From Escherichia coli (GTDB lineage Bacteria; Pseudomonadota; Gammaproteobacteria; Enterobacterales; Enterobacteriaceae): 64,000 bases of DNA. The stretch is from assembly GCF_003334355.1 (NCBI RefSeq), contig NZ_QOWP01000023.1. One strand, 5' to 3'. Under the pieces are notes generated by a model. It was not told the DNA's origin, did not search any database, and saw only the letters and a list, made by a program, of their open reading frames with translations. A program made the translations under genes and the position numbers. Positions within the stretch are counted from its first letter, which is position 1. Every line of letters begins with the position of its first letter. This document shows positions 1 to 64,000 of the stretch, one piece after another.

Positions 1-145
1 TCATCTGGAGCTTACAGGTGGCCATTCGTGGGACAGTATCCCTGACAGCCTACAAAACGCAATTGAAGAACGCGAGGCATCGTCTTAACGAGGCACCGAG
101 GCGTCGCATTCTTCAGATGGTTCAACCCTTAAGTTAGCGCTTATG
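1..145 (+). mobile_element. Right-hand terminal 145 bp of IS186 (non-coding 3' end plus terminal inverted repeat); the rest of the element lies upstream of the window
   Basis: 121-145 ttcaacccttaagttagcgcttatg is the reverse complement of CATAAGCGCTAACTTAAGGGTTGAA, the IS186 terminal inverted repeat as I recall it. All of 1-145 matches my recollection of the IS186 3' end. The junction flank gggagtgatcccc fits the GC-rich palindromic target IS186 prefers. Confidence 0.7.
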
Positions 146-205
146 GGAGTGATCCCCGCCACTTTTCAGGTGCTCGCATATCTTCAACGCACCCTAATTT
201 TACCC

Positions 206-229
206 AAGCCTGCCCACGGGCAGGCTTTT
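206..229 (-). terminator. Stem-loop immediately 3' of dnaJ (probable dnaKJ terminator)
   Basis: aagcctgcc (206-214) pairs with ggcaggctt (219-227): a 9-bp perfect stem with a 4-nt loop, 8 nt beyond the dnaJ stop. Confidence 0.5.
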
Positions 230-236
230 GGGGAGG

Positions 237-1367
237 TTAGCGGGTCAGGTCGTCAAAAAACTTCTTCACACCATCAAAGAAGCTCTTTGAGCGCGGGCTG
301 TTGTGCTCACCGGTTGGGCCACCGAAGCTTTCTTGCAGCTCTTGCAGCAGCTGTTTCTGCTTCTCGTTCAGGCCTACCGGTGTTTCGACGACAACGCGGC
401 ACAGTAAATCACCCTGTGCGCCACCGCGGACAGACTTGACGCCTTTACCGCGCATACGGAACAGCTTACCAGTCTGGGTTTCGCCAGGCACTTTCAGTTT
501 GACGCGACCATCAAGGGTCGGTACTTCGATTTCGCCACCCAGCGCCGCCATAGCGAAGTTGATCGGGACTTCGCAATACAGGTTGTTGCCTTCACGCTCG
601 AAAATCGGGTGCTGTTTAACCTGAACCTGAACGTACAGATCGCCTGCCGGTGCGCCATGCTCGCCCGCTTCACCTTCGCCCGCAAGACGGATGCGGTCTC
701 CAGTGTCCACCCCTGCCGGGATTTTAACGGACAGCGTTTTGCTGCGCTCAACACGACCATGACCATGACATTTGTTGCACGGATCTTTGATCAGCGTACC
801 GCGGCCCTGACAGTGTGGACAGGTCTGCTGCACGGCAAAGAAACCCTGACGCATCTGCACCTGACCAGAACCATGACAGGTCGGACAGGTCTGCGGCTGT
901 GTACCTGGTTTTGCACCGCTACCGTGGCAAACGTCACACTCTTCCAGAGTCGGAATGCGGATCTCTTTGGTCACGCCACGTACAGCTTCTTCGAGGGTGA
1001 GCTCCATGTTATAGCGTAAATCAGCACCGCGCGCCGCACGTTGACGACCACGTCCGCCGCCAAAAATATCGCCGAAAACGTCACCAAAAATATCGCTGAA
1101 GTCTGCGCCGCCGCCAAAACCGCCGCCGCCCATACCGCCTTGCTCAAACGCAGCATGACCATACTGATCATATGCCGCACGTTTTTGCGAGTCGGTCAGA
1201 ACTTCATAAGCTTCCTTGATCTCTTTAAATTTCGCCTCGGTCTCTTTGTCACCCTGGTTACGGTCCGGGTGGTATTTCATGGCCAGGCGTTTGTAGGCCT
1301 TTTTGATTTCACGCTCTTCCGCTGTTTTGGAAACGCCTAAAATCTCGTAATAATCTTGCTTAGCCAT
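237..1367 (-). CDS. dnaJ: Hsp40 co-chaperone DnaJ (376 aa)
   Basis: ORF 237..1397 with the conserved start [12 protein letters not shown] at 1367. It has a J-domain HPD motif ([10 protein letters not shown]), a G/F-rich linker and four CxxCxGxG zinc-finger repeats. Confidence 0.97.
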
Positions 1368-1394
1368 CTTTTTTAAATTGCCCCTAGATGAATG

Positions 1395-1427
1395 CACGGG
1401 CGGAGAGGAAATTCCCCTTCGCCCGTG
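1395..1427 (-). other. Imperfect hairpin in the dnaK-dnaJ intercistronic spacer
   Basis: cacgggcg (1395-1402) pairs with cgcccgtg (1420-1427), enclosing a partly self-complementary purine/pyrimidine core. Confidence 0.5.
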
Positions 1428-1455
1428 TCAGTATAATTACCCGTTTATAGGGCGA

Positions 1456-3372
1456 TTATTTTTTGTCTTTGACTTCTTCAAATTCAGCGTCGACAACATC
1501 GTCATCTTTCGCGTTGTTTGCAGAAGCATCAGCACCGGCAGTCTGCTGCTGGGCATGTTGCTGCTGGGCGATTTCCATCAGTTTCTGGGAAACCTGTGCC
1601 AGTTCCTGCATTTTCGCTTCGATAGCGGCTTTGTCTTCACCTTTCAGAGCAGTTTCCAGTGCAGTCAGTGCAGACTCGATAGCAGTTTTGTCGTCAGCCG
1701 GCAGTTTGTCGCCTGCTTCTTCAACCTGCTTACGGGTGCTGTGCAGCAGATGGTCGCCCTGGTTGCGAGTCTGTACCAGCTCTTCAAACTTACGGTCAGC
1801 TTCGGCGTTAGCTTCTGCGTCGCGTACCATTTTCTGGATTTCATCTTCGTTCAGACCAGAAGAAGCCTTGATGGTGATCTTCTGCTCTTTACCGCTGTTT
1901 TTATCTTTCGCGGAAACGTGCAGGATACCGTCAGCATCGATATCGAAGGTAACTTCGATCTGCGGCATGCCGCGCGGTGCCGGGTTGATACCATCCAGGT
2001 TGAACTGACCCAGAGATTTGTTATCAGCCGCACGTTTACGTTCACCCTGCAGCACATGGATGGTTACCGCAGACTGGTTGTCTTCAGCGGTAGAGAACAC
2101 CTGGCTGTGCTTGGTCGGGATAGTGGTGTTTTTCGCGATCAGCGTCGTCATCACACCGCCCATGGTTTCGATACCTAGAGACAGCGGGGTAACGTCCAGC
2201 AGCAGTACGTCTTTCACGTCACCAGTCAGAACACCACCCTGAACAGCAGCACCGATTGCTACAGCTTCGTCCGGGTTAACGTCTTTACGCGGCTCTTTAC
2301 CAAAGAACTCAGCAACTTTCTTCTGAACCATTGGCATACGAGTCTGACCACCAACGAGGATAACGTCGTCGATATCAGATACGGACAGGCCAGCGTCCTG
2401 CAGTGCAACTTTCAGCGGCTCAATGGAACGGTTTACCAGATCTTCAACCAGGCTTTCCAGTTTCGCACGAGTCACTTTGATGTTCATGTGTTTCGGACCG
2501 GTCGCATCTGCAGTGATGTACGGCAGGTTAACGTCGGTCTGCTGAGCGGAAGACAGTTCGATTTTCGCTTTTTCTGCCGCTTCTTTCAGGCGCTGCATTG
2601 CCAGCGGATCGTTGCGCAGGTCAATGCCCTGATCTTTCTTGAATTCTTCAACCAGGTAGTTGATCAGACGGCTGTCGAAGTCTTCACCACCCAGGTGGGT
2701 ATCACCGTTGGTAGCCAGAACTTCGAAGGTTTTTTCGCCGTCAACTTCGTCGATTTCGATAATAGAAATATCGAAAGTACCACCACCCAGGTCATAAACC
2801 GCGATAGTACGGTTGCCAGTACCTTTGTCCAGACCGTAAGCCAGCGCAGCTGCGGTCGGTTCGTTGATGATACGTTTTACTTCCAGACCAGCGATACGGC
2901 CTGCGTCTTTGGTTGCCTGACGCTGAGCATCGTTAAAGTATGCCGGTACGGTGATAACAGCTTCAGTTACCGGTTCACCCAAGTAATCTTCAGCGGTTTT
3001 CTTCATTTTTTTCAGCACTTCAGCAGAGATCTGCGGCGGTGCCATTTTCTGGCCTTTAACTTCGACCCATGCGTCGCCGTTATCAGCAGCAATAATTTTG
3101 AACGGCATGATGGAAACATCACGCTGTACTTCTTCGTCCTGGAAGCGGCGACCAATCAGGCGTTTAATCGCAAACAGGGTGTTTTGCGGGTTCGTCACTG
3201 CCTGACGTTTAGCCGGCTGACCAACCAGAGTTTCACCATCCTGGGTATAGGCAATGATAGAAGGCGTGGTGCGATCGCCTTCGGCGTTCTCCAGCACACG
3301 AGGAGTGGTGCCATCCATAATCGCTACACAAGAGTTGGTAGTACCCAGGTCGATACCAATTATTTTACCCAT
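1456..3372 (-). CDS. dnaK: Hsp70 chaperone DnaK (638 aa)
   Basis: Full-length ORF with [22 protein letters not shown] and the C-terminal EEVKDKK, followed by dnaJ. Confidence 0.98.
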
Positions 3373-3420
3373 CTAAACGTCTCCACTATATATTCGGTCA
3401 TCATGTGGTTGTGAGTCTGT

Positions 3421-3447
3421 AATAGGGGCGAAACGTCTGGTTTCAAC
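3421..3447 (-). promoter_or_regulatory. sigma-32 heat-shock promoter (dnaK P2-like)
   Basis: Minus strand reads GTTGAAA (3441-3447), a 12-nt spacer, then CCCCTATT (3421-3428). The sigma-32 consensus is CTTGAAA..CCCCATNT. Confidence 0.7.
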
Positions 3448-3494
3448 TGCCCAATTTCATTTTTTTGCAGACTCACTCACTGCGGTTGACTACT

Positions 3495-3522
3495 AAATGG
3501 GGTCGTAACCCACGTCATCAAG
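3495..3522 (-). promoter_or_regulatory. sigma-32 heat-shock promoter (dnaK P1-like)
   Basis: Minus strand reads CTTGATG (3516-3522), a 13-nt spacer, then CCCCATTT (3495-3502). Confidence 0.75.
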
Positions 3523-3748
3523 GGGGAGATGCAAAAATTTTTTGTGCTTTTGCGCAGAAATTTCGCGATATAGCAGGACAAGACGTGAAACTGACAGCAA
3601 TTTTATTCATATAAAGAATGAATCGCAGCCAAGACATTCATCAAAAAATTGTAATAAAAAGAAAACATTACGCACCTGAATCTTCTCTTTATCAGCAGTA
3701 AACTAGTGGGTATCCATCCCCCTACCTCTCCCCACTAAGAGAATCCTT

Positions 3749-4153
3749 ATGAAATCCGTTTTTACGATTTCCGCCAGCCTGGCGATTAGTCTGATGCTGT
3801 GCTGCACGGCGCAGGCAAACGACCATAAAATCCTCGGCGTCATTGCGATGCCACGTAACGAAACCAACGATCTGGCGCTGAAACTTCCTGTTTGCCGAAT
3901 TGTTAAACGCATACAACTCTCTGCCGACCATGGCGATTTACAGTTAAGCGGTGCATCGGTTTATTTCAAAGCCGCCCGTAGCGCCAGTCAGAGCCTGAAT
4001 ATTCCTTCAGAAATAAAAGAAGGGCAAACCACTGACTGGATCAACATTAACAGCGATAACGACAATAAACGCTGCGTCTCAAAAATCACCTTTTCCGGTC
4101 ATACGGTGAACTCATCGGATATGGCCACGCTGAAAATTATCGGCGACGACTAA
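3749..4153 (+). CDS. yaaI: Small secreted protein YaaI (DUF2541), 134 aa
   Basis: ORF with a signal-like N-terminus [23 protein letters not shown]. Synteny between dnaK and yaaW. Confidence 0.8.
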
Positions 4154-4178
4154 CGCCAGAATATAGAAGCCACAAAAA

Positions 4179-4892
4179 ATGAATGTTAATTACCTGAATG
4201 ATTCAGATCTGGATTTTCTCCAGCATTGCAGTGAGGAACAGTTGGCAAATTTCGCCCGATTGCTCACCCATAATGAAAAAGGCAAAACTCGCCTCTCCAG
4301 CGTACTGATGCGCAACGAACTGTTTAAATCGATGGAAGGGCATCCCGAGCAACATCGCCGCAACTGGCAGCTGATTGCTGGAGAATTACAGCATTTTGGT
4401 GGCGATAGTATCGCCAACAAACTGCGCGGACACGGTAAATTGTATCGGGCCATTTTGCTCGATGTTTCAAAACGATTGAAGCTGAAAGCCGACAAAGAGA
4501 TGTCTACGTTTGAGATTGAGCAACAGTTACTGGAACAATTTCTGCGTAACACCTGGAAGAATATGGACGAGGAACATAAGCAGGAGTTTCTGCACGCGGT
4601 CGATGCCAGGGTGAATGAGCTGGAAGAGCTGCTGCCGCTGCTGATGAAAGACAAATTATTGGCAAAAGGCGTGTCGCATTTGCTTTCCAGCCAATTGACC
4701 CGCATTTTACGCACCCACGCAGCAATGAGCGTGCTTGGGCATGGTTTGCTGCGCGGCGCGGGTCTGGGAGGCCCTGTGGGCGCAGCATTAAATGGGGTTA
4801 AAGCGGTCAGCGGCAGTGCCTATCGCGTGACAATTCCAGCCGTACTGCAAATCGCCTGCCTGCGCCGGATGGTTAGCGCCACTCAGGTCTGA
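4179..4892 (+). CDS. yaaW: Uncharacterised protein YaaW (UPF0174), 237 aa
   Basis: Intact 237-codon ORF. Synteny and recall of E. coli YaaW. Confidence 0.8.
   Translation: MNVNYLNDSDLDFLQHCSEEQLANFARLLTHNEKGKTRLSSVLMRNELFKSMEGHPEQHRRNWQLIAGELQHFGGDSIANKLRGHGKLYRAILLDVSKRLKLKADKEMSTFEIEQQLLEQFLRNTWKNMDEEHKQEFLHAVDARVNELEELLPLLMKDKLLAKGVSHLLSSQLTRILRTHAAMSVLGHGLLRGAGLGGPVGAALNGVKAVSGSAYRVTIPAVLQIACLRRMVSATQV
4190..4705 (-). CDS. htgA: Antisense-embedded ORF htgA/mbiA, entirely inside yaaW (coding status disputed)
   Basis: Minus-strand ORF 4190..4714. The internal Met at 4705 (MRVNWLESK..) corresponds to the K-12 htgA start as I recall it. The product is Ser/Cys-rich and low complexity. Confidence 0.25.
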   Translation of the reverse strand: MRVNWLESKCDTPFANNLSFISSGSSSSSSFTLASTACRNSCLCSSSIFFQVLRRNCSSNCCSISNVDISLSAFSFNRFETSSKMARYNLPCPRSLLAILSPPKCCNSPAISCQLRRCCSGCPSIDLNSSLRISTLERRVLPFSLWVSNRAKFANCSSLQCWRKSRSESFR

Positions 4893-5040
4893 CACCGTAA
4901 ACCGGGGAAAATTTTCATTTTCCCCTCAAAAGATCGTAGACACTGCCCCACTGGCTGATTATTATGCCGCGCCCTGAAAACACTACAGTTATTCAGGGAA
5001 ATTATTTCACCATTCATTCGATGATGATTTTTGAGGAATT

Positions 5041-5607
5041 ATGGGCAACACTAAGTTGGCTAATCCGGCACCGCTGGGCCTGATGGGCTTCGGCATGACC
5101 ACCATTCTGCTTAACCTGCACAACGTGGGTTATTTCGCTCTGGACGGTATTATTCTTGCCATGGGCATTTTCTACGGCGGCATCGCGCAAATTTTTGCCG
5201 GTCTGCTGGAGTACAAAAAAGGCAACACTTTCGGTTTAACCGCATTCACCTCTTACGGTTCTTTCTGGCTGACGCTGGTTGCGATTCTACTGATGCCGAA
5301 ACTGGGTCTGACCGATGCGCCAAATGCACAGTTCCTTGGTGTCTACCTGGGTCTGTGGGGCGTATTTACGCTGTTTATGTTCTTCGGCACGCTGAAAGGC
5401 GCACGCGTTCTGCAATTCGTTTTCTTTAGCCTGACCGTGCTGTTTGCCCTGCTGGCGATCGGTAACATTGCCGGTAACGCCGCAATCATCCACTTTGCCG
5501 GCTGGATTGGTCTGATCTGCGGTGCCAGCGCAATCTATCTGGCGATGGGTGAAGTACTGAACGAGCAGTTTGGTCGCACCGTTCTGCCGATTGGTGAATC
5601 CCACTAA
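5041..5607 (+). CDS. satP: Succinate-acetate/proton symporter SatP (YaaH), 188 aa
   Basis: Polytopic membrane ORF with the NPAPLGL motif of the GPR1/FUN34/YaaH family. Confidence 0.93.
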   Translation: MGNTKLANPAPLGLMGFGMTTILLNLHNVGYFALDGIILAMGIFYGGIAQIFAGLLEYKKGNTFGLTAFTSYGSFWLTLVAILLMPKLGLTDAPNAQFLGVYLGLWGVFTLFMFFGTLKGARVLQFVFFSLTVLFALLAIGNIAGNAAIIHFAGWIGLICGASAIYLAMGEVLNEQFGRTVLPIGESH

Positions 5608-5616
5608 TTGTTTTGA

Positions 5617-5643
5617 GATCCCCCCGCTCGGGGGGATTTTTTT
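5617..5643 (+). terminator. Rho-independent terminator of satP, shared with convergent mog
   Basis: atcccccc (5618-5625) pairs with ggggggat (5630-5637), followed by a T-run that overlaps the mog stop codon. Confidence 0.8.
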
Positions 5644-6229
5644 ATTCGCTAACGTCGCGTCTTGCACTCTTCGGTCTGAATGCAGCAACCACTTCTGGTG
5701 CCGTTTCAACGTATGGCCCTTCCAGCAACTGAATGCAGTACGGTACGCTGGCAAAAATACCGTGTACCACAACGTTACCCTCAGCGTCCTTCACACCTTC
5801 CAGCGTCTCTTTAATAGACTTCGGCTGACCGGGTAAGTTAAGGATCAGCGCCTGTTTGCGAATCACGCCCACCTGACGCGAAAGGATCGCAGTTGGTACA
5901 AAATGCAGGCTGATCTGGCGCATCTGTTCACCAAAGCCAGGCATCTCGCGGTCCGCTACTGCCAGCGTCGCATCGGGCGTTACGTCACGACGCGCCGGGC
6001 CAGTTCCGCCCGTGGTGAGCACCAGATGGCAACTCATTTCATCCACCAGCTCACACAACGTTTGCTCGATGATCGCCTGCTCATCGGGGATTAAGCGGGT
6101 TTCCAGTTCAAACGGCGTGGTTAGCGCCGATGTCAGCCATTCTTCCAGTGCAGGGATACCTTTATCCTGATAAACGCCGCTGGATGCGCGATCAGAGATG
6201 GAAACTAAGCCAATACGTAAAGTATTCAT
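5642..6229 (-). CDS. mog: Molybdopterin adenylyltransferase Mog (195 aa)
   Basis: ORF with start MNTLRIGLVSISDRAS at 6229; MogA/MoaB-type domain with TTGGTG. Confidence 0.93.
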   Translation of the reverse strand: MNTLRIGLVSISDRASSGVYQDKGIPALEEWLTSALTTPFELETRLIPDEQAIIEQTLCELVDEMSCHLVLTTGGTGPARRDVTPDATLAVADREMPGFGEQMRQISLHFVPTAILSRQVGVIRKQALILNLPGQPKSIKETLEGVKDAEGNVVVHGIFASVPYCIQLLEGPYVETAPEVVAAFRPKSARRDVSE

Positions 6230-6343
6230 CAAGATTTTTCCGTTTAAACAGTCTCGTTAAACAGAATGATACACTGCGAAGGGAGTGACAGACAGGCTTC
6301 AGAAGAGGTAGCGTGACCGACTTCCCGGTCACGCTAAGAATGA

Positions 6344-7297
6344 TTACAGCAGATCGCCGATCATTTTTTCCAGTTTTTCCTGGTCAATAGCAAACTTACG
6401 GATACCTTCCGCCAGTTTATCTACTGCCATTGGATCCTGGTTGTGCTGCCACAGGAACTCGGACTCAGTGATACGCGCCGGACGCGCTTTCACTTCGCCG
6501 GTGTAAGACAGTTTACGTTCAATAGCCCCTTCGCTCTCAGCCAGCTCTTTCAGCAGTGCCGGTGCGATGGTCAGACGGTCGCAGCCTGCCAGTTCCAGAA
6601 TTTCGCCGATGTTACGGAAGCTTGCGCCCATAACCACGGTTTCATAACCGTGCTCTTTGTAGTACTGGTAGATTTCAGATACAGAAACCACACCCGGATC
6701 TTCTGCCGGAGCGTACTCTTTCTTATCGGTATTCGCTTTGTACCAGTCAAGAATACGGCCAACGAACGGCGAGATCAGGAACACGCCCGCTTCCGCACAA
6801 GCACGAGCCTGAGCGAAGGAGAACAGCAGGGTCAGGTTACAGTTGATACCTTCTTTTTCCAGCTGTTCTGCAGCACGAATACCCTGCCAGGTAGAAGCCA
6901 GTTTGATCAGAATACGATCGTTGCTAATACCTGCATCGTTGTAGAGTTTGATCAGGCGTTTTGCTTTCGCAATTGACGCTTCGGTGTCATAGGAAAGACG
7001 CGCATCAACTTCAGTTGAGATACGGCCCGGAACCAGTTTCAGGATTTCCAGACCAATATTTACTGCCAGTTTGTCGGTCGCGTCCACGATCTGCTGCGCG
7101 CGATCGTTGCTCTGCTGTTTCGCCCAGGCGACAGCATCATCAATCAACTTACGGTATTCCGGAATCTGCGCTGCGTTAAGAATGAGAGAAGGGTTGGTTG
7201 TGGCATCCTGCGGTTGATACAGCTTCATTGCCGCGATGTCCCCAGTGTCGGCCACTACGGTGGTGTACTGACGAAGGGAGGTCAATTTGTCCGTCAT
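6344..7297 (-). CDS. talB: Transaldolase B (317 aa)
   Basis: ORF 6344..7360. The conserved start [20 protein letters not shown] is at 7297. Class I transaldolase. Confidence 0.96.
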
Positions 7298-7575
7298 GAT
7301 AGTATTTCTCTTTAAACAGCTTGTTAGGGGGATGTAACCGGTCTGCCCTGATGATATCACGACGCAACGTCAGCGCAACCGCCGACAAGACGGTTATCGC
7401 CAGGCGAGACTGTTTCGGATTTCTGACACTGCGTTGATATCGCCCGCCATTTTTATACAAAACCTCATGTATGCTACGCAGAAGTTATCAAGTACCTCGT
7501 AGCGTATATACTTCTTAAACAATTGGTAACGTTTACACAGGAAAGTCATCGCGACCGGCAATAAGAGGGATATGC

Positions 7576-9006
7576 ATGCCAGATTTTTTCTCCTTTATTA
7601 ACAGCGTCCTTTGGGGATCGGTAATGATTTACCTGCTCTTCGGCGCAGGTTGTTGGTTCACTTTTCGCACCGGATTTGTGCAGTTTCGCTACATCCGCCA
7701 GTTTGGCAAAAGTCTTAAAAATAGCATTCATCCACAGCCAGGCGGTTTAACCTCATTTCAGTCATTGTGTACCAGTCTTGCGGCGCGCGTGGGTAGCGGC
7801 AACCTGGCCGGCGTTGCGCTGGCAATTACCGCCGGTGGACCTGGAGCCGTCTTCTGGATGTGGGTTGCCGCGTTTATCGGCATGGCGACCTCGTTTGCCG
7901 AATGTTCCCTCGCACAGCTTTATAAAGAACGTGATGCCAATGGGCAGTTTCGTGGCGGACCGGCATGGTATATGGCGCGCGGGCTGGGGATGCGCTGGAT
8001 GGGCGTTCTGTTCGCCGTCTTTTTGCTCATCGCCTACGGCATAATTTTCAGCGGAATTCAGGCGAACGCCGTTGCGCGAGCCCTGAGTTTTTCTTTTGAT
8101 TTTCCCCCGCTGGTGACAGGTATTATTCTCGCTGTCTTTGCTCTGCTGGCGATCACTCGCGGTCTTCATGGCGTCGCCCGGCTCATGCAGGGGTTTGTCC
8201 CGTTGATGGCGATAATCTGGGTACTGACCAGCCTGGTGATTTGCGTAATGAATATCGGGCAACTTCCCCACGTCATTTGGTCTATTTTTGAGAGTGCTTT
8301 TGGCTGGCAGGAAGCGGCAGGCGGCGCGGCGGGATATACCTTAAGCCAGGCGATTACTAACGGTTTTCAGCGCAGTATGTTTTCCAATGAGGCGGGAATG
8401 GGGTCGACGCCAAACGCGGCAGCGGCAGCGGCGTCCTGGCCTCCGCATCCGGCAGCGCAAGGGATTGTCCAGATGATTGGCATTTTTATCGACACCCTGG
8501 TCATCTGTACGGCAAGCGCCATGCTGATATTACTGGCGGGTAACGGCACAACCTACATGCCGCTGGAAGGTATTCAGCTTATCCAGAAGGCGATGCGGGT
8601 GCTAATGGGTTCCTGGGGTGCTGAGTTTGTTACCCTCGTGGTTATTCTGTTTGCCTTCAGCTCCATCGTTGCCAACTACATTTACGCCGAAAACAATCTC
8701 TTCTTTTTACGCCTGAACAACCCTAAAGCGATCTGGTGTTTGCGGATCTGCACCTTCGCAACGGTCATCGGCGGCACCTTGCTAAGTCTTCCGCTGATGT
8801 GGCAACTGGCAGATATCATAATGGCCTGCATGGCTATTACCAATTTGACCGCCATTTTACTGCTCTCGCCTGTGGTTCATACCATTGCCAGTGATTATCT
8901 ACGCCAGCGTAAACTCGGCGTGCGCCCGGTGTTTGATCCGTTGCGTTATCCGGATATCGGCCGCCAGCTTTCTCCGGACGCGTGGGATGATGTTTCGCAG
9001 GAGTAA
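7576..9006 (+). CDS. yaaJ: Alanine/glycine:cation symporter family transporter YaaJ (476 aa)
   Basis: Polytopic membrane ORF. Recall of E. coli YaaJ and synteny. Confidence 0.9.
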   Translation: MPDFFSFINSVLWGSVMIYLLFGAGCWFTFRTGFVQFRYIRQFGKSLKNSIHPQPGGLTSFQSLCTSLAARVGSGNLAGVALAITAGGPGAVFWMWVAAFIGMATSFAECSLAQLYKERDANGQFRGGPAWYMARGLGMRWMGVLFAVFLLIAYGIIFSGIQANAVARALSFSFDFPPLVTGIILAVFALLAITRGLHGVARLMQGFVPLMAIIWVLTSLVICVMNIGQLPHVIWSIFESAFGWQEAAGGAAGYTLSQAITNGFQRSMFSNEAGMGSTPNAAAAAASWPPHPAAQGIVQMIGIFIDTLVICTASAMLILLAGNGTTYMPLEGIQLIQKAMRVLMGSWGAEFVTLVVILFAFSSIVANYIYAENNLFFLRLNNPKAIWCLRICTFATVIGGTLLSLPLMWQLADIIMACMAITNLTAILLLSPVVHTIASDYLRQRKLGVRPVFDPLRYPDIGRQLSPDAWDDVSQE

Positions 9007-9075
9007 TCACAACTATCGATCAACTCATTCTCTTTTTTTGCTAAAGTCGGCATAAATTTCCTGCAAGGACTGGAT

Positions 9076-9852
9076 ATGCTGATTCTTATTTCACCTGCGA
9101 AAACGCTTGATTACCAAAGCCCGTTGACCACCACGCGCTATACGCTGCCGGAGCTGTTAGACAATTCCCAGCAGTTGATCCATGAAGCGCGGAAACTGAC
9201 GCCTCCGCAGATTAGCACGCTGATGCGCATCAGCGACAAACTGGCGGGTATCAACGCCGCTCGCTTTCATGACTGGCAGCCAGATTTCACGCCGGAGAAT
9301 GCCCGCCAGGCGATTCTGGCGTTTAAAGGTGATGTCTACACCGGCTTGCAGGCCGAAACCTTCAGCGAAGACGATTTCGATTTTGCCCAACAGCATTTGC
9401 GAATGCTTTCCGGCTTGTATGGCGTACTGCGCCCGCTCGATTTAATGCAGCCTTATCGTCTGGAAATGGGGATCCGTCTTGAGAATGCCCGAGGGAAAGA
9501 TCTGTATCAATTCTGGGGAGATATCATCACCAACAAGCTGAACGAGGCGCTCGCAGCACAAGGCGATAATGTGGTGATTAATCTGGCGTCAGATGAGTAT
9601 TTTAAATCGGTGAAGCCGAAGAAATTGAATGCCGAGATTATCAAGCCGGTGTTCCTCGATGAGAAGAACGGCAAATTTAAGATAATCAGCTTCTACGCTA
9701 AGAAAGCACGCGGTCTGATGAGTCGTTTTATTATTGAAAATCGGCTGACCAAACCAGAGCAACTGACTGGTTTTAATAGCGAAGGTTACTTCTTTGATGA
9801 AGCTTCCTCCAGCAATGGCGAACTGGTGTTTAAACGCTACGAGCAGCGTTAA
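9076..9852 (+). CDS. yaaA: Peroxide-stress protein YaaA (UPF0246), 258 aa
   Basis: The N-terminus [16 protein letters not shown] is typical of YaaA. Confidence 0.9.
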
Positions 9853-9865
9853 GTTTGCAGTCAAT

Positions 9866-9970
9866 GCCGGATGCGGCGTGAACGCCTTATCCGGCCTACA
9901 AAAGCATGCAGATTCAATATATTGCAGAATTCACGTAGGCCTGATAAGACGCGCCAGCGTCGCATCAGGC
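9866..9970. repeat. BIME (two inverted REP elements) between yaaA and yaaX
   Basis: gccggatgcggcgtgaacgccttatccggcctac (9866-9899) and gtaggcctgataagacgcgccagcgtcgcatcaggc (9935-9970). Confidence 0.9.
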
Positions 9971-10004
9971 GCTGAATGCCGGATTGTTACCCGGCATTTG
10001 TCAT

Positions 10005-10301
10005 TTAGCGGTGATGTTTGCCTGGACCATGACCGCCGTGATGATCATGAGGAGCTTTCTTATGGTGGCGCGGCGGTGGCGGCGGTCCGTGTGGGTGCCA
10101 GCGATTGCCTCGCCATTCATAATGTTGTTTCCACCAGCCGTGGTCGCGCCAGTGACCTCCATCCCAGTAATAGCCACGATTATCACGATCGCCTATCTGT
10201 AATTTTACTGACGGGACTAACGTAATTTCCGCAGCCTGTGCTGCCATGGGAGCGACCAGAACCAGGGAAAGTGCGAGTACGATAGATTGCATCTTTTTCA
10301 C
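10005..10301 (-). CDS. yaaX: Small secreted W/H/G/P-rich protein YaaX (DUF2502), 98 aa
   Basis: Signal peptide [23 protein letters not shown], followed by low-complexity ..[40 protein letters not shown]... Confidence 0.75.
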
Positions 10302-10457
10302 AGGTTACTCCTTTTATCATTGCCCGTTATGGGTCGATATCCGGAGATTACGCGATGAGAACGACGGTTGTTATTCTCCGCAATCCTAATCTCTAAGTTA
10401 CCGCATTTATTGAGAATTTCTCCTTTTTCCCTGTCGTTTTTCTCCATAATTTCTTCA

Positions 10458-10492
10458 TAAAAAAGCCGGGCTGCATAAAAGCAAACCCGGCC
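10458..10492 (-). terminator. thr operon rho-independent terminator
   Basis: On the minus strand, gccggg pairs with cccggc (10465-10470 / 10486-10491), followed by U6. It lies 23 nt after the thrC stop. Confidence 0.8.
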
Positions 10493-10514
10493 TGATTGAG
10501 ATAATGAATAGATT

Positions 10515-11801
10515 TTACTGATGATTCATCATCAATTTACGCAACGCAGCAAAATCGGCGGGCAGATTATGTGAAAGCAAGGGTAAATCAGCACGTTCTG
10601 CCAGCTCTTTTGGCAGATCCAACGTTTCACCGAGAATCGCTTCCACGCTCTCTTTAAATTTCGCCGGATGCGCGGTGCCGAGGAACAAGCCATATTCGCC
10701 TGGATTCAACTGGTCACGCAGCGCACGATACGCTACGGCAGCGTGCGGCTCCGAGGTGTAGCCCAGTTCTTTTAACTCACGCATTGTCTGTTGCGTGGTT
10801 TCATCATCCACGGCTGCATAACCCAGCTCTTTCAGTTGCCAGATTTTGCGGCGGAACAACTCTTCCACACGCGGCCAGTTGTTCGGCTGACTCACGTCCA
10901 TCGCGTTGGATAACGTCGCCTGAGTCGCTTTGGGTGACCACTGACCGTCGTGCAGGAAACGTGGCACGGTATCGTTCACGTTGGTCGCAGCAATAAAACG
11001 TTTCACCGGCAGACCGAGTGACTTCGCCAGCAGACCCGCCGTCAAATCGCCGAAGTTTCCGCTTGGCACCGAGACAACCAGCTGGTTGCGCGCTTCCTGC
11101 GGCAGCTGCGCAACTGCTTCAAAGTAGTAGCAAATCTGCGCCAGCAAACGGCTGATGTTAATCGAGTTAGCTGAGTTTAACCCCAGCGCCACTTTCAGCT
11201 CTTCATCATCAAACGCCTGCTTCACCAGCGCCTGACAGGCATCGAAATCGCCGTCGATGGCAACAGTTTCGATATTGCCGCCCAATGTACAGAACAGTTT
11301 TTCTTGCAGTGGACTGATTTTGCCTCGTGGATAGAGGATAACCACTTTCACATTCGGTAAACCGTAGAAAGCATGAGCCACTGCCGCTCCGGTATCACCG
11401 GAGGTCGCGGTCAGAATGGTCACTGGCTTATCGCCCGCAATATGGGTCAGCATTTGTGCCATAAAGCGACCGCCGAAATCTTTAAATGCCAGCGTTGGCC
11501 CGTGGAACAATTCCAGACAACCGACATCGCTTTCAACATTGGCGACCGGAGCCGGGAAGGCAAACGCCGCGCGCACGCGCTCTTCCAGGATTTCCTGCGG
11601 GATTTCATCACCAATAAACGCCGAGAGGATCTTCGCACTGCGGGTGACAAAATCCAGCTTCAGCATCTCATCAATTTCAGTCAGGCTGAATTCCGGCAGG
11701 TCGTGCGGAAAAAACAGCCCCTGATTTTTGCCCAACCCCTGGGTTACGGCTTGCGCAAAGCTGACCTGCTCATTGTGATCTTTCAGATTGTAGAGTTTCA
11801 T
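10515..11801 (-). CDS. thrC: Threonine synthase (428 aa)
   Basis: Full ORF MKLYNLKDHNEQVSFAQAV..; last gene of thrLABC. Confidence 0.97.
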   Translation of the reverse strand: MKLYNLKDHNEQVSFAQAVTQGLGKNQGLFFPHDLPEFSLTEIDEMLKLDFVTRSAKILSAFIGDEIPQEILEERVRAAFAFPAPVANVESDVGCLELFHGPTLAFKDFGGRFMAQMLTHIAGDKPVTILTATSGDTGAAVAHAFYGLPNVKVVILYPRGKISPLQEKLFCTLGGNIETVAIDGDFDACQALVKQAFDDEELKVALGLNSANSINISRLLAQICYYFEAVAQLPQEARNQLVVSVPSGNFGDLTAGLLAKSLGLPVKRFIAATNVNDTVPRFLHDGQWSPKATQATLSNAMDVSQPNNWPRVEELFRRKIWQLKELGYAAVDDETTQQTMRELKELGYTSEPHAAVAYRALRDQLNPGEYGLFLGTAHPAKFKESVEAILGETLDLPKELAERADLPLLSHNLPADFAALRKLMMNHQ

Positions 11802-12734
11802 TTAGTTTTCCAGTACTCGTGCGCCCGCCGTATCCAGCCGGCAAATATGAACAAAACCTTCCTGATTTTGCAGGTAGTTCTTACCCAACCAGTCGGCAAC
11901 GCGCTGGGCGGTATCCGGCTTGTCACACAGAGCGAACAAGGTCGGGCCGGAGCCGGAGATACCGCTCGCTACCGCGCCGATTTCCGCAACCGCCTGCCGC
12001 GCCTGCCGGAAGCCAGGCAGTAACCGTTCACGGTAGGGTTCAGCGATAACATCTTTCATCAGCTTCGCGGCAAGCTCAGGCTGACGGGAATAGCAGGCGT
12101 GAATGAAGCCAGCCAGATGTCGCCCGTGCGCAATGCAATCCTGGCGGCGATACTGCGCCGGTAAAATAGCCCTGGCTTCTGCCGTCGAGACTTTAATCCC
12201 CGGATACGCCAGCACCCACAGCCACTCATCAAACCCTGGCACTTGCTGGCTGATGATGTCGTTTTCTTCGATCATCAACTGCATACCACCAAGAAAACAC
12301 GGTGCCACGTTGTCGTAATGAATGCTGCCGGAGATTCGTCCTTCCAGCTCGCCCATCAAAGCCAGCAAACGAGTGTCATTAAGCGGCTTGCCACAGTGTT
12401 CATTCATCGCCATCAGCGCCGCGACCACCGAACAGGCGCTGGAGCCTAAGCCCGAACCGATTGGCATATTCTTTTCCAGAGTCATCGCCACTGGAATTTG
12501 CTTGCCAAGCTCCTGGCAAAAACGCTCCCAGCACTGATAAACGATATTTTCCCGTGGTTCTGACGGCAGCTTATCGGCAAAGCGTCCGAGGTTGTTGAGA
12601 CTGAATGTCTCTGCCGCCTCAACCGTGACTACATCTCCGAGCAATGCACCATCAACAGGTGTCACCGCCGCCCCGAGCACATCAAACCCGACGCTCATAT
12701 TGGCACTGGAAGCCGGGGCATAAACTTTAACCAT
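11802..12734 (-). CDS. thrB: Homoserine kinase (310 aa)
   Basis: Full [24 protein letters not shown] with a GHMP kinase motif ([10 protein letters not shown]). It abuts thrC. Confidence 0.97.
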
Positions 12735-12735
12735 G

Positions 12736-15198
12736 TCAGACTCCTAACTTCCATGAGAGGGTACGTAGCAGATCGGCAAAGACACCGGCAGCTGTAACGT
12801 CATTGCCCGCACCATATCCGCGCAGCACCAACGGCAGCGGCTGATAATAGTGGCTATAAAAGGCCAGGGCGTTTTCGCCATTTTTCACTTTGAACAGCGG
12901 ATCATTACCATCCACTTCGGCAATCTTCACGCGGCAGGCACCATCTTCATCAATATTGCCAACATAGCGCAAAACTTTTCCTTCATCACGGGCCTTCGCC
13001 ACGCGCGCGGCAAAGAGATCGTCGAGCTGTGACAGATTCGCCATAAAAGCGGCAACATCACCCTCAGCGTTAAACTCTGCGGGCAGCACAGGTTCAATTT
13101 CAATATCCGCCAGCTCCAGTTCACGTCCCGTTTCACGAGCGAGAATCAATAGCTTACGCGCTACATCCATACCAGAAAGATCATCTCGCGGATCCGGTTC
13201 GGTATAACCCATTTCCCGCGCCAGAGTAGTCGCCTCGGAGAAACTCATGCCTTCGTCTAACTTGCCGAAGATATAAGAAAGCGAACCTGAAAGAATGCCG
13301 GAGAACTTCATCAATTCATCACCAGCATTGAGCAGATTTTGCAGGTTCTCAATAACCGGTAATCCAGCCCCAACGTTGGTGTCATAGAGGAATTTACGCC
13401 GCGATTTTTCCGCCGCATGACGCAACAGATGGTAGTAATCCATCGACGAGGTGTTGGCCTTTTTGTTCGGCGTGACAACGTGGAAACCTTCGCGCAAGAA
13501 GTCGGCATATTGATCCGCCACTGCCTGGCTGGAAGTGCAGTCAACAATGACCGGGTTCAGCAGATGATATTCTTTCACGAGGCGAATTAAGCGCCCGAGA
13601 TTAAACGGCTCTTTGGCTTGCGCCAGTTCTTCCTGCCAGTTTTCCAGATTTAGGCCATGCACATTGGTGAGCAGTGCCTTCGAGTTGGCAACACCGCAGA
13701 CACGTAAGTCGATATGTTTATTCTTCAGCCAGCTTTGTTGACGCTTCAGTTGCTCCAGCAGCGCACCGCCAACGCCACCGACGCCAATCACAAACACTTC
13801 GATAACCTGATCGGTATTGAACAGCATCTGATGAGTAACGCGCACGCCAGTGGTCGCATCATCGTTATTTACCACGACAGAGATTGAGCGTTCAGAAGAT
13901 CCCTGAGCAATCGCGACAATGTTGATATTGGCGCGGGCCAGCGCGGCAAAGAATTTCGCCGAGATCCCACGCAAGGTGCGCATACCATCACCTACCACCG
14001 AGATAATGGCCAGCCGTTCCGTCACCGCCAGCGGCTCCAGTAAGCCTTCTTTCAGTTCCAGGTAGAACTCTTCCTGCATTGCCCGTTCAGCCCGCACACA
14101 GTCGCTTTGCGGAACGCAGAAACTGATACTGTATTCGGAAGATGATTGCGTAATCAGCACCACGGAAATACGGGCGCGTGACATCGCGGCAAAGACGCGC
14201 GCCGCCATGCCGACCATTCCTTTCATCCCCGGGCCGGAAACGCTGAACATTGCCATGTTATTCAGATTGGAAATGCCCTTGACCGGTAATTCGTCTTCAT
14301 CACGACTGGCACCAATGAGCGTACCTGGTGCTTGAGGATTTCCGGTATTTTTAATCAGGCAAGGGATCTGGAACTGGGCGATGGGGGTAATGGTGCGGGG
14401 GTGAAGAACTTTAGCGCCGAAGTAGGAAAGCTCCATCGCTTCCTGGTAGGACATCGACTTCAACAACCTCGCATCGGGCACCTGACGCGGGTCGCAGGTA
14501 TAGACCCCGTCAACGTCCGTCCAAATCTCGCAACAATCGGCGCGTAAACAGGCAGCCAGCACCGCCGCGGAGTAGTCGGAACCGTTGCGTCCAAGTACCA
14601 CCAGTTCGCCTTTTTCATTACCGGCGGTGAAGCCTGCCATCAGCACCATGTGATCAGCCGGAATACGACTTGCCGCAATACGGCGGGTGGACTCAGCAAT
14701 ATCGACGGTAGATTCGAGGTAATGCCCCACTGCCAGTAGTTTTTCGACCGGATCGATAACGGTAACGTTGTGACCACGCGCTTCTAACACGCCGGCCATA
14801 ATGGCGATCGACATTTTCTCGCCACGGCAAATCAGCGCAGCGTTAATGCTATCCGGGCACTGCCCTAACAAACTAATGCCATGCAGGACATGTTTTATTT
14901 GGGCAAATTCCTGGTCGACGAAAGTTTTCAATTGCGCCAGCGGGAATCCCGGCTGGGCGGCGGCGAGTCCCGTCAAAAGTTCGGCAAAAATACGTTCGGC
15001 ATCGCTGATATTGGGTAAAGCATCCTGGCCGCTAATGGTTTTTTCAATCATCGCCACCAGGTGGTTGGTGATTTTGGCGGGGGCAGAGAGGACGGTGGCC
15101 ACCTGCCCCTGCCTGGCATTGCTTTCCAGAATATCGGCAACCCGCAGAAAACGTTCTGCATTTGCCACTGATGTACCGCCGAACTTCAACACTCGCAT
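12736..15198 (-). CDS. thrA: Bifunctional aspartokinase I / homoserine dehydrogenase I (820 aa)
   Basis: Full [29 protein letters not shown]... A few residues differ from my memory of K-12 (..[11 protein letters not shown].., ..DEDGACRV..). Confidence 0.98.
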
Positions 15199-15224
15199 GG
15201 TTGTTACCTCGTTACCTTTGGTCG

Positions 15225-15261
15225 AAAAAAAAAGCCCGCACTGTCAGGTGCGGGCTTTTTT
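15225..15261 (-). terminator. thr attenuator terminator
   Basis: aagcccgcac (15232-15241) pairs with gtgcgggctt (15248-15257), flanked by an A9/T-run, between thrL and thrA. Confidence 0.9.
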
Positions 15262-15279
15262 CTGTGTTTCCTGTACGCG

Positions 15280-15348
<69 letters not shown>

Positions 15349-15395
15349 TGTTGTGTACTCTGTAATTTTTATCTGTCTGTGCGCTATGCCTATAT

Positions 15396-15424
15396 TGGTT
15401 AAAGTATTTAGTGACCTAAGTCAA
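15396..15424 (-). promoter_or_regulatory. thrL promoter (-35 TTGACT, 17-nt spacer, -10 TAACCA)
   Basis: Minus strand has TTGACT (15419-15424) and TAACCA (15396-15401). The position agrees with the K-12 thrLp as I recall it. Confidence 0.6.
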
Positions 15425-15558
15425 TAAAATTTTAATTTACTCACGGCAGGTAACCAGTTCAGAAGCTGCTGTCAGAGACTCTTTTTTTAATCCACACAGA
15501 GACATATTGCCCATTGCAGTCAGAATGAAAAGCTGAAAAATACTTACTAAGGCGTTTT

Positions 15559-16245
15559 TTATTTGGTGATATTTTTTTCAATATCATGCAGCAAACGGTG
15601 CAACATTGCCGTGTCTCGTTGCTCTAAAAGCCCCAGGCGTTGCTGTAACCAGTCGACCAGTTTTATGTCATCTGCCACTGCCAGAGTCGTCAGCAATGCC
15701 ATGACTCGTTCGCGTAAAGCTTGCAGTTGATGTTGGTCTGCCGTTGTGTCACTTTTCGTCGGTTGTTGTATTAATGTTGCTAATTGATAGCAATAGACCA
15801 TCACTGCCTGCCCCAGATTGAGCGAAGGATAATCCGCCACCATCGGCACACCAGTAAGAACGTCAGCCAACGCTAACTCTTCGTTAGTCAACCCGGAATC
15901 TTCGCGACCAAACACCAGCGCGGCATGGCTCATCCATGAAGATTTTTCCTCTAACAGCGGCACCAGTTCAACTGGCGTGGCGTAGTAATGATATTTCGCC
16001 CGACTGCGCGCAGTGGTGGCGACAGTGAAATCGACATCGTGTAACGATTCAACCAGTGTCGGGAAAACTTTAATATTATCAATAATATCACCAGATCCAT
16101 GTGCGACCCAGCGAGTGGCTGGCTCCAGATGTGCCTGACTATCGACAATCCGCAGTTCGCTAAACCCCATCGTTTTCATTGCCCGCGCCGCTGCCCCAAT
16201 ATTTTCTGCTCTGGCGGGTGCGACCAGAATAATCGTTATACGCAT
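15559..16245 (-). CDS. lasT: SpoU/TrmH-class RNA methyltransferase LasT (YjtD), 228 aa
   Basis: ORF 15559..16266; conserved start MRITIILVAPARAENIGAAARAMKTMGF at 16245. Confidence 0.85.
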   Translation of the reverse strand: MRITIILVAPARAENIGAAARAMKTMGFSELRIVDSQAHLEPATRWVAHGSGDIIDNIKVFPTLVESLHDVDFTVATTARSRAKYHYYATPVELVPLLEEKSSWMSHAALVFGREDSGLTNEELALADVLTGVPMVADYPSLNLGQAVMVYCYQLATLIQQPTKSDTTADQHQLQALRERVMALLTTLAVADDIKLVDWLQQRLGLLEQRDTAMLHRLLHDIEKNITK

Positions 16246-16589
16246 ATTGCCACTCTTCTTGACCAAATGACCGCGAACAGGGTGATCACTGTCAACTTAT
16301 TACGCGGTGCGAATTTACAAATCCTTAACGTAAGTCGCAGAAAAAGCCCTTTACTTAGCTTAAAAAAGGCTAAACTATTTCCTGACTGTACTAACGGTTG
16401 AATTGTTAAAAAATGCTACATATCCTTCTGTTTACTTAGGATAATTTTATAAAAAATAAATCTCGACAATTGGATTCACCACGTTTATTAGTTGTATGAT
16501 GCAACTAGTTGGATTATTAAAATAATGTGACGAAAGCTAGCATTTAGATACGATGATTTCATCAAACTGTTAACGTGCTACAATTGAAC

Positions 16590-16603
16590 TTGATATATGT
16601 CAA
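16590..16603 (+). promoter_or_regulatory. FNR-like site in the arcA upstream region
   Basis: TTGATatatGTCAA has one mismatch to TTGAT-N4-ATCAA. arcA is known to have an FNR-dependent promoter. Confidence 0.4.
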
Positions 16604-16644
16604 CGAAGCGTAGTTTTATTGGGTGTCCGGCCCCTCTTAGCCTG

Positions 16645-16785
16645 TTATGTTGCTGTTAAAATGGTTAGGATGACAGCCGTTTTTGACACTGTCGGGTCCT
16701 GAGGGAAAGTACCCACGACCAAGCTAATGATGTTGTTGACGTTGATGGAAAGTGCATCAAGAACGCAATTACGTACTTTAGTCAT
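16645..16785 (-). CDS. yjjY: Small ORF yjjY (46 aa) inside and antisense to the long arcA leader region
   Basis: Hand translation gives MTKVRNCVLDALSINVNNIISLVVGTFPQDPTVSKTAVILTILTAT*. The position matches the K-12 annotation. Expression is unproven. Confidence 0.4.
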   Translation of the reverse strand: MTKVRNCVLDALSINVNNIISLVVGTFPQDPTVSKTAVILTILTAT

Positions 16786-16880
16786 GTTACGCCGATCATG
16801 TTAATTTGCAGCATGCATCAGGCAGGTCAGGGACTTTTGTACTTCCTGTTTCGATTTAGTTGGCAATTTAGGTAGCAAAC

Positions 16881-17597
16881 ATGCAGACCCCGCACATTCT
16901 TATCGTTGAAGACGAGTTGGTAACACGCAACACGTTGAAAAGTATTTTCGAAGCGGAAGGCTATGATGTTTTCGAAGCGACAGATGGCGCGGAAATGCAT
17001 CAGATCCTCTCTGAATATGACATCAACCTGGTGATCATGGATATCAATCTGCCGGGTAAGAACGGTCTTCTGTTAGCGCGTGAACTGCGCGAGCAGGCGA
17101 ATGTTGCGTTGATGTTCCTGACTGGCCGTGACAACGAAGTCGATAAAATTCTCGGCCTCGAAATCGGTGCAGATGACTACATCACCAAACCGTTCAACCC
17201 GCGTGAACTGACGATTCGTGCACGCAACCTGCTGTCCCGTACCATGAATCTGGGTACTGTCAGCGAAGAACGTCGTAGCGTTGAAAGCTACAAGTTCAAT
17301 GGTTGGGAACTGGACATCAACAGCCGTTCGTTGATCGGCCCTGATGGCGAGCAGTACAAGCTGCCGCGCAGCGAGTTCCGCGCCATGCTTCACTTCTGTG
17401 AAAACCCAGGCAAAATTCAGTCCCGTGCTGAACTGCTGAAGAAAATGACCGGCCGTGAGCTGAAACCACACGACCGTACTGTAGACGTGACGATCCGCCG
17501 TATTCGTAAACATTTCGAATCTACGCCGGATACGCCGGAAATCATCGCCACCATCCACGGTGAAGGTTATCGCTTCTGCGGTGATCTGGAAGATTAA
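16881..17597 (+). CDS. arcA: Aerobic respiration control response regulator ArcA (238 aa)
   Basis: OmpR-family ORF: [12 protein letters not shown].., acceptor Asp context [10 protein letters not shown], winged-helix C-terminus. Confidence 0.97.
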
Positions 17598-17614
17598 TCG
17601 GCGTTACCACCGTC

Positions 17615-17650
17615 AAAAAAAATGGCGCTTTTTAGCGCCGTTTTTATTTT
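17615..17650. terminator. Bidirectional terminator between convergent arcA and creD
   Basis: ggcgct (17624-17629) pairs with agcgcc (17634-17639), with an A-run upstream and a T-run downstream. Confidence 0.75.
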
Positions 17651-17656
17651 TCAACC

Positions 17657-19009
17657 TTATTTCCAGATACGTAATTGATCGTCCATTGTAACTTCTTTAC
17701 TGGCTTTCATTTTCGGCAGTGAAAACGCATACCAGTCGATATTACGAGTCACAAACATCATGCCGGCCAGCGCCACCACCAGCACACTGGTTCCCAACAA
17801 CAGCGCGCTATCGGCAGAGTTGAGCAGTCCCCACATCACACCATCCAGCAACAACAGCGCGAGGGTAAACAACATGCTGTTGCGCCAGCCTTTCAATACC
17901 GCCTGCAAATAAATACCGTTCATTAACGCCCCAATCAGACTGGCGATTATCCATGCCACGGTAAAACCGATATGTTCAGAAAGCGCCAGCAAGAGCAAAT
18001 AAAACATCACCAATGAAAGCCCCACCAGCAAATATTGCATTGGGTGTAAACGTTGCGCGGTGAGCGTTTCAAAAACAAAGAACGCCATAAAAGTCAGTGC
18101 AATCAGCAGAATGGCGTACTTAGTCGCCCGGTCCGTTAATTGGTATTGATCGGCTGGCGTCGTCACTGCGACGCTAAACGCGGGGAAGTTTTCCCAGCCG
18201 GTATCATTGCCTGAAGCAAAACGCTCACCGAGATTATTAGCAAACCAGCTGCTTTGCCATTGCGCCTGAAAACCTGACTCGCTAACTTCCCGTTTGGCTG
18301 GCAAAAAATCACCTAAAAAACTGGGATGCGGCCAGTTGCTGGTTAAGGTCATTTCGCTATTACGCCCGGCAGGCACCACAGAAAGATCGCCGGTACCGCT
18401 TAAATTCAGGGCCATATTCAGCTTCAGGTTCTGCTTCCGCCAGCCCCCTTCGGGTAAAGGGATATGCACGCCCTGCCCGCCTTGCTCTAACCCGGTGCCG
18501 GGTTCAATGGTCAGCGCCGTTCCGTTAACTTCAGGCGCTTTCACCACACCAATACCACGCGCATCCCCGACGCTAATCACAATAAAGGGCTTGCCTAAGA
18601 TGATATTTGGCGCGTTGAGCTCGCTAAGACGCGAAACATCGAAATCGGCTTTTAGCGTTAAATCACTGTGCCAGACCTGACCGGTATAAATCCCTATCTT
18701 GCGTTCTTCCACGTTCTGATTGCCATCAACCATCAATGACTCAGGTAACCAAAAATGGATAAAACTTCGTTTCCGCTCCACGGTTTTATCCTCTTCCTGC
18801 ACCGTATAAAGCTCGGTCACAGGAATAGCGATAAGCGGCCCAACGAGTTTTTGCGGCCCGCTGGTACTTTGGCGAATCGCATCTTCCACATCGCTACGGT
18901 AATCGGCACGTTCGACAATCACTTGCCGAATCAGCATTATCGGAATCAACAACAGCAATACTGCACCAAACAAGGTGGTCATTTTCCAGAACAGGGGGGA
19001 TTTCAACAT
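17657..19009 (-). CDS. creD: Inner-membrane protein CreD (450 aa)
   Basis: Full ORF with several C-terminal TM segments; last gene of creABCD. Confidence 0.9.
   Translation of the reverse strand: MLKSPLFWKMTTLFGAVLLLLIPIMLIRQVIVERADYRSDVEDAIRQSTSGPQKLVGPLIAIPVTELYTVQEEDKTVERKRSFIHFWLPESLMVDGNQNVEERKIGIYTGQVWHSDLTLKADFDVSRLSELNAPNIILGKPFIVISVGDARGIGVVKAPEVNGTALTIEPGTGLEQGGQGVHIPLPEGGWRKQNLKLNMALNLSGTGDLSVVPAGRNSEMTLTSNWPHPSFLGDFLPAKREVSESGFQAQWQSSWFANNLGERFASGNDTGWENFPAFSVAVTTPADQYQLTDRATKYAILLIALTFMAFFVFETLTAQRLHPMQYLLVGLSLVMFYLLLLALSEHIGFTVAWIIASLIGALMNGIYLQAVLKGWRNSMLFTLALLLLDGVMWGLLNSADSALLLGTSVLVVALAGMMFVTRNIDWYAFSLPKMKASKEVTMDDQLRIWK
17776..17783 (-). other. Chi octamer 5'-GCTGGTGG-3' (minus strand)
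   Basis: Plus strand reads ccaccagc. Confidence 0.85.
18022..18029 (-). other. Chi octamer 5'-GCTGGTGG-3' (minus strand)
   Basis: Plus strand reads ccaccagc. Confidence 0.85.
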
Positions 19010-19066
19010 AGTCTTCTCCTTTGCAATGGCAGCAGGATACGAAGGCTATGTGGGAAGAATTTGAAG

Positions 19067-20491
19067 CTATGTGAAGTGACGGTGAAGTCGAAGCGAGGCC
19101 AGCACGCCACCTTCCTGCACGTTGCGCAGCGTGACTTCGCCGTTAAACAAACGGGCGACCTCACTGACGAACGCCAACCCCAGACCGCTGCTTTTTTGCC
19201 CATTTGCACGCGGCAAAGAGTAAAAGCGTTCAAAAATACGTGACAGCGCGTAGTCAGGAATACCACTACCGGTATCCAGCACCTTAAGGGCGACGTGTTC
19301 CTGATCCACTTCGGCGCTTAGCGTTATGCGACCGCTCTCGGGGGTAAAATCGATGGCGTTATCCAGTAAATTCCCCAGCGCCTGCTCCAGTAACGCCGGT
19401 TCAGCAGCAACATTAACCTCAGTGGGCATAACATGTAGAGTGATGTTTTTTTCTGCCAACTGCACGGTGCGCGCTTCGCTGACGCGGCGAAATAATGCCG
19501 CCACATCAACAACAGTCAGAACGACTTCCTGACGATTCTCCAGTCTTGCCTGGCGTAGTAACGTTTCTACCAATGCCTGCATACGCGCATTTTGCGTCAG
19601 AATGTTGTCGGTAAAACGAGCCACCACTTCCGGTGGCGGACCTTCGCGTAAAATTTCCGCCGCGCCACGAATCGCCGCCAGTGGGCTTTTTAGCTCATGG
19701 GTTAACGCATAAACATACTGCTCAATATAGTTTTTCCCTTCCAGCTTCACGCGCATACTTTCCAGCGCCTGCGCAAGCTTACGCAACTCGCTACTGCCGA
19801 GTTCAGGAAGAGGAACGGGCTTATTGTCAGTGACGGAATCGGCATAGCGAGTGAGCCGGGCAATGGAGCGGTTGATCCACCAAACCATGCCTGCGCCAAT
19901 CACCAGTGCAATCCCCAGCAAAATGGCGCTGGCCCATAAAATTCGCCGCTCGCTACGCTTAATGACCGGAGCCATCGCCGCGTTCGGTTTGCCTACGCTC
20001 AAAACGCCAATAAGCCGCGAGCCGTCCATAATCAGCGCGGCAACATACATCACCGAACTTTCGGGATCGGCAGGATTTTGCAACGTGCTGCGCGCACCAT
20101 ACTGACCACGCAACGTTAGCCAGACGTCATTCCAGCGCGAATAATCCTGCCCAACGGCTTTATTTGCCGAATCGAACAATACTTTACCCTGCGAATCGGT
20201 CATATAGACATGATATTCATTGCGCACTTTGTTAATGCCACCGATATTGGCGCGAAACGGGCGATGTTGTAGCTGATTAAACGCCTGCGCCAGTTGCCCA
20301 TGCGTTGGGTCCCCAGAGAGCAAATCGGGACGCGCCAGCTCCGCCAGCAACGTTGCGGTATCGATTAACGTCCCCTCCGTTGCTCTTCGCACGCCCGGTT
20401 TAACTTCTTTGACAAAAATAGCCAGTACGAACCAGGCCGCCACCGCCACCAGTAAAAAATAGCCCAGCAGCAACCGCATGCCGATACGCAT
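19067..20491 (-). CDS. creC: Sensor histidine kinase CreC (474 aa)
   Basis: Two TM segments and the H-box LTHELKSPLAAI. The start overlaps the creB stop by 1 nt (TAATG). Confidence 0.93.
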   Translation of the reverse strand: MRIGMRLLLGYFLLVAVAAWFVLAIFVKEVKPGVRRATEGTLIDTATLLAELARPDLLSGDPTHGQLAQAFNQLQHRPFRANIGGINKVRNEYHVYMTDSQGKVLFDSANKAVGQDYSRWNDVWLTLRGQYGARSTLQNPADPESSVMYVAALIMDGSRLIGVLSVGKPNAAMAPVIKRSERRILWASAILLGIALVIGAGMVWWINRSIARLTRYADSVTDNKPVPLPELGSSELRKLAQALESMRVKLEGKNYIEQYVYALTHELKSPLAAIRGAAEILREGPPPEVVARFTDNILTQNARMQALVETLLRQARLENRQEVVLTVVDVAALFRRVSEARTVQLAEKNITLHVMPTEVNVAAEPALLEQALGNLLDNAIDFTPESGRITLSAEVDQEHVALKVLDTGSGIPDYALSRIFERFYSLPRANGQKSSGLGLAFVSEVARLFNGEVTLRNVQEGGVLASLRLHRHFT

Positions 20492-21180
20492 TACAGGCCC
20501 CTCAGGCTATATCCCATGCCGCGATGAGTATTAATCGGTGAAAGATCGGGGTTGATGGCGCGCAGCTTGGCACGCAACGTTTTAATGTGGGTATCAATGG
20601 TGCGATCGTAGGTGTCCTGCGCATCTTCCCACACGCTATCCATTAGTTGCTGGCGGGACCAGACGCGGCCTGGCGACTTGAGTAACGTCTTCAGCAATAA
20701 AAACTCATACCGCGTCAGCGTTAATGGCGTGTCAAACCAGCTGATCTGCGCCGCGGGTTCATTCAATTCAAAATGACCAATACGGATGACGGGAGACGGC
20801 GACGAGAACTTCTTCACCCGACGCAGTAAGGTGCGCACCCTGGCGCACACTTCGCGGGGTGAAAACGGTTTAGCCACATAGTCGTCAGCGCCAATTTCCA
20901 GCCCAAGCAGGCGATCGACCTCTTCACTTCGGGCCGTCAGGAACAGTACAGGTAACGCCGGATGGAGCGCCAGTAACTGGCGGCATAATTCAAAGCCGCT
21001 GATATCAGGCAAACCAACATCGAGAATCATGACGTCGGGAGCCTGCTGGCGAGCTTTATCCAGCACCGGCAAGCCTCGCTCAAAGACCTCGACGGCAAAA
21101 CCTTCCTGCTGCAACATGTAGACCAGCGTGTCGGCTATCCCTTGCTCATCTTCCACTAACCAGACCGTTTCCCGTTGCAT
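20491..21180 (-). CDS. creB: Response regulator CreB (229 aa)
   Basis: OmpR-family receiver (VMILDVGLPD) plus a winged helix. Confidence 0.93.
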   Translation of the reverse strand: MQRETVWLVEDEQGIADTLVYMLQQEGFAVEVFERGLPVLDKARQQAPDVMILDVGLPDISGFELCRQLLALHPALPVLFLTARSEEVDRLLGLEIGADDYVAKPFSPREVCARVRTLLRRVKKFSSPSPVIRIGHFELNEPAAQISWFDTPLTLTRYEFLLLKTLLKSPGRVWSRQQLMDSVWEDAQDTYDRTIDTHIKTLRAKLRAINPDLSPINTHRGMGYSLRGL

Positions 21181-21192
21181 AAATCGCCTCTG

Positions 21193-21666
21193 TTATTGCC
21201 GCCACGGCATGACAGGAACCGCGCTAATCGCGTTTTTCGGCGAACCTTCTACAACTTTGTCGGAGTAAGCCAGATAAGCGAGCGCGTTGCGTTTGGCGTC
21301 ATAAAAGCGCACGACCTGTAACGACTTAAAGACCAGGGACGTGCGTTTTTTGAATACTACCTCGCCCTGAGCTTTGCCGTTTTTAATACGATCCGACAGT
21401 TCAATCGGCCCGACTTGCTGACAAGAAATAGCCGCATCGGAGGTATCTTCCGCCAGACCCAATCCCCCTTTAATACCACCTGTTTTCGCCCGGCTCACAT
21501 AACAGGTGACATTTTTCACATCGGGATCGTCAAAGGCTTCCACAACAATTTTGTGATCCGGGCCGATCATTTTAAATACGGTGTCGACCGAACCAATCTC
21601 TTCTGCATGAGCCAATGGCCCCAGCATTATCAGGCTTAAAGACAGGATCAAATGCTTGTATTTCAT
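21193..21666 (-). CDS. creA: Periplasmic protein CreA (157 aa)
   Basis: Signal peptide [21 protein letters not shown]; first gene of the cre operon. Confidence 0.85.
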
Positions 21667-21876
21667 ATTGTTACCATTTTTATCTATTACACGAGCAATT
21701 AGTTCGTCACGGTAAATAACATATTGATTAAGAACAAAATCTCAATACTTTTATTTCCGTCAAGACCTAAAACATACTCTACTAAGAAAAAAACACTGAA
21801 TGCTAAAACAGCAAAAAATGCTATTATCCAATTACCTGATGTCAGGTGCTCGTTGTTGAAAGGATGAGGATATTTT

Positions 21877-33047: not shown

Positions 33048-33074
33048 CCCATTACTACAAGAAAGGAAATCGTT

Positions 33075-34091
33075 ATGTCCACATTACGCCTGCTCATCTC
33101 TGACTCTTACGACCCGTGGTTTAACCTGGCGGTGGAGGAGTGTATTTTTCGCCAGATGCCCGCCACGCAGCGCGTTCTGTTTCTCTGGCGCAATGCCGAC
33201 ACGGTAGTGATTGGTCGCGCGCAGAACCCGTGGAAAGAGTGTAATACCCGGCGGATGGAAGAAGATAACGTCCGCCTGGCACGGCGCAGTAGCGGTGGCG
33301 GCGCGGTGTTCCACGATCTCGGCAATACCTGCTTTACCTTTATGGCTGGCAAGCCGGAGTACGATAAAACCATCTCCACGTCGATTGTGCTCAATGCGCT
33401 GAACGCGCTTGGCGTCAGCGCCGAAGCGTCCGGGCGTAACGATCTGGTGGTGAAAACCGCCGAAGGCGACCGCAAAGTCTCAGGATCGGCCTATCGCGAA
33501 ACCAAAGATCGTGGCTTCCACCACGGCACCTTGCTGCTCAATGCCGACCTTAGCCGCCTGGCAAACTATCTCAATCCGGATAAAAAGAAACTGGCGGCGA
33601 AAGGCATTACCTCAGTGCGTTCCCGCGTGACCAACCTCACCGAGCTGCTGCCGGGGATCACCCATGAGCAGGTTTGCGAGGCCATAACCAAGGCCTTTTT
33701 CGCCCATTATGGCGAGCGTGTAGAAGCGGAAATCATCTCCCCGGACAAAACGCCAGACTTGCCAAACTTCGCCGAAACCTTTGCCCGTCAGAGTAGCTGG
33801 GAATGGAACTTCGGTCAGGCTCCGGCATTCTCGCATCTGCTGGATGAACGCTTTAGCTGGGGCGGCGTGGAACTGCATTTCGACGTTGAAAAAGGCCATA
33901 TCACCCGCGCCCAGGTGTTTACCGACAGCCTCAACCCCGCGCCGCTGGAAGCCCTCGCCGGGCGACTGCAAGGCTGCCTGTACCGCGCGGATATGCTGCA
34001 ACAAGAGTGCGAAGCGCTGTTGGTTGACTTCCCGGACCAGGAAAAAGAGCTACGGAAGTTGTCGACGTGGATAGCGGGGGCGGTAAGGTAA
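33075..34091 (+). CDS. lplA: Lipoate-protein ligase A (338 aa)
   Basis: [57 protein letters not shown]... Confidence 0.95.
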
Positions 34092-34122
34092 CTCGCTGAT
34101 TAAAATATCCAGGGAAGGAAAT

Positions 34123-34386
34123 ATGATCGATCTGGAAAACCAGGAACGGGAGATTATCAATTTAATGTTCAGCCAGCGTATTTCCTGGCTAGCCGCCGTG
34201 CGTATCAGGCATAAATTATCGCTTGCTGAAGTAAGTAAAATGTTAGGTATCTCGATTAATTCTCTAAAACAGATCGAAAAGACGGAACGGCTTAGCTCAA
34301 ACATCAAAAGCAAAATGGCAGAAATTTATGGTTGTCCACCAGAGTTGCTGATATGCCCTTCCTGGATGACGGCTGAACATAAATGA
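34123..34386 (+). CDS. Orphan XRE/Cro-type helix-turn-helix protein (87 aa) in a strain-variable AT-rich islet
   Basis: Purine-rich RBS agggaaggaa (34111-34120). The HTH core is RHKLSLAEVSKMLGISINSLKQIEKTER, followed by ..KMAEIYGCPPELLI. GC is about 41% (108/260 counted). Confidence 0.55.
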   Translation: MIDLENQEREIINLMFSQRISWLAAVRIRHKLSLAEVSKMLGISINSLKQIEKTERLSSNIKSKMAEIYGCPPELLICPSWMTAEHK

Positions 34387-34412
34387 ATAGATTCGTGAAT
34401 AGATACTTGAAT
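34383..34412 (+). repeat. Three TGAAT-containing direct repeats at exact 12-bp phasing
   Basis: aTGAATAGATtc / gTGAATAGATac / tTGAATGTATtt, with TGAAT starting at 34384, 34396 and 34408. Confidence 0.8.
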
Positions 34413-34471
34413 GTATTTTATTTTTTATCTATATGAAAAATAATAGTAAATCTATAAATCAGTTGCTATTG

Positions 34472-34483
34472 ATGAATAGATAC
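34472..34483 (+). repeat. Fourth copy of the ATGAATAGATAC 12-mer
   Basis: atgaatagatac at 34472-34483. It is identical over 11 nt to 34396-34406. Confidence 0.8.
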
Positions 34484-34513
34484 TAAAAGCCGGAGCAGTC
34501 TCCCACTCCGGCT
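34484..34513 (-). terminator. deo operon terminator downstream of deoD
   Basis: agccggag (34488-34495) pairs with ctccggct (34506-34513). The minus-strand transcript continues with UUUU. Confidence 0.75.
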
Positions 34514-34545
34514 TAACACGACAATCGCCTTTCAGCGAAACACAA

Positions 34546-35265
34546 TTACTCTTTATCGCCCAGCAGAACGGATTCCAGTGCGATTTTGATCATGTCGTTG
34601 AAGGTGGTCTGACGCTCAGCGGCAGTGGTCTGCTCGTGAGTGCGGATGTGGTCAGACACGGTGCAGATGGTCAGGGCTTTCGCGCCAAATTCTGCAGCGA
34701 CGCCGTAGATACCAGCCGCTTCCATTTCCACGCCGAGGATGCCGTATTTTTCCATCACGTCGAACATTTCGCCGTCCGGAGAGTAGAACAGGTCAGCGGA
34801 GAACAGGTTACCAACGCGAGCATCAACGCCCAGTGCTTTAGCCGCGTCTACCGCGTTACGCACCATGTCAAAGTCAGCGATAGCGGCAAAGTCATGGTCT
34901 TTAAAACGGATACGGTTAACTTTGGAATCGGTGCAGGCACCCATACCGATAACGACGTCGCGCAGTTTTACGTGCGGCAGAACAGCGCCACAGGAGCCTA
35001 CGCGGATAATTTTCTTTACGCCGAAATCGGTGATCAGTTCTTTGGTGTAGATGGAGCAGGACGGGATACCCATACCGTGACCCATTACGGAAATTTTGCG
35101 GCCTTTGTAAGTACCGGTGAAGCCCAGCATACCGCGAACGTTGTTCACTTCACGGGCATCTTCAAGGAAAGTTTCAGCAATATACTTCGCACGCAGCGGG
35201 TCGCCTGGCATCAAAACTACGTCAGCGAAATCGCCCATTTCTGCATTAATGTGTGGGGTAGCCAT
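34546..35265 (-). CDS. deoD: Purine nucleoside phosphorylase DeoD (239 aa)
   Basis: [37 protein letters not shown]... Confidence 0.97.
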
Positions 35266-35292
35266 TGTTTTATCCTTATCAACATGTTTTCA

Positions 35293-35313
35293 CCCTCTCC
35301 CTGTGGGAGAGGG
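35293..35313 (-). other. Perfect 9-bp stem / 3-nt loop hairpin in the deoB-deoD spacer
   Basis: ccctctccc tgt gggagaggg, followed by ccggggtgaggg. This is a GC-rich box-like element in a 79-nt spacer. Confidence 0.6.
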
Positions 35314-35344
35314 CCGGGGTGAGGGCATCAAGCCGCACCCATTA

Positions 35345-36589
<1,245 letters not shown>

Positions 36590-36619
36590 TCAAATTTAAA
36601 TGATCAGATCAGTATACCG

Positions 36620-37942
36620 TTATTCGCTGATACGGCGATAGACAGTTGGTGTGCTTTCCGGTGCTTTATCGGCAAGTTTAATTGCCGCTTTCACCGCTTT
36701 CGCCGCTTCCTGCCAGCTGTTTTCGTCTTTCGCGTGGATAACCGCCAGCGGACGCTGACCGTCTACCTGGTCGCCCAAACGCGCCATATCAGTAAAGCCG
36801 ACGCTGTAATCAATGGTGTCAGATGCCTGACGACGACCGCCGCCCATTGCAACCACTGCCATCCCCAGCGCGCGGGTATCCATTTCACTGACAAAACCTT
36901 CGGTATCAGCATAGACTGCTTTCGTCAGCATCGCTGTCGGCAGATACTTCGCGTAGTTCTCAACGAAGTCGGTCGGGCCTTTTTGTGCCGCTACCATACG
37001 ACCAAAGACTTCTGCCGCTTTACCGTTGTCCAGCACCGCCTGCAATTTCGCGCGCGCTTCGGCGTCATCTTTCGCCAGTTTGCCGGAGATCAGCATCTCC
37101 ACGCACAGCGCCATCGTGACATCAAACAGACGCGGGTTACGATATTCACCCGTCAGGAACTGCACCGCTTCACGAACTTCAACCGCGTTACCTGCACTGG
37201 AGGCCAGTACCTGATTCATGTCGGTGAGCAGCGCGGTGGTGCGCACGCCAGCGCCGTTAGCCACGCCAACAATCGCTTCGGCAAGGGCTTCAGAGAGTTC
37301 GTAGGTCGGCATAAACGCGCCGCTACCCACTTTCACGTCCATCACCAGCGCGTCCAGACCTTCCGCCAGTTTCTTCGCCAGAATAGAGGCGGTGATCAGC
37401 GGGATGGAGTCCACGGTTGCGGTAATATCACGGGTCGCGTAGAAACGTTTATCCGCCGGAGCCAGTGAGCTGGTCTGACCGATAATCGCCACGCCGACGT
37501 CTTTAATAATTTCGCGGAAACGGTTGTCATCCGGGAAAATGTCGAAGCCAGGGATGGATTCCAGTTTGTCGAGCGTACCGCCAGTATGACCGAGGCCGCG
37601 ACCGGAGATCATCGGAATATAGCCGCCGCAGGCTGCGACCATCGGCCCCAACATCAGCGAAGTCACATCGCCGACGCCGCCGGTGGAGTGTTTATCAACA
37701 ATCGGGCCATTCAGATGCAGGCTTTTCCAGTCGAGAACGGTTCCTGAATCTCGCATCGCCATGGTCAGCGAGACACGCTCAGGCATTGTCATATCGTGGA
37801 AGAAAATGGTCATCGCGAGGGCGGCAATCTGCCCTTCGGAGATAGTGTTGTCGCGAATACCGTTGATAAAGAAACGAATTTCTTCATCGCTTAGCGCATG
37901 ACCATCACGTTTTTTACGAATAATTTCTTGTGCGAGAAACAA
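36620..37942 (-). CDS. deoA: Thymidine phosphorylase DeoA (440 aa)
   Basis: [48 protein letters not shown]... Confidence 0.97.
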
Positions 37943-37977
37943 GGTAACCTCCCGAGGAAAAGAGTATGAGGCGGCTT

Positions 37978-38054
37978 TTGCCGGATGCGTCTACGCCTTA
38001 TCCGGCCTACGGGTAGATACGTCTCGTAGGCCTGATAAGCGCAGCGCATCAGGC
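37978..38054. repeat. BIME (two REPs) in the deoC-deoA spacer
   Basis: tgccggatgcgtctacgccttatccggcctac (37978-38009) and gtaggcctgataagcgcagcgcatcaggcg (38025-38054). Confidence 0.85.
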
Positions 38055-38068
38055 GTAAAGCATCTTAC

Positions 38069-38848
38069 TTAGTAGCTGCTGGCGCTCTTACCGTCGCCGT
38101 GGCCCAGCGCTTTCAGCAGGCTTGCCAGCAGGCTGGAAGCACCAAAGCGGTAGTGACGCGCATCAGCCCAGTCAGCACCGAACAGTTCATCTGCGATGGC
38201 GAGATATTTCTGCGCATCTTCCGCAGTACGCACGCCGCCCGCCGGTTTGAAACCAACGGTTTTTTCTACGCCCATATCACGGATCACTTCCATCATGATG
38301 CGCGCGCTTTCCGGCGTCGCGTTCACAGCCACTTTACCGGTAGAGGTTTTGATGAAGTCCGCACCCGCTTTGATGGAGATTTCAGACGCTTTACGGATCA
38401 GCGCTTCGTCTTTCAGTTCGCCGGTTTCGATGATCACTTTCAGCAGTACATTCGCTGCCGCGCAAGCCTCTTTACAGGCTTTCACCAGGTCAAAACCAAC
38501 CTGCTCGTTACCCGCCATCAGCGCGCGGTACGGGAACACAACGTCAACTTCATCTGCACCGTAGGCGATTGCCGCACGGGTTTCTGCCAGCGCGATTTCG
38601 ATGTCATCGTTACCGTGTGGGAAGTTGGTTACCGTAGCGATTCGGATTTCCGGGGTGCCCTGCTCTTTCAGCGTTTTGCGAGCAATCGGGATAAAGCGAG
38701 GATAGATACAGATAGCGGCGGTATTGCCGACCGGAGTTTTGGCCTGATGACACAGAGCAATTACTTTCTCGTCGGTGTCGTCGTCATTCAGGGTGGTCAG
38801 GTCCATCAATTTCAGTGCACGCAGGCTGCTTGCTTTCAGATCAGTCAT
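38069..38848 (-). CDS. deoC: Deoxyribose-phosphate aldolase DeoC (259 aa)
   Basis: ORF 38069..38872; conserved start [29 protein letters not shown] at 38848. Confidence 0.96.
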
Positions 38849-38892
38849 TTCATTCTCCTGGCTTGTCGCCAATAAAATTCACCTTGCGAGTT

Positions 38893-38908
38893 TGTTAGTA
38901 TTCTAACA
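38893..38908. promoter_or_regulatory. DeoR operator O2 overlapping the deoP2 -10
   Basis: TGTTAGTATTCTAACA (15/16 to the TGTTAGAATTCTAACA palindrome). The minus strand contains TAGAAT. Confidence 0.85.
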
Positions 38909-38920
38909 TCTACTCCGCAA

Positions 38921-38941
38921 CACACTTCGATATACATCACA
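38921..38941 (-). promoter_or_regulatory. CRP site of deoP2 (CRP/CytR region)
   Basis: Minus strand reads TGTGATGTATATCGAAGTGTG, directly upstream of O2. Confidence 0.55.
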
Positions 38942-39105
38942 ATTAAGGAAATCTACTTACAAGTTTGCATCACTGTAATGCGATCTGGTTCAAATAATTC
39001 ACTTTCAAATGAATGCGTCAGTGGTGGCAAACGCATCAGGATCAAAGTGAACATCACGAAACTTCTTACAATGGCGCATCACCTTCGGCATAAAAGGAAA
39101 AGAAG

Positions 39106-40656
39106 ATGCCCACTTCTGATGAAAATGCACTGCAACAACGTTGCCAGCAAATTGTCACCAGCCCAGTGCTTAGCCCGGAGCAGAAGCGCCATTTTCTGGC
39201 ACTTGAAGCAGAAAACAATCTGCCTTATCCGCAGCTGCCTGCCGAAGCCCGCCGTGCGCTGGATGAGGGTGTAATCTGCGATATGTTTGAAGGTCATGCG
39301 CCGTACAAACCGCGCTATGTCTTACCCGATTACGCCCGTTTTCTGGCGAACGGTTCCGAATGGCTGGAGCTGGAAGGCGCGAAAGATCTTGATGACGCAC
39401 TCTCTCTGCTGACCATTCTTTACCACCACGTACCGTCGGTCACATCGATGCCGGTCTACCTGGGGCAACTGGATGCGTTGTTGCAACCGTATGTTAGAAT
39501 TCTAACACAAGACGAGATCGATATTCGAATAAAACGTTTCTGGCGTTACCTCGACAGAACCCTGCCAGACGCCTTTATGCACGCCAATATCGGCCCGTCT
39601 GATTCGCCCATTACCCGTGCAATCTTACGTGCAGACGCAGAGTTGAAGCAGGTTTCACCGAACCTGACCTTTATCTACGATCCTGAAATCACCCCTGATG
39701 ACCTACTGCTGGAAGTGGCGAAGAACATCTGTGAATGTAGCAAACCGCACATCGCCAACGGTCCGGTGCATGATAAAATTTTCACAAAAGGGGGCTACGG
39801 GATTGTGAGCTGTTACAACTCACTGCCGCTGGCGGGTGGTGGCAGCACGCTGGTACGCCTTAACCTGAAAGCCATTGCCGAGCGCAGCGAATCGCTGGAT
39901 GACTTCTTTACGCGCACTCTACCGCACTACTGCCAGCAGCAGATCGCCATCATTGATGCGCGGTGTGAATTCCTCTATCAACAATCACACTTCTTTGAGA
40001 ATAGCTTCCTGGTGAAAGAAGGGCTGATTAACCCTGAACGTTTTGTGCCAATGTTTGGCATGTATGGGCTGGCGGAAGCGGTTAACTTGCTGTGTGAGAA
40101 AGAAGGGATTGCCGCGCGCTACGGTAAAGAAGCCGCCGCAAATGAAGTGGGTTATCGCATCAGCGCGCAACTGGCGGAGTTTGTCGCCAATACCCCCGTG
40201 AAATATGGCTGGCAAAAACGCGCCATGTTACACGCACAGTCGGGGATCAGTTCCGATATCGGCACCACGCCGGGCGCGCGTTTACCCTATGGCGATGAGC
40301 CAGATCCGATCACCCATCTGCAAACTGTCGCCCCGCATCATGCTTATTATTATTCCGGCATCAGCGACATTCTGACGCTCGACGAAACCATCAAACGTAA
40401 TCCGCAGGCGCTGGTACAGCTTTGCCTCGGTGCCTTTAAAGCCGGAATGCGTGAATTTACCGCCAATGTCAGCGGTAACGATCTGGTTCGCGTTACCGGT
40501 TATATGGTGCGTTTGTCGGATTTAGAAAAATATCGCGCCGAAGGTTCACGCACCAACACCACCTGGCTGGGCGAAGAAGCCGCACGCAACACTCGTATTC
40601 TGGAACGCCAGCCGCGCGTGATAAGCCATGAACAGCAGATGCGCTTTAGTCAGTAA
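39106..40656 (+). CDS. yjjI: Short glycyl-radical-enzyme-like protein YjjI (516 aa), function unknown
   Basis: C-terminal glycyl-radical-type motif VRVTGY in ..[17 protein letters not shown]... It is followed by, and overlaps, an activase-type radical SAM gene. Confidence 0.9.
39492..39507. promoter_or_regulatory. DeoR operator O1 (deoP1 -10 region), inside the yjjI coding sequence
   Basis: Perfect palindrome TGTTAGAATTCTAACA. Its centre is exactly 599 bp from the O2 centre, matching the published O1-O2 distance. Confidence 0.9.
39771..39786. promoter_or_regulatory. DeoR operator OE, inside the yjjI coding sequence
   Basis: TGATAAAATTTTCACA (12/16 to consensus). Its centre is exactly 279 bp from the O1 centre, matching the published OE-O1 distance. 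Confidence 0.75.
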
Positions 40657-41491
40657 GATTATCCCCTTCTCCTGCGTTGACGGGCCAGGCAGTCGTCTGG
40701 CTCTGTTTTTGCAGGGCTGCAATCTGCGCTGCAAAAACTGTCACAATCCGTGGACGATGGGGCGCTGTAATCATTGCGGAGAGTGCGTGCCACAGTGTCC
40801 GCATCAGGCGTTGCAGATTGTTGACGGCAAAGTGGTGTGGAACGCTGCGGTCTGCGAGCAGTGTGATACCTGCCTGAAGAGGTGTCCGCAACATGCCACG
40901 CCGATGGCGCAATCCATGAGCGTGGACGAAGTGCTTAGCCATGTCCGCAAAGCGGTGCTGTTTATTGAAGGGATAACGGTAAGCGGCGGCGAAGCCACGA
41001 CCCAACTGCCGTTTGTAGTGGCGCTGTTTACTGCTATCAAAAACGATCCGCAACTGCGCCATCTCACCTGTCTGGTGGACAGTAACGGCATGTTGAGCGA
41101 AACCGGCTGGGAAAAATTACTCCCGGTGTGTGACGGCGCAATGCTCGATCTCAAAGCATGGGGTAGCGAATGTCATCAACAATTAACCGGACGCGATAAT
41201 CAGCAGATTAAGCGCAGCATCTGTTTGCTGGCAGAGCGCGGCAAGCTGGCGGAACTGCGTTTGCTGGTAATCCCTGGCCAGGTGGATTATTTGCAACACA
41301 TCGAAGAACTGGCGGCGTTTATCAAGGGACTTGGCGATGTTCCGGTACGCCTGAACGCGTTTCATGCCCACGGCGTGTATGGCGAGGCGCAAAGCTGGGC
41401 GAGCGCCACGCCGGAAGACGTTGAGCCGTTGGCTGATGCATTAAAGGTGCGCGGGGGGGGCCGGTTGATATTTCCGGCGCTGTATTTGTGA
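40628..41491 (+). CDS. yjjW: Glycyl-radical enzyme activase-type radical SAM protein YjjW (287 aa)
   Basis: Radical SAM motif CNLRCKNC plus two ferredoxin-like clusters ([24 protein letters not shown]). There is a 29-nt overlap with yjjI. Confidence 0.9.
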
Positions 41492-41493
41492 CA

Positions 41494-41998
<505 letters not shown>

Positions 41999-42007
41999 AA
42001 GGGTAAA

Positions 42008-42790
42008 CTACCCACTAACGCTAAACAACGCATACGTATTATTAAGCAACACTTCGGCAATCTCATCTTCTGGTTCCGGGCGCAACTCGCAAAGCACGTC
42101 AAACACCCGCACAGCCTGTTCCGGTCGGTTAGGCTGCCCCTGAAAGCCGTTGAGCGGCATATCCGGCGCGTCGGTTTCCAGCAACAACGATGCCAGCGGT
42201 AATTTTGCGATGACATCGCGGGTTTTACTGGCGCGTGGATAGGTGATAGTACCGCCTACGCCGATTTTGTAGCCCAGCTGTACAAACCGCTCGGCCTGTT
42301 GCAGGCTGCCGGAAAAACCGTGAACCACGCCAGTGCACGGTAAATCGTGACGTTTAAGATGCATCGCCAGTTTGTCGTGTGTACGCCGGGAATGAAGGAT
42401 CACCGGCAGATCGTAGCGTTTCGCCAGTTTCAGCTGTTCGTCGAGTAACCACTGCTGCCTCTCAAATTGCGGATCGTCGCCGAAGAGATCCAGACCGATC
42501 TCCCCCACCGCCACCACCTTCGCCGGACGCCTTTCCAGCGCCTGCTGTAGCTGATCAAGAGACACATCGCTATGTTTTTCCAACATCCCCGGATGCAACC
42601 CCAATGCGGCATACAGCGGTTGATATTTTTCCGCTAACGCCTGCACGCGGGCAAAATTTTCCGCCTCTGTCGCCGGAACAATGATCTTGCCTACGCCCGC
42701 TTGTGCCGCGCGTTGCAGGCTGGCCTCTTCATCGCCACTAAACGGCGGGAAATCAAAATGGCAGTGGGTATCGATAAAACGGCAAATCAA
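42008..42790 (-). CDS. yjjV: TatD-family metal-dependent hydrolase YjjV (about 260 aa)
   Basis: HxH motif IDTHCHFD. The TTG start at 42790 overlaps the yjjU stop (TTGA). Confidence 0.88.
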   Translation of the reverse strand: MICRFIDTHCHFDFPPFSGDEEASLQRAAQAGVGKIIVPATEAENFARVQALAEKYQPLYAALGLHPGMLEKHSDVSLDQLQQALERRPAKVVAVGEIGLDLFGDDPQFERQQWLLDEQLKLAKRYDLPVILHSRRTHDKLAMHLKRHDLPCTGVVHGFSGSLQQAERFVQLGYKIGVGGTITYPRASKTRDVIAKLPLASLLLETDAPDMPLNGFQGQPNRPEQAVRVFDVLCELRPEPEDEIAEVLLNNTYALFSVSG

Positions 42791-43860
42791 GCCAGATCCT
42801 CATTGTTAAATGTCGGGTCGTTCGCCTGCGGAGCATCGCTCACTTCGGCAACCAGCGTATCGTTGGCGACTGGCGCAGGCGGAATAACGATCGATTCCGG
42901 CGTCACCACTGGCACCAGATGGCGGGTAAGCGGCGCTTTTTCAGTTAATAGCTTGCCAACCGTGGCGAGGAAATAACGACCGCATAAACGCCCAAGTTTA
43001 TAGTCTTCACGCAGCGCCGGAATCCGACTGCCAAGCGCGATACTATGTAATGGTTTCGGTGGATAAATTTCGAATATCCGCAGCTTGCCCGGTGGTTTCT
43101 CAATAAATTGCTGAATGTCACGATAGCTGGTTTCATGATGCTGCACCAGATTGACCAGCGGCTGCAGGCTACTGTCACCCAGCCAGCGTTCCATGCGTTT
43201 GAACCACTGCGGCGTGTAGTACATTTGTGACGGCACAGTGCGGATGACGACCAACGTTTTAGCGCCCTGCCTTGCCGCCTCTTTAACCGGAATCGCATCA
43301 CTGATCCCGCCATCCAGGTAGTTAATGCCTTCCAGCGACACTCCGCTACGATAAAAGCCAGGTATCGCACTGGAGGCGCGAATCACATCCAGCCAGTTTT
43401 GTTTGGTTGGTAAAAAGTAATTAGGCGCGTAGTCATCCTGACGACAGGCGCACATATAAAACGATTTGCCGCTGTCAAACAACCGCGCGGCGGTATCCAT
43501 TTGCAACGGCATCTGGCTTGCGGTGGCCTCCACCAGCCAGTCGAGATCGATAAGATTTCCTCCACGGACAAAGCGCAATGGATCGAAAAATTCGCGTTTT
43601 GTGGTATAGCACATGATGACTTTGCGCGCGTAACCGGGCTGATTGCAGATAAACGCCGAGAGGTTCTGCGCCCCGGCAGATGTGCCGAGATAAAGATCGA
43701 AAGGATTAAACTGCGCGCGCATAAACTCATCCAGCACGCCAGCCGTGAAAATTCCACGCTGTCCGCCGCCTTCGCACACCAGAGCTATTCGTCCAGGCTG
43801 GAACGGCCTTAGCGACAACGGCGCAATATTACCAAGCGTTACAGGTATTCGCTGCCCCAC
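42787..43860 (-). CDS. yjjU: Patatin-like phospholipase YjjU (357 aa)
   Basis: GTG start at 43860 (MGQRIPVTLGN..). It has the oxyanion motif GGGQRG, the nucleophile elbow GTSAG and the catalytic Asp motif DGG. Confidence 0.85.
   Translation of the reverse strand: MGQRIPVTLGNIAPLSLRPFQPGRIALVCEGGGQRGIFTAGVLDEFMRAQFNPFDLYLGTSAGAQNLSAFICNQPGYARKVIMCYTTKREFFDPLRFVRGGNLIDLDWLVEATASQMPLQMDTAARLFDSGKSFYMCACRQDDYAPNYFLPTKQNWLDVIRASSAIPGFYRSGVSLEGINYLDGGISDAIPVKEAARQGAKTLVVIRTVPSQMYYTPQWFKRMERWLGDSSLQPLVNLVQHHETSYRDIQQFIEKPPGKLRIFEIYPPKPLHSIALGSRIPALREDYKLGRLCGRYFLATVGKLLTEKAPLTRHLVPVVTPESIVIPPAPVANDTLVAEVSDAPQANDPTFNNEDLA
43530..43537 (-). other. Chi octamer 5'-GCTGGTGG-3' (minus strand)
   Basis: Plus strand reads ccaccagc. 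Confidence 0.85.
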
Positions 43861-43920
43861 CTCTGCCTTCCTGTTTTTGTTGTGAAAGAATGACAAAGTA
43901 ACGCAATTTATTATTCGCTA

Positions 43921-43951
43921 AAACCGCAAAAGCCAGTCCGCTGGACTGGCT
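43921..43951 (-). terminator. ytjA rho-independent terminator
   Basis: agccagtcc (43931-43939) pairs with ggactggct (43943-43951). The minus-strand RNA continues UUUUGCGGUUUU. Confidence 0.75.
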
Positions 43952-43981
43952 TTGGATAAAATTTTCTTAATGGTCTGAAAT

Positions 43982-44143
43982 CTAGGGTCGTTTTCGGCCC
44001 ATGAACAAACTCACCAGGAACAGAATAATCCCGACGACAAAGACAATTTTAGCTGCGCCTGCAGCGGTACCGGCCAGACCACCAAACCCAAGTGCGGCGG
44101 CGATTAACGCGATAACCAGAAATATGATGCCCCAACGAAACAT
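43982..44143 (-). CDS. ytjA: Small membrane protein YtjA (DUF1328), 53 aa
   Basis: [53 protein letters not shown], from the internal Met of ORF 43982..44173. Confidence 0.7.
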
Positions 44144-44269
44144 AAGCGTCTCCTTTACCATAGTTAATGTCACCGCTTGATATGAGCGTGAAAATCACTC
44201 AATGCGATATTTTTAGTGTGGTGCACATCGCGCCTCCCGACAAAGTTCGGGAGGACGAATTACGACGAA

Positions 44270-44875
44270 TTACTTAGTTTTCAGATCATTTTTAACGCTT
44301 TTCACACCATCTACCGCTTTGGCGATACTTTCAGCACGGTCGCTCTGTGCCTGGGAATCGACGGTACCGGAGAGCTGAACCACGCCGTCGGTGGTTTCAA
44401 CTTTCACATGACGGGAAGGGACGATATCGTCCGCCAGCAGTTTGGCTTTGATTTCACTGGTGGTGGCGGTGTCACCCGCGTAGCCCTTCACAGAGCCTTC
44501 TTTAGCGTCGCGAACGTGCAGTTTGTCGCTGACAGAGGTCACCCCTTCAACGCCTTTCGCCACTTTCACTGCCTCTTCGGCCTGAGCCTGGCTTTCAACG
44601 AAACCGCTCAGGGTCACGACTTTTTGATCGGTTTTGACAGAGATATCGGTGCTCTTGATGTTGTCATGATCCACCAGGGCCGCCTTCACTTTCGCGGTGA
44701 TGGCGCTGTCATCCATGAAATTACCGACTTTATTCATAGAGCTATCGACTTTTTGCCCTGCGCTTTCATTGGTAGTCTGCGCGTTGTTTTCCGCGTAGGC
44801 AGAGCCTGTCGCGACGGCAGAGGTCAACATTACAGCCAGCAGAGTTTTCGAAATCTTCAGTCTTGTCATAGTCAT
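44270..44875 (-). CDS. osmY: Periplasmic osmotically inducible protein OsmY (201 aa)
   Basis: Start [28 protein letters not shown] at 44875; two BON domains. Confidence 0.93.
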
Positions 44876-45267
44876 CGATTTATTCCTGTAAGTTTGCTCG
44901 TAATTTGAGCCTGGCAACACGAGGTTGCATTGCTGAATAGGGAGAGACTTCACCCTCTACAGAAGTCAATGGTCGCCATCACAAAAGCGATGGGTGATGA
45001 ATAACGACCATTACAGCCTCTGAATCAGTTATTAATATCGGTAGAATGACAATCTACGGCTTTAGATACTGATATCTACGCATTGAACGGTATTTAACGC
45101 CGTCAGAAATGTCATTACTTTGTTAAATATAGATCACAATTTTGAAACCGCTCGGGATATCATCGAAAACATAAGCAAAAGTGAATGTTTTAAGAACATT
45201 CCGTAAGCGGCTAATAAGGAAGGGAAATTGACAGGGCGCAGCGGCTACCGCGCCCTGGAGGCAAGAA

Positions 45268-46857
45268 TTAATGCTCGCGGGTCTGGTGGAACTGAACGTC
45301 CGGATAACGTTCCTGCGCCAGGCGCAGGTTGACCATGCTGGTAGCGATGTAAGCGAGGTTATCGCCGCCATCAAGCGCCAGTTGGCTTTCGTTCTTACGC
45401 TTGAACTCTTCGAATTTCTTCGCGTCTGCACATTCTACCCAGCGGGCGGTGGCAACGTTGACTGATTCATATACTGCTTCAACGTTGTATTCGCTCTTCA
45501 GGCGCGATACCACCACATCAAACTGCAGCACACCAACCGCACCAACGATCAGATCGTTGTTGGAGATTGGACGGAACACCTGCACCGCGCCCTCTTCGGA
45601 AAGCTGTACCAGCCCTTTGAGCAGCTGTTTTTGCTTCAGCGGATCTTTCAGGCGGATGCGACGGAACAGTTCTGGCGCGAAGTTCGGAATACCGGTGAAC
45701 TTCATCATCTCACCCTGGGTAAAGGTGTCGCCAATCTGAATGGTGCCGTGGTTGTGCAGGCCGAGGATATCGCCCGGATATGCTTCTTCAACGTGCGAAC
45801 GGTCACCTGCCATAAAGGTCAGCGCGTCGGAGATCACCACATCTTTCGCAGTGCGCACCTGGCGCAGCTTCATGCCTTTTTCATATTTACCGGATACCAC
45901 GCGCATAAACGCCACGCGGTCGCGGTGTTTCGGGTCCATGTTGGCCTGAATTTTAAATACGAAGCCGGTAAATTTGTCTTCGCTCGCCTCTACGGTACGG
46001 GTATCAGTCTGACGCGGCATCGGCGCAGGAGCCCACTCCACCAGGCCATCCAGCATATGATCGACACCGAAGTTACCCAGCGCAGTACCGAAGAATACCG
46101 GAGTGATTTCGCCCGCAAGGAACAGCTCTTTGTCGAACTCATTAGACGCGCCTTTCACCAGTTCCAGTTCGTCACGCAGCTGCTGTGCCAGATCTTCACC
46201 GACCGCTGCATCGAGATCCGGGTTATTCAGCCCTTTAACAATGCGGACTTCCTGAATGGTGTGGCCTTTACCGCTCTGATAGAGATAGGTTTCGTCTTTA
46301 TAAAGGTGGTAAACGCCTTTAAACAGCTTGCCGCAGCCGATCGGCCAGGTGATCGGTGCGCAGCCGATTTTCAGCTCGTTCTCAACTTCATCGAGCAGTT
46401 CCATCGGGTCGCGGATATCACGGTCAAGTTTGTTCATAAAGGTGAGGATCGGCGTGTCGCGCAGACGGGTAACTTCCATCAGCTTGCGGGTACGATCTTC
46501 AACACCTTTTGCGGCGTCGATAACCATCAGACAGCAGTCCACCGCCGTCAGGGTACGATAGGTATCTTCCGAGAAGTCTTCGTGCCCCGGGGTGTCGAGC
46601 AGATTAACCAGGCAATCGTGATACGGAAACTGCATCACAGACGTAGTAATGGAGATCCCACGCTGCTTTTCCATCTCCATCCAGTCCGACTTAGCGTGCT
46701 GGTTAGAGCCACGGCCTTTTACTGTACCGGCGGTCTGAATGGCCTGTCCGAACAGCAGCACCTTCTCGGTGATGGTAGTCTTACCGGCGTCCGGGTGAGA
46801 AATAATGGCAAAAGTGCGGCGCTTCGCCACCTCTTGCAAATAAGGAGACAACGTCAT
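45268..46857 (-). CDS. prfC: Peptide chain release factor 3 (529 aa)
   Basis: Start [28 protein letters not shown] at 46857; translational GTPase. Confidence 0.96.
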
Positions 46858-46947
46858 AATTCTTTCTTCTTGAGTAAGCGGCATCGCGCCGCGCTTGTTG
46901 AAAACGAAAAATTGCGGCTATTTTACCCATCAACGGGGGGGAGGCAA

Positions 46948-47625
46948 TCAGTGTTTACACAGGAGCTGCTCCAGTTCGTGCAACGAAGAAACGGTCCAGG
47001 TGGGCGCGATGCCTTCTGGTTGCTCGCGATTGTGCGCATTCAGCCAGCAGGTCGCAAGCCCGGCGTTGATGCCACCGAGAATATCGGACTCGGCAGTGTC
47101 GCCAACCATCAGCACGCGTGAACGGTCAGGATTGCCCGCCTGTTCCAGCGCATAATCGAAAATTTTCTTATTCGGTTTGGCAACGCCAACTTCTTCGGAA
47201 ATCACCAGCAAATCGAAGTAATCACGCAGGCCCGTGCGTTCCAGACGCACCTGTTGCAAGGCACTAAAGCCGTTGGTGATGATGCCGATTTTGGCGTTGC
47301 CACGAATGGCGTTAAGCAGAGAAACCGCGCCCGGCAGCGGCGTGCAGATTTCCGCCATCGCATTAATAAAGGCTTCGTTGAGTTTACCCGGCTCGACGTT
47401 CAGCCGTTCGGCCCAGCTCTCGAAACGCCCGTGCTGAAGCTGTAATGAAGTGATCGCGCCGTTTTGATAATCCACCCACAGAGGCTTGTTAACGGCCTGA
47501 TAGTCCTGAAAATCTTCAGCGGTAAAGGTGACGCTGTAATCAAGAAACATCCGCTGCAGGCCGGTGAATGAGTCAAAGGTAAACAGCGTTTCATCGGCAT
47601 CAAAGAAAATCCAGTCCCACTTCAT
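46948..47625 (-). CDS. yjjG: HAD-family pyrimidine nucleotidase YjjG (225 aa)
   Basis: HAD motif I FFDADETL; synteny. Confidence 0.9.
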
Positions 47626-47639
47626 TATTCCACCTTGTC

Positions 47640-48086
47640 TTACATACTGATTGGCAACGCCATGATGATGGCGTCTTCGCGACCGTCCGTGGTGGGGTAG
47701 TAATTGCGGCGAATCGTCGCCTCGTTAAAGCCTAAACTTTCGTACAGGGCAATGGCGGCAGCGTTTGAGGCACGGACTTCCAGCCAGAGCGTCGCCACGC
47801 CGCGTTTTTCCAGTTCATCGATCAGATGTTCCAGCAGCGCCCTTCCCAATCCCTGACGCTGATAGTCAGGATCGACCGCAATATTGAACAATGTAGCTTC
47901 ATCCAGCACCACTTGCGTAATCGCAAACGCCGCCATTTTGCCGTTTTGCGTTAACTGAAAGTTGAGATAACGCTCGCCCTGGTTGCTGGCAAAGGTTTTT
48001 TCACTCCACGGAAAGGCGTGGGCGCGTTGTTCAATGTGGTAAGCCGCTGGTAAATCAGTCGTTTCGAGGGAAGAAATCGTGTTCAT
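47640..48086 (-). CDS. rimI: Ribosomal protein S18 alanine N-acetyltransferase RimI (148 aa)
   Basis: GNAT fold with [13 protein letters not shown]. Confidence 0.92.
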
Positions 48087-48468
48087 ATGTGCAAATTTGT
48101 TGCCATAACGCGGCGCGTGCCGTTGGGTTTGCCCGTAATTCGGTGAGCGCCGGTGATGCCACCTGAGCGCCTTCCAGTGATAGCGGTTCGTCAGTACCCA
48201 ACCGCCAGCTGTTGCAGCGACTGCCTTGCGGCAGCATCGCGATTTTTTCTGGCGTCAGTTGCAGCACTTGATCGGGGCTGACGGTTAATGCGCGCAGAAC
48301 ATCGCTCACTAAAGGATCAGTCAGGGCGGGAAGATCGTTTGCCACCATCACCAGACGGACGTGTGCCGGGATCGCAATGGCAATCTCCCCCTGCAACGCG
48401 CCAGGGCGACGCAGCGACCACTGGGTAATGCCCAGTTGCTGTAACTGCCAGTCTCGTCGGGATGTCAT
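48055..48468 (-). CDS. holD: DNA polymerase III psi subunit HolD (137 aa)
   Basis: MTSRRDWQLQQLGITQWSLRRPGALQGEIAI..; the 3' end overlaps rimI by 32 nt. Confidence 0.9.
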   Translation of the reverse strand: MTSRRDWQLQQLGITQWSLRRPGALQGEIAIAIPAHVRLVMVANDLPALTDPLVSDVLRALTVSPDQVLQLTPEKIAMLPQGSRCNSWRLGTDEPLSLEGAQVASPALTELRANPTARAALWQQICTYEHDFFPRND

Positions 48469-48570
48469 AGCGAATCGCTCCTGTTGTCAGGGGCGCAAAT
48501 ATAGCAAATTCGTCGATACCGCGCCAACATATGGCTATAATCGCCGCCAGTATCAATTGAGGAGCATTCC

Positions 48571-49602
48571 ATGTCTGCATTTACCCCGGCAAGTGAAGTC
48601 TTGCTGCGTCACAGTGATGATTTCGAACAAAGCCGTATTCTGTTTGCCGGAGACTTACAGGATGACCTGCCCGCGCGTTTAGATACCGCGGCCAGCCGTG
48701 CTCATACCCAGCAATTCCACCACTGGCAGGTATTAAGCCGCCAGATGGGGGATAACGCCCGTTTCAGTCTGGTCGCCACGGCGGATGACGTCGCAGATTG
48801 CGATACGCTGATTTACTACTGGCCGAAGAACAAACCGGAAGCCCAGTTCCAGTTGATGAATTTACTTTCTCTGCTGCCAGTGGGGACAGATATTTTTGTC
48901 GTTGGCGAGAACCGCAGCGGCGTGCGCAGCGCCGAGCAGATGCTGGCAGATTATGCGCCGTTGAATAAAGTCGACAGCGCTCGTCGCTGTGGCCTCTATT
49001 TTGGTCGTCTGGAAAAACAGCCGGTATTTGATGCCGATAAATTCTGGGGCGAATACAGCGTCGATGGCCTGACGGTCAAAACGCTGCCTGGCGTGTTTAG
49101 CCGCGACGGTCTGGATGTCGGTAGCCAGTTGCTGCTCTCGACGTTAACCCCGCACACGAAAGGTAAAGTGCTGGATGTCGGCTGTGGCGCGGGTGTGCTT
49201 TCAGTTGCCTTTGCGCGCCATTCGCCGAAAATTCGTCTCACCTTGTGCGATGTCTCTGCGCCAGCGGTAGAAGCCAGCCGCGCAACACTTGCGGCCAACG
49301 GTGTTGAAGGTGAAGTCTTTGCCAGCAACGTCTTTTCCGAGGTGAAAGGTCGTTTTGATATGATCATCTCCAACCCGCCGTTCCACGATGGGATGCAAAC
49401 CAGCCTGGATGCGGCGCAAACGCTGATTCGCGGCGCGGTGCGTCATCTTAATAGCGGCGGCGAGCTGCGAATTGTAGCGAACGCCTTCCTGCCTTACCCG
49501 GACGTGCTGGATGAGACATTTGGCTTCCATGAAGTGATTGCGCAAACCGGGCGTTTCAAGGTGTATCGCGCCATTATGACCCGCCAGGCGAAGAAAGGTT
49601 AA
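48571..49602 (+). CDS. rsmC: 16S rRNA m2G1207 methyltransferase RsmC (343 aa)
   Basis: SAM motif [11 protein letters not shown] and the NPPFH motif. Confidence 0.92.
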
Positions 49603-49620
49603 TTATCTCGCCGAATACCG

Positions 49621-49766
<146 letters not shown>

Positions 49767-49841
49767 AAAACTACCAAACCTGCACGTTAGTTTCCTGATG
49801 GACATTTTTCCAGCAATTACACCTCCGGCGATAATTAACTA

Positions 49842-49869
49842 TTGACGAAAAGCTGAAAACCACTAGAAT
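49842..49869 (+). promoter_or_regulatory. tRNA-Leu promoter with a GC-rich discriminator
   Basis: TTGACG (49842-49847), a 16-nt spacer, TAGAAT (49864-49869), then gcgcctcc. This is the stringent-type discriminator typical of stable-RNA promoters. Confidence 0.75.
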
Positions 49870-49910
49870 GCGCCTCCGTGGTAGCAATTCTTTTTAAGAA
49901 TTGATGGTAT

Positions 49911-49997
49911 GCGAAGGTGGCGGAATTGGTAGACGCGCTAGCTTCAGGTGTTAGTGTCCTTACGGACGTGGGGGTTCAAGTCCCCCCCCTCGCACCA
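49911..49997 (+). tRNA. leuQ: tRNA-Leu (anticodon CAG), 87 nt, single copy
   Basis: GCGAAGGTGGCGGAATTGGTAGACGCGCTAGCTTCAGGTGTTAGTGTCCTTACGGACGTGGGGGTTCAAGTCCCCCCCCTCGCACCA. It has a long variable arm, CAG at 49945-49947 and an encoded CCA. Confidence 0.95.
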
Positions 49998-50035
49998 ATT
50001 ATCTTTACTTCCTTTCTTGTTTCTTCCTTGATTTT

Positions 50036-50272
50036 TCATCCCTGATTCAAATTCATTATCATCAGCATGATGGCAGCAATAAGCGCCAGGCACGATGGTA
50101 GCAAAACGTAATGCCGTAACTGTTTGTGATACAGCATCACCGGCGTCAATACTAATCCCATCAGAATGACAATCCGCCACTGATCCGGCGATAAATCCGC
50201 ATACATCAGCCCTGCAATCAGCAATCCCGGCAGCAACACTCCCCAGCCACTGCCCAGCGTACGTTGCAACAT
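50036..50272 (-). CDS. yjjZ: Small membrane protein YjjZ (78 aa)
   Basis: MLQRTLGSGWGVLLPGLLIAGLMYADLSPDQW.., from the internal Met of ORF 50036..50383. A Fur box lies just upstream. Confidence 0.6.
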   Translation of the reverse strand: MLQRTLGSGWGVLLPGLLIAGLMYADLSPDQWRIVILMGLVLTPVMLYHKQLRHYVLLPSCLALIAAIMLMIMNLNQG

Positions 50273-50290
50273 GGTTTCATCTCTTTCATT

Positions 50291-50309
50291 GATAATGATA
50301 ACCAATATC
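50291..50309. promoter_or_regulatory. Fur box upstream of yjjZ
   Basis: GATAATGATAACCAATATC is a 17/19 match to GATAATGATAATCATTATC. A second gataat..atcatt copy follows at 50312-50330. Confidence 0.8.
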
Positions 50310-50372
50310 ATATGATAATTTTTATCATTTGCAAGCCAGAGAAATCCCTTGCTATCGGGTAAACCTATCGCT

Positions 50373-50391
50373 AGGATTAGCAATCATTATC
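50373..50391. promoter_or_regulatory. Fur box in the fhuF promoter
   Basis: The right half AATCATTATC (50382-50391) is an exact match to the consensus. The left half is weak. Confidence 0.55.
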
Positions 50392-50412
50392 ATTTAGATT
50401 ACTATCCCGATT

Positions 50413-51201
50413 ATGGCCTATCGTTCCGCACCGCTCTATGAAGATATCATCTGGCGAACGCATCTCCAGCCGCAGGATGCTGGGCTTGCACAAGCCGTAC
50501 GTGCGACGATCGCCAAACATCGTGAACATTTGCTCGAGTTTATCCGCCTGGATGAACCCGCTCCGCTTAACGCCATGACGCTGGCGCAATGGTCATCACC
50601 GAATGCGCTAAGTTCTCTACTCGCGGTCTATTCCGATCATATCTATCGCAACCAACCAACGATGATCCGCGAGAACAAACCGCTGATCTCACTATGGGCA
50701 CAATGGTATATCGGCCTGATGGTGCCACCATTAATGCTGGCGCTACTGACGCAGGAAAAGGCATTAGATGTGTCGCCGGAACATTTCCATGCTGAGTTTC
50801 ACGAAACCGGACGCGTCGCCTGTTTCTGGGTCGATGTGTGTGAAGATAAAAACGCAACACCACATTCGCCGCAGCAGCGAATGGAAACGTTAATCAGCCA
50901 GGCGCTGGTTCCGGTTGTGCAGGCACTAGAAGCGACCGGAGAGATCAACGGCAAACTTATCTGGAGTAATACCGGTTATTTGATCAACTGGTATCTCACT
51001 GAGATGAAGCAGCTGCTCGGCGAGGCGACGGTTGAATCGCTGCGCCATGCCCTCTTTTTTGAGAAAACGCTCACGAACGGTGAAGATAATCCACTCTGGC
51101 GTACCGTGGTACTGCGCGATGGCCTGCTGGTGCGCCGCACTTGCTGCCAGCGTTATCGCTTACCGGATGTGCAGCAATGTGGCGATTGTACGCTGAAATG
51201 A
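50413..51201 (+). CDS. fhuF: Ferric-siderophore reductase FhuF (262 aa)
   Basis: C-terminal Cys cluster CCQRYRLPDVQQCGDC (a [2Fe-2S] motif). Confidence 0.9.
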   Translation: MAYRSAPLYEDIIWRTHLQPQDAGLAQAVRATIAKHREHLLEFIRLDEPAPLNAMTLAQWSSPNALSSLLAVYSDHIYRNQPTMIRENKPLISLWAQWYIGLMVPPLMLALLTQEKALDVSPEHFHAEFHETGRVACFWVDVCEDKNATPHSPQQRMETLISQALVPVVQALEATGEINGKLIWSNTGYLINWYLTEMKQLLGEATVESLRHALFFEKTLTNGEDNPLWRTVVLRDGLLVRRTCCQRYRLPDVQQCGDCTLK

Positions 51202-51238
51202 AAGCACTGCCGGGGAAGTAAACCCGGCATCATGCGGA

Positions 51239-51916
51239 TTAATAGGGATGCAACACATTACTTGCTTCGCAATGCCGCATACATAACAGAATATCTGCGG
51301 CCTCCAACAACCCTGCATCAGAACTGACGCCCAGTTTCGACATCACATTAAATTTATGTGCACGGATCGTTTTGATATTGCGTTTAAGCTGCTCGGCAAT
51401 TTGTGTCATTGAGTAGCCACGCGACATAAAGCGCAATATTTCTCTCTCCGTGGGGCTTAGCGTCCGGCTTTGGTTAATGTACCACTGATTGTTCAGTCGG
51501 TCGGTCGCCTGACGTACACCATTTAATGACAAAAAGAGTTCCTGATGAAAAATCTCCAGCGTTGACGCTTTACTTAATACACCGTCCAGCGGTGATGGCG
51601 ACAATGAACCAATCAGCCGAGCTTCAATATCATCATCCGCAATAACTAAACGCCGGGTACGCGGAAACTTAATCGCCAGTTCAGTCAGGCAAGATAATCC
51701 CTCTCTGCGCTCACTTCTCATGGCAGAAAAAGAAAAAATGACCGCCGCAAACGAGATCCGCGACATGGCATCCTGAAATGACTCCTGACTGGTATAGGTA
51801 TGGAGCTTATAAGGGTTACCCGCAAACTTTCTGAATAAACTCTCAATACCGATACTACTCATGACGCATTTTTCTATGAGTGCGACATTTCTCTTCTTAA
51901 TTCGGCTGTGTTCCAT
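51239..51916 (-). CDS. bglJ: LuxR/FixJ-type transcription factor BglJ (225 aa)
   Basis: C-terminal HTH ..[44 protein letters not shown]... Confidence 0.88.
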
Positions 51917-52599
51917 TCTGCGGCATCTCCATAAACAGAAGGCAAGTTAAGTTCTCTTGCACCCTGCGCGCTATTTATCCATGCATACATTTCAGCGTTG
52001 CTGTGAATTGCCAGTCGACGCATCGCACTGTTTTTTTGGGCGCTGATAGTTTTATTACTTTTCTTAAGCAACGAAGCTATCTGGTTGATGCCCCATCCTT
52101 TACCTAATAGCCGCAGTACCTTGCGCTCTGAAAGAGTGAGAATGACGGAGCGATAGCTAAAATCATGAGTTTCAGTCATTGCCGGAGAGGTCAGCATGGC
52201 GCTGATACGCTCTGCGTGCGTATTGCCGGAACGTACGGTCTTGACCAGATTCTCAATGGGTTCAACATCAGACAATAACGTCGCCGTAGGGCACATGAGC
52301 AATTCTACTGCCTGGGAATACCAGGAGCGTGACACCATGAAAACCCAGTGAATTTCCCGATATTGTGAGATTAAAGAATAATAATGTTCACAAACAGAAC
52401 GTGGATCTTCACTTTCACCGGCTAAATCAGCAATGACTAATCCGGAACGACGTAATTGTAATAAGGTAAGGTCCTCCGCAGAGGCGCTGGATATTATTTC
52501 ATATTCAGGGAAGTGAGTCCTCATGACCTCTTTTAACCCTGCTTGCATAACAGGTATTTTACTGATAACAATTCCATTTTTGCAGCATCCTGGCAACAT
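51874..52599 (-). CDS. yjjQ: LuxR/FixJ-type transcription factor YjjQ (241 aa)
   Basis: C-terminal HTH ..[41 protein letters not shown]... The 3' end overlaps bglJ by 43 nt. Confidence 0.85.
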
Positions 52600-53217
52600 A
52601 TTTCCTCCACATCCACTGTCTAAAAATCATGATGGTTTATTCAGGATATTCATTCCTTAAATGTTTCCAGCAAATTAATAGATTAAGCGAATAAATTATC
52701 CTTAGCATTCACTTTCATATCAGCATACTCCTGCTGCACAACAACTCCACTGCATGTGTCAGAAGGTTAGCATCAAATGATAACCTGGTGAAATAGCCTG
52801 GAGACATTTAAAATATCTACATTAAGTTGTTAGAAATACTTAATGAAAAACAGAAATATCATTCATTTAATTTATAATTCAATGATACCTCTTCCCGCAA
52901 AATGCAAAATCACACAACCAATATTTATTCAATAAAATCTGATTGTTTTAACTTGTTGGCATTAAAAAACGCGCCCAGTTATCTATTATCCTGATTCGTA
53001 AAGGCCAAACAATAAATTCATTATGGTGATAATATTCATGTGATAATTTGTTTGCGGCGAGAGATAATTCGCTTTTTATCACCGAGCTTCTCCCGATAAC
53101 CAGGATTAATCAGCGCAATTTTGATCTTAACCTACCGCAAAACAACCGTGCTTCATGATACAAATGAATTCTCATTATCTGAACAATACGCAGCACGTCT
53201 ATGACAAAGGGCGAGTT

Positions 53218-53988
53218 ATGCAAACTGAGCAACAGCGAGCCGTAACACGGCTTTGTATCCAGTGTGGATTATTTCTTTTGCAACATGGTGCGGAAAGCGC
53301 GTTGGTTGATGAGCTTTCCTCACGACTGGGTCGGGCGCTGGGAATGGACAGCGTCGAAAGTTCTATCTCTTCGAACGCCATAGTGCTGACAACCATTAAA
53401 GATGGGCAATGCCTGACATCGACACGTAAAAATCACGATCGCGGCATTAATATGCATGTGGTGACTGAAGTCCAGCACATTGTGATTCTGGCGGAGCACC
53501 ATCTGCTGGATTACAAAGGCGTAGAGAAACGATTTAGCCAAATTCAGCCATTACGTTACCCAAGATGGCTGGTAGCCTTAATGGTTGGCCTTTCTTGCGC
53601 CTGTTTCTGTAAACTCAATAACGGTGGCTGGGATGGTGCCGTCATCACCTTCTTTGCCAGTACGGCCGCGATGTATATCCGCCAGCTACTGGCACAACGT
53701 CATCTTCATCCACAGATCAACTTTTGCCTCACCGCTTTCGCCGCCACCACTATTTCCGGTTTGCTTTTGCAACTTCCCACCTTCAGCAATACACCCACCA
53801 TTGCAATGGCCGCCAGCGTTCTGCTGCTGGTGCCGGGCTTTCCGTTGATTAATGCCGTCGCCGATATGTTTAAAGGCCACATCAATACCGGACTGGCACG
53901 CTGGGCGATCGCCAGTCTGCTGACACTGGCTACCTGCGTCGGCGTGGTGATGGCACTGACGATTTGGGGGCTACGCGGATGGGTGTGA
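53218..53988 (+). CDS. yjjP: ThrE-family membrane protein YjjP (256 aa; an upstream ATG at 53155 is also possible)
   Basis: [30 protein letters not shown]..; paired with yjjB. Confidence 0.8.
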
Positions 53989-54452
53989 TCGAGTTTCTGT
54001 TTGCATTGGCGCAGGATATGATCCTCGCCGCCATTCCAGCGGTCGGCTTTGCGATGGTGTTCAACGTTCCCGTTCGGGCATTACGCTGGTGTGCGCTGCT
54101 TGGCGCGATTGGTCATGGTTCCCGAATGATCTTAATGACCAGCGGGCTGAATATTGAGTGGTCAACCTTTATGGCTTCTATGCTGGTCGGCACCATTGGT
54201 ATTCAATGGTCGCGCTGGTATCTGGCGCATCCGAAAGTGTTTACCGTGGCGGCTGTTATCCCTATGTTTCCTGGCATATCAGCTTATACTGCAATGATTT
54301 CGGCGGTAAAAATCAGTCAGCTAGGCTACAGCGAACCGTTGATGATTACCCTGTTAACCAACTTTCTTACAGCTTCATCAATTGTTGGTGCGTTATCCAT
54401 CGGTCTTTCCATTCCTGGATTATGGTTGTACCGCAAGCGCCCTCGCGTATAA
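53979..54452 (+). CDS. yjjB: ThrE-family membrane protein YjjB (157 aa)
   Basis: [31 protein letters not shown]..; 10-nt overlap with yjjP. Confidence 0.8.
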
Positions 54453-54559
54453 AATTGCCTCACTTAAAGCACGCGGATGAGAGACAGCCTCCTCTCCTCC
54501 GTGTGTTACTATAAAAGTTATCTCCCTTCTCGTTCATCGTTCCATATTTGAGAAACAGT

Positions 54560-55099
54560 ATGTCTTCCAGAGTTTTGACCCCGGACGTCGTTGGTATTGA
54601 CGCCCTGGTACAGGATCACCAAACCGTTCTGGCAAAAGCTGAAGGCGGTGTGGTTGCCGTATTTGCTAACAATGCCCCGGCGTTTTATGCCGTCACGCCT
54701 GCACGCCTGGCTGAACTGCTGGCGCTGGAAGAAAAGCTGGCGCGTCCGGGAAGCGATGTCGCTCTGGACGATCAACTCTATCAGGAACCGCAAGCCGCTC
54801 CCGTTGCTGTACCCATGGGGAAATTCGCCATGTATCCGGACTGGCAACCCGATGCCGACTTTATCCGCCTGGCGGCGCTATGGGGCGTGGCGCTAAGAGA
54901 GCCGGTGACCACCGAAGAACTGGCCTCATTCATTGCCTACTGGCAGGCGGAAGGTAAAGTCTTTCACCATGTGCAGTGGCAACAAAAACTGGCGCGCAGC
55001 CTGCAAATCGGTCGTGCCAGCAACGGCGGACTGCCGAAACGAGATGTGAATACGGTCAGCGAACCTGACAGCCAAATTCCACCAGGATTCAGAGGGTAA
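54560..55099 (+). CDS. dnaT: Primosomal protein DnaT (179 aa)
   Basis: [17 protein letters not shown]..; 2 nt upstream of dnaC. Confidence 0.9.
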
Positions 55100-55101
55100 C
55101 G

Positions 55102-55839
55102 ATGAAAAACGTTGGCGACCTGATGCAACGCCTGCAAAAAATGATGCCTGCCCATATCAAACCTGCATTCAAAACGGGTGAAGAGCTACTGGCCTGGCAG
55201 AAAGAACAAGGGGCGATCCGCTCCGCCGCTCTCGAACGTGAAAATCGGGCGATGAAAATGCAGCGCACCTTTAACCGCTCCGGTATTCGTCCACTGCATC
55301 AGAACTGCTCCTTTGAGAACTATCGCGTTGAGTGTGAAGGGCAGATGAATGCGTTAAGCAAAGCGCGCCAGTATGTCGAAGAGTTTGACGGCAACATCGC
55401 CAGCTTCATCTTTTCTGGTAAGCCAGGAACCGGCAAAAACCATCTGGCGGCGGCAATCTGCAACGAGCTGCTGCTACGCGGTAAATCCGTATTGATCATC
55501 ACCGTGGCCGATATTATGTCGGCGATGAAAGATACCTTCAGGAATAGCGGTACCAGCGAAGAACAACTGCTTAACGATCTGAGCAACGTTGATCTGCTGG
55601 TGATCGATGAGATCGGCGTGCAGACCGAATCGAAATACGAAAAAGTGATCATCAACCAGATCGTCGATCGCCGCTCTTCTTCCAAACGCCCAACCGGGAT
55701 GCTGACCAACAGTAATATGGAAGAGATGACCAAGTTGCTGGGCGAACGCGTGATGGACCGTATGCGCCTGGGTAACAGTTTGTGGGTGATCTTCAACTGG
55801 GATAGCTACCGTAGCCGGGTAACAGGTAAAGAGTATTAA
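55102..55839 (+). CDS. dnaC: Helicase loader DnaC (245 aa)
   Basis: AAA+ Walker A GKPGTGKNHLA and Walker B LLVIDEIG. Confidence 0.95.
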   Translation: MKNVGDLMQRLQKMMPAHIKPAFKTGEELLAWQKEQGAIRSAALERENRAMKMQRTFNRSGIRPLHQNCSFENYRVECEGQMNALSKARQYVEEFDGNIASFIFSGKPGTGKNHLAAAICNELLLRGKSVLIITVADIMSAMKDTFRNSGTSEEQLLNDLSNVDLLVIDEIGVQTESKYEKVIINQIVDRRSSSKRPTGMLTNSNMEEMTKLLGERVMDRMRLGNSLWVIFNWDSYRSRVTGKEY

Positions 55840-55884
55840 TCCCCGTTTCTGGCGGTATACTGCGACACAATTCCACCTTGAGTA

Positions 55885-56382
55885 ATGATGATGAAAACTG
55901 TTAAACATCTTCTGTGCTGTGCCATTGCCGCCAGCGCATTAATTTCCACTGGGGTGCATGCTGCGTCCTGGAAAGATGCGCTCTCCAGCGCCGCCAGCGA
56001 ACTTGGCAACCAAAACAGCACGACACAGGAAGGCGGTTGGTCGCTCGCGTCATTAACTAACTTGCTTAGCAGCGGGAACCAGGCCTTAAGCGCAGATAAC
56101 ATGAACAACGCCGCAGGCATTCTGCAATACTGCGCGAAGCAAAAGCTGGCGTCGGTAACCGATGCCGAAAACATCAAGAACCAGGTGCTGGAAAAACTGG
56201 GCCTGAACAGTGAAGAGCAAAAAGAAGACACCAACTATCTGGATGGCATTCAGGGTTTGCTGAAAACCAAAGATGGTCAGCAACTCAATCTGGATAATAT
56301 CGGAACGACTCCGCTGGCAGAAAAGGTGAAAACCAAAGCCTGCGATCTGGTGTTAAAGCAGGGGCTGAACTTCATTTCCTGA
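55885..56382 (+). CDS. yjjA: Secreted protein YjjA (DUF2501), about 164 aa
   Basis: Signal peptide MMMKTVKHLLCCAIAASALISTGVHA. The start could be 55885 or 55888. Confidence 0.75.
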   Translation: MMMKTVKHLLCCAIAASALISTGVHAASWKDALSSAASELGNQNSTTQEGGWSLASLTNLLSSGNQALSADNMNNAAGILQYCAKQKLASVTDAENIKNQVLEKLGLNSEEQKEDTNYLDGIQGLLKTKDGQQLNLDNIGTTPLAEKVKTKACDLVLKQGLNFIS

Positions 56383-56635
56383 ACCGCGAAACGCCGCGTT
56401 TTAGCTGTTACCCGGCTGACGCGGCTCTCTCCTGCCCTTTTCCCTGCTCCTGGACGGTTTTCCCCCTGTTACACGGGAAGCGACCGTAATCAAAAAAGTC
56501 TGTTTATAAACTAATTCCTAACAACATCGCATTTTTTTGACACTAGAATTGCAGCAATATGGCGACGCCATTACATTGTGCTTCTCAAAAAGCTTAAACG
56601 TTGGCTAAACGGCCCGGTTTAGTGAGGATCGCCCG

Positions 56636-58927
56636 TTGTCAGAACTACTCTCTTTCGCCCTTTTTCTCGCCTCTGTGCTGATTTACGCATGGAAAGCGGG
56701 ACGTAACACCTGGTGGTTTGCAGCCACGTTAACGGTGCTGGGGCTATTTGTCGTTTTAAATATCACCCTGTTTGCCAGCGACTATTTTACTGGCGATGGT
56801 ATTAACGACGCGGTTCTCTATACCTTAACCAACAGCCTGACCGGTGCTGGTGTCAGCAAATACATTCTTCCGGGTATCGGCATTGTGCTGGGGCTGACGG
56901 CGGTGTTCGGTGCGCTGGGCTGGATCCTGCGCCGTCGTCGCCATCATCCGCACCATTTTGGTTACAGCCTGCTGGCACTCTTACTGGCGCTGGGTTCAGT
57001 GGATGCCAGCCCGGCATTTCGTCAGATAACGGAACTGGTGAAATCCCAGTCACGCGATGGCGACCCGGACTTTGCGGCTTATTATAAAGAGCCGTCGAAA
57101 ACTATCCCTGACCCGAAACTCAACCTGGTTTATATCTACGGCGAAAGTCTCGAGCGGACCTATTTTGATAACGAAGCTTTCCCGGATCTCACGCCTGAAC
57201 TGGGCGCGTTGAAAAATGAAGGCCTGGATTTCAGCCACACGCAGCAGCTGCCAGGAACGGATTACACGATTGCGGGCATGGTGGCTTCTCAGTGCGGCAT
57301 ACCGCTGTTTGCCCCCTTTGAAGGCAACGCCTCCGCCTCTGTCTCCAGCTTCTTCCCGCAGAACATCTGTCTGGGCGATATCCTGAAAAACTCGGGTTAT
57401 CAGAACTATTTCGTGCAGGGCGCGAATCTGCGTTTTGCCGGTAAAGATGTGTTCCTGAAGTCGCATGGCTTCGACCACTTATACGGCTCAGAAGAGCTGA
57501 AAAGCGTGGTGGCCGACCCGCACTATCGCAACGACTGGGGATTCTACGACGATACCGTTCTCGATGAAGCGTGGAAAAAGTTTGAAGAGCTTTCCCGCTC
57601 AGGTCAGCGATTCTCACTGTTTACCCTGACAGTCGATACCCATCACCCGGATGGTTTTATCTCGCGTACCTGTAACCGCAAAAAATATGATTTTGACGGT
57701 AAGCCGAACCAGTCATTCAGCGCGGTAAGTTGCAGCCAGGAGAATATCGCGGCGTTTATCAACAAAATCAAAGCGTCACCGTGGTTTAAAGATACCGTCA
57801 TCGTCGTCTCTTCTGACCATTTAGCGATGAACAACACGGCGTGGAAATACCTTAATAAGCAGGATCGCAATAACCTGTTTTTTGTCATTCGTGGCGACAA
57901 GCCGCAGCAAGAGACGCTGGCAGTGAAGCGTAACACGATGGATAACGGCGCGACGGTGCTGGACATTCTCGGTGGCGATAACTATCTCGGACTTGGTCGT
58001 AGCAGTTTATCCGGGCAGTCAATGTCGGAAATCTTCCTCAATATCAAAGAGAAAACATTGGCGTGGAAGCCGGATATCATCCGCCTGTGGAAATTCCCTA
58101 AAGAGATGAAAGAGTTCACCATCGACCAGCAGAAAAACATGATTGCCTTCTCGGGTAGCCATTTCCGTTTGCCACTGCTGTTGCGGGTTTCAGACAAACG
58201 CGTGGAACCGCTGCCGGAAAGCGAATACTCAGCACCGCTGCGTTTCCAGCTGGCCGATTTCGCTCCACGCGACAATTTCGTCTGGGTTGACCGTTGCTAT
58301 AAGATGGCACAACTCTGGGCTCCGGAACTGGCACTCTCCACCGACTGGTGTGTCTCGCAAGGGCAGCTTGGCGGTCAGCAAATTGTTCAGCATGTTGACA
58401 AAACAACATGGCAGGGCAAAACGGCATTTAAAGATACGGTCATCGACATGGCGCGTTATAAAGGCAATGTCGATACGCTGAAAATTGTTGATAACGATAT
58501 TCGCTACAAAGCCGACAGTTTCATCTTCAACGTCGCCGGTGCGCCAGAAGAGGTGAAACAGTTTAGTGGGATTTCCCGTCCAGAGTCGTGGGGCCGCTGG
58601 TCCAACGCGCAGCTGGGCGATGAAGTAAAAATCGAGTACAAGCATCCGCTGCCGAAGAAATTTGACCTGGTGATTACCGCCAAAGCATACGGCAATAACG
58701 CCAGCCGTCCTATTCCGGTACGCGTAGGCAATGAAGAACAAACTCTTGTGCTGGGCAATGAAGTGACCACCACCACACTGCATTTCGATAACCCAACCGA
58801 TGCCGACACACTGGTAATTGTGCCGCCGGAACCTGTCTCAACCAACGAAGGGAATATCCTCGGACACTCGCCGCGTAAGCTCGGGATCGGCATGGTGGAA
58901 ATTAAAGTTGTGGAACGTGAAGGGTAA
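56636..58927 (+). CDS. opgB: Phosphoglycerol transferase I OpgB/MdoB (763 aa)
   Basis: TTG start at 56636; N-terminal TM segments plus a sulfatase-like periplasmic domain. Confidence 0.93.
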
Positions 58928-58936
58928 TTTCTGACT

Positions 58937-58971
58937 GATGTGTAGGTCGCATAAGGTGCGACCTACACATC
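58937..58971. terminator. Perfect 15-bp-stem palindrome between convergent opgB and lgoD
   Basis: gatgtgtaggtcgca taagg tgcgacctacacatc, followed by a REP fragment ccggcctacaaaac. Confidence 0.65.
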
Positions 58972-59066
58972 TTCTCCGGCCTACAAAACATCATTGAGAA
59001 ACAGAAAAAAAACAGCGCCCAACACTTCCCCGGACGCTGCATGGCAACTTTAATAATCTCGCCTTA

Positions 59067-60089
59067 TCAGAAAGTAATTACACCCTTAATCAACTCACGA
59101 TTGTTAATCACATCGCGCTCGTAGGTTTCTGCCAGCGTGGCGAACGGATAGCGATGGGTTAACATCATGTCGGCAGTGATTTTTCCTTCCGCCATCAGTC
59201 GACCGACTTTAGCAAAATCTTCCGGCGTGGCGTTGCGGCTGCCCATCATCGTCGTTTCTTTTTTATGGAATTCCGGATCGGAGAACTGCAACTCACCTTT
59301 AAACAGGCCGACAAATACCACCGTGCCGCCGTGACGAATCAAATTCACGGTGTTATTCATCGCATGTTGATTACCTGTCGCGTCGATCACTTTCTGCGCC
59401 AGCGAACCACCAAACTGCGCCCGTAGCTGCGCGTCAAAATCTTCGGCTGACGGGTCCAGTAAAGGTAATTCCAGACGCGTTGCCACATGTTCACGGCGCG
59501 CCGGACTGGTATCCGCCACCACCACCTGTGCGCCATCGGCTTTAGCGATTGCCGCCGCGCCCAGACCGATTGGCCCCGCCCCGACCACCAGCACCTGCTC
59601 GCCGGGAGCAATGGCTGCGCGACGCACCGCATGAGCGCTAATAGCGAAAGGTTCAATCAATGCTGCCGCCTGCGGGTCAATACCGTCTGCGGGCAAAATG
59701 TTCGCCACCGGCACGCTCAAATACTCACTAAAACCGCCATCCTGATGCACGCCAATGACTGAAATTTTTTCACAGCAATTGGTACGCCCGCTTTTACACG
59801 CCGGGCATTGCTGACAGGCAACATAAGGGATCACAGCAACTTGCTGACCATTTTTAAGATCAGCAATATTTTTACCCAGCCCAACAATCTCCCCACATAT
59901 TTCATGGCCTAAAACACGTGGATAACTAAAAAATGGTTGATTTCCACCCCAGGCATGAATATCGGTACCACAAATCCCGACAGACTTAATTTTTATTAAT
60001 GCTTCATTGTCACCCGGAATAGGTATCTCGCGTTGTTTCCAGACTAATTCTTTCGGCTGCTGGCAAATTAAAACATTCATCGTAGACAT
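59067..60089 (-). CDS. lgoD: L-galactonate 5-dehydrogenase LgoD/YjjN (340 aa)
   Basis: Zn-dependent ADH family (GHEICGEIV, GAGPIGLG). Start MSTMNVLICQQPKELVWK at 60089. Confidence 0.9.
   Translation of the reverse strand: MSTMNVLICQQPKELVWKQREIPIPGDNEALIKIKSVGICGTDIHAWGGNQPFFSYPRVLGHEICGEIVGLGKNIADLKNGQQVAVIPYVACQQCPACKSGRTNCCEKISVIGVHQDGGFSEYLSVPVANILPADGIDPQAAALIEPFAISAHAVRRAAIAPGEQVLVVGAGPIGLGAAAIAKADGAQVVVADTSPARREHVATRLELPLLDPSAEDFDAQLRAQFGGSLAQKVIDATGNQHAMNNTVNLIRHGGTVVFVGLFKGELQFSDPEFHKKETTMMGSRNATPEDFAKVGRLMAEGKITADMMLTHRYPFATLAETYERDVINNRELIKGVITF
59585..59592 (-). other. Chi octamer 5'-GCTGGTGG-3' (minus strand)
   Basis: Plus strand reads ccaccagc. Confidence 0.85.
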
Positions 60090-60227
60090 GATTCGGCTCT
60101 CCATTTTTTGTTGCCTTAGATATCAATAAAAATGAAAAATGGCAGCGGAACGGAAAATCTGTTTTGTGAAAACACACGCATAAAAATGTTTTAAATCGGG
60201 TTTTAATGGACTCACAAGGAGGAAAAT

Positions 60228-61142
60228 ATGAGTCGTTCACAAAATTTACGCCACAATGTGATTAACCAGGTCATTGATGATATGGTGCGGGGTCATATCC
60301 CTTCCCCACTTCCATCGCAAAGTGCGCTGGCGGAAATGTACAACATCAGCCGCACTACAGTGCGTCATATTCTCAGCCACTTACGCGAATGCGGCGTCTT
60401 AACGCAGGTTGGAAACGACTATGTGATTGCGCGTAAACCTGACCATGATGACGGTTTCGCCTGTACTACCGCTTCAATGAGTGAACAAAACAAAGTGTTT
60501 GAGCAGGCTTTTTTCACGATGATAAACCAGCGCCAGTTACGCCCTGGGGAAACTTTTTCTGAACTGCAACTGGCTCGGGCCGCGGGTGTCAGCCCGGTTG
60601 TAGTAAGAGAATATCTTTTAAAATTCGGCCGTTATAATCTTATTCAAAGCGAAAAGCGCGGCCAGTGGAGCATGAAGCAATTCGATCAATCCTACGCCGA
60701 GCAGCTGTTTGAACTACGCGAAATGCTCGAAACACATTCACTTCAGCACTTTCTCAACCTGCCTGATCATGATCCCCGCTGGCTGCAGGCGAAAACCATG
60801 CTCGAACGTCATCGGCTACTGCGTGACAACATCGGCAATAGCTTTCGCATGTTCTCGCAACTTGACAGAGATTTTCACTCCTTACTGCTTTCAGCTGCCG
60901 ACAATATCTTTTTTGATCAATCTCTTGAGATCATCTCAGTCATCTTTCATTTTCACTATCAATGGGACGAAAGCGATCTTAAACAGCGCAATATCATTGC
61001 CGTCGATGAGCATATGACCATTCTCAGCGCTCTGATTTGCCGCAGTGACCTTGATGCCACCCTTGCGCTCCGTAACCATTTGAATTCAGCTAAACAATCA
61101 ATGATTCGATCCATTAATGAGAACACGCGTTATGCTCATTAA
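60228..61142 (+). CDS. lgoR: GntR-family regulator LgoR/YjjM (304 aa)
   Basis: N-terminal winged HTH (LPSQSALAEMYNISRTTVRHILSHL) plus an FCD-type C-terminal domain. Confidence 0.88.
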   Translation: MSRSQNLRHNVINQVIDDMVRGHIPSPLPSQSALAEMYNISRTTVRHILSHLRECGVLTQVGNDYVIARKPDHDDGFACTTASMSEQNKVFEQAFFTMINQRQLRPGETFSELQLARAAGVSPVVVREYLLKFGRYNLIQSEKRGQWSMKQFDQSYAEQLFELREMLETHSLQHFLNLPDHDPRWLQAKTMLERHRLLRDNIGNSFRMFSQLDRDFHSLLLSAADNIFFDQSLEIISVIFHFHYQWDESDLKQRNIIAVDEHMTILSALICRSDLDATLALRNHLNSAKQSMIRSINENTRYAH

Positions 61143-61355
61143 GTACGGATTAAAAACAGCAAACTATTAGCGGTGCACGGTTTTATCAAAAGATAAATAC
61201 CGGGAAATTCCCGCTTACCTATGCTCACAATCAGTCGACTAAAAATGTTTTTGTGAGCGGTAGTAAAGTCCTAAAACTTTAACCTGCCGTTAATGTCAAC
61301 CTTGCGTAATGCACAATTACGTAAACAATTAAAATTATAAATACAGGAGTCCGGC

Positions 61356-62717
61356 GTGGAAAAAGAAAATATCACCCTCGATCCGCGTTCTTCATTTACT
61401 CCATCTTCGTCGGCAGATATTCCCGTGCCACCAGATGGATTAGTTCAACGCAGTACCCGAATTAAACGCATTCAAACCACCGCCATGTTGTTATTATTTT
61501 TTGCGGCGGTAATCAATTATCTCGACCGCAGTTCGCTGTCGGTAGCAAATTTAACGATTCGTGAAGAATTGGGATTAAGTGCCACCGAAATCGGCGCTTT
61601 GCTCTCCGTGTTTTCACTCGCTTACGGGATTGCGCAACTTCCTTGCGGCCCACTATTGGATCGTAAAGGCCCACGCCTGATGCTGGGACTGGGGATGTTC
61701 TTCTGGTCACTGTTCCAGGCCATGTCTGGCATGGTGCACAGCTTTACGCAGTTCGTGTTGGTGCGTATCGGTATGGGGATTGGTGAAGCGCCGATGAACC
61801 CATGTGGCGTAAAAGTCATTAACGACTGGTTCAACATCAAAGAGCGCGGACGCCCGATGGGCTTCTTCAACGCAGCTTCTACCATTGGCGTTGCCGTAAG
61901 CCCACCGATTCTGGCGGCGATGATGCTGGTGATGGGCTGGCGTGGGATGTTTATTACCATTGGTGTGCTGGGGATTTTTCTCGCCATTGGCTGGTATATG
62001 CTCTATCGCAACCGCGAGCACGTAGAACTGACTGCCGTTGAACAAGCTTATCTCAATGCAGGTAGCGTCAATGCCCGCCGAGATCCGCTCAGTTTTGCCG
62101 AATGGCGCAGCCTGTTCCGTAACCGCACAATGTGGGGAATGATGCTCGGATTCAGTGGCATCAACTACACTGCGTGGCTGTATCTGGCCTGGCTTCCTGG
62201 TTACCTGCAAACAGCCTATAACCTGGATTTAAAAAGCACAGGGTTGATGGCGGCTATCCCTTTCCTGTTTGGGGCTGCCGGGATGCTGGTCAACGGTTAC
62301 GTTACTGACTGGCTGGTCAAAGGGGGAATGGCTCCGATTAAAAGCCGTAAGATCTGCATTATTGCCGGGATGTTCTGTTCTGCCGCCTTTACGCTGGTCG
62401 TACCGCAAGCGACAACATCCATGACGGCGGTTCTGCTGATTGGCATGGCACTGTTCTGTATTCACTTTGCCGGAACATCCTGCTGGGGCTTGATCCACGT
62501 CGCAGTTGCTTCTCGCATGACGGCGTCGGTGGGCAGTATCCAGAACTTTGCCAGCTTCATCTGCGCCTCTTTTGCGCCGATCATTACTGGTTTTATTGTT
62601 GATACCACCCACTCATTCCGTCTGGCACTAATCATCTGCGGTTGCGTCACCGCAGCGGGAGCACTGGCGTACATCTTCCTGGTTCGTCAGCCGATCAACG
62701 ACCCGCGTAAAGATTAA
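61356..62717 (+). CDS. lgoT: MFS L-galactonate transporter LgoT/YjjL (453 aa)
   Basis: GTG start; 12-TM MFS topology with the motif LDRKGPR. Confidence 0.9.
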   Translation: MEKENITLDPRSSFTPSSSADIPVPPDGLVQRSTRIKRIQTTAMLLLFFAAVINYLDRSSLSVANLTIREELGLSATEIGALLSVFSLAYGIAQLPCGPLLDRKGPRLMLGLGMFFWSLFQAMSGMVHSFTQFVLVRIGMGIGEAPMNPCGVKVINDWFNIKERGRPMGFFNAASTIGVAVSPPILAAMMLVMGWRGMFITIGVLGIFLAIGWYMLYRNREHVELTAVEQAYLNAGSVNARRDPLSFAEWRSLFRNRTMWGMMLGFSGINYTAWLYLAWLPGYLQTAYNLDLKSTGLMAAIPFLFGAAGMLVNGYVTDWLVKGGMAPIKSRKICIIAGMFCSAAFTLVVPQATTSMTAVLLIGMALFCIHFAGTSCWGLIHVAVASRMTASVGSIQNFASFICASFAPIITGFIVDTTHSFRLALIICGCVTAAGALAYIFLVRQPINDPRKD

Positions 62718-62724
62718 ACTCCCT

Positions 62725-62760
62725 ATGCCCGATAACATTTTGCTTATCGGGCATTTTTAT
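62725..62760 (+). terminator. Terminator shared by convergent lgoT and tsr
   Basis: atgcccgataa (62725-62735) pairs with ttatcgggcat (62744-62754), followed by T5. Confidence 0.8.
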
Positions 62761-62765
62761 GGCGA

Positions 62766-64000
62766 TTAAAACGTTTCCCAGTTCTCCCCGCTATCTGCCA
62801 CTGCCATTTTACGCGGCGTAGCTGGCGTCACGTTTTTTACCACAGCCGATGTTTCACGCTGCTGTTGCTGCTGTTGCTGAATCCGGAACACTGCCACAGC
62901 TTCGGTCAGGCGACTGGCCTGCTCTTCCAGCGCGGCGGCGGCAGCGGCAGATTCTTCCACCAGCGCAGCGTTCTGTTGAGTTACCCGGTCCATCTCAGCA
63001 ACCGCTAAGCCAACCTGATCGATACCACGGCTCTGCTCATCAGAAGCAGAAGCAATTTCGCCCATAATGTCCGTCACGCGGGTCACGGCACTGACAATCT
63101 CCGCCATTGTTTCCCCTGCGCTTTCGACCAGCGTAGAGCCAACATCTACTTTCCCCACCGAGTCTTCAATCAGGCTTTTAATTTCACGAGCCGCCTGAGC
63201 GCTGCGCTGGGCCAGATTACGCACTTCACCCGCGACCACCGCAAAACCGCGCCCTTGCTCACCCGCGCGCGCTGCTTCAACCGCCGCGTTCAAAGCCAGA
63301 ATATTGGTCTGGAAGGCAATGCCGTCAATTACGCTGATAATATCGGCGATTTTCTGCGAACTGGTGGAGATATCGCGCATAGTCTGCACCACGTTATCTA
63401 CCACTTTGCCGCCGCGTTGCGCCGTTTCAGAAGCACTTAACGCCAGGTGGCTGGCCTGGCGCGCATTTTCGGCGTTCTGTTTCACCGTTGCGGTCAGTTG
63501 CTCCATGCTGGCTGCCGTCTCTTCCAGCGAAGCGGCCTGTTGCTCGGTGCGCGAAGAGAGATCGTTATTGCCGGTAGCGATTTCGCTGGCACCGCTATAG
63601 ATGGCATTGGCCCCGTTGCGCACATCACCGACGGTACGCATCAGCTCTCCCTGCATATAGCGCAAACTCTCTGCCAGTTGCCCCATCTCATTAGAGCCAT
63701 CCACCTCAATCGGTTTCACCAGATCGCCGCCTGCAATATGACGAATGCTGTCAATCAGGCGATTCATTGGCGCTACCAACGAGGCTTTAATACCGAACCA
63801 GACGGCGAAGATGACTGCCAGTACGACGATCATCACGCCCACCAGAATCCACATCGCCTGGCTGTAGGAGGCATTATTATCGCTGACGGCGATATCATAG
63901 AGCCGATCGTTTTGCTCCATGTAAGCCACATACTGCTTCTCGAAACCGTCCTGATATCCCTGGGTCGGCTGATCAAAGAACTCGTTGATTTTGCCTGCAC
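62766..64000 (-). CDS. tsr: Serine chemoreceptor Tsr, C-terminal ~410 codons (5' end lies beyond the window)
   Basis: HAMP plus the MCP signalling domain (..[32 protein letters not shown]..) and the C-terminal NWETF pentapeptide. The frame is open to the window edge. Confidence 0.95.
62859..62879 (-). repeat. CAG/CAA trinucleotide run encoding Q7 in the Tsr C-terminal tether; internal 9-bp tandem duplication
   Basis: Plus strand reads (ctgctgttg)x2 then ctg. The protein reads ..[15 protein letters not shown]... Confidence 0.85.

Follow-up and report, generated by a model that had tools for sequence, protein, structure and literature searches.

A putative antitoxin-derived helix-turn-helix gene beside a candidate relic hipH promoter as the alternative allele at the lplA-deoD junction of Escherichia coli

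The HTH87 islet and its K-12 counterpart

We analyzed a window of 64,000 nucleotides of Escherichia coli DNA, the sequence of which matches that of E. coli ATCC 8739 at 100%. The lplA stop codon ends at 34091 and the deoD stop codon begins at 34546, leaving an islet of 454 bp (34092-34545) between both genes. An earlier note on this DNA had described such an islet, with one 87-codon ORF placed 31 nt past lplA behind a purine-rich ribosome-binding site, and these features were confirmed. The ORF, named HTH87 here, is preceded by the purine-rich GGGAAGGAAAT (Table 1). Recomputed GC contents were 38.3% for the islet, 41.7% for the HTH87 ORF and 20/100 for 34381-34480, compared with 51.9% for the whole window, in agreement with the values of about 41% (ORF) and 20/100 given before. 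The islet had been called the sole clearly accessory DNA of the window, which is not established, since several other stretches, such as 52401-53200 (32-39% GC), are equally or more AT-rich.

Table 1. Features between the lplA and deoD stop codons
Feature	Position	Strand	Remarks
Spacer from lplA stop (TAA) to HTH87 start	34092..34122	+	31 nt; purine-rich Shine-Dalgarno GGGAAGGA at 34112-34119
HTH87 gene	34123..34386	+	87 codons; RefSeq WP_000566150.1, 'helix-turn-helix domain-containing protein'
Three tandem 12-bp units (boxes 1-3)	34384..34419		TGAATAGAT boxes at 34384-34392 (box 1), 34396-34404 (box 2) and 34408-34416 (box 3, degenerate: TGAATGTAT); located by exact matches and alignment with K-12 and B2
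Candidate relic hipH-type promoter spacer	34420..34472	-	-10-like TATTAT at 34445->34440, then TTTTCA
Distal box 4, TGAATAGAT	34473..34481		distance to box 1, 89 bp; counterpart in K-12 at -48..-40 of the hipH promoter
deoD intrinsic terminator hairpin	34487..34514	-	followed by UUUUAG on the minus strand; conserved with K-12

A promoter/terminator scan found no terminator in the spacer between lplA and HTH87, and the consensus promoter scan, which was uninformative, returned a single weak promoter-like site whose -10 element overlaps the ATG. As the spacer possesses neither a terminator nor a convincing promoter, we infer that HTH87 is cotranscribed with lplA by read-through. Downstream of HTH87, no ORF of at least 30 aa was found beyond antisense noise, and a search of 33900-34700 against Rfam gave no RNA family match at E <= 1. 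RNA folding of the deoD hairpin gave -21.1 kcal/mol (z = -4.1) for the minus strand and -15 kcal/mol for the plus strand, on which the hairpin possesses no U-tract. In the literature, we found no transcript, ribosome-profiling or proteome evidence for HTH87, and no paper that we found mentions the gene, its WP accessions or the lplA-deoD polymorphism.

In K-12, the lplA-deoD interval is 1498 bp long and contains hipH (yjjJ; 1332 bp) on the opposite strand, as stated in the earlier note. It is longer than the islet by exactly 1044 bp, the earlier estimate being about 1.04 kb. The product of hipH, a monocistronic gene, is a toxin of the HipA family of Ser/Thr kinases that has an HTH fused at its N terminus. 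Both loci possess the same lplA-deoD slot, deoD terminator, four TGAATAGAT boxes, -10-like element and spacing. By contrast, their cargos are unrelated in sequence and lie on opposite strands: HTH87 has 87 aa and no kinase domain, whereas HipH has 443 aa.

The earlier note had described the whole islet as compositionally foreign. The swapped DNA is limited to 34092-34377, whereas 34378-34545 is homologous to the hipH promoter/leader and deoD terminator of K-12, at 78% identity in a 170-column alignment that covers 168 bp of the window. This hipH-homologous segment is the most AT-rich part of the islet; its boxes and terminator are nearly identical to those of K-12, and the spacer between the boxes (34420..34472) has diverged to about 45% identity. 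Compared with the hipH haplotype, the left breakpoint is exactly the lplA stop codon, and the right breakpoint is the hipH ATG or, on the other allele, the HTH87 stop. Comparison of 34092-34377 with hipH on both strands gave nothing by blastn (word size 7), blastp or tblastn. The HTH87 ORF thus shows no residual DNA or protein similarity that would mark it as a hipH remnant. Known hipH N-terminal stumps (WB61, Yokenella, Phytobacter) look unlike the HTH87 islet.

Distribution and age of the two alleles

We then counted the alleles at the lplA-deoD junction across complete E. coli genomes. HTH87 was found in 4058 of 5426 (75%) and hipH in 1348 of 5426, in a collection skewed to K-12 derivatives, ST131 and STEC, so that percentages here describe the database rather than the species. 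Genomes with hipH match the islet only over the shared 168 bp, indicating that HTH87 and hipH are mutually exclusive and that the locus is a true alternative from which hipH is absent, as had been suggested. The earlier placing of hipH at this junction would have been wrong if the same 454 bp were common to K-12 and most E. coli; they occur in most E. coli but not in K-12. HTH87 is thus the majority allele and K-12 belongs to the minority, contrary to the picture of a rare orphan.

Orthologues of HTH87 with 51-54% identity occupy the same position and orientation, accompanied by the boxes, in Superficieibacter, a Klebsiella sp. and UBA3516. Those of hipH (59-69% identity) are located at the same site, also with the boxes, in Kosakonia, Phytobacter, Citrobacter, Leclercia, Scandinavium and E. 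albertii. The length of the HTH87 ORF and the placement of its start and stop are constant in at least 4 genera. Its dN/dS is 0.14-0.32 between genera, where synonymous sites are saturated (pS 0.6-0.75), and 0.12-0.70 within Escherichia, some pairs reaching 0.46-0.70. Given orthologues at the same junction and the dN/dS between genera, HTH87 is, judged by sequence comparison, an old and real gene rather than a mobile cassette.

The islet might also be a small mobile cassette, as the earlier note had raised, or a horizontally acquired one, recently inserted into the hipH locus or replacing it. Its GC content (38% against 52% for the window) and the patchy distribution of both cargos among genera are in line with this. 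So is the junction itself, which elsewhere in Enterobacteriaceae is a hotspot also occupied by fimbrial operons and other genes. However, the islet sequence showed neither an integrase nor a transposase, no IS end and no flanking repeat in either direct or inverted orientation. It is present as a single copy at one place per genome, and the junctions are identical in genera whose proteins have diverged by about 50%. Such sharing of junctions across diverged genera indicates an old event, spread by vertical descent and by homologous recombination via the conserved lplA and deoD flanks. We thus regard a recent cassette as very improbable.

Is HTH87 still functional in E. coli? A null allele in which Gln50 is changed to a TAG stop (Q50*), located in the recognition helix, was found in 1691 genomes, or 42% of the ~4058 genomes with the HTH87 allele; the wild-type 30-mer at this site was found in 2034. 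Carriers of Q50* include STEC and commensal-type strains. Further broken versions are frameshifted or IS-disrupted, and a box-to-box deletion was also seen (L005). As the commonest single version is a null allele, HTH87 is dispensable in E. coli, and with a stop in the recognition helix in 42% of the HTH87-allele genomes it may be on its way out in this species. These defects, together with the Escherichia pairs of higher dN/dS, would fit a functionless remnant that is decaying in E. coli and survives for want of time, the islet just separating lplA from deoD. Set against this are the protein identity and low dN/dS kept between genera despite saturated synonymous sites, the constant ORF boundaries, and intact alleles in at least 2000 E. 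coli genomes. The latter include the O157:H7 strains TX 376-2 and EDL933, whose HTH87 protein is identical to that of ATCC 8739. On balance, we find a mere remnant unlikely.

HTH87 as an XRE-type protein related to antitoxins

The earlier assignment of a Cro/CI-type HTH to the ORF product was supported by both profile and structure comparisons. The Pfam profile HTH_3 (PF01381) matched residues 23-76 with 29.4 bits (cut-off, 23) and E = 8.3e-7, and profile matches to PDB entries had E = 4e-5. HTH87 is composed of an extra N-terminal helix (residues 4-18), an HTH core (~22-76) and a conserved C-terminal CPSWM tail. Its AlphaFold (AF2) model, with a pLDDT of 87.8, is a predicted five-helix bundle containing the helix-turn-helix, consistent with membership in the XRE/Cro-C1 family, and the best Foldseek matches of this model were CylR2, SinR, P22 C2 and 434 Cro. 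The five-helix fold is common to HTH87 and the small XRE repressors compared (CylR2, the SinR N-domain, P22 C2, 434 Cro and the controller proteins C.AhdI and C.BclI), with a Foldseek probability of ~1.0, a target-normalized TM of 0.62-0.77 and sequence identities of 16-30%. For the closest of them (CylR2, P22 C2 and 434 Cro), the rmsd is 1.5-2 A over 53-60 residues. Unlike these repressors, HTH87 possesses the extra N-terminal helix and is without partner genes, being linked to neither an R-M system nor a phage. A library of defence systems gave a generic HTH model as the sole match to HTH87.

From this fold, HTH87 would be expected to bind DNA as a dimer and to act as a repressor. Those residues of helix 3 that would normally contact bases are not the same in the E. 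coli and Klebsiella-type orthologues (SINSLKQ vs TPESLAR). Helix 3 thus gives no guide to a target, and HTH87 may instead have a role other than DNA binding.

HMMER searches (all against 1.84 billion sequences) returned only HTH87 orthologues and four HTH proteins of 95-133 aa, with E-values of 1e-7 to 5e-4. Two of these four distant relatives, P0102 (L090) and P0097 (L093), are encoded directly downstream of a ParE_toxin gene; HTH87 is thus homologous, through their HTH domain, to toxin-adjacent type II antitoxins. In BLASTP, HTH87 was 45% identical to P0081 over 67 residues, and in an alignment it was 27-41% identical to the four relatives. P0102 and P0097 belong to modules of toxin-first (HigBA-like) order, in which a ParE/RelE toxin is followed by an XRE-HTH antitoxin with a RelB-like N-terminal extension. 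The motifs VS(W/L)LAA(V/W)RI and (A/K)(E/K)IYGC are common to HTH87 and the toxin-first antitoxins. HTH87 aligns solely to the C-terminal domain of its relatives and begins where their extension ends; the toxin-neutralizing extension of ~55 residues is absent from it. It also differs from them in its CPSWM tail and its fixed chromosomal site after lplA. No cognate toxin gene is adjacent, since lplA lies upstream and the boxes and deoD terminator downstream.

Having neither a toxin partner nor the toxin-neutralizing extension, HTH87 looks like a solo, antitoxin-derived regulator, an ancestry based on four distant homologues with a toxin neighbor in just two. It is similar to orphan antitoxin-like chromosomal regulators, which are small HTH proteins of antitoxin ancestry, toxin-less, variably present and often pseudogenized. 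In contrast to them, it fills the exact slot of an unrelated toxin gene, beside the promoter/operator array of that toxin.

A different origin is suggested by the locus, which elsewhere holds a HipA-family kinase: HTH87 could be a HipB-type antitoxin left after the loss of such a kinase. HipB is an XRE protein of 88 aa, about the size of HTH87. However, BLASTP aligned HTH87 neither to HipB nor to HipH, whose N-terminal HTH has no detectable similarity to the XRE-type HTH of HTH87 and looks winged-helix-like by eye. HipB is reported to rescue YjjJ toxicity (PMC9948734), but HipH comes from a monocistronic gene and has an HTH of its own fused to it (PMC8262856), HTH87 never occurs together with hipH, no HipA-family kinase is adjacent to it, and its nearest relatives pair with ParE-type rather than Hip-type toxins. 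A HipB-type antitoxin or hipBA-type module is thus largely refuted, and we give it hardly any weight. The earlier proposal of a remnant antitoxin gains some support, in that the closest proteins beyond this locus are HTH antitoxins whose genes directly follow those of ParE-type toxins, but not in the sense of a HipB-like or HipH-cognate one.

The box array and the candidate relic promoter

Boxes 1-3 have their homologue in K-12, in the array directly next to the start codon of hipH. The first three bases of box 1 are the TGA stop codon of HTH87, and the stop lies inside box 1 in every orthologue. The array is conserved in 13-18 loci of at least 9 genera with either cargo, and box 1 is 87-89 bp from box 4 in nearly every locus with a full array, whatever the cargo. 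The Superficieibacter locus (L019), with a distance of 76 bp, has lost one 12-bp unit. Junctions without a trace of either cargo are without boxes, and a relic of one box persists in a few short junctions of the Kosakonia type. An alignment of 18 loci in the hipH sense revealed conservation of the -10-like element and of TTTTCA; in K-12, TATACT is located at -11..-6 of the TSS used in Reg-Seq. By sequence, the relic hipH-type promoter may still be active, in which case it would fire antisense into the 3' end of HTH87. As for an antisense gene downstream of it, E. coli has a minus-strand ORF of 27 aa whose ATG coincides with the hipH start position. This candidate was rejected because other genera conserve neither its frame nor its length nor its sequence.

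Relative to the K-12 hipH promoter, boxes 1-3 lie within +17..+49, and published Reg-Seq data place a repressor site at +30..+45, overlapping box 2 and box 1. Reg-Seq also assigned a MarA site at -24..+18. MarA was rejected as the box binder, no match to the marbox consensus with up to 3 mismatches being found in this region of four haplotypes. Among the motifs of other regulators, those of ArgR (ARG box), Cra, OxyR, Fur, CreB, TorR and OmpR appear to resemble the boxes only in part, and none seems to fit the 12-bp direct-repeat spacing. Induction of hipH by c-di-GMP has been traced to the hipH promoter (PMC11452175).

Could HTH87 itself repress the boxes, silencing the relic promoter after replacement of the toxin gene? 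By extension, it could silence an incoming hipH copy as an anti-addiction or immunity factor, the convergent layout forming a feedback switch. The boxes and their geometry are kept, around a diverged spacer, in hipH-less HTH87 haplotypes from different genera, and the HTH87 stop falls within box 1 in all orthologues. The array occurs once in the genome, suggesting a binder specific to this locus. On the other hand, in K-12, where HTH87 is absent, the box region already acts like a repressor site, and the boxes are identical between genera whose helix-3 contact residues vary. Moreover, the L097 lineage keeps an intact HTH87 without the array, and three perfect boxes persist in the Q50* class. 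Direct autoregulation via the boxes is not feasible either, as they lie 3' of the gene. We therefore consider this role unlikely; the boxes are probably bound by a factor other than HTH87.

A broader version of the same idea is quite improbable in our estimation. The array and promoter would be a conserved regulatory dock with HipH and HTH87 as interchangeable cargos, a trans-species polymorphism across Enterobacteriaceae in which HTH87, as an immunity factor against HipH or as a switch, targets the operator of hipH. In that case, the hipH and HTH87 alleles would have opposite functions in a single persistence-related circuit.

An alternative allele and its implications

With good but not full confidence, we interpret the islet as one of two long-standing alternative alleles, in which a solo antitoxin-derived HTH87 lies beside a relic hipH promoter/operator. 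The proposal is as follows: 1) in Escherichia and its relatives among the Enterobacteriaceae, the two alleles found between lplA and deoD would have one regulatory module in common, in which the deoD terminator is followed by a distal TGAATAGAT box, then by a weak sigma-70-type promoter and lastly by three TGAATAGAT boxes in tandem; 2) they would differ between the boxes and the lplA stop, the K-12 allele containing hipH transcribed from the module promoter, and the window allele containing HTH87, which is oppositely oriented and runs from the lplA side to the boxes; 3) HTH87 would represent the DNA-binding half of a lineage of toxin-first, HigA-like antitoxins associated with ParE/RelE, with read-through from lplA providing its transcript, a Shine-Dalgarno sequence of its own serving translation, and the protein acting as a dimeric DNA-binding repressor; and 4) the AT-rich 3' part of the islet would be the relic hipH promoter/operator, still under selection.

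The locus is a clean natural case of non-homologous allelic replacement with nucleotide-precise junctions, and its hipH operator-like array, of fixed geometry across genera, outlasts hipH. As Reg-Seq already places a repressor site on the boxes, the array provides a concrete handle for identifying the hipH regulator. Three quarters of the sequenced E. coli genomes, including ATCC 8739 and the sampled O157:H7 strains, possess this uncharacterized HTH gene instead of HipH. Work on HipH/YjjJ in K-12 and UPEC has treated it as a toxin with links to persistence, cell division and c-di-GMP signaling. Since most E. coli genomes are without HipH, conclusions drawn from K-12 do not transfer to most strains.

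Exchange of hipH for an XRE-type gene between lplA and deoD

A query with the 454-bp interval between the ends of lplA (34091) and deoD (minus strand, 34546), 34092-34545, gave a 100% match to NZ_CP022959.1, which identifies the window as E. coli ATCC 8739. GC content is 38.3% in this interval, 41.7% in its ORF, 20% at 34381-34480 and 51.9% in the whole window. The ORF encodes HTH87, an 87-aa XRE-type HTH protein that RefSeq already annotates, generically (WP_000566150.1). HTH87 scored 29.4 bits against Pfam HTH_3 (curated cut-off 23), and its AlphaFold model, built from the family alignment, was confident (pLDDT 87.8). Foldseek neighbours of this model are small XRE repressors, e.g. CylR2, SinR, P22 C2 and 434 Cro, and a PDB profile search agreed with this placement. 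The HTH87 gene is an intact gene of the XRE fold. Coordinates, GC counts and Pfam confirmed the islet of the earlier note (454 bp, low GC, an HTH-coding ORF of 87 codons 31 nt past lplA). Its further claim that no other clearly accessory DNA lies in the window was not established, several other stretches being equally or more AT-rich. In 400-bp bins, GC contents of 32-40%, as low as in the islet or lower, were found at 52401-53200, 16401-16800, 21601-22000, 15201-15600 and 44801-45200.

In K-12-type genomes the lplA-deoD interval measures 1498 bp, 1044 bp longer than in the window, and holds hipH (yjjJ), a 1332-bp HipA-family kinase gene that lies on the strand opposite to HTH87 and has its stop abutting the lplA stop. 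The opposite-strand hipH and the difference of about 1.04 kb given in the earlier note are accurate. Only 34092-34377 lacks a K-12 counterpart; 34378-34545 is 78% identical to the K-12 hipH upstream region, with the identity very unevenly spread (see table). A fourth copy of the box adjoins the deoD terminator. The left breakpoint coincides precisely with the lplA stop codon, which is TAA in HTH haplotypes; hipH haplotypes have TAG there, with the hipH stop directly behind it. At the other end, the K-12 hipH start codon (CAT on the window's strand) lies 3 nt from box 1, and in the window the first three bases of box 1 are the TGA stop of HTH87. Since the breakpoints fall at the lplA stop and box 1, the swap is one of cargo for cargo (the gene between the boxes and the lplA stop), with nucleotide-precise junctions and opposite orientation. 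It is a precise replacement of hipH beside a shared conserved operator-promoter module, and the islet had rightly been read as an alternative to hipH. A second small indel polymorphism near the locus is the length of the deoD-deoB spacer (window 35266-35344): 79 bp with a GC-rich REP-like palindrome in the window and strain 2014C-3655, and 56 bp in K-12, ST131 and O157:H7.

Features of the lplA-deoD junction in the window and in MG1655 (relative to the TSS used by Reg-Seq, 4621716)
Feature	Window position	MG1655 position	Strand	Remarks
HTH87 ORF	34123-34386		+	87 codons; start 31 nt past lplA, purine-rich stretch before start
~35 bp adjoining cargo				almost identical to K-12; three tandem 12-bp units, each with TGAATAGAT
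Next ~60 bp past tandem units				only ~45% identity to K-12
Final ~90 bp				~95% identity to K-12; distal box, deoD terminator hairpin and deoD end
Distal box (box 4)	34473-34481	-48..-40
TATACT (-10-like)		-11..-6
Tandem boxes		+17..+25, +29..+37, +41..+49
hipH ATG		+53

Distribution and decay of the two cargos

The full HTH allele was found in 4058 of 5426 complete E. coli genomes and hipH in 1348, counts that reflect a database in which laboratory K-12, ST131 and STEC strains abound, not the whole species; contrary to the earlier reading, the HTH ORF is not rare. The ~1300 genomes whose best islet match is confined to the common 168 bp are the hipH genomes, so the cargos exclude one another, with no second copy of either at another site. 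K-12 and the sampled ST131 and UTI89 genomes carry hipH. HTH87 is carried by ATCC 8739, sampled O157:H7 genomes, many STEC/commensal-type strains and B2 strain SE15. K-12 and ATCC 8739, both of which we take to be phylogroup A, have different alleles, and B2 strains also differ (ST131/UTI89 versus SE15).

Junctions were fetched via LplA from 80 GTDB species genomes, and deoD, HipH and HTH87 were then placed by tblastn. In most Enterobacteriaceae the junction is empty (40-105 bp of terminator or REP-like DNA, without a box); some empty Kosakonia-type junctions keep single-box relics, and that of Escherichia sp. MOD1-EC7003 keeps only a partial trace of box 4. Orthologues of hipH occupy the slot in E. 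albertii (95% identity) and, at 59-69% identity, in Kosakonia, Phytobacter, Citrobacter sp. FP75, Leclercia, Scandinavium and isolate G50; N-terminal hipH stumps occur in Yokenella and Phytobacter diazotrophicus. HTH87 orthologues (51-54% identity) lie in the same orientation directly past lplA in Superficieibacter, Klebsiella sp. MISC125 and UBA3516, and a further one comes from a metagenome (L097). Judged from ORF sequences, four Enterobacter spp. junctions (L048, L069, L072, L079; ~5200-9000) hold an apparent chaperone-usher fimbrial operon. This variety of cargo and empty sites across species indicates that the junction is a general variable spot, an accessory-gene hotspot, in which both cargos are old residents; the suggestion of a mobile cassette was wrong. 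Other single ORFs (lipoprotein-like, fimbrial-subunit-like, membrane protein) were seen in L031, L033 and L055. Records L005, L055 and L073 look mislabelled or contaminated. 'Enterobacter hormaechei B56' has lplA 99% and an HTH87 product 100% identical to the window's E. coli genes, and an lplA-deoD region of enterobacterial type appears on contigs of 'Chryseobacterium sp. 18061' and 'Vagococcus sp. WN89Y'.

Inactivation of HTH87 is frequent. With a 30-mer query that matches solely if the variant base is present, the null allele Q50* (TAG in place of CAG at codon 50, within the recognition helix) was counted in 1691 genomes and the wild-type 30-mer in 2034. Two of four further alleles inspected are annotated pseudogenes (one frameshift, one internal stop), and many truncated or IS-disrupted versions appeared among the protein-search matches. 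Three Q50* matches lie on plasmid-labelled records, which may be captured chromosomal fragments or assembly errors. Rare third states are a hipH reduced to its first 64 codons in E. coli WB61 (L085 2449-2640), a box-to-box deletion (L005) and, in E. coli TB354 (L004 3398-3856), a hipH promoter/box region, between hipH and deoD, that is interrupted by an IS200C transposase gene. Stumps of hipH with the HTH part only measure 64 (L085), 88 (L020) and 49 (L027) codons, which suggests that the kinase domain was lost repeatedly while the DNA-binding head and boxes stayed.

Ancestry, constraint and expression of HTH87

A HMMER search with HTH87 against 1.84 billion representative proteins returned only 38 hits at E <= 0.001. 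Besides orthologues and generic multi-HTH proteins, the best were four proteins of 95-133 aa, to whose C-terminal HTH domain HTH87 aligns; with P0081 it has 45% identity over 67 residues and the motifs VSLLAAWRI and IYGC in common. The genes of two of these proteins, P0102 and P0097, come immediately after a ParE_toxin gene, and the N-terminal segment of P0102 gave a weak RelB-like match. P0081 gave the same weak match and has only a 35-aa ORF upstream; P0093 stands alone. From this HTH-domain homology and the ParE_toxin neighbours, HTH87 seems to represent the DNA-binding half of a toxin-first antitoxin lineage, with both the toxin and the neutralising extension missing. It is uncharacterised and is probably a solo antitoxin-derived XRE regulator. 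An antitoxin-like ancestry had thus been guessed correctly. Any link to HipB was mistaken, no similarity of HTH87 being detectable to the HipB sequence used; none was detectable to HipH either.

Between genera, dN/dS of HTH87 is 0.14-0.32 with synonymous sites saturated (pS 0.6-0.75), and its length, start and stop placement are conserved. Within Escherichia it is 0.12-0.70 (small counts), compared with 0.02-0.08 for lplA. Judged by these substitution patterns, HTH87 is a real gene under weak constraint in E. coli, which fits a protein that would be functional in the long run, dispensable and often lost in this species.

Because a scan of the 31-nt lplA-HTH87 spacer found no terminator or credible promoter, HTH87 would be transcribed by read-through from lplA. 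It would be translated from its own SD and may act as a dimeric DNA-binding regulator. The relic promoter, the hipH-type promoter left beside HTH87, would drive antisense transcription into the 3' end of the gene. On the minus strand the deoD hairpin has a folding energy of -21 kcal/mol and a U-tract; on the plus strand the energy is -15 kcal/mol and the U-tract is missing. The hairpin would be a good terminator for deoD only.

The box array and its candidate binders

Thirteen loci, which represent at least nine genera, carry tandem boxes at offsets 0, 12 and 24. Whichever the cargo, box 1 and the distal box are 87-89 bp apart; the one exception is Superficieibacter (L019), where a tandem unit is missing and the distance is 76 bp. 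The sequence between tandem and distal boxes is not conserved, except for the -10-like hexamer and then TTTTCA. Each E. coli genome has a single copy of the array. In the window, the only non-random cluster of TGAATAGAT is at 34384-34481; a lone exact copy lies at 10505-10513, and the nine matches with at most one mismatch are at chance level (11 +/- 3). Within Escherichia HTH haplotypes (window 34408-34416 and alleles in L086, L007 and L008), the number of mismatches in box 3 is two in ATCC 8739, one in O157:H7 and zero in the Q50* class, and a 12-bp unit is deleted in three other alleles. All three tandem boxes are perfect in the Escherichia hipH haplotypes examined (K-12, ZH193/B2 and E. 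albertii); the distal box of ZH193 has one mismatch.

Induction of hipH by c-di-GMP maps to the hipH promoter (PMC11452175). The Reg-Seq supplementary tables give two repressor-type sites for yjjJ, -24..+18, assigned to MarA, and +30..+45, unassigned (PMC7567609). The +30..+45 site corresponds to box 2 and the beginning of box 1, and is truncated where the Reg-Seq mutagenised window ends. It provides independent functional evidence for a role of the boxes in K-12. MarA-type binding was rejected, there being no marbox in the region, and other motifs resemble the boxes only partially.

Three candidate binders were considered, none of them proven. HipH might bind the boxes through its own N-terminal HTH: nine orthologues only ~60% identical overall show no variation in its recognition helix ISQATFSRLV or in the segment FGKARATRYAL. 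Against this, tagged YjjJ yielded no ChIP-exo peaks (PMC8464067), and boxes persist in genomes without hipH. HTH87 is a candidate in that boxes persist beside it in several genera, but the residues that usually contact bases in helix 3 vary from genus to genus (SINSLKQ versus TPESLAR) while the boxes are the same. Furthermore, HTH87 occurs in the L097 lineage with the boxes absent, perfect boxes persist in the null-allele class, and repression at the boxes occurs in K-12, which has no HTH87. Only a host factor that all these bacteria have in common would explain the boxes by a single binder. The most useful by-product of the analysis is this conserved box array, common to the hipH and HTH87 alleles.
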